Shown: positions 1 to 64,000 of the stretch, in pieces
How positions within the stretch are numbered: the stretch's first letter is position 1
How the letters are laid out: every line of letters starts with the position of its first letter
Source: Octopus vulgaris
Taxonomy: Eukaryota
Assembly (NCBI GenBank): GCA_951406725.2
Contig: OX597817.1
Span: 38,316,001-38,380,000, forward strand
DNA length: 64,000 nucleotides
Direction of reading: 5' to 3'
Made by a program: the position numbers and the translations under genes
The notes under the pieces: generated by a model
The model's database searches: none
Told to the model about the DNA's origin: nothing
What the model saw: the letters and a program-made list of their open reading frames with translations, nothing else

Positions 1-4
1 TAAA

Positions 5-235
5 CAACAATTAATACGAAGTACGAGGACATGGAATAAGGACTTTTTTGCAAGCAAAGAAAGAAACAAATGGAAAACAAGACAAGCAACGCAAGGAACG
101 ACCTTTCATCAGTTGTAGGCTGTTTTTCTAGTCCGTATTTCGAGCAATTCACGTGAATTGTCTTCCTTTTGTTTCTTTCGTTGCTTGCAAAAAAGCCCTT
201 ATTCCAGGTGTTCGTACTTCGTACTAATTGTTGTA
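5..235. mobile_element. Fold-back (inverted-repeat) fragment of a short Penelope-pLTR-like repeat abutting (TA)n
   Basis: Arm ~5-78 (caattaatacgaagtacga...tttttgcaagcaaagaaagaaacaaa) is an imperfect reverse complement of ~158-233. A related sequence (gctcgaaata...ctgatgaa.gg) lies in the opposite orientation at ~22030-22200. Confidence 0.5.
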
Positions 236-323
236 TATTTTTGTGACGTCCTGTGCATATATATATACGTACATATGTATATGTATATACATAAACATGT
301 ATGTACGTATACGTATGTATATA

Positions 324-364
<41 letters not shown>

Positions 365-1198
365 TATATTATATATATATATATTATTTATATTATATAT
401 ATATATATATTATTTATATTATACATATATATATATGTACGTATGCATGTATGTATGTACATATGTGCAAGTGTATTTATGTATATAAGATTATGCGTGC
501 GTTTGTCTCACCTTTTTACGATTGGTGTTGGTTTATTTACGATCGTGTAACTCGATACTTCAATAAAAAGAAACACTGATTGAATAAGTACCAGACTTAA
601 AATAGGTAACAAGTGGATTTTGTTGATGAAATCCTTCAAGGTAGCGCCACAGTACTGTTGTAGTCTAATGACTGAACCATAGAAAAGAATAAAAGTTTAT
701 GCACATACATATAACACAAACACACACACACAGAGGAATAGAAAGGGAGAAATAAATACGGAATTATTTCATTCAATTTATGTAACAAAAAGAAGCATTA
801 CGAAGCATTTTTTTTTTCAAATTAAAACAGCCAGGTAAATTTACAAATGCACCTGCTGTTGAACCGTTTCAGTATTATGTGCAACTTCGGTGATATTGTG
901 ATATATTTTTGCTGTTCAGCAAGGGAGAAGTTTCTTAAACTTCACAAATATAATGTAATGTAATCTTCTAGCATTCTGCACTGAAGAGACACTCAGATGA
1001 ATAACTGAAGAAACTGAATGTGTGTGTATGTGTGTGTGTGTGTGTGTGTGTGTATAGACACAGACATTCATTTATATACATGTAGATATGTATATAGGTA
1101 TGGAAGGACATATACATGCATATTATATATATATATATATATATATAGAAAGGGAGAGAGAGATAGGATAAAGAGAGAGAGGGAAAGGATAGATAGAT

Positions 1199-1270
<72 letters not shown>

Positions 1271-2563
1271 TGTTTCTTTATTAGCCACACAGGGCTGCAC
1301 ACAGACGGGGCAGATTACAAAGTGGAGCTTTTCTTTTTGGGGAGAAAAAAAGTGAGGTAGATTTTCAATCAAAAGGGATCGTAAAAGGGGAAGAAAAAAA
1401 AAAGAAAAAGAAAAAGAGAAAAAAGGAAAGAAAAAAGGGAAAAAAACGATCAATAGGGATCGTGTATCACAGAAATGTCCTGATGTAAAGTGTAAAGGGA
1501 GAAGCAGATAAGGTTTATCCGTGGAAAGAAAAGCCTACGGAAAAGACCACGGTAACCTCGGTCAATAATGTTACATGTTACCTCATTTGTTTGCAAGTAG
1601 GTAACCCTCTGTTTTAAATTTTTTCGGGTTCATAAGATTATGCTCAAGGTGGCTTCGTCATTCATACGTGCCATCCTTGCTACATTCACCCATCTTTTTT
1701 TGAAACATTCGTTAAACAAAACTTGCCTCTCTACTCTCACTTCAAGAGATACTTGAAGAAGTTGATGAGAGATTGACCAGAGAGGAAAGCGTTTGTCTCC
1801 AATCCTTTTAGACGCGCCCACCAGATACATTCTTTCGCCGTAGCCACAAGAATGATAAAAATAGCTCTTGCTTCCCGTTTGAAGGAAGGAGGCGTGACAA
1901 TATTGACGATAGACTCGGCTGATAAACCGACTCGTCCCACACGTGACAGCAGTCGTTCGACATAAGCCCACAGGTCGGAAATTGTTGGACACTGCACGAG
2001 TGTGTGCAGAACGGTTTCGTCGCTCTGACCGCATCTCGGGCAGGTCGGCCTCATGTTTCTCGAGCCATGTATGTAGAGCTTATTCCGAACGGATAGCGCT
2101 TCTCGGTAGCACTGCCAGGCCAGGGATCTCTGGAAGTTGTCCATGGGCCCTGACCCGAAAGTCGTCTTGAACAGGCGGGTCAGGTATTCCTCGTCGACGT
2201 CCAGGTTCGCCCCGAGCTCGTCGTCGTACCTCCACTCCACTAATCCCCCATAGAATGCTTTGGTTGTGTTGAAGTCACTCAAGGTCGACCCGGGACGGCA
2301 TAGTTGCTTGAGAGCAACGCGACACTCGCGGTGCCATTCGCCCTTCCTCGGCTTCTTTTTGATCCACGACTGCGTGCCTCACAAACGGCGACCACACCTG
2401 TTCACCGTCGTCTACATAGAGCCTGAGATGTCGCAGTCTCAGCGCGTCTCTGCGCATCATCAACCACGGCATGCCCAGTCCTCCTTTTAACGGGTGTTGA
2501 CAGCAAATGGATCGCCTGACCATCGGGACGCATCCTTTCCACAAGAAGCGAAAGAGAATGCGT
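1271..2563 (-). mobile_element. 5'-truncated Tx1/L1-clade LINE (ORF2 C-terminus + 3' UTR), frameshifted, between (GATA)n tracts
   Basis: Minus-strand peptides [16 protein letters not shown], zinc knuckle CPRCGQSDETVLHTLVQC, C-terminal ECIWWAR..FKKRW. The 3' end is AATAAAGAAACA followed directly by (TATC)n, and (TATC)n also precedes the 5' truncation point. Confidence 0.8.
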
Positions 2564-2704
<141 letters not shown>

Positions 2705-3038
2705 CGGTGTGGGTGGGAAACGTTGTCTTCATTGACTTCAAACACTTGCGGTCGCTCAGAGCAGACTCCGACCCATCTCTCCCTCAAATCGAGTGTCAAT
2801 TGCCGATGTAACCGCTTTGCACACGCTATCCGATGCACAAAGTCTTCCACTAACTTCTCTAATACGTTCCACTTGTACAGCAAGCTCACGGATTGTATGT
2901 AACTCGCCCTATACACAAATATGATTGATAAAAACAACGTAAGCAACTGTTTTGTATATTTTTGTAAAATTTACCATTAAAAGTTTACAGAAGGTGTGAA
3001 TATACAAAATCATTGTGTAGGTTATTTCTATTAAACAT

Positions 3039-3232
3039 ACGGTAACCTCGGTCAATAATGTTACATGTTGCCTCATTTGTTTGCAAGTAGGTAACCCTCT
3101 GTTTTAAATTTTTTCGGGTTCATAAGATTATGCTCAAGGTAGCTTCGTCATTCATACGTGCCATCCTTGCTACATTCACCCATCTTTTTTTGAAACATTC
3201 GTTAAACAAAACGTGCCTCTCTACTCTCACTT
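3039..3232 (-). repeat. Isolated 194-bp second copy of an internal piece (1549-1742) of the Tx1-like LINE
   Basis: Direct repeat acggtaacctcggtcaataatg...ctactctcactt, about 3 substitutions by eye. Confidence 0.9.
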
Positions 3233-4818
3233 TCCTTATAGAGCAGCAAGCTGGCAGAATAGTTAGAACATCAGAAGAAACGCGTTGCAGCATTTCTTTG
3301 GGCTCTTTTCGAGGTCAACTTTAATCCTTTCTCAGTCATAAAATAAAATACCACTCAAGTCCTGAGATCAGCTATATCGGTTAACCGCTCCACCCTTAAA
3401 AACTGCTGGCCTTGTGCCTGAATTAAAAAAAAACGTATGTAATCATATTTGTGTATAACAAAATTATGAATAACAAGTTTTTCAAGATATTCACGCATTA
3501 ATACAGATTTCGTAAAGACTTAAATTACAAAACGAAGTGTCTAACATTTCTATAATGTTTCTACAAACACGAAATGACACTAAAAATTCGCAGCATATCC
3601 AGGCGTATTCCTTAACACATATTGTTTCAAAACCACTGGAAAGACTTTCACACGCAAGACTAAGTAAATAGATAGACAGACATAAAAAGAAAAGCCTGGT
3701 GTTCAGTAAAATCAAATCGTTGACAATCACTTTTCTTTTGTCTGTTTTAATAGTAGTTTTTTACTGGCTGAATGAAAAAGTATTGAATGCACTTCGGGTA
3801 CAACTGAGTTATTGAGGTGTTACTTGATTTGGATGTCACAGCCAACTACGAATGTCATGGACTACAATACCGTATTATTTACGAGTAAAAAAATAAGTAA
3901 ACATAAGACAAAGAACATATATAGTCACATACGGAACATATATAATCACATACTCACACACACTAGTTGCACATGAGTGAAAAAGCTAGGGTGTGGTCTG
4001 TTTGTAAATCGAAACTTTTTTTTTTTCGCCCATTATAAATCGATTTGAAATTATAAACCGATTTCCTGCTATCCAAGCATTGCTGTTTTTAGTTCACACA
4101 TTCGCTGACACGCCCATCTTCATATGGCTTCGACAAATATCTATAGAAATCTACATTAATTTATCCACTACCGCCATTCATTCCCCACCCTCATACTCGA
4201 CACACGAAACAACAAATACAAACTAACATGTACATTTGAATGTGTGCATGTACGGTTGAAAATATGTACTCATGCGTTGGCTCATTAGTTTGTTAGCCCA
4301 TGCGGTAAAGGCCATGCTGAAGCACCGTCTACTGTATTATTATCATTACTATAATTTTTTGTTATTATAATTTATTATTATCACAATTTCACTTATGATT
4401 AAAAAGTAGGCATTTTACTGCCTAGAGTCCTTTGTTAATAACAACAAAGTTAAAGTTACGTAATCAACTTAGAAAATTCTACCGATTACTTTATTACAAG
4501 ATGCAAGTTATGAATCTGTGAATCAGCCTCTGTTTGCGCGTGCGGTTGTGTGCGTGTGTGTGTGTGTGCGTGCGTGTGTGTGCATGCGCACGTGTAACTA
4601 TTGGTATATGTGTTATGTGTATATATTGAATGTATGTCTGTCCCCCTTAATATCAGGAATTTTAGTTCACCACATTAACCCTAATATACATTCCAGTGCG
4701 TCACTTATTCTATTGACCTCTTTCTATCGAAGGGCTAGTTTGCCGTTTTCTCCATTAAGTGACAGTTTACTAACACACACATACATACATATGTATGTAT
4801 ATCTGTGTGTGTATATAT

Positions 4819-4867
<49 letters not shown>

Positions 4868-5969
4868 TAAATAGATGTATCTATTAAATAGATATAAATA
4901 TATACTAAATAGATATGCATATGTCAACACTGACCACTCTGCTTCAGGTAGCGGTCACTACTTGGGAAGAGATCAACAGCTTTATAGAATTAAAATAATG
5001 TAATCCGTCAGAATAAACTAAGTTCAGAAGAAAAGTTTAAGTTTGACTGGACAGGCCCCATGTGAAATATCAGACAATATTTTTTTATCGATTTATTTTC
5101 CAACAAACACAAGAAATGTGTCTATCCACAACATTAATGTTTTGCCAAACGAATTCCTGATCTATTATAAGCTCTGTGTCCAATTTCTAACAAAATAACC
5201 TCTTGGATTATACAAAAATAGGCTGAATCTCTTCCAAAAAGTCATTTGAGTCAAGGTTTTAATTTGTCTCAGATCGTCATTGACATCGGTGGGGTTTCGC
5301 ATGGAAGATACAAAGATTGCCTACAGTTGACAAGAGCGTTTTTCCAATCATAGTCTGGAAAGAGTGTGTGATTGCACGTACTACAAGAAAGATAATTGTT
5401 CCCCCCTATCCAACAGGTTCACTCGACCGAACCTGGCAATGTATGTTAATCCATCTGATCATTCGATTGAATAACTCCACACCGAGGGAGAAGAAATATC
5501 TTTCGATTTGGCCTAACCAAATGCATCAAAGTAAAATCGGAATAGAATGTGGAATTGCTTTTCTGTGGAACTGTATGTGGAACTGTATGCATCCAAACCA
5601 TAAGTCTCAAACTAGTTTTGTCCAATGTTCGATTTCCGTTGTTATTTGAAATAAAACAAAGAAGGAATAAGTTTGGGCAAAAAAAAAGTTAAAAGAAAAA
5701 AGAAATTGTAAATATTTGTTAAAAACACAAAATAAGGGGTTTCTGATTTCTGTTTTAGACGCATGGCCGGCAATTTTAAGAAGAGGGAGTAATCTGACAT
5801 CATAGCCCCCACCCCACCCTCACCGTAATATCTAATTAGTTGACTAACACTTTACTTTATCGACCCCGTTGTAAACACGAAATAATAAATGAAAACATGA
5901 CTCTAAAATCCTACGATCTTATTGAACATCTGATCTGTAGTGTGTTGGCAATTGAAAGAAGATCTTAAT

Positions 5970-6170
5970 GTGGCGAGCTGGCAGAATCGTTAGCACGCTG
6001 GCAGAATCATTAGTGGCATTTCGTCCGTCTAAACGTTCTGAGATCAAATTCCGCCTTTCGTCTTTTGGAGGGGTCAACAAAATAAGAACCAGTTGAAGAC
6101 TGGGGGCAAGGTAATCGACTTATCCCTTCCCCCGAAATTGCTAGCATTGTGCCAGAATTTGAAATCAGTT
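5970..6170 (+). mobile_element. tRNA-headed SINE family A (Meta/MESC-like core)
   Basis: Head ggcgagctggcagaatcgttagc...gttctgagatcaaattccgcc. Other copies at ~3245-3425(+), 18080-18280(+), 27895-28117(-), 34610-34810(-), 37750-37960(-), 45105-45320(+), 51170-51330(-), 53120-53290(+). The core gtcgactttgcctttcatcctttcggggtcgataaa..agtaccag resembles the Meta/MESC SINE domain (recalled, not searched). Confidence 0.7.
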
Positions 6171-6558
6171 TATAACAGATCTTTAAGGCCAAGCTGAGTT
6201 CAGCAACTTTTAATACTTTTTTTACGTATATTCCAGAAGAATGGTTGAAATTAGAGCTCGCATTTTTTGTGAAGCTTGCAGACACAAAGAATTACAAGAT
6301 TAAGAAATACAAGATAACTATGCCAGAAGCACTGATTCTTTTTTTTTTTCTTTGTTCTTAATGAGTAAAGTAAATACTATTTTTGTTTTATCTAAATACA
6401 AAAAATAATTTGCTTTCAACAAAGATGAACATTTATGAAAATATATCAACAATTTTGCAAATTTCTTTATGGAAAAAATATAACGTGTGTATACTTCAAA
6501 TACCTTAGATAAGTTTTGGCTGATAACAGACCAGGCCATGATTAACTTAATAGTTTAT

Positions 6559-6626
<68 letters not shown>

Positions 6627-7139
6627 TCACATACACACACACACACACATCTCTATGTGTTGTTTGCATACATGTGCACGCGGCTCTATGCATGTAAATG
6701 TTTGTTTCAAAGAATACTTGAAAGTATATCAACAAATATAAATTTGAGCAGGTCATATTCTCACAGAGCGTATGTTAAAATAGGAAGAGGTGTAAATTGC
6801 TGTCTGGTTTATAAGAAATAGGAACAATATTCATATTATCCATACTTGCATGCATACATACATACACACATACATACATACATACATACATACATACATA
6901 CATACATACATACATACATACATACATACATGCATACATATATACATACATACATACATACATACATACATACATGCATACATACATACATACATACATA
7001 TATACAAGAAATATTATTGTCAAATAAGTTCATTTACACATGCAACTCACATTTGCACATTCTTACGAACCTTAAATATAGATTCTACAAGCCATCATTT
7101 TGATAAGCCACATGTACAAACAAATAAATATGAATTGCA

Positions 7140-7570
7140 AAATCCACTTGTATAAGAGTCAAATACTATTTCCACAGGCTACATGTACGAGACACTAATA
7201 TAACTTACAGAAACTACGTGCACAAGTCACAAAATATAATCTTCCTAAACCACAAATTTAACTTCCACAATCCAAAACTTAAATATAATTTCCACATTCC
7301 ATATTTAACACCCACAATTTTCCTGTGCATTTTTCAAATTTAACTTCCATATTCTCTTTATACAAACCTCGAGTATAACTCCTCAGTTTCCATGTACAGG
7401 CCACATAAAACTGCTACAAACTACATGTATAAGTCCCAGTTATAACTTCCAAAACCACATATACAAACCTCAAATATAAATTCCATAGATTACATATACG
7501 AATCCCAAGCATAACCCCGCAAACCAAATACATATATCTCAAATATAACCTGCACAGTTCACATGTAGGT
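7140..7570. repeat. Degenerate minisatellite-like array
   Basis: Recurrent atataacttcc / acaaacctcaaatataa motifs at roughly 40-bp spacing. Confidence 0.45.
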
Positions 7571-9597
7571 ATGGGTCCAGGCAAAGCTAGCAATAGACCA
7601 AAACCAGATGTGAATGAGTTCAAGTGAGAAATGTAAGTCCAATGCAAAATACTCATCAAATATTTTAATAATAGTTTTTTAAGTACATTTATATTTGGGT
7701 TACAGGTATATATGTGTGCATCTAGTGTATATGTATACGCTTATAAGAAAGAGGACAGAATAAAATATTTATTGTAAACAGTGGTAATTCTTTACCCAAG
7801 GATCTCTCCTTTACCTCAAAGCTGCAAGGAAAGGCTCCCCCAAAATCACAGGCCCTTGCTAAACAACAACAACAGCAGCAACAATGACAGCCAATCGCTA
7901 CTGTAGCTCTACAGTAAATCGCTACAGTAACTTAGTAAGAAAATGCAGGTCTTACTAAACTTGGCGGTAACCCCCTTAGCGGATCTCTGTCGCTCGACGT
8001 TGCGAATGTGGTTGTTCAATCAACTGAATAACCTGCTGCTCCCTCAATTAATATGTAAGTGGCTGAGCATTCCTCAAACACGTATACAATAAACATACCT
8101 TTCGGTTAGAATCAGCATTACGCAATGTGTGACAAGGCTGTACTTTTTTTAATCATGGGCGCAATCCATCCGACGGATTTCTATACAGTGTCTTGTCTAC
8201 CCAATTTCACTCACAAAGTACAACTCGACCCAGTACAATAGAAAATGACATTTGCCCAATATGCCAAGCAATTGGATCGAACCCGGTACTTCGTTGTTGC
8301 GAAGTGAACTTCGTAACCGTTCGGCAGTTGTGCGCCTATATGAGTATCTATTCTCACACTAACACAAACAATTGTCATGTTTGTAATTACTTTTAATTAC
8401 TCAGCTCTGAACACAACTAAAATCTATGTCCTGTTAATTCAGTTAAACTTCCTAGCTCCTTTTCTCATACCTCACGAATTGTATTACACCCTGTTCATAT
8501 AATATAAAAACCAAACCCGCTGGTAGTGCATTTACATTCATTAAACAATCTAACTCATTGAACATGCGCAGTTTTGACTACGTAAAACTCACGCAATCTA
8601 TCTCACATCTCCCACATCCTTTCTTTACTTCCCTCACATTTCTCTCACTCCTTTCTATTCTTTCTTACGTTCTCTCTCTCTCCTCTCTTTCTCTCTCTCT
8701 CTTTCTCTTTCTCTCTCTCTCTCACACACACACACATACACACACACACACATACGAGATAGCCAGTTTAATTGAGGTGTAATTAGTCTGAAAACACTAG
8801 TAATTAGTATTCGTCGAAAGGCAAAAAGAAAAAACAAAAACCAAGAAAAGGAAAACACATGACAACCACATACCGACCAATCGCCATTTTTTTCTCTACC
8901 ACTCTGTTATTCAGACACCACCAACCTACTCTTTCAAATAAGCAGACTGGTGCTAGTGTTGCTGTTTAACCCTCGGTCGACCATAATCGAGTAATCCCAT
9001 AGTCAATGACATTTTGTCCATGACCAGCCCGTCATTTTTAGGGTAGTTCTTGGACTATGTAATGTAATGTGTGCTTTCCGTAGTCAATATTATAGAACTC
9101 GATTTGAAGGAGATGTATTCGGCTGTTATTTATAGCAAATTGAGCAACCATGCAAGACCAATTCTACTGACATTCTCTGAAGATAATGTTAGTGCTACGC
9201 CATAATTTAACTGACAAAGATGAATATCTAATGATAGCAGGTAACATACCACATTAGTAAGACAATGTCTCCTACATAATCTATCAATATTAAAAATGTC
9301 TAATCAATTAAGGATTTTTCTTCTCTCTAAAATTCTTCTAAGATCAGGTGACTACAAGCTAGATTATACTTGGCTGAGAAGACATACTAAGACCGAAATT
9401 TGACTCCAGAGTAGTTACTGAATATTTTTTTAAAAATCTAATTCCCCACTACATGTCTCCCTTTAATTTTCTAACAAAGTTACATTTGGGAGTTTCCGAG
9501 TTCTCTCCCCTTGCCCTCTTGACAAGAATTATCATTAACGCTAATGATATTGTGCCTCATGACCGGTTTCATTTCAACTCTTTAATTCTTTTTTATT

Positions 9598-9885
9598 AGG
9601 CGTAGGAGTAGCTGTGTGGTAAGTAGATGGAAACTGAAAGAAGCCCGTCGTATATATTATATATATATATATATGTATGTGTGTGTATATATAACTTTGG
9701 GTGTCTGTGTTTGTCCACCCAAATTCGCTTGACAACCGATGCTGGTGTGTTTACGACCCCGTAAATTAGCGGTTCGGCAAAAGAGACCGATAGAATAAGT
9801 TCTAGAGTCGATTTGCTCGACTAAAAAGCGGTTCTCCAGCATGGCCACAGTCAAATGACTGAAACAAGTAAAAGGATAAAAGAGT
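9598..9885 (+). mobile_element. SINE family B (CORE-like head + internal microsatellite + conserved tail), internally deleted copy
   Basis: ggcgtaggagtagctgtgtggtaag...ggaaactgaaagaagcccgtcg-(TA)n-...gcggttcggcaaaagagaccgatagaataag...gtcaaatgactgaaacaagtaaaag. Fuller copies at 20903-21345(-), 28240-28645(-), 34895-35290(+). Partial copies at 39925-40150(-), 59270-59385(+), 61310-61515(+). Confidence 0.8.
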
Positions 9886-10109
9886 AACTACATTCAATGT
9901 ATTAGCGTTCACATGTGTATGCATGTATGTATGTATATATATATATATATATATATAACATAAGGGACTAAAGCCATCTGAATATGGCTAGGGACAGGGC
10001 AGGGTGGTGGGGGTGTTACTGTTGCATTTAGCCCCAGGCGAACATCGACGTCACCAGAAAGGCTCGACACCGTCACGGTGCCCTTAACCTGCAAAGGGAG
10101 GTAATTCCC

Positions 10110-10191
10110 CGATGAAGCGGAAACCACACACGGACCATGGTTTCAAGGTGTATTGCCTATCGTCGGCGTGTGGTAGGCTTCCGCTTCCTCG
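10110..10191 (-). ncRNA. Extended type I hammerhead ribozyme, copy 1
   Basis: Minus strand: cgaggaagcggaagcc-UAC-cacacg CCGACGA uagg caauaca ccuu GAA ACCAUGGU C cgugug-u-gguuuccgcuucaucg. Stem I is 6 bp + internal loop + 12 bp. Stem III is palindromic. GUC site with predicted cut between 10133 and 10132. Confidence 0.78.
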
Positions 10192-10469
10192 ACGAATTCT
10201 CACTCTGCAGGATATTCATATATAGATTTTCAAGCAAAATACATTTGCTGATTTCGAAAATCTGTTCGAAAGCAATAATAATTCTCTAAAAGAGATATAG
10301 ACAGTAACTGCTCGATAACATAAGGGACTAAAGCCATCTGAATATGGCTAGGGACAGGGCAGGGTGGTGGGGGTGTTACTGTTGCATTTAGCCCCAGGCG
10401 AACATCGACGTCACCAGAAAGGCTCGACACCGTCACGGTGCCCTTAACCTGCAAAGGGAGGTAATTCCC

Positions 10470-10551
10470 CGATGAAGCGGAAACCACACACGGACCATGG
10501 TTTCAAGGTGTATTGCCTATCGTCGGCGTGTGGTAGGCTTCCGCTTCCTCG
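10470..10551 (-). ncRNA. Extended type I hammerhead ribozyme, copy 2
   Basis: Identical to 10110-10191 shifted by 360. Predicted cut between 10493 and 10492. Confidence 0.78.
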
Positions 10552-10679
10552 ACGAATTCTCACTCTGCAGGATATTCATATATAGATTTTCAAGCAAAAT
10601 ACATTTGCTGATTTCATATATATATATATATATAGTACGTTTAAATATTTGTTGTGCAAGATTTTATATTATATATATG

Positions 10680-10916
10680 AAAAATAAGTCAAAATAGAAA
10701 ATGCTAAAATAATTTTATAAAGAACATTTCAGTACCAGTTTCAGTCATTTTGAGACCTTTTCAACTGTAACGGTTAAATAATTAAATTTAGAAAAATTAA
10801 AAGAAATGTTTTTTTTTTAAAGAAATATTTGTATAGTGTTCAAATATAAGTGGCATTTTCCTTGTTTCTGCCTTGCTCTGTCTCTCTTGTTCACACTTGT
10901 GGGTTCGAGGTCATTG

Positions 10917-10920
<4 letters not shown>
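10680..10920 (-). mobile_element. Short Penelope-pLTR-like element in (TA)n; second copy at ~40450-40685
   Basis: tagaaaatgctaaaataattttataa...gggttcgaggtc.ttgtgaa is shared by both loci. Carries a minimal HHR-like motif. Confidence 0.65.
10730..10767 (-). ncRNA. Minimal hammerhead motif with U3:A8 core variant
   Basis: Minus strand: cag UUGAAAA gguc ucaaaau gacu GAA ACUGGU A cug. Confidence 0.55.
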
Positions 10921-10973
<53 letters not shown>

Positions 10974-11365
10974 CATACGAGAGCGATGGGATGGTTCAAG
11001 TTAGACCGCCTTTATGCGGAGATCTGCTTATTGAGAGCTGCCCTGAGACTAAACAACGACAAAAATCAAATACTTCTTCCATCATACTCTACGGTTTTAA
11101 AAAATGGGAAGACAAGTTGCGTAACATCGTCCAAAACTAAATCGGTATGAAGCAAAGAAGAAAGACGAGTTGCCACGGCTGGAACGCCCTTTATCATAAA
11201 TCTATTCGATCAAAGTTGACATATGGGCTGGACTACAAGAACAGCATCATCACTTTCAACAACAACACCAAGGGGCTTTTGTGTGGTTATTCGATCTGGT
11301 AGAAATAACTACTAGATCTTCCTCAAATGACACCTGGCAACTTCAGAAAGGTACATTAGATAGTC

Positions 11366-11740
11366 CCTTCTACTATAGGCACAAAGCCTGAAATTTGACG
11401 GGAGGGGGCCATTCGATTAGATCAATTCCAGTACGCAACTGGTACTTAATTTATTGACCCCGAAAGGATGAAAGGTAAAGTCGACCCCGGCAGAATTTTA
11501 ACTCAGAACGTAGCAAAGGGGGAAATACTGCTAAGCGTTTCGCCCGGCGTGCTAGCGATTCTTTTCTACTATAGGCACAAGGCCTGAAATTTGGGGGGAG
11601 GGGGCCAGTCGATTAGATCAACCCCAGTACGCAACTGGTACTTAATTTATCGACCCCGAAAGGATGACAGGCAAAGTCGACCTCGGCGGAATTTGAACTC
11701 AGAACGTAGCGGCATCAGAAATACCGCTAAGCTCGCCGCC
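11366..11740 (-). mobile_element. Two tandem partial SINE family A copies
   Basis: ctactataggcacaa.gcctgaaattt...aactcagaacgtagc repeated with a period of ~197 bp. Confidence 0.8.
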
Positions 11741-11915
11741 TTGGTACATCAGATAATGTAATTTGTGATACGTTGTGTCTGGAAAATAAAAGTTAATTGA
11801 TCCCGACTGGAACTTTTCTGTCCCAGGTTTAATCAACCACATATGTTGAACTGATTGATCTATTCTGCTGCTTCTCAGCACAACCACCCCACCACAAACA
11901 CACACACACACACAT

Positions 11916-11984
<69 letters not shown>

Positions 11985-12260
11985 AACTCCCCACTCTTTC
12001 TTTCTCTCTATTTGCTTCGACACCGTTGTGATAAAAGACAAAGTCAGACCTGGCGGTATTTGAACTGGGAACGGGTAATGGCGAAAGTAAATACTACGAG
12101 GTAACACACACCCTTATGAAAATAAATTAATGCTAAGTATTTATTTAACTTTCATTAAAGCTAACTCTATCCACCAAGTAATTTGATATGGAAACAAACT
12201 TATTGCCCACATCTTTGTTGCGCTGTATATCCTTGGTAAAGAGGCTCTTAAACGCACACA

Positions 12261-12306
<46 letters not shown>

Positions 12307-13419
12307 TGCACGCACACATGATGGCGTGCGTGGCGTGTGTGTGTGTAGGTGTGTGGATTAGTTAGAGGAGAAAGCATAACTTTTATGTCCTTTGTCAGGG
12401 TCCTCGGGACAATTACTCCCTACCAACATCTATTTAATGTTAAAGATTTATGTTCTTAAATATGTTTATTTTTCACGCCTACAATATCGTGTATCTACTT
12501 AGTAACTCTTGAAGGTGTGTGGTGTAGTGGTTTGTTTGGGTGTTTGGGTCACGATCATGTTTCGCAGGTTCGATTCTCGGACTGTGTGGTGCGTTGTATC
12601 CTTCGGTAGGGTCAGCTTTTCACCTTGCTTCATTCCACGCAATTGAAAATGATTACCAGTGAAAGCTACAGCTACTGCTGTTGCTGCTAATGTTAACGAT
12701 GCAATGAAATGGTGTCCAATCCAGAACCAGAATGAGCTTCAATCTGTTGGGCCCGGGACAAACTTTAATTTTAAATAAAATTAGCGAATTTCTCACCCAC
12801 TACTTCACTACAAGTACACTGAAGTCAATGTTTCAATGGGAATATTTAAGACTGCCGTATACCTGGTGTTATCTTCCCTTCTTGCTGAAACAAAATATTT
12901 TAGCCCTTGACGTGACCGTTGTGTTTTCGTCAACGCATAATTATTCTCATTTATATTTTCAATGCTCCATATATAATATGTACTAACTTAGCTATTACTT
13001 TTCATGCAGCTGGTGTTCCTCGGTGGTTAATCGCAATGATTTATTTATTTATTTTTCGAAAATACTGAACAGGAAATCGAGTTATAAAACAACTGTGAAA
13101 CGGGATGTGCTCCTACATGCTACCAAAAGGCTCAGGAGACGTCTTCTTAGGGGGAGCCTAAAAAGATCAAGATTGGAAAGAAATAAAATGGGTTAAAGGA
13201 CAAGGAGAAAAGCATAAGCGTTAATAGTTTACAGGTTTCTTTAAACTCAGTTAAATAGGATGTGGAGTTGATGTATTTGTGACGGATGTTTGCAAAGTTA
13301 GGGTACAATTGACACGGATATAAATGTTGTCTCTCTCTCGCATACACAACCATTTTCTCTAACGTTGTCTACTTCTGTGACTCTCACATTCCCCCACCCT
13401 CTTGTCTCTCTCTCTCTCT

Positions 13420-13472
<53 letters not shown>

Positions 13473-13732
13473 CTTATCTATGTATTTATCTAACTCTCCT
13501 CCTCTTCCTTCTTCCAGATATATTTCAGAGCAAAGCTGTCTAGTATTGAATTAACAAATTAACCTGAATATTTCAAGTCATAAACAAACAAAACTTTATA
13601 TAGATGTGTGAGTGGATGTGTACGCGTATACACACACACACGCACACACACATGAGTGCGTCTGTGTATACATACATACATACATACATACATACATACA
13701 TACATACATACATACATACATACATACACATG

Positions 13733-14093
13733 TGTGGAGGCGCAATGGCCCAGAGGTTAGGGCAGCGGACTCGCGGTCCTAGGATCGCAGTTTCGATTCC
13801 AAGACTGGGCGTTGTGAGTGTTTATTGAGTGAAAACACCTAAAGCTCCATGAGACTCCGGCAGGGGGTGGTGGCGAACCCTGCTGTACCCTTTCACCACA
13901 ACTTTTTTTCACTGTCTCTGTTGTACCTGTATTTCAAAGGGCCAGCCTTGTCACACTGAATCTCCCCGAGAGCTACGTTAAGGGTACACGTCTCTGTGGA
14001 GTTCTCAGCCACTCGCACGTTAATTTCACGAGCAGGCTGTTCTGTTGATCAGATCAGCTGGAACCCTCGTCATCGTAACCGACAGAGTGCCAC
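13733..14093 (+). mobile_element. tRNA-derived SINE (tRNA-Arg-like head)
   Basis: A-box tggcccagagg, ctcgcgg anticodon-like arm, B-box gtttcgattcc. Related head at 21662. Confidence 0.75.
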
Positions 14094-14110
14094 GTATATA
14101 TATAGTAAAT

Positions 14111-14155
<45 letters not shown>

Positions 14156-14239
14156 TCACATTAATTCAAATATATATTCTTTTACTTTTTTCAGTCATTT
14201 GACTACGGCCATACTGAAGCACCGCTTTAAAGGATTTTT

Positions 14240-14557
14240 GGATCTTTTCCTTTTGATGGACGGAATTTTCAAGTTAACTAAAAAATTTGAAACTTCGTAT
14301 ACTGGTAGAATGTGTCAAAAGAAAACATTATTGTAAACAAAATTGAAAACAAAATTGTAATTTGTAAGTTTAACGTAGTTTAATTCTTGGAATTTTAACC
14401 AATAAAATCCCAGCATCTTCGAATTTTAACCAATGAAATCCGAGCATTTGAGCTCAAATCATTTGCTGCATTATCGATATTGATAAAGAAACATAGCAGA
14501 CGCATGCCGCATACACACACACACACACACATATTCAGATACATACACACGTACACT

Positions 14558-14590
<33 letters not shown>

Positions 14591-14611
14591 TCAGATACAT
14601 ACACACGTACA

Positions 14612-14655
<44 letters not shown>

Positions 14656-15449
14656 CTCTCTCTCTCTCTCTCTCAAACACATGCATATACATTTGCACAA
14701 GCACATAGTAATTAATATATAAGCGTACACACACATACAAACGGACATATACATACATACACATACGCACACAAGCATACATACACGTTCGTGAGTTGCC
14801 CCTTGCCGCAACAAATTTACACAAAAGGTAAATAAACCAGAAGGGGGGTGTCAATGTTTCATGGTTTCGGGGTCGATAAATTAAGTACCAATTACGCACT
14901 GGTGTCGAGGATTTTTTCCCCAATTTATATCACAGCTTCCGACAAGCTGGGGCATCCTTTTCTGAAAAAATATTTCGCAAATTTTTACAATACGACTCAC
15001 ACTCCACGCGCAAACTCTAGACCGCTTTAGGCATATTATTGTTTTGTTTTTGTTATTTCTGGCCCTTCAAAACCATGGGAGAAGCCTTTTCGGTAAAAAA
15101 AACCCCCAGAAAATATTCAAAAAATATCGTTAATATTTTTATTGGGCGACGAAATTCATCGATTTAAGAGATATAGCTGTTATTTCTAGCACATGCAGAA
15201 GACAGAAGACAGAAAGGATGAATAAGACGTGTGCGTGTGAGTTTTTAGACGCAGCAGATGATTTGAGCTCAAATGCTGCGATTTCATTGGTTAAAATTCG
15301 TAGAATTAAACTACGTTAAACTTACAAATTACAATTTTGTTTTCAATTTTGTTTACAATAATGTTTTCTTTTGACACACTCTACAAGTATACGAAGTTTC
15401 AAATTATTTAGTTAAGTAGAAAATTCCGTCCATCAAAAGGAAAAGATCC
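14240..15449. mobile_element. Non-autonomous DNA transposon with ~200-230-bp TIRs and 8-bp TSD (MULE/foldback-like), inserted into a family B SINE
   Basis: GGATCTTTTCCTTTTGATGGACGGAATTTTC at 14240 and its reverse complement ending at 15449. GGATTTTT at 14232-14239 and 15450-15457. The SINE sequence resumes on both sides. Confidence 0.85.
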
Positions 15450-15712
15450 GGATTTTTAGTCGAAGAAATCGGTCCCAGGATTAACTCTTTGTAAGCCTAG
15501 TACTTATTCTAGCGATCTCTTTGTCGAACCGCTAAGTTACGGGGATGTAAACATATCAATATTGGCTGTCAAGCGATGGTGGAGAGACAAACACAGACGC
15601 AAAGACATAAATATAAATATACGACGGGCTTCTTTCAGTTTCCGTCTAACAAATCCACTCACAAGGCGTGTCTTTGGGAAGCAAGCTTCTAACCACACTG
15701 CCACGCCTGCGC

Positions 15713-16219
15713 CTATATATATTAAACTAAACTTTCAAACTCATACACAAATTCAAACACATTCATAAATTTAGGGGTTTAGGGTTAGGGTTAGGGTTAA
15801 GGTTTTATAGTTAGAATTAGGGTTAGGGTTGGGGTTTTAGGGTTAGAGTTATGGAAAAAAATGAAAAAGCTGAAGTTGTGTATGGCAGGTTTGGTAGCCT
15901 TCAACTAACACTATCTCCTCCGAGACCCTGCGGTGCAAGTTGACCAAAATTGAGAGTATGATAGAAGAAAGCTTCTAATTCAAATCGGACCATGTTAACA
16001 CTAAAAATTATTTACACCAAAAAGGTGCTTTTTTTCTATGAAAATACCTATTTTTTTACGATTTTTTGACTGCTGCGTCGCCATTTTCGGTGTATTTCAA
16101 CCAGAAAACTGTTCACTTAAAGAGAATATCAAGCTACATAATGCGAAATTTTTACTTTTCAAAAATTCCAATTCTAAAGTGTCGAAACAAACCCGAACAA
16201 CGCCGGGCGATACTGCTAG
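15713..16219 (+). mobile_element. Non-autonomous Helitron-like element containing degenerate TTAGGG repeats
   Basis: 3' hairpin cccgaacaacgccggg ends ~8 nt before CTAG|T (16216-16220). Degenerate (TTAGGG)n at 15771-15850. The 5' boundary is approximate. Confidence 0.65.
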
Positions 16220-16229
16220 TATATATATA

Positions 16230-17034
16230 TAATTATTTTTACTGTTTACCTATATAATCGGCGGCTACGTATCCACAATTGTCCTTATACGATAAGTATA
16301 TTTTTTTCTCAAGCATTGATACGACTCTTAATCTTTCTTTCTCTCTCTCTCTCCTCCCTTATTCCCCCTCCTTTCTTTCCCTCTCCATCCGTTCCCCCCC
16401 CTTCTACGTTTCTCTATCTCTCTCACCTCCAGCCCCCTCGATCTGTCTCTTTCTTCTCCTCCCTCGTCCACCTTCTCTCTCTTTTCATCTGTCCCTTTCT
16501 CTTGTCTTTTGTTCTCACGTGACCGCTGACCGCTGTTGAGCGCTCTTTTCGTTCCAGCAGCCGTTGAAGCAACACGTACTTGTTCGTCTCCCTGTGGCCA
16601 TTAGGCACAACTTCATAAGCCAGCCCCATGCTCAATTCGTCCTGTCGAAAGACCCTTGTCCTACGTCCTGGTTTTGTTTTGTTGTTTATTTTTTATACTT
16701 TATTTTTACCGTTATTGTTTTTACGTTTTTGTATTCTTATTGTTGTCACGTATTCTGTATTTTTGTTCGTGTACTTCGTTCGTTTTCCGTCCTCGTGTTG
16801 TATACATTCGAAGCTTTCTTCCAGGGGATCTAATGCACTTGGCTTAGATTTCCCGTGGCGGGCTGCCCATATCGGAGCAATCTCAAGATTAATCAGCCGA
16901 AATTGCTAAGATGATCTGGTTCTTGACTGATGACTGAGGGCTTCGAATGTCCCGTCCTGTGGTTCTTGTGTCGTCTCTGTGGCGTTTCATGTTCTTGTCC
17001 ATGTCTGTAATTATTTTTACTGTTTACCTATATA
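16230..17034. mobile_element. 778-bp non-coding element with a 27-bp terminal direct repeat, in (TA)n
   Basis: taattatttttactgtttacctatata at 16230-16256 and 17008-17034. Confidence 0.6.
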
Positions 17035-18989
17035 TATATATATATATATAATTAGGTTGGGCGGTGCAAACAGGAAAAATAGAAATGAAAAACATACCCT
17101 TTTATTAATACTGATTCATGGCGAGTTGGGGCTCTCTGTAATTGTAACGCGTGCTGAGAAAGGTTAGGCTATTATGCTAATCCAGAAACCGGTCCACGTG
17201 AGTCCAAATACTTGAATGTATGCTGAAAGATTGTCTTAGCCCGTTTGCCTTTCGACGGTTAATTTCTGTAGTTATCATCAGTGTATTTTGGCAATTTAAA
17301 TAAGAGTTTTGACTGTTATTTCCAGCAGGTAGACATACTTAGTATGCCCTTTAATTAATTTTAACTCTTTTATTAATATTTATCAGAAGCAATAGTAAGG
17401 CAACATCCGAAAGTTTCGTGTGTTAACACTTATCAAATTATATATATATATATAGTTTGGTAAGAGCCATGTATATATACACACACATGTAAACAATGAG
17501 CGCACGTGTGTTTGTGTGTGTGTGTGTGTGTGCGTGTATGTGTACGCGTGCGCGCGCCTGTTTGCATATATTTATTTATTAAAGTGACAAAATTGTCGTT
17601 ACTGATGGAATGCTTTTTGAGAATCGGATCGAATTCACACCACTACACAGTTCCCTCTCCCCTGAGGACCAGATGTCATGTGCGTCTTCTAATCGGTCAC
17701 AATCGAGAACCCAGTGAACTTCCTGTATCTTGCAAGACATCTCTTTGAACTTTGCCAAAATTCCACCTCTTAATCACCATCAAGTTTTCTGGGTATTTCT
17801 TTTTCTTTTTTTATTTTAATCTTTTTCATATATTTTTTGCTAATTTTTAGCCGGAAATTGTCAATGAGTATTTTAGAATACTCTTTGATTTCGCACTAGA
17901 ATGACAGACTTCCGTCCGGTGTAGAACGACCCGACATCAATTTGAAGAATTCGAAAGTGGAATTTGGAAATAGAGGCTAAATGCTTTATTCGAGAGAAGC
18001 CTAGTTAAAAAAAGAAAGTAATCTTGCACAATATTCTTCCTTTCGGTATTTTATTATAATGTGGCCATATTTTAGTGATGGACTGGCAAGATCGTTAGTG
18101 TGTTGGAGAAAGTGCCTTGGGTGTTTCGTTAGTTTTTAAGTTCTGTGTTCACATCTAGCCCAGATCATCTTTGTCTTTCATCCTTTTGAAGTTGATAAAA
18201 TAAAGTATCAGTTAAACACATAAAGCAATTTAATCGGTTCATCCTTTCCTACAAACTAGCTTTGCATCTATGTTAGAAGTGTTTATATCATGGCCCTATT
18301 GAAAACATTTTATAAGCATGTGTACATGAGAAATTTATGAGCACATATTATGAGAAATATATGTTCACACATTAACACGATTACCCCTCCCTAAATAAAT
18401 ATACATATACACATAAATATACATACACACATGCATCGAAGAACTCAGACACATAAGCACATTCTCACACACGTGCGTGCATGTGTATGTGCATTGGCTA
18501 TGTCAATGCATAGATTAGCACATCATCGCGACTAGATTCATATCTGAGAAATAAATCTGATATGGTTAAAAGATTCTTCGAAGAGAATCTGGACGTATAT
18601 AACTTACTGGACATTATATACGTCTATATTCTCTTTATTGAAACTTTTGGTTGTATATCTCCTAGAGAATGTCTTAGTAGTAACTTAGATGTGCGACTAA
18701 TAGTAGCGATGTGTTAATCTATACATTGATTATATTGATATATTTAGAGCTGTATTGAATACGCCTTTTTTATTCATTCAGGTAAAACCCCTGTACGTTA
18801 CAATACAATATTCCCATCCTACATCGTGCAGCAACATATGGGATTGTCATATCAGATTTTATATCATATGATTGATGGCATGTCACAGTATAGTAGTTAT
18901 AACTATGGATCTGTACGATTTAATACACTCCACAGCTAGTTAATAAGAAAATTAACCAAAATTACAAAAACTATAGCATAAATACTAAC

Positions 18990-19760
18990 AATGTTATAAA
19001 CGTAGAGATCAAAAAGATAGGTGATAAAATGAAATTAGATAACAGGTTATAATGTCTAACTAAAAGCGAAACCAATGTTATAATGAAAGTCAACATAAAG
19101 AATATTGCCTTTAATCTTAAATATAGAATAATTATTATTGATAAATAGAGATAGAATTAATTAGCAAGAATATATTCAGTAATATAACTAATAATATTAG
19201 GAAGACAACCAGATGGTGATTGGAAATCCTGTATAAGTGGAATAATGATCGTGCAAACAAACTCGATTCTAAGTCCATTCAATTTAGTATTAAAGGATTT
19301 CATCCTTCTAATTTTCAATCCCTACTCATTTGTCCCTTAGACTTCGTAAAAGTAAATAACGAGAAATAATATTAGATATATCATTATGAACAGTAGAAAG
19401 AATTTGCTCTACAGCGGAACAGAAAAATCAAGAGCTATATGTTCTTTCTCTTCCAGTATGGGATTGTTCTATAGTTCAGAGATATGCGATCTTGTTTGCC
19501 GATAGTAGGCACGCTAAGTAATACACATAACACATCAGATATTCGATTATATAGAAATGCTGAGCTGCACTAAATATCATTAGGTAAGATCTTATTTACA
19601 CGTTTAAAAATTTCAGCCTATTAAAAACCAGTTGTGGAGCGTGATTATAAATTTCTTCTTAAAATTTAATCACAAATATATACAAATCTAACATACCTTA
19701 ATAGAGACTCATGTCACCTACCCCAAATCTTAAAAACTTGTAGGAAGATAATAACTACAA
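18990..19760 (+). pseudogene. Highly decayed Penelope-like (PLE) reverse transcriptase
   Basis: Remnant motifs in the expected order: IQFSIKGFHPS (~19278; cf. QFDIxDFYPS), MGLFYSSEICDLV (~19458; cf. MGSFDGAEVCELV), HLPQILKN (~19714; cf. HPPxIIKN). Many stops and frameshifts. Confidence 0.55.
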
Positions 19761-20319
19761 AATATATGAAGGCGAAATTTCTGGTCAGAAACAGTCACAT
19801 AAATAGTTTAGTGAAATTGAAGGAAGACGTTGAAACTTCCCCTCTGCGAGTAAATTTTTTTTCAACAGCAAAGGGAGCTATTTTTTCAGAGAGATAAACT
19901 AACAAAAGCCCCTTTATTATGTCTTCCCACATAGGCTGTGCATAAATTAACAGCAAATACTGCATAAAGTTAAATTGATATGGAGCTTTCTGAAAGACAC
20001 ATATAGCTTTCGCTAGTGGAAGGTTGATTCTTTGAGACGAATCATGTGTGAGTGTTTAAAAAAGGCTAGAATGACAATGCTACAACGTATTTGAAACAAT
20101 GGACAACAGTTGAAATATCATAATGGATGGGTAAATAAGCGTCCTTAAAGTGAAACAACGCATTGGTAGGTAAACAAAAGAATCAACAAATAAGAGAGAG
20201 TGAAGGAAACATCACCTTTCAAGTAACTCAGAATAGGTAAAGGTAAGCTTGCCAAACTTTAATGCAGCTTAAAAATGAAGATTAAGATTGTTTGATTTTG
20301 GATATTCATCGCGTACATT

Positions 20320-20665
20320 GTTTCTAGCCAGTTTAATCACTGTAACAGGTGGACGGTCGAAATAGACAAAAGTCCTTTCACTTTTATAAAAAGATAAAAA
20401 AAGTATGGAAGAACCTACATGCAAAAAACTATGTCCATTTAGGTCCATTTACGCGGGAGCTCTGAGCAAAATGTTTATTGCATGACCATCCTTGGGACAT
20501 AAGTAATGTGTGTGTATAGTTTTGTGAAAATCAGTTGAGAATTGTGGAAAATGTTTGCATTCAGCTTTTCTAGTCAATTTAATCACCGTCGCTGGTGAAC
20601 AGTGGAAATAAATAAATAAATAGACAAAATCCTTTCACTTTTATTAAGAGATTAAAAAAGTATGA
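20320..20665. repeat. Diverged direct repeat pair, ~245-bp period
   Basis: tttctag.ca.tttaatcac...aaatagacaaaa.tcctttcacttttat..a.agat.aaaaaagtatg occurs twice. Confidence 0.6.
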
Positions 20666-21108
20666 AAAACCCAACAGATTATAAAATAGCTGATTAATGC
20701 AAATGAATAGGAATCATCTATTGTTGGTTTCCCATCGCTCTAGAGGCCCCAATATCGATTTTTAAAAATTTAAGTGGCCTATGTTCGGGTCTGGAATATG
20801 AAACAATTGTATATAATTTTTTTTTTAAAGATGTAGAAGTTATTGAGGTACGTTAAATTTTTGTATACACACACACAGGTAATACCCAGTAGTATATATA
20901 TACTCTTTTACTCTTTTATTTGTTTCAGTCATTTGACTGCGACCATGCTGGAGAACCGCTTTTAGTCGAGCAACTTATTCTTTGGAAGCCTGTTACTTAT
21001 TCTATCGGTCTCTTTTGCCGAACCGCTAAGCTATGGGTACGTAAACACACCAGCATTGGTTATCAAGCGATGTTGGGGTGACAAACACAGACACACAAAC
21101 ATATACAC

Positions 21109-21197
<89 letters not shown>

Positions 21198-21661
21198 CGA
21201 CGGGCTTCTTTCCGTTTCCGTCTATCAAATCCACTCACAAGGCTTTGGTCGGCCCGAGGCTATAGTAGAAGACACTTGCCCAAGGTGCCTCGCAGTGGGA
21301 CTGAACCCGGAACCGTGTGGTTCGTATGCAAGCTACTTATCACATGAGAGAGAGAGAGAGGTTATAAAAGGTGATGGTTTCAATAAGACCCGTAGGTGTC
21401 AGATAATGCTGAGTAAGTGCTATGGACAGACTATACTTAAGTTCCAGGTTCGGTGATTATGCGAATGAGGAGTCCAACGTAGGTCATATATCAGCATGTG
21501 TGTGTATATATATAAATTTCAGAATGAGATAAAAATCCAAGGCTGTGAAAGATTTTAGAACATTTATGAATAGTAGGTCTTACAGCTGTTTGTTTTCGTT
21601 CGGTTTCCTTGTATGTCTCCACTGTCCTGTTTGTATCCCCAATTTGGACTCTCCATAAATC

Positions 21662-21968
21662 GTGGAGGCACATGGCCTAGTGGTTAGAGCAGCGGACTCA
21701 CGGTCTGGGGATCACGGGTTCGAATCTCAGACCGGGCGGTGTGTGTGTTTATGAGCGAAACACCTAAGCTCCACGCGGCTCCTGCAGAAGGTAATGTCGA
21801 ACTTCTGCTGACTCTTTCGCCACAATTTTCTCTCACTCTTTCCTCCTGCATCTTGCAGCTCACCTGCGACGGACTGGCGTCCCGTCCAGGTGAGGAACCT
21901 ATACGCCAAGAAACCGGGAAACCGGCCCTTATGAGCCAGGTATGGCTCGAGAAGGAACAAACAAACAA
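21662..21968 (+). mobile_element. tRNA-derived SINE with (CAAA)n tail
   Basis: A-box tggcctagtgg, B-box ggttcgaatct, ends gagaaggaacaaacaaacaac. Confidence 0.75.
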
Positions 21969-22203
21969 CCCTCCATAAATCCCAAATTTTATTTTGGGAT
22001 TTATGGGAGCAACTGCCTTCGAAGACCCATATTGTCGTTCAATGCTCGAAATAGGAGTAGATGGCCAGTCGACAGCTGATGAAGGGTCGCTCTTTATGTT
22101 ACTTGTCCTGTTTTCCATTTGTTTCTCTCGTTGTTTGCGTATTGAACTCATTTGTGTTCGTATTTCATGTGGTTTACTGTTGGTGACGTCGTGTAGTCAT
22201 ATA

Positions 22204-22235
<32 letters not shown>

Positions 22236-22238
<3 letters not shown>

Positions 22239-22453
22239 AGAGATTATGAAAAAAAACAAAACAAAAGACGAAGACAGGTGGTGTACAAAACAAACAGATG
22301 TATAAGTATAACGCTCAGGAATAGAAAAAGTCTTTTACGTTTCGAGCCTACGCTCTTCTACAGAAAGGGACACAGAAAAAACAAGGAGAGAAAAAATGTG
22401 TGTAGTGGCTAACGATCTATTATGGCGGCTAGTGCCGGACGGAAGGGTCAAGC
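22236..22453 (-). mobile_element. Short pLTR-like element in (TA)n with a degenerate HHR-like motif at 22332-22367
   Basis: Minus strand: cuuu CUGUAGAA gagc guag gcuc GAA ACGU A aaag. Confidence 0.5.
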
Positions 22454-22558
22454 ACATATATATAATATAATATAATATAATATAATATAATATAATATAT
22501 ATATATATAATAATATTATATATATATGTGTGTGTGTGTATGTATGTATGTGTATATA

Positions 22559-22920
22559 ATATATAAATTAGAGAAAAACCACTATTATGCAATTCAAACA
22601 ATGATAGACATAAACCAAATCATAAATTAAAAATTAAATACATTTTTTAAAAACATATAACTAAATCACAAAATGTACATAAATAAATAATCAATATATA
22701 ATAAGTAAAAAAAAACACTACGTTTCATGGATATAATTAAATTCCAATTACAATTAAATTTTAATTTAATCGAAAATCAATTCAATTTAAAATTATAGTC
22801 ACTCTTCAGGTTAATTGCATAATAGTGGTTTTTCTCTAATTTATATATTGTGAAATTTGATTTAATACTAAATAGAATTTTTCCCTGTAAGCTTGGAGTT
22901 TTACTCCCTATTATTATCTC
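22559..22920 (-). mobile_element. AT-rich fold-back pLTR-like element with an HHR core split by a 76-nt stem II (22716-22812)
   Basis: Inverted repeat 22559-22594 / 22813-22848. Minus strand CUGAAGA gug..uauaau...auuaua..cau GAA ACGU A. Confidence 0.55.
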
Positions 22921-23105
<185 letters not shown>

Positions 23106-23386
23106 AGCGCGTGTTTATGTATATGTATATGCGGATCTGTATGTGCGCGTAAAACTGAATGCACATGTATGTTTAAGTATGTGCATAAGTGAAAGAGATA
23201 GAAGAGATATCCAATAACTATCGAAAAAAAAAATACAGAGTAAAAGTATTAAACAGTGTAACTGAAACAAAAGCACATAACATTAGAGTGTGAGAAAGAT
23301 AAACACTGACCCTGCGAAAGAGAGACAAGCAGATAATTGCTCACAGGGAATGAACATATGTGAGGAGAATGAGTGAGCGAGTGAGT

Positions 23387-23424
<38 letters not shown>

Positions 23425-24416
23425 TGAGGGAGAAATAGAGAGAAAGAATTAGAGAGAAAAATAGAGACCGACAGACAGAGAAACAGACAGATGGAAGCAG
23501 CAACTTTCCATTGTTGCTTTGAACTGACAGGCACAATAAATAAAGAACAGGGTAGGGAGGATGAACATCTGTGATTATCGTCTTGAAAGCAATTCAGCTT
23601 AAGGATCGGATAGTATTCCATCCGTCCCTTTAAAACCTTATAAGAATGTTCGAACAAAATCCTTTTAAATATTTTTTTTCAATATTTCTTGTTGATAAAA
23701 ATTTTCCAATACAGCTAATGAGCATGTCGTCACGCCAATCCACAAACAAGGAAGTAAGTCAGCGACATCATAACAGTATCATAGTCCTCCGACTAAAGCA
23801 CTGCACTGGCGCTACTACACACCCAATAACAGCATTGGGTTTCGCACTGTAGTCATTTTCGGTCCTAGTATCTTATTAGAGTAAGGATTATTCAATAGGA
23901 ACTAAGATATTACCACAGATTGTTCATATAAACTACAACACTGGCCGACCAACAAATATGCAAATCATTACACACAAAATGGCGGCACCAGTTAAACATG
24001 AAAACGGAACACTATCTGTGGATAATTTTAGCAATAAATCGTCGAAATACATAGAAAGATATACATTGCGGTTGTATTGCTTTCTATTAACAACCAGCGT
24101 ATAAGAAAAAATAGATGCCAACTTTCTGGAAATTCTCCACAAAAAGTTAATTAACTTGACAGGGCATACAGACTTTGTTTCAATACTCACTTGCGCACGC
24201 ATAATCCTTCATACATGATTACATCTACTTGACTCAAAGGTAATGCGAAAGAGGGTTAATATATGTAGATATAATAGTATTTGTCTGTGTGTTAGTACGC
24301 ATATATATGTTTATACTGAATCTGAAGTAAGCTGATATATTTAGCCCAGTTTTAACTTGACAACAGAAGGCTTACTGGTAATTGGGTCAATATGTGTGTG
24401 TGTGTATGTGTGTGTG

Positions 24417-24460
<44 letters not shown>

Positions 24461-25544
24461 TGTGTGCATGTGTGTGCATGTGTGTGTGTGTGTATGTGTG
24501 TATTTAAGGTTTTATTTTCAGGAAGTAACGAAAAATTTACAAAGCAGTGGTCTAGATGTTTCCCATTTGTCGTCTGCGCCCTCTCATTTCTGATTTTAAA
24601 TTTAGCCACGGTTGATTTAGCCTTTATTCTCATTCAAAATCGATAAATAAGTACCAATATTATTCCATAGATTGGTTCCATTGACAGCATATCTTCTTTG
24701 CAGATTGGCCTTATACTTTATGAAAAGAAAATCAATATTAATTTAGTTTGTTCCTTTAGGAATAAATCACCAGCCGGTTTACTAATAAAGCGACATGTTT
24801 TGTTTGTTTGTTTGTTTGTTTGTTTTTTTACAGTTTAGACTACGTCTGGCATTTTTATATAGTTTTTTTTTTTGCGTAAATATGAATGTAAAGTACAGTT
24901 AAAGCAGATTTCTGGATTTAAAATATAAGCTTTTGGAATATTTTACCGATTCTAACTGCTCTTTCGAGTATTAAAATTCACTATTTTAAATTACTCCGTG
25001 TTTCAAAGTATGTGTTATACTGATAAATATAAGCGTAGTGCTCAATAGAGTAAGCGGTAATTTGGCAGTGGCAAGTGAACTTAGATTAGAGTACGGGTTC
25101 CAATACTTGTATATTATAGGGTCAGAAGAACTAGCTGTATAAACGATATCTCTTTCTAATCATATTTCCTCTTCAATTTTGGCCAAAATTTTCCTATAAC
25201 ACTGTAGAAGTCTTAAGTCAATTTTGCTCCAGCCGTGTTAGTTGTATTGACCCAGTAAATGTCTAAACATGTAGGAGTACCTGTTTCATTTCATTGATAT
25301 TTTTGCAGCTTAAATCTGTTGTTGACTAGCAGGTCCTAAAATATTGTTATGAAATTCGAAGGCGTATCTTAGCTGAGCTATCTGAAAAACGTTTTAATAA
25401 CAAGAATGAATTGTACTTCAGCATTCCATGTAACTCTCTTAAACTCAGCCGGTTTCATTTCTCTCTTCAAAAGATAAATCACTGCATTATACAGTGGTAT
25501 CTGCTTAGTGGTCACAGTAAATAGTTAACTATTGAAATATCACA

Positions 25545-26257
25545 TGCCGCAAATCCCGAGTTGACATCTGCTCTTCTCTCCATTCTCGCGAACTCATTTC
25601 ACCCTTTTTGGATAGACTTGTGACCGGTGACGAAAAATGGACCTTCTATAGAAATGTTAAACGTCGTAAAAAGTGGCTTGATAAAAGGGGAAAGACTCAA
25701 CCACAACCGAGAAGGGAACTTCATGGGAAAAAGGTTCTTCTCTCTATCTGGTGGGATTGCAAACGAGTGATTCACTTTGAATTGTTAGCACCTGAGTCTA
25801 CTGTCAGCAATTAGAGCGTTTGAACCAAGCTTTGAAGAAAAAAAGCCCGCTTTAGTGAATCGAAAGGAGTGATGTTTCATCAGGACAATGCGCGACCCCA
25901 CACTGCAAAGATCACATCACAGAAGATCGTAGAGCTTGGCTGGGAAAAAATTCCTCATCCACCTTATTCTCCCGACCTTGCTCCTTCAGACTACCATTTA
26001 TTTCGTAATTTACAGAATAATTTGGGGGACATAACTTTCGCAAGCCAGGAGGAGATCGAAACTGACATTTCAGAGTTCCTCGCTTTGAAACCAAAAGAGT
26101 TTTACATTGATGGGATTAAAAAGCTTATAAATAGATTGAAGGAAGTCATAGATAATCAGGGAAAGTACATTGATGATTAAATTTCAATTTAATATAACAT
26201 TTGATCATTTATTTTCTTTATTCAAAATTCGGACAGAACTTATGGGATGACCTGATA
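25545..26257 (+). mobile_element. 5'-truncated mariner (DD34D) transposon; frameshifted transposase plus right TIR
   Basis: LVTGDEKW, FHQDNARPH and HPPYSPDLAPSDYHLF motifs in ORFs 25608-25814 and 25869-26180. Terminal cggacagaacttatgggatgacctgata. Confidence 0.95.
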
Positions 26258-26450
26258 CATATGTGTATAGGAACTTGTGTGTACAAGTGTATGAACATAT
26301 AAAGGTATATGACACACAACCCATACGACACTCACACACAGGAATATATTCTAACCTGTGAATGAGTGTTTTCGAGGTATACACACACATACATATGTGC
26401 GCACGCATGCACACATATATAAATCAAGTGTCTGTACACGCATATATGAT

Positions 26451-26527
<77 letters not shown>

Positions 26528-26648
26528 GGCACACACTCACATACACACGTACACATATTGTGTAGCAGTGAAGTATATAGACGTACGTACGAGTGTGTAT
26601 TTATGTATATGTGAGTACGGGCATGTGTGTGCGTGTGTGTGTGTGTGT

Positions 26649-26714
<66 letters not shown>

Positions 26715-27595
26715 ATTTGTGCGTGGGAGCGTGGTACGTGGGCATTTGTATGACATGAGTACATACGAAAGAGAGTGTGTATATGTGTTGAGGAAGCTGG
26801 AGAATGTCAGTTGAAACAACGACTAAAACAGCAAAATTAACAAAACTGAAAACAATAAGAAAAAACAATAAAAAACGACCATAACTGTAAATACAACCAT
26901 AGAGGAACTACAACAACAACAACAACAACAACTTCTACTACTAGAAAAAAGGCCAACGATTCCATGGTCTATTCAAGCTGTGTAAATCTGACAATCTGAC
27001 GACGACCGTGGCTAAGAGAATCATCCGACTTATGCGCCACCTGGTGGAAGCGAAGCGTGCAATTCCTTAACATGGTTACTTACTTTCTGACCTGCTGATG
27101 TCCTTTACAGAAAACCACTTGGAACGGAGAGGGCGAGGAGGGGTGGAGGAGGTGCTGGTGGTGGTGGTGGTGGTGGTTGAAGAAGAAGAAGAAGAAGAAG
27201 AAGAAGAAGAAGAAGAAGAAGAAGAAGAAGAAGAAGAAGAAGAAGAAGAAGAAGAACTGGCGGCGGTGGTGGTGGTGGTGCTAACGGTTTACATTGATTG
27301 AGATAGAACAAAAAGGATTGATTTTTTAATCACTGTTCAAGATGCGAGAGGACAATGAGGTTATTGGATAAACAGAATTGAAAAGACAGAGTTCGCAGAG
27401 AAAGAGTGGGTGGAGAGAAACAGACAGACAGACAGACAGGTAAATAGACATGCTTACATATATACATACACACATACGTACACTATTAATGCCTCACCAC
27501 TTCTTTTCGGAGATGACTGATTTCTTACCGCTTCCACTCACGTACCCCTGATTCACTCTACCTCACATCACACTTGGTGCGTCCTCTACCACTAC

Positions 27596-27626
<31 letters not shown>

Positions 27627-28193
27627 CCTGAACTAATCACTTCACCCAGACTTTACTCTTATAAACATCTCCCGTCTGGAATTTGCTCCCTGTTCATGTC
27701 TTTCCTGCAGGTGTTGACCTGCAACAGTTTATATGGAACATTAATGGCTCACCGCTTTCGAAGGGCTTGCAAAGGTCATGGCCGCTGCCTTTTCCTCCAG
27801 AATCAGCAAATAAAAAAAAATATACATATTCATATACACACGTTTATGTTCCTATGTTTACATGCCTATATATGCATGTATGTATATACGTTTCTTTACT
27901 ACCCACAGGGGGCTAAACATAGAGGGGACAAACAAGGACAGACACACGGATTAAGTCGATTACATCGACCCCAGTGCGTAGCTGGTACTTAATTTATCGA
28001 CCCCGAAAGGATGAAAGGCAAAGTCGACCTCGGTGGAATTTGAACTCAGAACGTGGCGACGGGCGAAATACCGCGAAGCACTTCGCCCGGCGTGCTAACG
28101 TCTCTGCCAGCTCGCCGATACATACATACATGCATACACACATACATACATACATACATACATACATACATACATACATACATACATACATAC

Positions 28194-28224
<31 letters not shown>

Positions 28225-28643
28225 CATACAATACATACATTCTTTTATTCTTTTACATATTTCAGTCATTTGACTGCGGTCATGTTCGAGCACTGCTTTT
28301 AGTCGAACAAATTGATCCCAGGACTTATTCTTTGTAAGCCTAGTACTTATTCTATCCGTCACTTTCTCCGAACCGCTAAGTTCAGGGGATGTATACACAC
28401 CAACAATGGCTATCAAGTGATGGTGGGGGGAAAACACAGACACACAAATACATACATACATACACACACACACATATATATAGGACGGGCTTCTTTCAGT
28501 TTCTATCGACCAAATCCACTTACAAGGCTTTGGTCGGCTTGAAGTTATAGTAGTAGATACTTGCCCAAGGTGCCAGCAGTGGGGCTGAACCCGGAACCAT
28601 GTGGTTGGGAAGCAAGGTTCTTATCACACAGCCATTCCGGTGC

Positions 28644-28686
<43 letters not shown>

Positions 28687-28768
28687 TGATGAGAGCTGTC
28701 CATAAAGCTGTGACTTTGGTGGATGCAAATCCATTGGTCACTCTATGACTACACTTTAACTTCAGTGC

Positions 28769-28846
<78 letters not shown>

Positions 28847-28950
28847 GCCTGTTTTTATCAGTTATAATAAAAACGATTGTACATTAATCTAAAGGGTTAC
28901 TCAATACTTTTATAGAGAACATATTTATTATTCTTTAACAAGGATATACA

Positions 28951-29101
28951 CAATGAGTACTGACATATACGTACATAGTATTGACATTGACTTCAAAGTT
29001 GCGGTCAGCTAAACAATGATCGGACTGTCCGATTTGGGCTTAGCTGGCCGACACTTCGAAGTCACTGTCAATATTAAATACGTATATGTCAGTACACATT
29101 G
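28951..29101. repeat. 151-bp imperfect palindrome (MITE-like hairpin)
   Basis: caatg.gtactgacatatacgta...atcggac-t-gtccgat...tacgtatatgtcagtac.cattg. Confidence 0.85.
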
Positions 29102-29134
29102 GTAAACCGGTGTGCTATCCCCGACTCTACCTTG

Positions 29135-29335
29135 TTACTTCTGCCTTAGCGAAGGCGGAGGTATTGTTTCAGTTGTGTTTGTTTGTCCGTGGACAAGATA
29201 TCTCAAGAATCGCTGGATGGATTCGGATGAAACTTTCAGGGATGTTTTGCCTCGTGACTGGTACGGTCTCGTTAGATTTTGGGATCGATCTGGTACCAGA
29301 CAAGGGTTCTGGATTATTTTTCCTATTTTTTTTTT
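29135..29335 (+). mobile_element. DINE-1/HINE-like non-autonomous element, 5' part
   Basis: 5' short inverted repeat acttctgcctt-agcg-aaggcggaggt, then a (GTTT)/(GTCC) tract, then gatgaaacttt. Confidence 0.5.
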
Positions 29336-29984
29336 ACTCGAACAGACGGGCAAAATACTGTTGAAAGGCCTCACACATTTTACTTGGCTCCAGTAATTCG
29401 CGCCCCTATTCATTTACCAGAGACCGAATGGTGGCTTTGTTGCCCTGTTAGAGCGGTAGGTAGGTAGGTGGGTAGGTAGGTAGGTAGGTAGGTAGGTAGG
29501 TAGGTAGGTAGGTAGGTAGGTAGGTAGGTAGGTAGGTAGGTATGCAGGACGACAGAAAATGAGTGGTGGAAATTAAAGAAATAGAACGAAAGTAAGAAAT
29601 ACTGCGAAAATATTTCCTTACTAAATTTTGGGAAGGAAAACCTGGTTTTTGGCCCCTAAAGTATGCAAAGATCTTTATCAATCTAAAGCATTTCCTCGTA
29701 CTTGAAGGAAGCCTTTATTTATGCTTAGCAACAACAACAAAAACTAAAAACAATACGAACGCATCATCATCGCTACCACTCTCAGTATCCCCACCGTCAT
29801 CATCACTAACAAACTACCACTGCCGCTGCCGCCGCCGCCACAATCGCGACAACAATTAATTCTAATTTTGACACAAGAATAGTAATTTTAGAGGAAAGGA
29901 GTTCGTCGACTACTTCTATACGGAGTGAAGACTTTATAAATTTGCATTTTCAGTACAGTGTCCTTTTGTATTGTTTTATATTAT

Positions 29985-30310
29985 CTCCTTTGCTCCCCAT
30001 GGAGCATAGACGATCGACAAATTTTCTCCACTGTTTCCGACTCTGGGTCGGCTTTTCTACTTCTCTAAAGTTGGGTCTCTGCTCTTCTTTACAGCTTCCT
30101 TTCGGATTTAGCTGCACTGCGTCTCCCAGATGTTGTCGTCAATGCCTCTGTAACTTTGCATTTTTGTAGGTCGGAATGTTGGTTCAATGCAAACCCATTG
30201 GGAAGAGGTGTTTCATATCAGTTTGACCTGTCTAGCATGGGAGGCCGTACCAGGAGCTTGCACTTTGCTAGCATAGCTCTCTAAGTCATTGAGGCACATT
30301 ACGTCAAGGA
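29985..30310 (-). mobile_element. RTE-related short element (5' UTR-like part + RTE-like 3' end)
   Basis: The minus-strand end translates as WRKFVDRLCSMGSKGD, which resembles RTE C-termini. Upstream gtgcctcaatgac...gagctatgc motif. Confidence 0.45.
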
Positions 30311-30480
30311 GTGAATATCGTGGTAGCGTTTCATATTACAGTTTACAAATGTCATTTCTAATATCTGTATATTAAATTCACATTTTTATACGTTATGACA
30401 CCATTCCCGCTGTGAAAGCATTTCTATAATGAGTGATAATAGTTTTTTTTTTTAATTCCAGAGATGTGTATTTTCTTTTA

Positions 30481-31407
30481 TTAGTTAGTTATTTAGTTAG
30501 TTAATTTTTTGGCTCAAAAAGCAAAAAGCAAGGCCATGTAGGGGGACATGGAGTTATGTACAGGGTGGTGTTCATGTAAAGAGTTCAGACCACTTGTGGT
30601 CAAGGGAGACTTTGAACCGAGCGGTCTTCGGCATCTTCACTATCTCGTCCGGCAGCTTATTCCCCAGATCAGCAACCCGGACGGAGAAAGCCCCTCTCCT
30701 TCGATTGAGATGAAATCGTCGCAGATATAGCTTTTCGGAGTGACCCCGCAGCCGACGCTCTGGAGCAGGAGTGAAGAACAGCTCTTTCGTGAGGTTACAC
30801 TTTCCGCTTATGATGTTGTGAGCAAGAATGAGATCACCACGACGTCGTCGTTTTTCTAGAGAATAAAGGTCGAGTGTCTTCAGCCTTTCTTCATAAGACA
30901 AATGCCTGAGACCAAGAACCATGCGGGGAGCCAGCTTCTGGACTCTTTCGAGATGCTGTATGTCTTTGAGGAGATAAGGAGAAGAGGCTTGAATCCCGTA
31001 CTCCAATATGGGTCTCACCAGCGTGACATAGAGCGGTAGGAATATGGCTGCTGTGAGCATTCCGAATGACCGTCGAATCAAAAACAGAATTCCGCGTGCT
31101 TTGTTGGCAGCATGGACGCACTGGGCCGAAGGCGAAAAGGAAGAATCCACCAAGATACCCAGGTCCTTTACCTGGTCGGTCCTCTCCAGCAGCAGACGAC
31201 CCGGCTCGAAATCAAGTTGAGTTGCAGGAGAAGAGCCAACAGACAGATGACAGCACTTTGACACGTTCAGACACAGGTCCCATTCGTTAGACCATCTCCA
31301 AATTTGGTGGAGGTATCAACGAAGATCCTCTATATCACTGCGAGGAGCGACCAGTTTGACATCATCAGCAAATAGAAGGGTGTGTTGCGTGATGTCGTCG
31401 GGCAAGT
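30481..31407 (-). mobile_element. 5'-truncated CR1-clade LINE (RT C-terminal half, 3' UTR, (TAAC)n tail)
   Basis: LLFADDVKL at ~31350-31378. ORF 30572-31264 contains VKDLGILVD, LYVTLVRPILEY, LERVQKLA, LSYEERL, RRRRGDLI. Confidence 0.92.
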
Positions 31408-31890
31408 AAGTGGTTTACTATAAAAAATGTTTTCATATTTATGTCATAATTATAAATATATTTTTGTGAAACATTTATATTTTATGCGGGCTAGTGACGT
31501 AGGGAAGGGAGATAACAACGATATTTCTTGATGTCGTTACTGGTGTTGGCAATATTTTTTTCAGCTGTTTTTATATTTTCTAGACATTGTAAGACACTGA
31601 CCTTTGCAGGCGTTTTAAAGCCCGTTTTGAACATATTCTTAGTAGTTGTTCTATGGCAGCATTCAAGCAAGAGAAATAAGTCTGGGTATCATGCACACAA
31701 AATTTGACTGGCATCCTAGCCGTGACCATCATGTCTTCTCTTCGGCCATATCATATTCAGTATTGGTATATTTCCATATATTTAAATATTTTAGGAAATG
31801 CCAGGGTAGGGTTTCAGGGAAATTTGGCTGCACTTTTTGTTGGTCATGTGACTGCGCAATAAAAAAAAACATGAATTACATTAATATAAG

Positions 31891-31986
<96 letters not shown>

Positions 31987-33039
31987 CATACACACACACT
32001 CACACACATACACAAACGCACGCACGCACACATAAACACATAAACACAGCACCACCGACCTCTCCAACCGTCCTACCAAGTTTTATACCCCAAGTACAAC
32101 AATTTAACATTCTCACAAACATCATCATTTAGGAGAAGCTTCAGTACAGTCAAGGTTAGTTTTCAAACAGTGCAGATGACAAAACTAGATTTTCTTTATA
32201 TCTTAAACAATTCACAAATATTCATTATCAAGCTAACCCGCCAATTTTTTCCCCTTAGGTATCACCTTCTCTACAAACTATCATATGCACCTGGCAAATA
32301 AGTTCCTAACTTTCCAAAGACCACCTACCAATTATTCTCTCAAAAGCGTGCATATAAATAAAGATAGCAAAGTCTTCATACAAGCTTTAAAATATCACGA
32401 TGGATCGAGTTTCATTCACAAGCGAAAACAATTTTTTTCAGAATTCTGCAGCAACACAATCACCAACATCAACACAGCAATACGTACATTTAAGAAAATA
32501 GTTATAAATATACGTCAAAAATACATATTCCATAAGACAACGCAAAAAATAGTATCCTGTTTACACACCGGAAATGGCTAACCTCATGGGAACCAGAGAC
32601 AGAACAATATGAAACACAATTCACTAAAACCACCCAGAGCCGAACAGCATCAAACAATTAAACATAGAAGTAAAAAAAAATTATGAATCATTACCCCACT
32701 CCAGAAAACTGCCAAACATGTGTTACAACATGGTCATGGTCGGGTCAGATATGGGGCTGATGAGCCGTTGCAGCATGTCACTGTATCCAACCGTTTGCTT
32801 TGTAAGTGCTGGATAGAAGGTAAGGGCTTAAAATCATTATTGTCTATGTAGAAACTGCACTTTACTTTGTGTTCCTGTCTTCGTTGCTAAGTGGCTGATT
32901 TTCAAAAAATACTTGATATGATGTTGCAGTGTGGATATATTTGAGATTGTTAATAAGACATTGAGTGCAATCATTGTTGTTGATGATAATGCTTTGTATA
33001 GTGTTTTATTGATGTTCTTTTTTGGATGGGGTCATATTT

Positions 33040-33830
33040 CACCATTCGCAGACGAGGTTTGTGCGGCAATAAATCAGTTGAGAGGTGGGAAGGCTGCTGG
33101 TGTTTGTGACATCCAAGGGGAAATCATGAAGCAAAAGTGAACCTACTGCAGTCTTATTTTTGTGACAGATCATCTGCTCAATTTCGAACAGTGGCATCAC
33201 ACCGCCTAACTAGAAGAAGGACATAATTATCTGGGAATGTAAAGGTGACCGCCACAACTGAACAATTACAGGGCTGTTAGACTCCTCTCAGTGCCCCGTT
33301 TGGTCTTTGCAAGGGTTATGCTAAAACATAGTACGAAATCATTTGCTAGCTTCTGTGTAGTCAGGGTTTACGCCAAAGAGGTCAAATACTGACAGGATCT
33401 TGGCTCTCCGTGCACTTATTGAGCGCAAGGCAGAGTTTTCAGCAGAGGCTATTTGTAGCTAGTGTCGACCTCTGCAAGGCGTTCGCTTCGGTGGACAGGG
33501 GTGTACTCTGGAGGATTCTGGAGCTGTGAGGTATACTTCCCCGAGTAGTTGGACAATGACGGCCTTGTATACTGGAACAGCTAGTGCAGTTCGGATTGGG
33601 GGCCCAGCATCTGACTGTTTCACAGTTACAGCTCTGTGGTTTGACAGGGTTGTGTTTAGGCTCCCACTCTTTTCAATGCCTACATGGCCTGGATTCTTGA
33701 CGGGATGGTTGTTCGATCAAGTTGTGGAGCGCTCATTAGTGAAACCAGGATTACTGATCTGGATTTTGCTAATAATACAGTTATTCTTGCTGGGTCTCTG
33801 GATGTCTTAAGGAACGCTCTCTTTTCACTG
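33040..33830 (+). pseudogene. Decayed RTE-like LINE RT fragment
   Basis: Remnants EVCAAINQLRGGKAAGVCDI, NYRAVRLLSVP, SGFTPKRS, VDLCKAFASVDR, LDFANN with stops and frameshifts. Confidence 0.7.
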
Positions 33831-33894
33831 AGGAAGAAATAACAAAACAGTGGCTACCAAATTAACTAGCAGATCACCAAGTCTATGGGTGTAG

Positions 33895-34000
33895 ATGAAA
33901 AACACTTCAAGAACCTTTAATTTCTCGAAAGGAGTACAACAAGGATCCGCAGTTTCACCCCTTCTGTTCATGCTCTATCTACACATTCTCTTCACACCTA
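33895..34000 (+). pseudogene. Fragment of another LINE RT
   Basis: KGVQQGSAVSPLLFMLYL matches the LINE RT motif GVPQGSxLSPLLF. The AT-rich 32100-32700 stretch may belong to the same old element. Confidence 0.55.
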
Positions 34001-35843
34001 TGCAAAATACAGACAGCTTCATACAAGCACAGTTAGTTGCCGCAGTTAGTTCAAACCCATATAGTTCCCTAAACATCCAGATATATTCACATTATTCTAG
34101 GCTACAAATATAAAAAACAATCTACACTATCTCTGTCAATCTGCCTAAGTAATAATTAGACCACTGCGGAATTTGACACGCAAGAAGCTGAAACAAATAC
34201 CGCAAAGCTACCGGTCAGGCGCCTTGACGATTTCACCAGTTCACTACCTTAAACTGATATTTTATTAATCGATCTCGGAAGGATGAAGGGAAAAGCTAGC
34301 CTCGACAGGATTTTATGTCAGAGCATAAGAATGTGTGAATAGATATCGTAAGGCTTTTCGTCCGATATTCTGACGACTGTGACAATTCGCCACCGGTGTT
34401 GCTGCGATAACCACATTCGAGCTTAACAAAAATTAGTCAGTCAGTTTGCAAATTATCGTACCAACATTCTACAAATTCCTCCCTTCTATCTACATTTGTT
34501 AATAGAATCATTTGTCACATTCTTTAGAAATTCAAACCTGCTTATAATTTCTAACGAAACTCCATTAGTTCTGAAACAATTCTTAGAACATATAAATGAA
34601 GCTGTCGATGTAAATATTGGTACAAATTTTGGTACAAAGCTAGCTATTTTAGAGGAGGGAGTAAGTCGAATATATCGACCCCAGTGCTCAACTTGTACTT
34701 ATTTTATCAACCCCGAAAGGGTGAAAGGAAAGATCAACTTAGGGAAAATTTGAACTCAGTACGTAAAGAGCCGAAAGAAATGCTACTAATCACTTTTGTC
34801 CGACACGCTAAAGAAAAGAGAATCGAATTTCCAGACAAACCTAACATTGTAATGACGATTAAATAAGACATTTCAAACTGTAGATATCATAGATCCAGGT
34901 ATGACTTTGTAGTTAAGAAGTTCGCTCCGCATCCACGTGTTTTTAGGCCCAGTCCCACGGCGAGGTACATTGGGCAAGTGTCTTTTACTATAGCCTCGGG
35001 CTATCTAATGCCTCGCGTGAATATGAAAGAAACTGCGAGTAGCCCGTAGCCCGTTAAGCACATGTCTGTGTGCGTGTGCTTGTGCTTGTCTCTAACTGCT
35101 TGACAACTGGTGATGGTTTGCTTACGCCCCCGTAATTTAGCTGTTCATCAAAAGAGTCCAACAGATCAAATACCAGATTTAAAATAAGTACTATGATAGA
35201 TTTGATCGACTAAACCTGCCATTGGTCTGTGGCCATGCAAAGGTACCGTCTCTTCAAGACGGTAAGCCTAACATGGCCGCAGTCCAGTTGAAACGTACGT
35301 ATAGTTGTTCCTTCTTGTTCTAACACGCAATGTTGGTTAGTAAATATATTGATATGTTCTACGGTCCATTATAGCAAGAGGGTAAAAGAATTTGCCTTGA
35401 TTTCTCTGCTCCAGTCTTTTTTTTTTTTTTTTCTAACATAGATGAATCTATATTGCCTTTGTAAATAACATGGGTTCGATGTAATTGACTGTGGTCTAGG
35501 CTAGAAAATATCATTTGTCTATAGTAATTTTCAAATTTTGCACATCAATCATCTCATCATATTGACCTTCTTTCCAAGACAATTGTGCTCGTTGGTAGAA
35601 TCGGTAGATTGTCAGAGAAAATGTCTTGTTGATGCTTTCATTGTCAAATAACTAAAACCAGTCAAGTCCTGAATTCTATTTAACCAACAGTTTGTAGCAT
35701 TTTGCTTGATTGAGAAATCAACTACCTTATAAATCTGAATGCGCTATGAGATCACCGTTGAAAATTTCATTCATTTCCGCAATTAAATCAATCTGGTGTA
35801 GTTCCTCCCCCATTATCTCTTTCTCTCTCTATCCTCTCTCTCT

Positions 35844-35893
<50 letters not shown>

Positions 35894-37049
35894 TCTCTCA
35901 CTCTCTCTCTCTTAGCCAAAACCAAGACCAAAATTTCAAGTATACAAGAACTGAGAGAATCAGAAATAGCTATCCTAAGAACCGAACTTGGCTGACTGCC
36001 GATTCGCCGGTGGTCTTACCACTAATCTACGGTGCTTGACATGCTAGTATTTATAGAGATAAAGATATAGTGAAGTAGGAAAGGAGATGACATGAAATTT
36101 TAGTGTAATAAAAGTATAAGTGGGAATGTAACTCAAAAAATGAGTCAAGGATAGAGATAGGAGGAAGAAGAAATGTCAAGGAGTAGGCAAAGAGAAGGTG
36201 AAACTCGCATATTGAAGACAAACAAAGAGGGTGAGTAAGGGGAAGGCAAACTGATAATAGTTGTAACAGGCGAGATTTCTCAATGAATTCCAAGCTTAGC
36301 TTCGACGTTTACGTTCACGTACGATAACGCGTGACTCATTTGAATCATCTTTGTAGGTGTTTCACTGTATCCACTTCCTTCAACACACTGTTGCTAACAT
36401 CTTTCTATATATCTTCCTTCAACCATACATATATACTCACCTCACTCTCCTCCCTCTCCCCCCCCTCTTTCTCTCATTTTTCTTTTTCTGTGGTTTTCTC
36501 TAAAACTTTTATATCTCTTTAAATTACATTCATACTTATTTACTGTTTTTCTTGTCTTCCTCATTTACCTCTTTTTTCCTCTCCTTTTTCCCCCATATTC
36601 TTTTATTACTGACTGATTTTTTTTTTCGGTTAACATCCTTATACTTTCTCTCACTCTGTCTCTTTCTTTCTTTATCTCCTGTCATTCATTCTTTTTCTGA
36701 CTTCACAAACCAAATTTTCATCACGTGACTTACTTTCTCACTAGTTGATTCGTATAAATACAAAAAGAATTCTGCCAAAATAAGTATACGCCGCTGCCGC
36801 CACCACCATCACCACCACCACCACAACCACTACTACTACTGCTATTGCTACTGCTGCTGCTATTACTATCACCATCACTACTTATACTACCACCTCAAGC
36901 ACTCCACCACCATTTCTTCGACCGCAACCATTACCACTACCATTACTACTATTACTACTACTACTACTACTACTACTTTCACCACCAACAACTACTATCA
37001 CAACGTAGATCTTCACCAGAAACTGACTACCCAACGTCTGTCCCTTAAA

Positions 37050-37190
37050 TGGTCGTTTGACTCGCTCGAAATAGTAACCAAACCTCTTTCATATCGACAC
37101 ATAAGTAAAATACGGGATGGTTACGATTGGAATGCCTTTGATCATAAGTCTGCACGATCAGAGATGACCAACGACTAAACAATAACAACC
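37050..37190 (+). mobile_element. Old SINE-like family C with (CAA)n tail
   Basis: ggatggttacgattggaatgcctttgatcataagtctgcacgatcag...ctaaacaataacaac. Diverged copies at ~8960-9150(-), 11030-11250(+), 46700-47025(+), 49400-49580(-), 54230-54420(-), 57070-57245(-). Confidence 0.55.
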
Positions 37191-37698
37191 AGAACAATTA
37201 TTACAATTTTCACCACTGCCAACACCCAACTAACACATCAACCAGAACTAGCGGTTATTACCACAGCGACCACCATAACCACCGCCAACACAATCATTAC
37301 CACTGCCGGTGACCATCACAACTATCACCATAACTATCAGCACAACTATAACCCAACTACCTCAATAACCACCAACTACATCACCACATCAGCAATCACC
37401 ACCACCACCACCATCACCACAACTATTACTAGCAACTACTATAGCCACAACACCCACCATCACCATAACAACCATCACTCCGCTACAATAACCACGAATC
37501 TCTGGAATTTCCTCACCGCCTACCTTTTTCCCTGCAGACACCGACCTTCAGATGCTTAAAATGAGCATCAACAACTTCAATCTCCCCAATGACGAAGTAT
37601 TACTTGCAAAGGTTAAGGGCACTACCCTTCCTTTTCTAGCTAACATAATTTAACAATCAAAATATTAATTTGCATAATATTATTGGGGATTATAAAGC

Positions 37699-37748
<50 letters not shown>

Positions 37749-37982
37749 TTCTTTCCTACTCTAGGCACAAGACCCGAAATTTTTAGGAAGAGAGCCAGTC
37801 GATTAGATCGACCCTAGTACGCAACAGGTATTTATTTTATCTGCTCCGAAAGGATGAAAGGCAAATTCGGCCTCGGCGGAATTTGAACTCAGAACGTAAA
37901 GACATACGAAACACCGCTAAGCGTTTCGCCCGGCGTGCTAACGTTTCTGCCAGCTCGCCGCATTACGCTTATCATTATTATT

Positions 37983-38534
37983 GAATGAGAGAGTAGTGCA
38001 TGCCATCAGAGTGACAGTGGGGTAAAATATACAAAGCCCGGTATGCCCATCATGATTACCCGTCTGAAGAGGGTATACCAGGCATACACATCACGACCGT
38101 ATGTACACGATATGGTGATCTCATATCAAGATAAACAGCGCATAACCTTGCAGGTTGGGTCCAGTTAGAATTTTCTTCAGGTCGAGTAGCCAATCCTGCT
38201 CAAAAGGTCCCTGAATAAGGGATGTTTAAGGATGTTGGACGAAACACTCATCTTTCCAGAGATGAATCATTCAAATCACAAAGATTTCCTCTCAAGATAT
38301 GGCTGTGATGCTCCCCCACTACCTCTGCTCGTGATCACAGATGCACATATCGTCATCCACTAAGGGACATGCTCTACTGGTTAAGGTTAAACAACTGACA
38401 ATCAATTTTGTGGTATTGAGCCGAATATTTGTTGTGGCCCATTTTTTATTCCAAGACAAAGCCTGCACATGATAACACTTCCAATCAGTTAAGATCAGAG
38501 GCCACGAGAGCCATTGTCGGGTACTGCATCAGGG

Positions 38535-38604
<70 letters not shown>

Positions 38605-38915
38605 GAGCAAGAGAGGAACGCATTCCATCAAAGTGATACTGGGGTAAAATATACGAAGCCCAGTATACCCATTATGACTACCCGTCTGATAGGGGGACAC
38701 CAGGCATATGTATCACAACCATATGTGCATAATATGGTGATTCCATATCAAGATAAACAGCGCATGACCTTGCAGGTGGGGCCCAGTTAGAATTTTCTTC
38801 AGGTCGAGTAGCCCATCTTGTTCAAAAGGTCCTAGAATAAGGGTTGTTTAAGGATGTAAACGAAACACCCATGTTTCCAGAGGTGAATTATTCAAACGCC
38901 AAATCATTCCTCTTT
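37983..38915 (+). mobile_element. Family D ~550-bp dispersed repeat; head-to-tail pair separated by (TTA)n
   Basis: Copy 1 at 37983-38536, copy 2 at 38604-38915 (truncated). Further copies at 42310-42562, 44470-44958, 62503-62645. Confidence 0.85.
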
Positions 38916-38934
38916 CAGAACTGGGGGAACTTTT

Positions 38935-39082
38935 CAAAATTTTCGCTGCGTTAGTTTTGAATTATGACATTGGGCTATGTGTGTGTCAAGTTTCATCAGA
39001 ATCGGTTGAAAGCCGTGGTCAGGGTGAGGGTACAACCTAACAGACACACAGACAGACAAACTGCCGTTTATATAGAGAGAGA
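38935..39082 (-). mobile_element. Helitron-like 5' end fragment
   Basis: Minus strand starts TCTCTCTCTATATAAACGGCAGTTTGTCTGTCTGTGTGTCTG...gatgaaacttg. Confidence 0.45.
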
Positions 39083-39097
39083 TAAGTATAAATAGAC

Positions 39098-39143
<46 letters not shown>

Positions 39144-39154
39144 CATATATTTAT

Positions 39155-39230
<76 letters not shown>

Positions 39231-39539
39231 GTAGATGTGCATGTGAATGCGTATGTGTACATGTAGAAGGGTGAAGAAAAAAGGCCGAATAAGTTCCTTA
39301 TTGGCCCAAGCATTTGTGGATTGTGTGTTCAAATCCGCTAATGGCGTTTTGTTATGTTTCTGGGCACTTAACTGTCGGGAACAGGTACCACTGATCAATC
39401 TGCAGAAAGGTCAATAGACCTGATCACCTATTGATACATACCTCTGATCACGAAAGGTCAAGCAGCGGACTCTATCACGCAAATGACTCACAACATTTTA
39501 TACACTCTACTGTCCCACTTCTTTTACTCCCTTTCCCTA

Positions 39540-39626
<87 letters not shown>

Positions 39627-39647
39627 ATGTATATATGTGTGTGTGTG

Positions 39648-39765
<118 letters not shown>

Positions 39766-39891
39766 GAAGCGTGTGTATCTGTATGCGTGCACGCACGTGT
39801 ATCTACGTTTAAACGTTTGTGAAAAGTATCTCGAAGCAAATTCAGCTACATACGTACAATAGCTATAATACATTGGATTAAAAATACTTAC

Positions 39892-39922
<31 letters not shown>

Positions 39923-40171
39923 TATTCTTTGATTCTTTTATTTTTTTACTTGTTTCAGTCATTTGGCTGTGGCCATACTGGAGCACTGCCTTGAAGGCTT
40001 TTAATCGAACAAATTGATCCCAGGACTTATTCCTTAAGCATAGTACTTATTCTATGGGTATCTTATGCCGAACTGCTAAGTTGCTGGGATGTAAACACAC
40101 CAACACCAGTTGTCAAGCGGTGATGGGAGTCAAACAGATACAAAGACATGCACTCATACATATATATATAC

Positions 40172-40432
<261 letters not shown>

Positions 40433-40498
40433 ATATATATATATATGGAAATAAGAACCAAGGTAGAAAATGCTAAAATAATTTTATAAAAAACATTT

Positions 40499-40534
40499 CA
40501 GTACCGGTTTCAGTCATTGAAACCTTTTCAACTG
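40499..40534 (-). ncRNA. Minimal hammerhead motif with U3:A8 core variant, palindromic stem III
   Basis: Minus strand: cag UUGAAAA gguu ucaau gacu GAA ACCGGU A cug. Confidence 0.6.
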
Positions 40535-40696
40535 TAAGTACGGAAAACAATTAAATTTTGGAAAAATTAAAAGAAAAGTTTTTTAAAAGAATATTACATA
40601 GTATTCAAATACAAGGGGCATTTTCCTTGTTTCTGCCTGTCTCTGTCTCTCTTGTTTACTCTTGAGGGTTCGAGGTCGTTGTGAATATAATATATA

Positions 40697-40932
40697 TAGT
40701 ATTAATAAATAGTAGGAGATGGATTTCGTATCAGACTTTTATTAGGTACAACATATATTTCGACCCATCAGTCTTTCAGGTACATTGATAAACAAATCTC
40801 ACTAGAGATTTTCAACATCGGCTGGCTTGTTGTTATATGCTCATCAAGTTCGAGAATGAATAAAAACAAAAAAATATAGAAACGCAAAAAATTCAAATAT
40901 GAACGTGGAAAGCATACGTTCAAGTTTAAATA
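40697..40932 (-). mobile_element. ~235-bp HHR-bearing repeat, copy 1 (HHR 40746-40783 has a deletion removing part of the core and stem II)
   Basis: Direct repeat of 41985-42235. Confidence 0.75.
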
Positions 40933-40935
40933 TAA

Positions 40936-40980
40936 CTAGCAGAGATACCCGGCGTTGCTCGGGATTAAAACGGCATAATT
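40936..40980 (-). mobile_element. Helitron-like 3' terminus
   Basis: Minus strand cccgagcaacgccggg hairpin followed by tatctctgCTAG|T. Same terminus type as 16192-16220. Confidence 0.6.
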
Positions 40981-40996
40981 TGTATGTGTGTGTGTG

Positions 40997-41535
40997 CAAG
41001 GGCAAAATAAATCGAGATGGTGACTGCACTCCAGAAATAAGACGGCGGATAGTACTAGGCAGAGAGGCAATGGTCAGCATGAGCAGGGTCTGGAAGAGTA
41101 GAGACATCAGACTCGCTACCAAATGCAGATTGGTGAATGCAATTGTCTTCCCAATAGCAACATATGGATGCGAGACCTGGACACTAAAGAAAGCTGACCA
41201 GAAGAGAATTAATGCATTCGAGCTTTGGTGTTGGAGAAGACTTTTACGAATTCTATGGACAGCAAGGCTCACGAATGGAGAAATGTCGCTAGAAGCTAGG
41301 ATCACCAAGCATAGATTGGCATATTTTGGTCATATTATGCGGAGAAAATCCTTAGAGAAGGACATCATGCTCGGAATGAGAGGAAGAGGCCGACCAAGAA
41401 CCCGCTGGCTTGACACCATCAAGAGTGATACCGGAATGGACATAGCCAATCTGAAAGAAGCGGCCCAGGATAGAACTGACTGGAGGACTCTGATCCATCG
41501 AGTAACCGAGAGTCGACTTCGACTGAGCGGATAGA
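40997..41535 (+). mobile_element. 5'-truncated RTE-clade LINE 3' end
   Basis: EIRRRIVLG, IVFPIATYGCETWTL, INAFELWCWRRLLRI, LAYFGHIMR, RGRGRPRTRWLD, AAQDRTDWR. Confidence 0.93.
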
Positions 41536-41814
41536 TACATAGTGTGTATGTGTGTGTGTGTGTGTATTACATTCATGTTGAAACAGGTGGTACAAGAAGT
41601 GCAGCAATGACGACAAGACATTTGTGGAATAGATGTTAAAGCTTTGCATAAACAACAACTTGAGTTTAGCACATCAGTTTGGACAGAATTATCATTTTTA
41701 TAAGAATGGGATGGATCGTATCTGAAAGCAGTTCCAGATGTTGTGAAGAACGAATTTGTGCATGGTTTGTTTCAGAGAGTATATATATGTGCGTGTGTAT
41801 GTGTGCGTGCGTGC

Positions 41815-41865
<51 letters not shown>

Positions 41866-41866
41866 C

Positions 41867-41931
<65 letters not shown>

Positions 41932-41984
41932 CGTGCGTGTGTGTGTTTGTGTGTGTGTATGTGTATGTGTGTGTGCGTGTGTAG

Positions 41985-42235
41985 TAGTATTAATTAATAG
42001 TAGAAGATGGATTTCGTATTAGACTTTTATCAGATACAACACATGTTTCGACCCATCAGTCTGGGTCTCTTCAGGTACATTGATAAAGAAGTCTCACGAG
42101 AGATTTTTAATGTCGGCTGACTTGCTGTTATATGCCCATCAAGTTCGAGAATGAATAAAAACAAAATATATGATAGAAATGCAAAAAAAAAAAAATCAAA
42201 TATGAGCATAGAAAGCATACGTTCAAGTTTAGATA
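41985..42235 (-). mobile_element. ~250-bp HHR-bearing repeat, copy 2
   Basis: Direct repeat of 40697-40932, abutting (GT)n. Confidence 0.75.
42034..42078 (-). ncRNA. Canonical-core minimal type I hammerhead ribozyme
   Basis: Minus strand: guac CUGAAGA gaccca gacuga uggguc GAA ACAUGUGU U guau. Perfect 6-bp stem II, GUU site. Confidence 0.75.
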
Positions 42236-42563
42236 AAATGACGAAATCAGCTTTCGCTGTCATAATTGCTTAGAAGAAAAAGAGAGTAGAAGGTGTAAGG
42301 AAGATTAATACTTATTCAAACCCCAAAGAATCCCTCTCAACACATGGCTATGATGCTCCCCCACTACTTCTGCTCGTGATCAGAGATGCACATATCGTCA
42401 GCCACCAAGGACATGCTCAACCTGTTATGGTCAAACAACTGACAAGTAAATCTGTGGTATTGAACAGAATATTTGCTGTAACCCGTCTTTTATACCAAGA
42501 CAAAACAATGTACATGATAACACTTCCAATCAGTTAAGACCAGAAGCCATGAGAGCCACTACC

Positions 42564-42607
<44 letters not shown>

Positions 42608-43899
42608 TATCATCATCATTATTACCGTCTGCCGAGCAAGCTACGCTTAACAACGGCACTGAATTTTTTTGTAAACAAATCGAATATGAATCACAACAAA
42701 CTGTTGCATTGAGTTTTGAAATATGTGACATCGTGGAAGATGAGTTGTTTACCGCCGACTGGTGAGTTTGTTTTCGTACGCTGTCCCCCATTCTAGGGGA
42801 ACCGCTCGATTTAATCTTGTTTCTGTAATGAAATTCTTTGTTTTCTTCCTCCATGGAGAAAGCATCAGACGAGACAGTGAACATTAATTATGAGAGAGGA
42901 AGAGAGAGAAGCGTTACCAGAACGTTGTGAAGAGAATGTGATTGGGATATGCTACGTCACTGCTGCGAAAACAGACGACGACGTAAAGTACAGCAAATTT
43001 GAAAATAAACAAAAAATGGAAAATGTTAATAAAAACACTAATAACAACAGCAACAGCAGCCACAACAACAAGCAATTTGAAGATAAATAGAAAATGAAAA
43101 ATTTTAACAAAAACATTGAAGACACATTTTTAGTTTGAGGACGAACTAAAAATGAAAATTTTTAACAAACATCGAAGCCACCATCACCACTACCACCTCC
43201 AACAACAACAACAACAACAGCAACAATAACAAAATCTTTCGCCGAAATTACTCAACTGAGATGCGTGAAACATCAGTATCACAATTTCTTTTCTTTTTAC
43301 GTGTGTATACTATGCATACTTCTTTCTTTTATTTTTACCGTATACTGTGTATACCTTTCACATATTTTATATCATTTTATTCTATGTAAACTCCAACGCT
43401 CTGTCTGACTTTACATTGTCTCTCTCATCCGTCGCTCTAGTAGCAAATAAAAGAAATCATTATTGGATGACACGTCTTCAGTAAAGCCCTCAACGACTTT
43501 TCTAAGCTCCACTTCGAACGAAAAATGAGAGTTGAGAGGGAGATGCTTCATCCCAGTGAATTTGTGAAAAGAAAAGAAACTGTGGAAAAATTGATTAGAA
43601 TGAATGGCCCTACAATAAGCATGCCCCGATAGATTAGAGAACAACAGTTGGGAAAGGGCTCGTGCCTTTGGTAGCCAGAGTAACCCTGGATCTGTGGGCG
43701 TCTTTGATGAAGTTTCTCCTGTATCAGAACTGTATCACTAACGTTATCACATACTTTGTATATTTTTATCGCTTTTTACCGTCTTTTCTATTTCTTTTGC
43801 CTCGTCCTATTTTTATAATTATAAGACAGTCCGAAACCAGGCGAGAAGCCACTTAGTGCAAGGTTCTATGATGAAGGAGAAATTAAGACGAGAGGAATT

Positions 43900-44280
43900 A
43901 ATATACTTTAGAATCGAAAGAGTTTGGGTCATACGAAAGAGAAAAACAATGACGTGCAAGAGAGTCTAGAAGTCTGGCAGAGAAGCTACGCCTGTCGTGG
44001 AAGTACAACAGCATTTAGATGAAGATGCTGAGTAAAGTAACCTGAAATTATGAGAGAAAATTCATTAGAGCACTTCCTGTGGTAATAACGATAGAAAAGA
44101 CTAGCGACATCATATCGATGTAACAAGGGTTGCAGAGTTGATGCAAAAATTAGACACGTTTTTGAACTTAGACGAGGAGATGCAAGTGACAAGATGGTGA
44201 ACCTACCCAAATATGGTAAGAGTATTCCATACAAGGGTCAATTGTGGACTTGTAAAGATACAAAATGACATCGGATGTGA
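43900..44280 (-). pseudogene. Decayed LINE C-terminal fragment (Jockey/CR1 group)
   Basis: LQPLLHRYDVASLFYRYYHRKCSNE resembles the LQPLSHRRxVASLxxFYRYYHGxCS motif. Upstream LYKSTI.P.MEY remnant. Confidence 0.55.
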
Positions 44281-44309
44281 GGAAGACCTCTGATCTTATC
44301 CCCAAATCA

Positions 44310-44444
44310 CACTGACGTACAGAGTGCTCAATGGCAGCCGATTTATTATATACGCATTTTTGCTATTGTGCAAGGTACGCTACGTTTAAGGAAGGAGCCA
44401 ATTTAGCTACTGCACAGGGCTGCCAAAACCACGCTACGTCAATT
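44310..44444. mobile_element. hAT-like MITE, degenerate copy
   Basis: Homologous to 46482-46627. 8-bp TSD ccaaatca at 44302-44309 and 44445-44452. Confidence 0.7.
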
Positions 44445-45032
44445 CCAAATCAGAGACCATTAATATCGCCAATACTCATCATGACTACCCGTCTGATAAG
44501 GGTACTCAAGCACACAACCATATGAGTGCATCACAACCATATGTGCGCGACATGGTGGTCTCATATCAAGATAAACAGCATATAACCTTGCAGATGTGGC
44601 CCAGTTAGAATTTTCTTCAGATAGAGTCGCCCATCTTGATCAAAAGGTAACTGTATAAGGTTAATTTAAGGATGACAAACGAAACATCCATGTTTCGAGA
44701 GGTGAATTATTCAAACCCCAAAGAATTCCCCCAACACACGGCTATGATGCTCCCCCACTATTCCTGCTTCTGACCAGAGATGAACATATCGTTAACTACT
44801 AAGGGAGATGGCTGAGGTCAAGCAAATCTGTGGTATTGGGCACAATATTTGTTGTGGCCTATCTTTTATACCAAGACAAAACAATATACATGATAACACT
44901 TTCAATCAGTTAAGATCAGAAACATTGAGAGCCACTGCTTGGTACTGCATCAGGGCATTTATTATCATCATCATCATCAGTAGTAGTAGTAGCAGCAGTA
45001 GTAGTAGTAGCAGCAGCAGCAGTAGTAGTAGT

Positions 45033-45105
<73 letters not shown>

Positions 45106-45342
45106 AGGCGGTGAACTGGCAGAATCGTTAGCCGGCCGAGTAAAATACTTAGCGGTTATTTCGCCCGTCTTTATGTTCTGAGTTCAAATTTCACCGAAGT
45201 CGACTTCGCTTTTCATCCTTTCAGAGTCGATAAAATTAGTACTAGTCAAGCACCGGGGACGATGTAATCGACTTAACCTCTCACCTTAAATGGCTGGCCA
45301 TGTACCAAAATTTGAAACCATTCTTGTTTCTGTTGTTGTTGT

Positions 45343-45386
<44 letters not shown>

Positions 45387-45454
45387 GTGCTGCTTAATGC
45401 AGCTCATAACAAACATTCTTCATACGCTAACAAACATTCTCATACGCTAACATT

Positions 45455-46160
45455 CATCATTCAGATTTCGAGGTCTCTGCAGAAAATTCGTGCTGTTTTA
45501 AGCAATGTTATTTTCTGTTGTTGCTCTATCTTCCCATTTACTCCTATATTTTCAATCCAGTTTGTGAGCTTGGTTATTATAGTTCTCGGAGCTCTAACAA
45601 TATCAGGTACAACACTAAACTTCTTCAGTGGCCACAGTTTTTTGATCTATTTCAAATCAATCATATCTACTGTTTCTCTTTTCGATACTGTCATCACCGT
45701 GCAATATCTATGATTAAACAGGTCTTTTTTTTTCTCTCGTCTTTATTCACAAGCACTCTGCCCAGCTTTCCTTGTTCAATTTCATGATCATGTTGGATCA
45801 TTTATATTCCACTCTGTCGTTACATTGTAATTCTCCTTCTGGTGTTTACCCATAACACGTCTTTACTTTATCCAATTCATATTTGCCACACAACTTTCAA
45901 TGAATCATTTTTACATTATCATGTCTTTCTTTTTTTTTTTTGTATTTTTTAGAGCAGCTTCATGCATAATACGCCATACAGTCTCACCTTTCTCACCACA
46001 CACTTTCTGCAGCATTGTCAATCCTGCATTTGGTATAATTTGTCTTAAGTGCCTGTTCCTGCGCAGCACAGAAAATCACTTATGCCTTTGATTTCAAGTC
46101 ACCCTTCTTTACCTACTACCTCCTTCCAAAGGCATCTGCATCTCAGTTATGCCCCTTTAT
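45455..46160 (-). pseudogene. Decayed R4/Dong-like (restriction-like endonuclease) LINE 3' region
   Basis: Minus-strand remnants CRKCGEKGETVWRI (Zn knuckle), KKTCLIIDIA, VVPDIVRA, QKITLLKTARI. Confidence 0.65.
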
Positions 46161-46481
46161 ATTCTGAGTTCAAATCCTGCTAGTATACGTATTGCTTCTC
46201 CTTTCGAAGATCAATAAAATAAATTTCCAAGGAAGCACACATCGCTCGCGCTCGCACACACACTCATATACACACATTTTAGAAATCAATTTTTTTAGCT
46301 CACAAACCGAGAAGCCAAAGAAAAAAAAAGGTTTTTCACGTTTTAAGTTCAAATCTAACGAAGATCAACATTGTTAATCAATTCTTCCGTTATTGATACA
46401 ATATATAGTAGTCTAGGACTAGAATCTGGCAAATCAGTAATAGCTCCACCCTTCAAATACTTTGATCTTATGCCCAAATCC

Positions 46482-46627
46482 CAGTGACGTAGCGTGGGTG
46501 TACAAAATGTGCAACGGTGACCGGTTTATTGTAAATGCACTTTTGATTTTGTTGAAGGTTTGTTACGTTTAAGGAAGCGGCCAATTTGGCTACCGCACAG
46601 GGCTGCCGAAACCACGCTACGTCACTG
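46482..46627. mobile_element. 146-bp hAT-like MITE
   Basis: Perfect 16-bp TIR CAGTGACGTAGCGTGG / CCACGCTACGTCACTG. TSD ccaaatcc / ccaaatca (7 of 8 match). Confidence 0.85.
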
Positions 46628-48521
46628 CCAAATCAGATAGCATCAATATCGTCAATTCCATAAACGTCAAGCCAGTGTAGGTTCCTCAACAGGCTTGCCC
46701 AATCTGCAAAAAGGTACTCATGAAATCACCATATTTGCTTCCAATAAAGAAGGTCATAATAGTCAGCGTAGTCCTATATATTTCTATAATGACAGGAAGC
46801 CCACGACTGGAAAAACCTTTGATCTGGGTTGATGTGAGGCTAAACAAACAAGTGATAACTGCTAAAAAATAGCAAAATACTTTTCTGAGAAAAAATTTTA
46901 CAAAAGAAATAGCACATTGAACAATCTAGATCGAAATATATAAAAATATATGATGGTTACGGTTTGGACGTATTTTATTATAGGTTTACCCGATTAGGGT
47001 GGATCTATGTGGCTAAACAATGTTAACGTCAATACTGTGCTGTGTGTGTGGAACCTAGAAGATACACATAACTAGGGGAAGTAATCTTAAACCAACAACA
47101 ATTCAACAAACAGCCCAACATTTTGTTTCGGATGGTGGCGTGTAAATGATCCTGGTTGCTCGTAAGTGTATGTATGTATGTATGTATGTATGTATGTATG
47201 TATGTACGCATGTATGTATATGTGTGTGTATATGTGTATGTACATCTCCAGCATCGAGACACCAAATCACGTTATTTCGACCTTCCTTGGTTTTATCAAT
47301 GATGGACGTTCGACCGCTAGCGATATAAACAAGAGTACATTTTACACTAAAAGTCAATGAGACTTTCTTCCATTGTACCTACCACAGTATAGTTTGTTGT
47401 AACAGGACATCCGCGTTTAAGTGGGGTTAAGTATATGTATGTATTTGTGTGAATGAATACTTTTCTTCGAGATTTATTTAAGTTCTTAATAGAGTTTCAA
47501 GTGAAAACAAAACAGTTTTCAGGGTTTGCACCTGCATTGTGAACATGTCTCTTTAGTATTTAAGTGCTTGTGTGCGCGTGAGAGCTTGTGTATGCGCGCA
47601 AGCGTATGCGTGTGTGTGTGCCTGCGTCTATATATGTACATCTGTATGTATGTCTTCATCCCGGAATTTGCAATACAACAGCATTAAGTGTCACATGTTG
47701 AAAATTTTTGCATATTTTTACCGTTCCATTTACAAATTGCATTTGTAAAGTGCAAGCTAACCAGTCTCTTTTATTTATTTATTGTATTTATTTATTTAGT
47801 TTTCATTTGCCTGTAAATCCTACCTTTTCCAGATTGGCACTAGACGTTTGATAACATTCGCGAGTGCACCAATTATATATGTATGCTCTCAGTTTCTTAA
47901 AAATTCATTAATGTTTTTCCAAAAAGCAGGGAACTGGTTTCTAAGAAACTGTCGTTAGAATGTGAATAACAATGACAAAAATAGCTACTTATCGAACTTT
48001 CAGTAAATCTTGCACATTTTCACTATTCCAATTACAGATTGCATCTGTAAAGTTCGTGTAAGTTGTTCTTTTTGGTTAATTCTAAACTTTTACACACCGT
48101 CCAGATTGCCGCGAGTGTATGTATGTATGTATGTATGTATGTATTTATGTATGTATTTAGGTACGTATGTATGTGTGCGTGTCTGCATGCATGTGTGTAT
48201 GTATGTATGTATGTATGTATGTATGTATGTATGTATGTATGTATGTATGTATGTATGTATGTATGTGTTCGAGGTTCTATATCAGATTTATTTGTGCAGA
48301 ATGTAGTGTTTGAAAAAACTTTACATAGTGCATGTGTGTGTGAGAGGGAGAGAAAGAGAAAGAACTAAGAGAGAGGGAGGGGTAGGAGGTTGTTATACAT
48401 ACCCATGAAAATATATTCAGACGATAAAGTCAGGTGACTGGGAGTAAAAGGAAATGGTAGGCCAGATAGACTGGCAGATGGATTCTCTTTGAGACAGACA
48501 AAGATAGGCAGTGAGATAGGC

Positions 48522-48601
<80 letters not shown>

Positions 48602-48771
48602 GACATACACACTATTCTCTTACTTTTTCTTACTTCTTCACGCACACACACACACACACACACACACATAAACTCATACCGCAGTTCATACACATACGAA
48701 TGTATGTGTACAAGAGTTTTTCATACGGAGAAAACAGATAGGTAGAGTGATAAAAAGCACGTGTTTTATAT

Positions 48772-48873
<102 letters not shown>

Positions 48874-49801
48874 TGTGTGTGTGTGTGCATGCAGTTAGCT
48901 AAATAAGAAAAAGTAGATAAGAAAATAGAAGTGAAGAAAAAAAATTCTCTGAGAGGCCATGGTGGGGGCGTGAATGAACGTTAAGAAAACCGAGATAAGC
49001 AGGCTGAATTAAGAAAACAAAATATTTAGATACATAGCGATAGACGTGCAGCTTACGAGGAACGACACCGGATGTTGGTGTTTACTAGTCGACCGAATCA
49101 CGTGACCAATCCCACTATTTTTGTGTGTCGATAGTTCTCTTTTACTTCCTACTGGTGATGATGATAGCGATGCTGGTGCAGATGGTATTGGTGGTGGTGG
49201 TGGAAGAGGGGAGGGGTCTTTATGTTATTGTTGGTGGTGGGGTGGTTTTGGTGAGGATGGTACTGATGAGGGCGGTGGGAGAATTCACGTTGTTGCTATT
49301 GAAGATGGTGGTGGTGGTGGTGTAGATGCAGGAGGGGGTGTCTTTATGTTGTTATTAAACATAGTGCTGGAGGTGAAGGCGGCAGCGGAGTTTTGTTGCT
49401 GTTGTTTTGTACCAGGTTGTCCCCGACTGAGCAATTTTTCGATCATAGACATTCCAGCCGTGACCTTCCAGTCTTCATAGCTTTATGACTGCGATATACA
49501 ATGTGTTTTTCAAAATGATGAGATGCAATTTGTAGGAACATGGCTTACTTTACCAGGGGATCGAGTGACCAAGCTTTTGAGGTTGTTATAATTAGTTGCG
49601 GCTGGTGGTGGTGGTGGAAGTGTGATGACAGTGATGGAGTTTGTTACCAATGGTGGAGATGGATCTGGTGAGACGATGGTAGTGGTGGTGGTGATCTGTT
49701 TTAGTGGTGGTGGTGATCTGGTAGTGGTAGTGATAGTGATCTGATGACAGTGATGTAGTCTATTGCAGTTGTGCTTCATGTCCTTATTTCTGTTGTTGTA
49801 G

Positions 49802-49868
<67 letters not shown>

Positions 49869-49966
49869 GGTGGTGGTGGTGGTGGTGGTGGTGGTGGTGG
49901 TGGTAATCATTATGCCTGCCGTGTTGGTGTGGCTGCTGTTATTGTTGTTGCTATTACTACTACTAT

Positions 49967-50028
<62 letters not shown>

Positions 50029-51351
50029 TTGGCATTTACTGGTGATTATCATATTAAACATTAACTAAAATATTTATGGCGGCGAGTAGACTAAGCGAAG
50101 AATCATTTATTCTGGTAATTATCCAGCTTATCTAGTAAAATTATCATAATGTTCGTTTCTTTATGATTAGGCACAAGGCCTAAATTTTTAAGGGAGAAAC
50201 TGATGTGATGGCTTTCATGATTTCTCGTGGCTTCCAAACTGTGATTGGAACTTCGTCGCAGCAGACCCAACTTGTTGGGAATTTCTGTCTTGTTCTACAA
50301 CGTTAGTCACAAAACTTTCGAAATGCTCGTTTCCCTTTTGATTAAAAATTAGGTCATTCCTAGATTTCCCGACAAAAGTTAAAGTAGTCGAGTAATTCGA
50401 CACCAGTATATCACCGGTATTACCGGCATGTCGAGCCTGAGAAGAAACTAAATGTTCTCTTGCGTGTAGTTCGTCTCTTAACTCAACCCTTTCCCACTAC
50501 ACACGCGTGCGCACGCGCACACACAAATATTTGTTTCTTCATTGTTAATTATTAACAGCCATTAAACCAGGGAGCCACACTTTTAAAGAATTATTTTTTG
50601 ACAGTCATTAAAGACTCGAAATTACTTACTTTAACAAGGTACATATTTTATCCTTATCCTTTTTTTTCTTGTTTTGTACAACACTTTTTTTAAATTGGTG
50701 TTGTACTATAAGCATAAACACGAATACGTACATGACATATAGCCAAATAGCTACACAGTTGCCGTCTGTGAAATTCTGCTCACAGAACATTGACCAAATT
50801 ATACATGTTCCCGGACTTCTTTTCCTCTTCTTTCTTTTTAGTTGGGACTATATAGTTGATTAAAGGTAACTCAGTATTTTACTGGTACCTATTTCATATG
50901 TTTAGTAAGTGTTGTAAACCAAAGTCGAACGTGATTTGAACTGAGAATGAAAAGTTAAGAAACTAAATTGTATAAGGTATTTATCGTGGTTCTTCCCGTT
51001 TGGGCTAACTCGCCGCCCAATAAAGTTTAATAAGGTCAGTTTGTACGTGTATTTCCCGAGTTTTTACAAGGATCGCAGGGCACAATAACCTGATTGTTTA
51101 CCATTTGTAATTTGGTTGCCAGTTACTCATGGTTTTCATTGCCACTATCAAAGAGGACAATAATTGTTTTAATTTAGAAGCAAGGCCACCAATTCTGAGA
51201 GAAACTTAACTGATACTTTATTTCATCGACCTCGAAGAGATAGAAGGCAAAGAAGACATCGGCGGAATTTGAGCCAGAATGAATAACGCACACCAATTTT
51301 TTCCGACGCTCTAACGATCCTGTCCGTTCGCTACCTAAGAAAGAACAATAA

Positions 51352-51388
<37 letters not shown>

Positions 51389-54300
51389 AAAGCAACCACA
51401 AGGCGCCAACGCAGGACCTAGTCATTTAAAGAATTGTTATTTTTGATCAACTTTTACAGAAAATTGGAGGATAGGAGGGTATAACTTATAGACAGCTAAA
51501 TCCAAACGGAGTATATGACACATATTTGTGATCCTCAGTACAAATGTACTCCTTCATTTAGAAATGAAATTACAATGGTAAACAAATAATTTTTGTCTGA
51601 TTCACTATTTGGAGATGGATAACTTTTCATTCCAGCAGTAAGTGCGCAGAACCATCATTTATCAATGTAAATGTTTTGCAAAATCAGGCAAATATTAAAA
51701 ACTATTCAGCAATTTTTACGAAAACAAATTAGTAATTAAATTGTAAGAAGAAAATTAAATTTGTTGTTGCTATTGATTTAGTAAAATGTGTTTTATTCCA
51801 AGAATTTTCTCCTAATTTAAATGTTTTGTTTTGTTTTTTTCTAATTTGTTTTTCTCCTCAATTTCACTGTTTTATTTCTTTTAGTAAAGAAATAATACTG
51901 TAAATTGAATATTTCAACTTGAAAAAGATCTTGGAATCTTGGCAGCATAAAATGGTTTTGATGTTGCTGAGTTATTTGAGTGAAACGTAATAGTGATCAT
52001 CATCATTCCAAGTGTAGTACTGGTTCCAGAGTTAAATCAAAATAATTGATCAAGGAATAAACGACTGTATGTTTTCATAACACACAGCCGTTTATTCCTA
52101 GAAGTTTCATCTGAAGCCTTGTTTTGGTGCTTTACTATTTACCTTCAGAGTAAACTGTTCAGAAAAAATGTAAGAAAGAAAGAAAACTTACCATCATTTA
52201 GTTCTTAGAGTTCTGGCGTCCCTGGCAAACTATTTCAGCGTCCTTGCAAATATTTCTTTGGGGTTTTTTGGGGGTTTTTTTTCCTCAATTTTCACAAGTA
52301 GTAAAACCTGAAATATAAAAATAAAGTGTCTATTTTTATTTTTCCATATTGTTTCAAAGACCTCAAACATGATCTGGCACCCCCAAGTATATGTCGCCTG
52401 GACAGCTACTCGAGTTACCCGTTCCGTCAACCAACCTAGATTAGCCCTCAAAAATGTCCATCATAACCAATTTATCAGATATCGCTATGCACCACTTTAA
52501 GTCTGACGACTGGAACTGAACAATGGCTAACAGTCATGATATTTCTACTTTCCAAAATGGCTATACCACATACATCAATCGTATTGCATCTAACTTGTGC
52601 TGACAAAATATTTGTAAAATTAAGAAGCACTGTACTATGTACGTGCAAAGAAGATTGCAACAGAATATCGCCTTACATCTACGCTGATCCTTTTTTTCTT
52701 TTTTCATGGACAATTTTATAGACTTTGTTTGGTTGTTTTGAACTATTTCTTAAAGATGTGTATGTATGTACGGCCCTATTTTCTAATGCTATATCTCTCT
52801 TCTGCTTTTTGGACTAGAACTATCTTCTATTGCTGTAAATAGTTGCAAAAATTTGTTTTCAGGAGCAGAAGCGGACTTGTTTTCTTTGGCTGGAACCGTG
52901 ATGAAATCTTTGTAGATAACAAAAACTTTGTCTTCAATCTTATAATAGTTGAAATTTTCTAAAATCTGAGACAAAAATAAATGCTAGATATTTCATAAAG
53001 AAATTGTAACTATTTTCTATGGCTTCAAAATTGTGAGCCCTACCAGCTGTTCTCAAGGAAACCCGTTGAGTGCCTCCTTCTTTCGTTTACACACACACAC
53101 ACACACGGGCGGACGGACAAATGTAGGTGATTTAACAGAATTGTTAGCATGTTGGACAAAATGGTTAGTTGCATTTCTTCTGGTCCCACATGTTCTGACC
53201 TCAACTCCCGCCGTGATCAACTTAGCCTTTTATCCCTTCGGTTGATGTTCTTGACTTGCCCTCCCCTTAGAATTGCAAAGTTCAAAGCCACGCCATGAAA
53301 ACCGAGTAACCGACTTTATTAGTCCTAGGGCTCGAGAAAAATGTATGCTCACACACAATGATCATAAGCGTCTATCATAGTAACTAGGCAGAGAATCCCC
53401 TACAGCCAGCCTCAACTGGAAATAACCATTACTCCGACAATCTTGCAATTACCCCGACAATCTTGCAAAAGGCTCTGGTATTTGGCACGCTTCCATTCAA
53501 AGGCTTGATCGTACCCTTCTTCCCGCGGGACTGTTAGCTCGATCAAAATTACTAAGTTTGATGTTACTGCTGAGTCAAGCAGAACCCGGTGTAACTTTAG
53601 ACAATTATCATCGTTTCGAGCCTGAATGTACGAAAAATAAAGTGATAACCGCCGGTATTCGAATTCACAAGTATAGGGACAAGATCTCTGTTGTTGTTAC
53701 CACTTACTCATTTTCATGTGTTTAATAATATTTGCTTGCTTCATTATTACAAATGTATGATGTTTATGTTTCAAAGATTGGTCCGGAGGAAGGGACTGTT
53801 CTGATGACCTTACCTGGCCCTCCTACATAGATAAGATTGGTGCAGTTGATATCCATCATGAAGAGCTGCAAGTTAATGACTGCAGAAATGTGATATTTTT
53901 TCTATTCTTTTATTTGTATTTGTCATTGGATGAAGTGTTTAGTCGAACAAATCGATTCCAATACTTATTCCTTTTAAAGTCTGGTACGCGTTTTATTGTA
54001 TCTCTTTTGTCGAACTGCTTAGTTAGAGGAGTATAAACAAACGAGTACCGAGGGGCTTCCACACAACTTCCGTCAACCAAATTCAGCCCATTTAACATAA
54101 ACAGTTTGCTTTATAAAAAAAAGCAATAGAGTCGACGTATGGTTTTTATTTATTGCATAATTGATGCTTATTTTATCAACGCGGGTTCAGTACTGCTGCT
54201 GTTGCTGTTTTGGACCGCCCCTCCCAAAACCGCCTTCATCAACATGATCAAAATCATTCAGCCCATGGTCATTCCGTCTTATATTCATGAGCAATGGACA

Positions 54301-54582
54301 CCAGACGACATTATCCAATGTGTTTTTGTTTTCCTCTTCTTTTCTTAAATCAGTTTGGTGTGCATTGAAGGAGATTTAACTGGTATTTCTCACAGGCCGA
54401 ATGACCAGATAAGAACATCCTTCGTACACACAGAGAGTGTTTACTGTCAAAATGCAAATAAAAACCAGAAATTTAGGGCAAGGCACTTATAATTTAAACA
54501 GTAGGCTTAAGACTTCCCCGTCCGTACGATTTCGATTGGAAAGAAGAAAACACAATAAATAGGGCTCTTTTACTTCAGAAAA

Positions 54583-54623
<41 letters not shown>

Positions 54624-54927
54624 AATAGGAAATGGCTATAATGCCAGCAACTGGAAATAAAGAATATCATAACCTCAGAAAACGGGTGTTTACATCTACT
54701 ATAGCAATTACTCCCAATCGAAGCTGGAAGAGCAGAATACAGTCTAAGGCAACAGTTGTACTCATTTCCCTCCTGCCGCAAGTATTTTATGTATCTGGTT
54801 TAGACATTCCGAACCAATTACATCTTCGATACACACACACACACACACACACACACAATATGTATACATTTATACGTATATACATTCATATACTTACATT
54901 TACACACATATATGCATATGTGTGTGT

Positions 54928-54996
<69 letters not shown>

Positions 54997-55639
54997 TTCA
55001 TACAAACACACACACATATATATCTACATACATCATACATACATACATACATACATACATACATACATACATACAAGATTAAAATTGAAAATGAAATATA
55101 CGCGCTCATATACATAAACACGCATATCACACATACAAAAAACTATAAATATACTGCATGCGTATGTGTTTGCAATTATGAATGTGTGTGTGTCTGTGTG
55201 TGATAGAGAGAGAGAGAGAGAGAGAGAAAGAAAGAGGAGACAGAGAGAGATAGTAATACGCGCATCTATACATATATATAATACACATATGTAAATACCA
55301 ATATACATACATATATACATACATTACGTACGAAATTCTACTGTCGTACATATGCACACTCTTAACCACTCATACAAATGCACACAAATATGTGTAAGTA
55401 TGAGCGTGTGTGTGTGAGTGTGCGCGTGTGTGTGTCTTTATGGCGGTTGCTTGCATATAAAGAAGTCCCCGGGTTTTTTTATCTGTTATATGTTATGCGT
55501 TATGTGTGTTTGCTCTCATCTATGTACTGGTATGTATGTATGTATATATGTATGTAGGTATGCATGCATGTATGTATGTATGTATTTATGTATGTATGTA
55601 TGCATGCATGCGTGCATTTACTTATATATTTATGATTGC

Positions 55640-55674
<35 letters not shown>

Positions 55675-55876
55675 TGTATGTATGTATGAATGTATGTATG
55701 TATGTATGTATGTATGTATGTATGTATGTATGTATGTATGTATGTATGTATGTATGTGTGCATGTGTGTGTGAGTGTGTGTGAGAGCATGTGTATATATA
55801 TGTATGCATAAGTATGTACATGTGTATGAATATGTGCATCTGTGTTTGTGTGTGTGTGCGTGTGCGCGTGCGTTAT

Positions 55877-55938
<62 letters not shown>

Positions 55939-56090
55939 TGCATGTGTGTGTAGTTTTACAGCCAGCAGCTGATAAAACACGCCCTTCACAATCAGATAAG
56001 TAAGCTAATGGTGAAGGATGAGTCAACAGTTTGGAGAAGACCCAAATAATCTTTTCTCTTATTGTCGCTCATGTCATTACCTTCATTTCT

Positions 56091-56146
<56 letters not shown>

Positions 56147-56449
56147 TGTTATTGTTGTTGTTGTTGTTTTATTCTACCCTTCTCCCGTATTTGTGTCACA
56201 GTTCGGAAATTGCGACCGTTGCAGACATCAAGTAACACAAGTTCGTCTTCAATATTAACACAGGCATACGCACAGACACACGCACGCACGCACACACGCA
56301 CATACACACGCACGCACACACTCACGCACGCACACACACACGCACACACACACGCACGCACACACGCACGCACACACTCACGCACGTACACACACACACA
56401 CGCACGCACGCACGCACACACATACACACACACGCACACTCACGTGTAA

Positions 56450-56490
<41 letters not shown>

Positions 56491-56498
<8 letters not shown>

Positions 56499-56815
56499 AA
56501 AAGGGACAGGCAAAACAGGTTGCTTGACCGCATACCGAAAAAATAGAAATAGCAGTCAAGAATGCTTATTTCTATCAAAGTTGGACTCCGGGCATGACAG
56601 ACCCTGTAATTCACATATGCAAAACAGAAGGAATAGATAACGAATACGAAGTCTGGCGGTTATAATATCTATTCCTTCTGTTTTGCATATGTGAATTACA
56701 GGGTCTGTCATGCCCGGAGTCCAACTTTGATAGAAATAAGCATTCTTGACTGCTATTTCTATTTTTTCGGTATGCGGTCAAGCAACCTGTTTTGCCTGTC
56801 CCTTTTTCTTATATA
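56491..56815. repeat. Near-perfect long inverted repeat: ~149-bp arms, 26-bp spacer, abutting (TA)n
   Basis: 56491-56639 is the reverse complement of 56666-56815, with one visible 1-bp indel. Confidence 0.95.
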
Positions 56816-57021
56816 CAATATATATACTGAACTTTACAGAAGTTCCTGCCGGTAATCGGCTATATTTACATACCGAATTCTACCAGTAAATAATTGGGTT
56901 TTTTTAAAAGCCTTTATAGAAATTATTTACTCTTATTATTATATATATATATATATATTATTGTCGATGGCGATATTATTGCTGTTGATAATGTTATAGT
57001 TGCTGCTACTGAATAATGATA

Positions 57022-57069
<48 letters not shown>

Positions 57070-57258
57070 TTCTACCTGTTGTTGTTTAGCTTCAGGTCGG
57101 CACTGATTGAAAAGATTTATAATCCAAAGCGTTCCAGAATTATAATATGTAAGCATATTATTCTGAGATAACTTCCATTTATGAGACGTCAGTATATATA
57201 ATATGAAGGAACTTTCGCTACAATTCCTAGCAGAGTAGCATCCGTGCTGTTGTTGCCG

Positions 57259-57347
<89 letters not shown>

Positions 57348-58340
57348 GCTGCTGCTGCTGCTGCTTTTGTTGTTATTGCACTTGTTGCTTCCGGTGTTAT
57401 CGCGTTTGGTGATATTAATTTTTTGCTTCTGCTGGCATTGTTATGGTATATTTCTTTTTTGGTTGCTTTTGCTGTTGCAGTTGTTGTTGTGGTAATTCCA
57501 ATTCAAGTACCACCGAGCAGTCTTATAGCAAGCAGGTCATCGCGCGCATGACATAGCCCGACCCACTGATCCATTTTAGTTATACTGTATCCACTGTAAC
57601 GCTGAAGACCATACTGCCCACACCGAATCGTAGCGATGACTTGTATGGAGTGCAGTGTGACAGTCTGGATATATCACTCCCTCCACAGTCCAATCTAATC
57701 CTGTACACGCTGTAAATTCTGATGGTGTGTCGATCATCCATTTGTGCGGGTTGTCTGAATCGTTGGATGGATTAATAGATGGATGGATTAATGGATGGAT
57801 GGATGGATGGATGGTAGTGTATTTAATTTGCTCACTGAACTACGCCGCGAATTCCCCCTTGTTTTTTTTAAAAAAAAAACCCTAAATCATAAAATAATCA
57901 GCCCTATTTTTCAAATACTGACAGCAACGCTGTATCTGGAAGCACGATAATTTAATTCTACACTTTATCATATTCAAAAATATAAACACGTTTTTAAGCA
58001 TAACACACGCGGAGTCAAAAAGAAACACTACCTTTCACTAGCACACCAGGTTCGGCACTGCGTGAAGGGCAGTGCTCTCTCTCCATAGCGTGCGGCTTCC
58101 TATCTCGGACATGTGAGCATGTGCACAACAGCCAAACACCGCGTCGCTGGAACTGTGAAGCGCACAGTTCTATCCAAGGATTTTCATACTTTTTTTAATA
58201 AACTAGAGGATGGCTACTGACATTATATAATGTACAAGTATAAAGAAGGAATTAAAGAAACAAGGACTCGTTATATTGAATGTTATCGATAATATCGAAT
58301 GGAAATAGTGGGTGCTGCAGTGCCTATACACGAACCGCAA

Positions 58341-58387
<47 letters not shown>

Positions 58388-58531
58388 GAGAGGGGGGACA
58401 GGCAAGCACCGATACAGTAAGTGCCTGACTTAAAATAAAATATTAGTACTGGGTTTGATTTGTTCGACAAATCCCTTCAAGGTGATGCCCCAGTATGGTC
58501 TTTGACCAGTGACTGAAGCAAGTAAAAGATA

Positions 58532-58624
<93 letters not shown>

Positions 58625-58625
58625 T

Positions 58626-58662
<37 letters not shown>

Positions 58663-59093
58663 CAGATTGGCAGACTCTCAGAAAGAAACTAGTAGTAATT
58701 AATTAATTTATTTATTTACAAAACTGCGCATTTTCTTTTGACTTAAAAGAAGCAGGGAAAACTGACAATTTTCGTTGATTAGAGAAAATTCATTTCACTC
58801 GCTGCACGAGGCGACGTCTGAATGTGAATGTGAATGTGTGTGTGTGTGTGTGCGTGTGTGTGTGTATGTATGTATGTATGTAGGTAGGTAGGTAGGTATG
58901 TAGGTAGATATGTAGGTAGGTAGGTAGGTAGGTAGGTATGCATGCATATATGTGTGTATGTATTTATGTATGTATGTATGTAGGTAGGTAGGTAGGTAGG
59001 TAGGTAGGTATGCATGTATGTATGCCTGTATAAATGTGTAGTTGTAGTAGTAGTAGTAGTAGTTGTAGTTGTAGTAGTAGTAGTAGTAGTAGT

Positions 59094-59147
<54 letters not shown>

Positions 59148-59615
59148 GGTGGTGGTGGTGGTTATGATAGTAGTAGCTTCCATCGTCGATGATGATGATG
59201 ATGATGATGATGATTGTAGTGGTAGTGGTGGTGGTCGCTGTCCTCGTGGTCGTGGTGGCGAAAATGACTATGAGACCGACAGAATAAGTAGTAAAGAAAC
59301 CGATAGAATAAGTAGTAGGCTTACAAAGAATAAGTCCTGGAGACGATTTGTTCGACTAAAAGCGGTGTTCCAGCATGGCCGCTGCAATATTTTTAGCCCC
59401 AAATGACTTAATGTTTATATCTAGCACTATGTCTTTCTCCATTTCTAAGTTAAGGACAAAAATAAAGCAACCTTATAAAACACAACTGGTCTTTACGCAC
59501 ATACGCACAGAATAACAGCAAACAAATAACGTCAGTGGAGTGCACAACAAACAACAGCGATCTGATTGTCGCCTGTACTCTTGACAAGAGATGCCAGTTA
59601 GTCTTTTACACCTAC

Positions 59616-60055
59616 CAGGCTCGTTCGTATTAGCCCGAGTTGCTGGATATTTTTTCGTTCCTTTAAGAATATTGTAGAACGAAAACTTTTCATAGCTAGG
59701 AATTTAAATCCTAATCTTTATAGAAATTTATTGTTTCAAGAAAACATTGAGTGTGAATTACTTTTAATTTTTACGATTAAAGATAACAACTCGGGCTGTA
59801 ACTTCTGAACCCGAGTCAGGCGTGTGTGAACGATGTCGAGAGAACGTCGACGAATGATATTTTTTGACACAGGGCACCTCTAAGACGACCGCCAGACGCT
59901 GAACGAAAATAAATTAACTGCAACCAAGCTCAAAAGGAGCCCGAGTAATTGGTTACCATTACATACTTAAAGTCAGTGTTGGCAGAAATAAAATCAGCTT
60001 GCAAATACACGTTCACTTTAGTAAATTTATTCTCGGGCTAATCCCGAACAGCCCG
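59616..60055. mobile_element. Old hAT-like non-autonomous element
   Basis: Imperfect TIR caggctcgttcgtattagcccgag / ctcgggctaatcccgaacagcccg, with internal cccgagt motifs. No TSD visible. Confidence 0.5.
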
Positions 60056-60843
60056 AGTGCCGAAGTCACTACTGATATATATACATACATACAAAGTCAA
60101 TAAAAGAAAACGAAGAAAAATTAAAATGATGCGTGGTTTGTTTTATTTGTATTACAATTGGAAAAGTGATGCAAATTAAAATACGAAAAAATATACCTAT
60201 ATGAGTATAAAATGAACCGCCTCAACCAACAAAATAATCCCAAAATATCAAAAAAAAGTTATAAAACAATATTTAAGAATCAACAATAATTATAACCTTA
60301 AAAGATGCAATAATCTGTATAGTGTTAGATCTCTTCTGGAAAAATAAGTGTATTTTATTATTGAGTTACGAAATAACTTATTTGACTTATTTGAGGACAA
60401 CGTATAGATATTTTCAAATGTAAACCAACTTACATTAAAAGACGCATAATTCATGAGCTTAGAAATTTATCGTTTAAAATTTACCTAATATTGAACGTTA
60501 AAATGTTACTTAAAAGTCAAATCAATTTGAAAAGAAATTCACACTTACCTATCACACATACTATATATTTATATTCATATTTACACCTATGAAGGTTAAC
60601 GCGATGGAGGTGGCAAAAGAACAGCCGTAACCCTTCGTGAGCGGTGCAATATACGAAAAAAAACTACACTAGGAAAAAGTAAATAAATAACGATTTGATG
60701 AACAACATTGGCGCTATTTAGGAATTAAATCATTCTGGCCACAATCTCCAACGATTCTAAGAAAAAACATTTTGCATTTAACACACAAAGTGCACAATCA
60801 CGAACTAATATTAATACTAGGGATAGTCAAAAATGGTCTTATA

Positions 60844-61175
60844 GGACAAATCCCCTAGGTCAAAATTTGACCTGCTAGTAATCTCCATGCATTTCGTATC
60901 TATGCGTGTGTGTAACCATGTCAAAAACTTCACACCCACACATTGAAAAACATTAAAATCACCAACATTCCCAAATTCGGGACCACAACATAAACTGCTT
61001 CCAATGCCAGGAAAGCCAAAAACAGCGTAAAGGGACAAATTCTCCAGGTCAAAACTTGAGCCGCTAGTGATCTTTTATTTCATATCCATGTGTGCGTGTA
61101 ACCATGTCAAAAGCTTCACACCCACACATTAAAACATACTAAAAGTACCAAGTCACAAATTCGGGACTACAACAC
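60844..61175. repeat. Diverged tandem duplication, ~189-bp period
   Basis: ggacaaat...aggtcaaaa.ttga...gtaaccatgtcaaaa.cttcacacccacacatt...caaattcgggac.acaaca occurs twice. Confidence 0.8.
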
Positions 61176-62047
61176 CAAATAAAAATGAATATAAATATAA
61201 AAATATAAAAAACATATAAAAAATAGAAATTAAAAAATAAAAACAAACTATAAAGCTTCAAAAAGACTAGCACGTATATATATATATATATATATTAATC
61301 GTATGTATGTAAGTGTATGTTTGCTTGTGTCTTTCTGCCGGATCGTCACAATCACCTGTTTGACAGTCAGTATTGGCTTATGGTCCCGTAACTTAACAGT
61401 TCAACAAGATGTAGAACGATAGAATAAGTGCCAGACTTTAAAAAAATATGATTAAAACCCTTCAAGACGGTGCCCCAGCATGGTCGAGTATACAACGACT
61501 GAAACAAGTAAAAGATTCGTTTGGATAAAGTGCTAACATGTTATTTAGGAGTCCTTTCGTCAAGCTACAGGCTTAAAACTTGGACTCTGCATTCACTGTT
61601 TAAGTGGATTGCATCCTAGCTTAGAGGACATTCGAAGATTGAATATTACGTTGACTGGTTAGTTTAATGTGAATTTTATCATTTATCATTGCGTGATTAA
61701 GTTTTATTGTGGTAAGAAGCTACGTTTAGAATAAAATTCATACGACAGTTTTCTGTCAACTATTAGGTGACACTAACAACATAAGCTTCTCATATGATTG
61801 TTGTCTGTTTTTGTCTCTTTAATGTGAGTTTTTGAAAGCAATGATATTCTAACCATGACAAATCTATCTTTTCAGGGTAGTCATATAAGATAACGGTGAT
61901 CCTTGAGTTTACGACATAATTTCATATTCGTGATATTCCCGTGTTATTTCGTCATTTTTTTTCTTTCATTTTTTAGGGCCTCTATCGGTCAGGGCTGACC
62001 GTTTATCGTTATTTGTATGTACAGGTCCGGTTACGATTTTTAACTTC

Positions 62048-62116
<69 letters not shown>

Positions 62117-63799
62117 GTGTCGAGGACTGGTGGTTGATCATGCATTCAAGTTACCTCCGCCTACGCCACCAATATTGTCCAAAGAGAAAATCCGCTGCTT
62201 TAGGGCTGATACAATTTAGTAATAGTGTCATAGAAAGCTTTGTTGCTAGGAAGTAGAGAACCGGTACAGTTACCTCTTCTCCAACTGACCTTCCAGCTTC
62301 ATCGCCCTAAATTAGTACCTGGTTTGTTTGTTTTTTTCATCGAACTCCGAACTCGAAAGGATGAACGGCATAACTGCTGGTTAACAAAAGTCAATGGGAT
62401 TTCCTAAATTCAAGGATGGCCAAGACTTTATTATTTAATGTGTTCTTAACTTTTAAAGATGCTTGAGTTTAACATGGAAGATACTTGGTTGTCGTATTTA
62501 TCATGACCTTGTAAGTGGGGCCCAGTTAGAATTTTCTTCAGGTCGAGTAGCCCATCACGGTCAAAAGGTCTCTGAATAAGTGTTGTTTAAGAATTATAAA
62601 CGCAACGCCCATGTTGCCAGAGGTGAATTATTAAAACCCCAAATGTTGTTGTTAGTGTTGTTTGTTGTCGTTGTTGTTGTTGTTATTGTTTCTGTTGTTG
62701 TTGTCGTCGTCGTTGTCATTGTTGTTGCTGCTGCTGCTGTTATTCTTGTTATGATGATTATGATGATAACGACGCCGACATCGACGATGATGATTATAAT
62801 AAAGCTACCAATCATATCTATTGTTATATTACCTTTTTGTCCTATTTCTTCATAGTATTGTTTACTATAAAGTGTTAAAATGATTCATCGTACAATCTAC
62901 ACTCTGGTCACTACGAAAATACTTCAACGCCAAGAATATGTGTATAAAACCAGGCGATAGTTAATCGACGAAATGTTTTGACACTTCATCGTATACAATA
63001 CAATCAAAGAAAAAAAAACAAAACTAAAAATAACAGTAAGAACGTGAATTATAAATTACTGTCGTAACTCTTCTATAGTTGTGTTTCATTTTCAACACAC
63101 GACCTCAAATCAATTTACTTTCCAAGCAAGCTCAACTCTCACTAGCACCAAATGTCCTCACATTATTATAACAAAACCGTGAGAAAACAATATTAAGAGT
63201 CGATAGTATACTAAATAGTTGGGAAATATGTTAGGTGAAACAAATAATGTATTGTTAGGAGAAAGTAATAATGTCCATTAATGAGTTGAGTTTTTGAGGC
63301 CCCATTCAAGATTTCCATGTTTATGTTGCGTAACAGTGGGAGTCCTCATGACATATGACATCTCTCTACTAAATTATTCGTCATAAGTTCTAGGTATGAT
63401 TCCTAATATTTTACAAAGGAGGAAATAGGAAGTCATCTCTCAGGGATATCAGTGACGAATTTAAAAATTAAACGTATTTGTCTGACAGCCAAAAATAGGC
63501 TACGGGCTTGAATAGCCATGAAGTTCGCCTCCACAGTATGAGACTCGCTAATAAGGATGGAAACATCTGTGATTAAGAATTTATTTCATTATGGAAAACA
63601 TAAATGTCTTAAAATTTTTGATAGGCCTCTCTTCTTGTGCTATCCATTTTAGTAACCAAAAGGAAATTTGGGTGATTGATGAATAAAGCAAATTATCACT
63701 AACTATATATTAGACATCGTGTAATGAGTTAAAATGTAGTCTGTCTTTAACATTAAATTGTCTGGCAGTCCTTTACAAGATCAAACCGACTCCTCTCAA

Positions 63800-63925
63800 T
63801 TGCTGCTGGTACTCATTTACAGCTGAGAGAACTGGAGCAAGGACACAACGCGTCACCCAGTCGAAGATTTGAACCCACAACCGCAAGCCCAACACCCTAA
63901 TCACTAGACTACGTGCCTTCCACAT
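63800..63925 (-). mobile_element. Degenerate tRNA-derived SINE head
   Basis: Minus strand gtggaaggcacgtagtctagtgattagggtg...gggttcaaatct resembles the heads at 13733 and 21662. Confidence 0.5.
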
Positions 63926-64000
63926 CGTGTTGGAGAACTGTGAGAGGAGAGAGAGAGTGAAAGAGAGAGAGGTGGAGGGAGAAGTCTGTTTAAGTAATTT

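Follow-up and report, generated by a model that had tools for sequence, protein, structure and literature searches.

How did a non-coding 360-bp sequence come to lie in nearly two tandem units within a (TA)n tract of the Octopus vulgaris genome, and from what template was it copied? The repeat sits in a 64,000-nucleotide stretch of contig OX597817.1 (38,316,001–38,380,000, here called the window), where a sequence-only reading had proposed a retrozyme with a hammerhead ribozyme in each unit. We consider it likely that the locus is a 5′-truncated member of a young 360-bp family that codes for no protein, has two fixed ends and is predicted to form a hammerhead in each unit—a non-LTR retrozyme copied in trans by the reverse transcriptase-endonuclease of a Penelope-like element (PLE), probably from a one-unit RNA circle. 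The observations behind this are the repeat itself, its family, the fixed ends and their pairing, target duplications, haplotype sharing and structural covariation.

Positions 9955–10255 and 10315–10615 are identical, a 301-bp duplication with a period of 360 and a span of 1.836 units (Table 1). The description of 1.84 identical units in a (TA)n tract is therefore accurate, with (TA)n on both sides, as is that of a non-coding unit: the longest ATG-started frames in the tandem unit are 50 aa (plus strand) and 35 aa (minus strand), and there is no protein-coding frame. The TATA-like motif is possibly an internal promoter. Other classes of element were considered and rejected. A tRNA-derived SINE, with its tRNA-like head and simple-repeat 3′ tail, does not fit tandem, circularly permuted units, and a tRNA scan found no tRNA gene in the locus. 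An autonomous PLE would carry a frame with reverse transcriptase (RT) and GIY-YIG domains; the unit has none, and tblastn of a 781-aa PLE protein against the window gave no match. Plant LTR retrozymes have LTRs, a type III hammerhead and 4-bp target duplications, whereas this family has tandem units, a type I fold and 11–13-bp duplications.

Table 1. Coordinates of features in and around the repeat (window positions).
Feature	Position	Strand	Remarks
(TA)n-rich left flank, insertion target	9926..9956	.	
Full 360-bp unit, GC 46%	9957..10316	-	Low end 9957: fixed 3′ end of the RNA without tail (T0), a putative RT start site
Type I hammerhead, core CCGACGA (U4C), palindromic stem III	10124..10173	-	Predicted cut 10133/10132
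Predicted 360-nt cleavage monomer, branched rod	10133..10492	-	Extended stem I brings 5′ and 3′ ends together
TATA-like motif, unpaired stretch	10215..10225	-	Similar in 6/6 subfamily representatives (alignment)
Internal copy of the ~46-nt 'tail', unit 315–360	10271..10316	-	Between fixed start sites T0 and T46
Second unit, identical to the first	10317..10615	-	Ends at unit position 299, the variable RNA 5′ end
Second hammerhead copy	10484..10533	-	Predicted cut 10493/10492
(TA)n right flank	10616..10634	.	

Elsewhere in the window, a 196-bp unit is present in 1.9 tandem copies (11368–11732), which we take to resemble an abundant octopus SINE. A short TTAGGG telomere-like run lies within the chromosome arm (15779–15851). 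A further motif resembling a hammerhead, on the minus strand at ~42040–42090, bears no relation to the 360-bp family; its core is canonical, its stem II is 6 bp long and its stem III is palindromic.

Searching the 2.8-Gb genome (227 contigs) returned 195 matches at 40 of 789 candidate places, with full units 92–100% identical, and a 32-nt hammerhead word has 459 exact matches against none for its reversed control. The repeat is thus multicopy rather than single-copy on the genome-wide BLASTN comparison that the sequence-only reading had named, and the dispersed, near-identical copies uphold its suggestion of recent activity. We compiled 107 non-redundant loci. The first set numbers 59, namely the best genome-search matches together with exact-match loci from the listings for C1, C2 and part of C3; a second set adds 48. 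Because loci were picked as best BLAST matches or exact hammerhead matches, long young copies are favoured. They hold 0.7–11.8 units each and fall into subfamilies A1 (79 loci, including the one described here) and A2 (28 loci). An older family, B, has a ~352-bp unit, 62% identity to A and 2,621 candidates; the tail (unit 315–360) is the most conserved stretch between the two. A degenerate tail motif has 3,159 genome matches, and 20 tail-variant loci join family B in a superfamily with units of 353–360 bp.

Some neighbours of these families deserve a record of their own. Family C consists of short fold-back insertions in (TA)n (755 candidates; L075:150–345 and L156–L175); their hammerhead is unrelated, although its core is likewise CCGACGA, and their two fixed ends lie ~70 nt apart. 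An association of families C and A was rejected: they adjoin in 2 of 20 loci, but (TA)n separates them, so shared targets explain the adjacency. At L253 (G000:C1:11168332–11169077), a minisatellite that arose from a retrozyme end has seven repeats of 119 bp, which combine a piece of the family-B tail with (TA)n. A heavily scrambled family-A copy (L042:4250–5200) has many short deletions filled by TA and could be an assembly or read artefact.

The architecture of the insertions points to how they were made. The RNA 3′ end lies at unit position ~1 (T0) or ~315 (T46), and 84 of the 107 loci are inverted head to head, an arrangement absent from the sequence-only reading. In 76 of these 84 (40/43 in the first set, 36/41 in the second) there is one end of each type, one outer end falling at unit position 1–8 and the other at 313–322. 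The exceptions are L069, with two T0 ends, and seven loci with one end elsewhere, two of them at position 13 (one fits the rule, one does not); no inverted locus has two T46 ends. L179 may likewise have two tail-less ends. Direct loci start at T0 or T46 in 21 of 23 cases; L031, although it is inverted and shows the usual two ends, is counted among them. Family B has 7 loci whose leading arm is inverted, of which 3 end where T0 falls in the alignment. The tailed arm showed no tendency to be the longer (24/40, P = 0.27), and a pile-up of arm ends at unit 300–360 in the first set (37/86) was not replicated in the second (9/78) and was dropped.

Nearly all insertion ends of the 107 loci lie in (TA)n, in keeping with the targeting proposed earlier. 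Target duplications are unreadable inside (TA)n; four insertions outside it (L007, L020, L047 and L055) have duplications of 11–13 bp. At three of these four the T0 end shares 3–5 bases with the target, and the T46 end shares at most one.

PLEs are described as leaving an inverted copy at the 5′ end and a 30–40-bp tail, often at one end only (PMC8557442, PMC3846280). In vitro, two internal RT start sites mark the limits of this tail, and the PLE protein, given AT-rich DNA, nicks each strand and extends it (PMC11167929). By analogy, the pairing of one T0 with one T46 end is the Penelope 'tail' signature. This alters one claim of the sequence-only reading, that the ends are arbitrary: only the 10615 end is, 9957 being one of the two fixed family ends. 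It had also held that fixed ends would speak against a retrozyme. Fixed ends there are, but they do not have that force, since two start sites ~46 nt apart are the Penelope signature. Its suggestion of Penelope-type mobilization is strengthened by the two fixed ends, the one-tail pairing, the head-to-head inversion and the AT-rich or microsatellite targets.

Candidate helpers are plentiful: intact 781-aa frames that combine an RT domain with GIY-YIG at the C-terminus are numerous in the genome. Among 55 GIY-YIG loci (of 6,136 candidates), none joins an autonomous PLE to the family's tail or hammerhead, nor does any of 20 tail-variant loci (of 3,159 tail matches) combine either with a PLE frame; as 55 loci are a small sample of 6,136 candidates, we do not conclude that the helper is absent. 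In one young PLE family of ~4.8 kb (L086–L102), intact 781-aa frames are common and another long frame lies upstream; repeats of 92–93 bp occur in its 3′ region, and its tail is ~40 nt long. A pattern search found no clear hammerhead in this family. Two inverted copies of this young autonomous PLE (L091 and L093) follow the same one-tail pattern with their own ~40-nt tail. L103:2312–5492 is a 5′-truncated autonomous-type PLE with 775-bp inverted terminal repeats; the hammerhead in its pLTR has C at core position 4 and a stem III that is palindromic. Both the young 781-aa family and the L103 family were rejected as the helper, having their own tails and no significant sequence in common with the unit. 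The one tail match in L103 proved to be a separate family-B insertion.

Each unit is predicted to fold on the minus strand as a type I hammerhead with a GUC site, the cuts falling after 10493 and after 10133. Strand, fold and cut sites agree with the sequence-only reading, as does the spacing of exactly one 360-nt unit; the non-canonical core and the need for a dimer fold escaped it. Instead of CUGANGA...GAAA...UH, the locus core reads CCGACGA, stem III of the locus subfamily has two pairs and a palindromic loop, and the G10.1–C11.1 closing pair, present in the L258/L262 subfamilies, is absent in families A and B. CCGACGA occurs in 332 of 399 family-A cores and canonical CUGA in one (cores counted over overlapping loci, hence not a copy count). 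A1 carries CCGACGA (U4C), and A2 mostly UUGACGA (U3 with G8). The search with hammerhead models that the earlier reading had recommended was negative: an Rfam scan at E ≤ 10 returned no hammerhead, its matches being only microsatellite-driven miRNA. A core-like word on the plus strand lacks stem II and a stem I partner; we rejected it as a hammerhead and took it for the rod's antisense echo. For the monomer bounded by the cuts, the predicted energy is −123.4 kcal/mol (z −5.15; 0 of 100 shuffles as stable), and its predicted minimum-energy fold is without an active hammerhead.

Covariation bears on whether the motif matters. Across the superfamily, stem III has five different sequences, all palindromes, and the 3–8 pair is either C3–G8 or U3–A8. 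Six representatives, five of them 59–84% identical to family A, show compensatory changes at 25 of 90 consensus pairs, with a consensus energy of −76 on the hammerhead strand versus −65 on the opposite strand. Between families A and B, 98.6% of cells are paired and three pairs are compensatory; as two related groups, these offer few independent events. The stem III palindromes, the 3–8 covariation, the compensatory pairs and the better energy on the hammerhead strand together argue that the motif has been selected as RNA. The C4 core recurs in L251, a subfamily similar to B, and in four hammerhead families of the genome that have no relation to this one, including that of the L103 pLTR, which makes it a lineage trait rather than the decay of one family. 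Lunse et al. (2017) are said to have described PLE hammerhead variants that cleave as dimers, work that may contain earlier tests of C4 cores. A U4C change considerably lowers activity in vitro yet allows viroid infection (PMC3088659), and a two-pair palindromic stem III is the form requiring a second hammerhead (PMC4209133). From the C4 core and the two-pair stem III, cleavage is predicted to be slow and dimer-dependent. Among predicted frog retrozyme dimers, one of nine cleaved and eight did not (Li, Clavereau & Pollet 2026).

What served as template can be read from the variants. There are 25 haplotypes among the 50 first-set loci with at least three pieces, and subfamily- or locus-specific variants are nearly always common to all units of both arms; at L032, one locus-private change is in 6/6 units and in no other locus. 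Variants confined to a subset of units, a point against a circular template, number 23 in total. (Variant counts exclude the degraded L042 and L050, and private-variant counts omit positions within 6 nt of gaps or 4 nt of piece ends.) As a new variant starts in one unit, it can become fixed across an array and both arms only if a single unit is read again and again. Of 282 pieces, one has an indel at the cut site, and that is a long deletion. Shared haplotypes and the lack of a scar at the cut favour a circular template, lending new support to the earlier suggestion of reverse transcription round a circle. Clear haplotype mosaics, at 3 of the 107 loci (L067, L068 and L177), indicate that template switching or linear mosaic templates also occur. 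At L067:1919–2204, both arms of an A1 insertion change to A2 sequence at the inversion point, possibly an insertion into, or a template switch onto, a related element. L068:2995–7248 is an 11.8-unit insertion and a mosaic of at least three haplotypes.

The strongest competing account, which we judge unlikely, keeps the PLE and dispenses with the circle: young, homogeneous arrays would be transcribed into a linear multimer that serves as template without being cleaved, and in this subfamily the hammerhead would be weak or vestigial. The non-canonical cores of both young subfamilies (CCGACGA and UUGACGA) suit it, as do the three mosaic arrays, the presence of the start sites in every unit and the finding that hammerhead mutations leave insertion by PLE protein in vitro unaffected, so that the activity is dispensable there (PMC11167929). 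It is opposed by the many haplotypes, each of them uniform in every unit of the two arms, for a linear route alone cannot spread a one-unit variant array-wide, and by the stem III palindromes and 3–8 pair that covary across the superfamily.

Cleaved linear monomers might instead be templates, the enzyme jumping from one to the next. Template switching does occur, L067 and L177 mixing two subfamilies, but such jumping should scar the cut, where the one indel is a long deletion, and should produce haplotype mixing far above the three clear cases; nor are arm ends in excess at the cut (1/164 against 2.3 expected). We regard this route as very improbable. No more credible is a satellite or minisatellite with its origin in the terminal repeat of a PLE and local growth through unequal crossover, a scenario discussed by Li et al. 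(2026): the units are indeed head to tail, and the 119-bp derivative array at L253 looks locally amplified, yet family-A arrays are short and dispersed on many chromosomes, with fixed ends, target duplications and head-to-head inversions that carry the same haplotype in both arms. An assembly artefact of a single-copy sequence, as two identical copies between microsatellite flanks might suggest, is practically excluded by hundreds of copies with locus-specific variants and a consistent architecture, in arrays of up to 11.8 units.

The mutation spectrum adds a further clue to the copied strand. Among insertion-wide variants, 15 of 30 are A>G on the hammerhead strand and five are U>C, compared with 14 A>G among 213 unit-private variants (Fisher P = 2 × 10−8); C>U and G>A together show the reverse, with 86/213 private and 2/30 insertion-wide. 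The strand bias of A>G has P = 0.008. Polarity is doubtful in three A>G calls (109, 125 and 223), and sites 108 and 157 recur in both subfamilies. The A>G enrichment on the hammerhead strand suggests that the RNA that was copied is the minus strand, and perhaps that it was edited A-to-I. A-to-I editing is very high in octopus (PMC5625713), and we find the case for edits inherited in insertions about evenly balanced. The 5′-G depletion of ADAR is not seen (5′ G at 5 of 12 A>G sites, against 23 of 88 in the background), which counts against editing; selection for wobble pairs could contribute to the A>G excess.

For a retrozyme copied from a circle, transcription, cleavage, ligation, the circle and the identity of the helper are steps that we infer, and they might run as follows. 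The minus strand of a multi-unit locus would be transcribed, two hammerheads would pair via the palindromic stem III and cut slowly, and the 360-nt monomer would then be ligated to a circle. A PLE protein would nick both strands of an AT-rich or (TA)n site ~11–13 bp apart, one cDNA being primed at T46 and the other at T0 of the same RNA. Each enzyme would circle the RNA for a variable distance, and the two cDNAs would join head to head; where a single arm formed or survived, the product would be a direct partial tandem such as 9957–10615. In a bolder version, which we offer tentatively and think somewhat improbable, the family would preserve in the genome how the Penelope reaction proceeds on a circular RNA. 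The two target nicks would be primed by the paired active sites of a single PLE dimer, each at its own fixed site, the sites lying 46 nt from each other on one 360-nt circle that is read for up to ~10 rounds; edits from A to I made on the circle and fixed in every unit would mean that host editing drives the element's evolution; and a deliberately slowed C4 hammerhead, common to unrelated octopus families, would protect the circle.

The helper and the circular intermediate of animal retrozymes have so far only been proposed, and the origin of Penelope tails and inverted ends is still debated. This family is young enough for each insertion to record its start sites, one per end, along with single-haplotype arms and an unscarred cut site. 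The 360-nt RNA and an intact PLE protein of the same genome would make a small in vitro system for rolling-circle, twin-primed reverse transcription.

The family's closest counterparts are the metazoan non-LTR retrozymes, whose RNAs have been shown to cleave and circularize (Cervera & de la Peña 2020, PMC7229834). All sequence-level features of a non-LTR retrozyme are found in the locus family. The elements of PMC7229834 have tandem units of 150–450 bp with GC below 50% (here 360 bp and 46%, dispersed), a type I hammerhead per unit and no ORF (both shared, with a core non-canonical at position 4), and target duplications above 4 bp (here 11–13 bp); a PLE helper and a circular template are proposed there too. 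For the octopus family, cleavage and circularization are predictions. The main text of that paper contains neither 'inverted' nor 'cephalopod', and we know of no fixed start sites, tail pairing or C4 cores described there. In the literature on octopus hammerheads and retrozymes, leaving aside Repbase, subscription papers and some supplements, we found no description of this family, nor of such end and haplotype patterns in work on retrozymes with twin priming or editing; the main text of the 2026 Octopus vulgaris repeat annotation does not mention ribozymes.

For vertebrates, an active retrozyme has been defined as two units in succession that carry a hammerhead motif (Li, Clavereau & Pollet 2026, bioRxiv 10.64898/2026.07.22.740005), and by its layout the locus fits. 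That study, which sampled no mollusc, argues for a PLE origin from pLTR homology and co-occurrence and leaves the mechanism open; its evidence is phylogenetic, ours comes from insertion ends. No pLTR homologue was found for the octopus family among the loci examined, and its footprint is PLE-like. With dimeric type I hammerheads (PMC4209133, PMC3088659) the family shares a short palindromic helix III, an extra base after A9 and the natural U3–A8 covariant; unlike them, the locus subfamily has C at position 4 and is without G10.1–C11.1.

Endonuclease-bearing PLEs (PMC3846280, PMC8557442, PMC11167929) resemble the octopus family in their head-to-head inverted copies, microsatellite bias and two internal RT start sites. 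Their tail is 30–40 bp and often at one end only, compared with ~46 nt here, and their target duplications are 8–10 bp, compared with 11–13 bp. The one-tail rule is near-strict in octopus (76/84) and optional or frequent in those papers, which also describe PLEs acting in trans on pLTRs and non-autonomous multi-copy derivatives in Chlamys such as MRC1. The octopus family differs further in having no ORF and in arms that can both be many units long. The family is genuine and young, a probable new addition to the known class of non-LTR retrozymes, and offers unusually clear genomic evidence for copying that is Penelope-driven and probably circle-templated.

Follow-up and report, generated by a model that had tools for sequence, protein, structure and literature searches.

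We found that the minus strand of positions 10110 to 10191 of the window (the whole 64,000-nt stretch of Octopus vulgaris DNA analyzed here) carries a type I hammerhead with C instead of U at core position 4. The genomic copies indicate that C4, itself derived from U4, is the consensus state of a subfamily that is young and dispersed; pattern matching places the C4 core in about 1,290 copies, nearly identical, of a 360-base element. On balance, we think that this hammerhead, which belongs to a young non-LTR retrozyme with C4 fixed, likely self-cleaves slowly, aided by loop docking and by stem III pairing in tandem transcripts, and that it thereby releases 360-nt monomers that are predicted to circularize and to be copied by the enzyme of a Penelope-like element (PLE). 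The added value of the analysis is a clean PLE end signature on a retrozyme together with a natural series of core variants.

The hammerhead in the window

An initial annotation of this DNA had described a CCGACGA core, a stem II that opens with a mismatch, an interrupted stem I and a palindromic stem III, and all of these parts were recovered once the motif was read on the minus strand, an orientation that the annotation did not give. The core strand C3 C4 G5 A6 C7 G8 A9 runs from 10166 to 10160, with C4 at 10165. Stem II (10145 to 10159) consists of 3 bp, AGG (10158 to 10156) paired with CCU (10148 to 10146), on a mismatched U·U base (U10.1 at 10159 and U11.1 at 10145), and is closed by the loop CAAUACA (10155 to 10149), of which CAA is conserved. 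Core residues G12 to A14 (10144 to 10142) are followed by the palindromic stem III, ACCAUGGU, at 10141 to 10134 and by C17 at 10133; cleavage is predicted after GUC, between 10133 and 10132. Stem I comprises an inner helix of 6 bp (10172 to 10167 with 10132 to 10127), an internal loop (loop 1) in which UAC (10173 to 10175) lies opposite U10126 and which is the predicted docking partner of loop II, and an outer helix of 12 bp, G·U included (10187 to 10176 with 10125 to 10114).

With a NUH cut site and three stems around the core, open at stem I, the motif is a type I hammerhead, and it matches the consensus core at every position except U4. A second hammerhead, identical to the first, lies on the same strand at 10470 to 10551 (C3 at 10526; predicted cut between 10493 and 10492). 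The two hammerheads are spaced by 360 nt, and the two 300-nt copies are 100% identical. A core-like stretch on the plus strand (10109 to 10125) was rejected as an opposite-strand hammerhead, since only 2 bp of stem I could form and the stretch is not kept in sister subfamilies.

The hammerhead stretch folds with a z score of -5.3, and none of 200 shuffled sequences was equally stable. In the predicted minimum-energy fold, stem I is kept and the core is misfolded, forming an extended hairpin; by prediction, the hammerhead fold lies 9.7 kcal/mol above the ensemble in a model that excludes tertiary contacts. A pairing lock on the core was considered as the reason for C4 and is not supported, because the predicted folding was equal for the two cores (9.73 kcal/mol for CC versus 9.71 kcal/mol for CU). 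Among 16 subfamily representatives, 98.7% of the stem cells were paired and 29 had changed on both sides, a covariation that none of 500 shuffles reached; since the representatives were chosen by a pattern that fixes stem II and outer stem III, this signal is that of stem I and inner stem III. Rfam returned no hammerhead hit at the gathering threshold, nor, on positions 9900 to 10700, at an E value of 5 or below. The C4 subfamily is thus missed by Rfam and would also escape descriptors built on CUGANGA, and retrozyme counts made in these ways may be too low.

C4 in the genomic copies

The assembly searched comprises 2.8 Gb in 227 contigs. A DNA search gave at least 196 matches from the best 40 of 790 candidates, nearly all of them 97 to 100% identical. 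The initial annotation had proposed that genomic copies be aligned to see whether C4 is the family consensus; among the copies, C4 was present in 67 of 67 complete cores from 30 loci. The exact C4 pattern had 1,293 matches in the genome versus 1 for a reversed-pattern control. The exact U4 pattern had 36 matches, of which only 1 came from the window's family, and that one was a truncation junction without a stem I partner. The remaining U4 matches belong to older, separate hammerhead families whose stem III is the same palindrome and whose stem II is often mispaired at its base. A dead single mutant of a CUGA family is therefore ruled out for the window copy, as C4 is fixed (1,293 matches versus one junction), and the outcome that the annotation had named as fatal to its reading, a CUGA family consensus with a dead copy here, did not occur.

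Several of the older hammerhead families lie at loci L031 to L060; their cores are canonical (CUGA), their stem III is ACCAUGGU and many occur as inverted pairs. The 10.1-11.1 mispairs in these families are C·A, A·A and U·A.

History of the core and sister subfamilies

Sister subfamilies were retrieved through motifs outside the ribozyme, which yielded 22 near-full units from 17 loci, 66 to 87% identical to the window. Core positions 5, 6, 9, 12 to 14, 15.1, 16.1 and 17 were invariant in all 22 units. With 58% of background columns reaching at least 90%, the invariance of nine core positions has a naive P of about 0.008, the units being related, which suggests that the core is under selection. 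U4 was likewise invariant in 22 of 22 units; by this measure C4 is a genuine defect, which moreover occurs alongside the mispair at the base of stem II. In these units, which were retrieved without use of the ribozyme, the loop letters were also conserved in 22 of 22, as U-R-C/U in loop 1 (U, a purine and C in 22 of 22 each) and CAA in loop II. Of the docking between the stem I internal loop and loop II to which the annotation had pointed, the conserved letters are thus confirmed; the contact itself is a prediction from PMC6155905.

The 3-8 pair varies across the clade among U-A, U·G and C-G. A U3-A8 pair is a known natural covariation according to passages of PMC3088659 and PMC4209133; for a natural hammerhead with U3·G8, no account was found in the literature searched. 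U3U4 cores with G8 and U11.1 had 544 matches in the genome, and non-U3 cores with G8 and U11.1 had 1,256, the first 100 of which were all C3C4. For cores with A8, 856 matches were obtained, and inspection by eye of the first 100 gave 96 U3U4, 3 C3U4 and 1 U3C4. Cores with G8 and C11.1 gave 140 matches, the first 100 of which comprised by eye 70 U3U4, 26 C3U4, 3 C3C4 and 1 other. C3C4 is the largest group, with 1,256 of about 2,800 pattern matches. U3C4 in the context of the window subfamily had 0 genome matches, which, together with the single case among 100 A8 cores, indicates that C4 was amplified only with C3-G8.

A tree was built from units covering at least 320 nt (36 rows), with positions 3, 4 and 8 masked and a midpoint root. 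The window's C3C4 group came out as a single clade (100/97) within U3·G8 lineages, and these in turn branch among U3-A8 lineages. This nesting implies that the window core represents a swap of U3·G8/U4 for C3-G8/C4, not a single U4C change. A second C3C4 lineage, with 66% identity and a C·C stem II base, had a separate origin in the tree; on this topology C3C4 is derived and arose twice. Positions 3 and 4 also change together in contigs of two other deep sequencing runs (9 and 2 contigs). Along the branch to C3C4, T>C makes up 3 of about 8 changes. A-to-I editing written into the copies was considered and is unsupported, with A>G at 11 and T>C at 11 distinct sites.

A lineage with a C3·A8 mismatch has been mobilized at least twice (L222/L223 and L265). 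A canonical C3U4G8 subfamily with G10.1-C11.1 and stem III ACCGGU forms arrays, and the pattern with U11.1 fixed gave 10 matches for the canonical C3U4 core. The idea that the canonical C3U4 core never expands in the clade is ruled out by the C3U4G8 subfamily (26 of the first 100 of 140 matches), and because this subfamily expanded, a rule of one defect for each subfamily does not hold in general.

Stem III and the dimer question

The initial annotation had read the palindromic stem III as a dimer type, and the clade bears this out. Eight stem III centers (CAUG, CUAG, UAUA, UGCA, CGCG, CG, CUGG and UGCG) were found, each self-complementary and each at no fewer than two loci. Among the first 100 matches inspected by eye, self-complementary centers numbered 98 for U3U4 with G8 and U11.1, 98 for G8 with C11.1 and 90 for A8, where 5 further matches had a central U·U. 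The chance level is 36 of 256 tetramers with G·U allowed, and since the copies are not independent, the argument lies in how many distinct variants there are. CA and CAUA, each found at two places, and several single cases were exceptions; those with CA, which stand beside CG copies in the tree, look like point mutants. The inner stem III pairs of the 16 representatives (CG in 10 and UA in 6; AU in 10, UG in 4 and UA in 2) change on both sides, although the innermost pair cannot form within one hairpin. The eight self-complementary sequences, with double changes where a single hairpin cannot pair, indicate selection on the dimer-type stem III and support double-hammerhead pairing as a conserved trait of the clade.

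For the window's stem III, two copies paired as an 8-bp duplex have a predicted energy of -11.2 kcal/mol versus +2.9 kcal/mol for the 2-bp hairpin within one copy. On the other hand, the double hammerhead of the window's two-copy transcript is predicted to be only 1.6 kcal/mol better than two monomer folds. The dimer is probably clearly faster than the monomer.

The annotation had gone further and proposed that the weakened core works only with both tandem copies, so that cleavage would be restricted to multimers. This proposal fared less well. Dimerization would repair stem III, not position 4; sister subfamilies with C3U4G8 or U3-A8 have equally or more dimer-dependent stems; the predicted gain from dimerization is small, as given above, and C4 leaves the predicted folding unchanged; and invertebrate retrozymes are reported in passages of PMC7229834 to cleave well as monomers. 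It is quite unlikely that C4 is what would restrict cleavage to multimers. Nor is the architecture as unusual as the annotation had claimed. A short palindromic helix III is the norm among metazoan type I hammerheads, as described in part of PMC4209133 and in the legend to Fig. S8 of PMC3088659, and axolotl HHR_Amex2 is described in the same passages of PMC7229834 as having U·U at the base of stem II and 2 bp in stem III.

The retrozyme and its insertion ends

Both hammerheads lie in an insertion of 1.8 tandem units of 360 nt on the minus strand at 9955 to 10616 (locus L012), which is truncated at its 5' end at unit position 63 and ends 3' at a fixed site, unit 360. One full unit (unit positions 1 to 360) spans 9958 to 10317. 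The (TA)n target, which is strand-neutral, occupies 9926 to 9957 at the 3' end of the element and 10617 to 10634 at its 5' end. (TA)n flanks most of the other loci as well, and a target-site duplication is unreadable inside such a microsatellite. No coding frame of 150 aa or more was found over the element, and the unit, lacking a frame, is thus a non-autonomous passenger. Noncoding tandem units of about 150 to 450 nt without LTRs, each with a type I hammerhead, at many dispersed loci are what defines non-LTR retrozymes in the sense of PMC7229834, and the element is almost certainly one of them.

We examined 39 insertions (19 top search matches and 20 hand-picked multicopy loci), which had 66 3' ends: 35 at unit 360, 30 at units 42 to 48 and 1 cut by the edge of its locus. 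Thus, 65 of the 66 ends lay at two sites 47 nt apart. The 47-nt stretch between these two fixed sites (unit 360 and unit 47), here called the tail, corresponds in the window to 10271 to 10317 on the minus strand, and the sites are putative starts of reverse transcription. Loose (TA)n ends at 10271 were also found in other sequencing runs. Of the insertions examined, 27 were inverted, a share that is a biased estimate because 20 of the 39 loci were hand-picked; 25 of these 27 had one end at each site. The 5' ends were scattered, with 2 of 66 near the cut versus 2.0 expected, and the lack of a pileup there indicates that linear monomers are not the main template. Sister subfamilies show the same insertion ends.

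Arrays reach up to 15 units. Among 33 multiunit insertions of the C4 clade, about 15 haplotypes were distinguished, a few of which differ only by indel alignment, and the haplotypes were mostly uniform across all units and both arms, for up to 14 units. Since a new change would stay in a single unit if uncut multimers were copied, uniform arrays point to a monomer step. The haplotypes suggest a monomer bottleneck after C4 was fixed, most simply excision and circularization, and repeated template jumps could also produce the uniformity.

Several loci depart from uniform tandem arrays. At L064 (G000:C1:48889900-48893000) a variant alternates, being present in units 2 and 4 of 5, which fits rolling on a dimeric circle. 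The arrays of L069 (G000:C14:72705000-72711500) and L070 (G000:C5:33080000-33083500) are mosaics of haplotypes that are pure elsewhere; they do not fit one circle and may reflect template switching among RNAs, recombination or assembly error. At L111 (G000:C1:94318000-94327999), a sister-family unit went into a LINE fragment and was later duplicated in tandem four times, with a period of about 1,380 nt.

The unit is covered by contigs of sequencing runs guessed to be RNA, in which strand, ends, and circle versus tandem array cannot be separated. At 9985 to 10050 of the window, contigs and depth of runs X18 and X20 were far above those of the hammerhead region (depth being distinct from copy number). 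This excess at the conserved 3' region hints that further, more abundant families share the priming region.

Relation to Penelope-like elements

In the parts of PMC8557442 that describe PLEs, insertions consist of partial tandems with an inverted truncated arm and a tail of 30 to 40 nt at one end. Such ends have been explained by two adjacent internal start sites with nicking and extension of both target strands, as set out in passages of PMC11167929. The marks of this type were all found here: the tail, the two fixed 3' sites, the inverted 5'-truncated arm and the microsatellite targets. Because the two-site tail, the inverted arms and the (TA)n targets match the PLE pattern, mobilization by a PLE enzyme follows as the reading of these ends, and insertion is very probably driven by such an enzyme.

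The likeness extends to details given in passages of PMC11167929, PMC8557442 and PMC4209133. PLEs, like the element, occur in partial tandems with an inverted 5'-truncated arm and a tail at one end, in AT-rich or (TA)n targets, and with a hammerhead of type I lying upstream of the start sites. Unlike PLEs, the element lacks an RT/GIY-YIG frame and builds arrays of as many as 15 units; its hammerhead is full size with docking loops, whereas the PLE hammerhead is a minimal type; and its tail of 47 nt exceeds the 30 to 40 nt described for PLEs.

The genome contains a young, intact PLE family in which many frames of 781 aa, with a GIY-YIG domain, are preserved. When the unit was compared with the 3' flank of this one family, no similarity was found. 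Among 248 loci, none had a PLE frame joined to the unit, and 3 contained PLE fragments, which were not contiguous by coordinates; in this sample of one intact PLE family and 248 loci, an autonomous partner was not found. Loci L150 to L168 (e.g., G000:C6:133346826-133347467) represent the 781-aa family, and a pattern search found no hammerhead in their fetched 3' flanks.

PLEs were named a strong candidate for retrozyme mobilization in passages of PMC7229834. A recent preprint (10.64898/2026.07.22.740005) argues for a link between retrozymes and PLEs, in the parts available, from co-occurrence and pLTR trees, and the word "tail" is absent from its text between introduction and discussion. As to which enzyme moves animal retrozymes, earlier support thus came from co-occurrence and pLTR phylogeny; here, a PLE two-site tail signature was found in almost every examined locus, and exact priming sites are predicted.

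Cleavage and mobility

We propose that minus-strand transcription through the array would be followed by slow cleavage after GUC, which would be tolerated as C4 came with a restored C3-G8 pair. Loop docking and paired palindromic stems III in tandem transcripts would aid cleavage, and the two cuts in a transcript of the window could release one 360-nt monomer. A host ligase would close the monomer to a circle, as proposed for other retrozymes. A dimer of the PLE GIY-YIG/RT enzyme would then nick both (TA)n strands and prime at unit 360 and unit 47, and rolling round the circular template would produce uniform tandem arms joined head to head. The C4 core likely cleaves in vivo. According to passages of PMC3088659, U4C lowers activity in vitro in a viroid that is still infectious, and U·U is the best-tolerated mispair at 10.1-11.1. 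In part of the preprint 10.64898/2026.07.22.740005, 8 of 9 Xenopus retrozyme dimers showed no cleavage in vitro.

The C4 ribozyme could instead be almost dead, with uncleaved multimers copied by the PLE enzyme and loss of cleavage neutral or helpful, which we consider unlikely. It would agree with passages of PMC11167929 in which cleavage is dispensable for PLE insertion in vitro, ribozyme mutants of an anole PLE being without effect on insertion and unprocessed RNA being the main substrate. The lack of a 5'-end pileup at the cut would also agree, as would the mosaics L069 and L070, the movement of the C3·A8 lineage, which indicates that near-dead cores can move, and the fact that the weakest-looking core is that of the largest group (1,256 of about 2,800). 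However, new single-base haplotypes became uniform over arrays and arms repeatedly after C4, which needs a monomer step, and C4 was amplified only with the strongest 3-8 pair; that the other core positions have not decayed in the C4 clade weighs little, as the clade is too young. A C4 monomer that cleaves well enough through loop docking, with the palindrome only adding rate and no restriction to multimers, is rather unlikely. Conserved loops and the small predicted advantage of the dimer speak for it, as do passages of PMC7229834 in which monomers of coral and mussel retrozymes cleave at about 0.8 and 0.1 per min and the term invertebrate type is used for a stem III of 2 bp with a tetraloop. 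Monomer-only cleavage, however, leaves unexplained why the palindrome was kept through eight sequences, and in the same passages the axolotl Amex2 monomer, which shares the U·U base and the 2-bp stem III and has no reported core change, was cleaved to only 22% in an hour and the dimer much more.

Help from outside the C4 RNA, either cutting in trans by a U4 relative in a mixed double hammerhead or a required protein chaperone, is very unlikely. U3U4 subfamilies with identical stems I and III do occur in the same genome (L126 to L131), and the anole PLE ribozyme was cleaved only with protein added, according to part of PMC11167929; however, stem I is predicted to be locked in a long intramolecular hairpin, and such U4 relatives are fewer and have a U3·G8 defect of their own. 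Tandem arrays of near-identical units could also suggest a satellite that was multiplied as DNA, through unequal crossover or through DNA circles, with the hammerhead as a passenger. This is extremely improbable: the end structure contradicts it, as the 3' ends are fixed, 5' truncation varies, 5' arms are inverted, the targets are (TA)n and the copies lie on many contigs, all of which indicates target-primed reverse transcription, and the stems covary.

Beyond slow cleavage aided by docking and stem III pairing, a wider reading can be offered tentatively, though we regard it as doubtful. The clade would be a natural tuning series in which the 3-8 pair walks through U-A, U·G and C-G, and C3-G8 would have been traded twice for C4 and a pyrimidine mispair in stem II. 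A slow cut gated by multimers or protein would protect the circle and might have given the largest recent burst, and a PLE dimer would prime both strands at two sites of the circle, the genome recording retrozymes as PLE cargo.

How much self-cleavage retrozymes need becomes testable with the young sequence series, as the genome has thousands of copies of close relatives, counted for each variant, that differ in the palindrome of stem III and at positions 3, 4, 8 and 10.1-11.1. Such a series of core variants could tell whether slow cutting is selected, tolerated or irrelevant.

Nearest known systems

The viroid U4C variant is a type III motif, and the hammerheads of Schistosoma mansoni Sm-alpha and newt satellite 2 carry the canonical core. 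The loops of the octopus hammerhead are, we presume, letter-for-letter like those of Sm-alpha. As described in PMC6155905, Sm-alpha and newt satellite 2 resemble the octopus hammerhead in having 6 bp in stem I and, next to them, an internal loop that docks (here by prediction) on loop II, and newt satellite 2 is activated by dimerization through stem III.

In passages of PMC7229834, the closest systems are metazoan non-LTR retrozymes, above all axolotl HHR_Amex2/Rtz_353 and the mussel repeats of 350 to 390 nt. They share with the octopus element a type I hammerhead of canonical size, noncoding tandem units (170 to 400 nt), the U·U stem II base, the 2-bp stem III with a tetraloop and the potential for dimers. 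They differ in that the octopus element has C4 fixed in the core, in a clade whose 3-8 pair is U-A, U·G or C-G, and the two fixed sites and inverted arms were not found in those passages. Circles and cleavage were shown for those retrozymes and are predicted for the octopus element.

The viroid U4C variant (Ambros and Flores 1998, as cited in a passage of PMC3088659) has the same core change, with a reduced activity that is sufficient in vivo. It is a variant of an infectious RNA, whereas here the change is fixed in the largest subfamily, in a type I motif and together with a U·U mispair. Precedents therefore exist for each feature, U·U base and dimer activation in axolotl and U4C in the viroid. 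In the octopus hammerhead literature, as covered by titles and the beginnings of abstracts, there was no account of the element, and passages of PMC11014351 and PMC6466107 contain nothing on C4.

Other features of the window

An unrelated type I hammerhead-like motif lies at 17148 to 17200 on the plus strand, with core CUGAGAA (C3·A8), stem III ACCGGU and a 5-bp stem I. It is part of an element about 400 nt long that is flanked by (TA)n runs, one at about 17030 and one at about 17440. At 42040 to 42080 on the minus strand, a PLE-type minimal hammerhead-like motif has a long stem II and the palindrome ACAUGU and ends near a (CA)n run. A repeat of 196 nt is present twice at 11368 to 11732, the copies being 88% alike; we take the repeat to resemble a common SINE/LINE 3' end of such genomes. 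A degenerate interstitial (TTAGGG)n run is present at 15779 to 15851.
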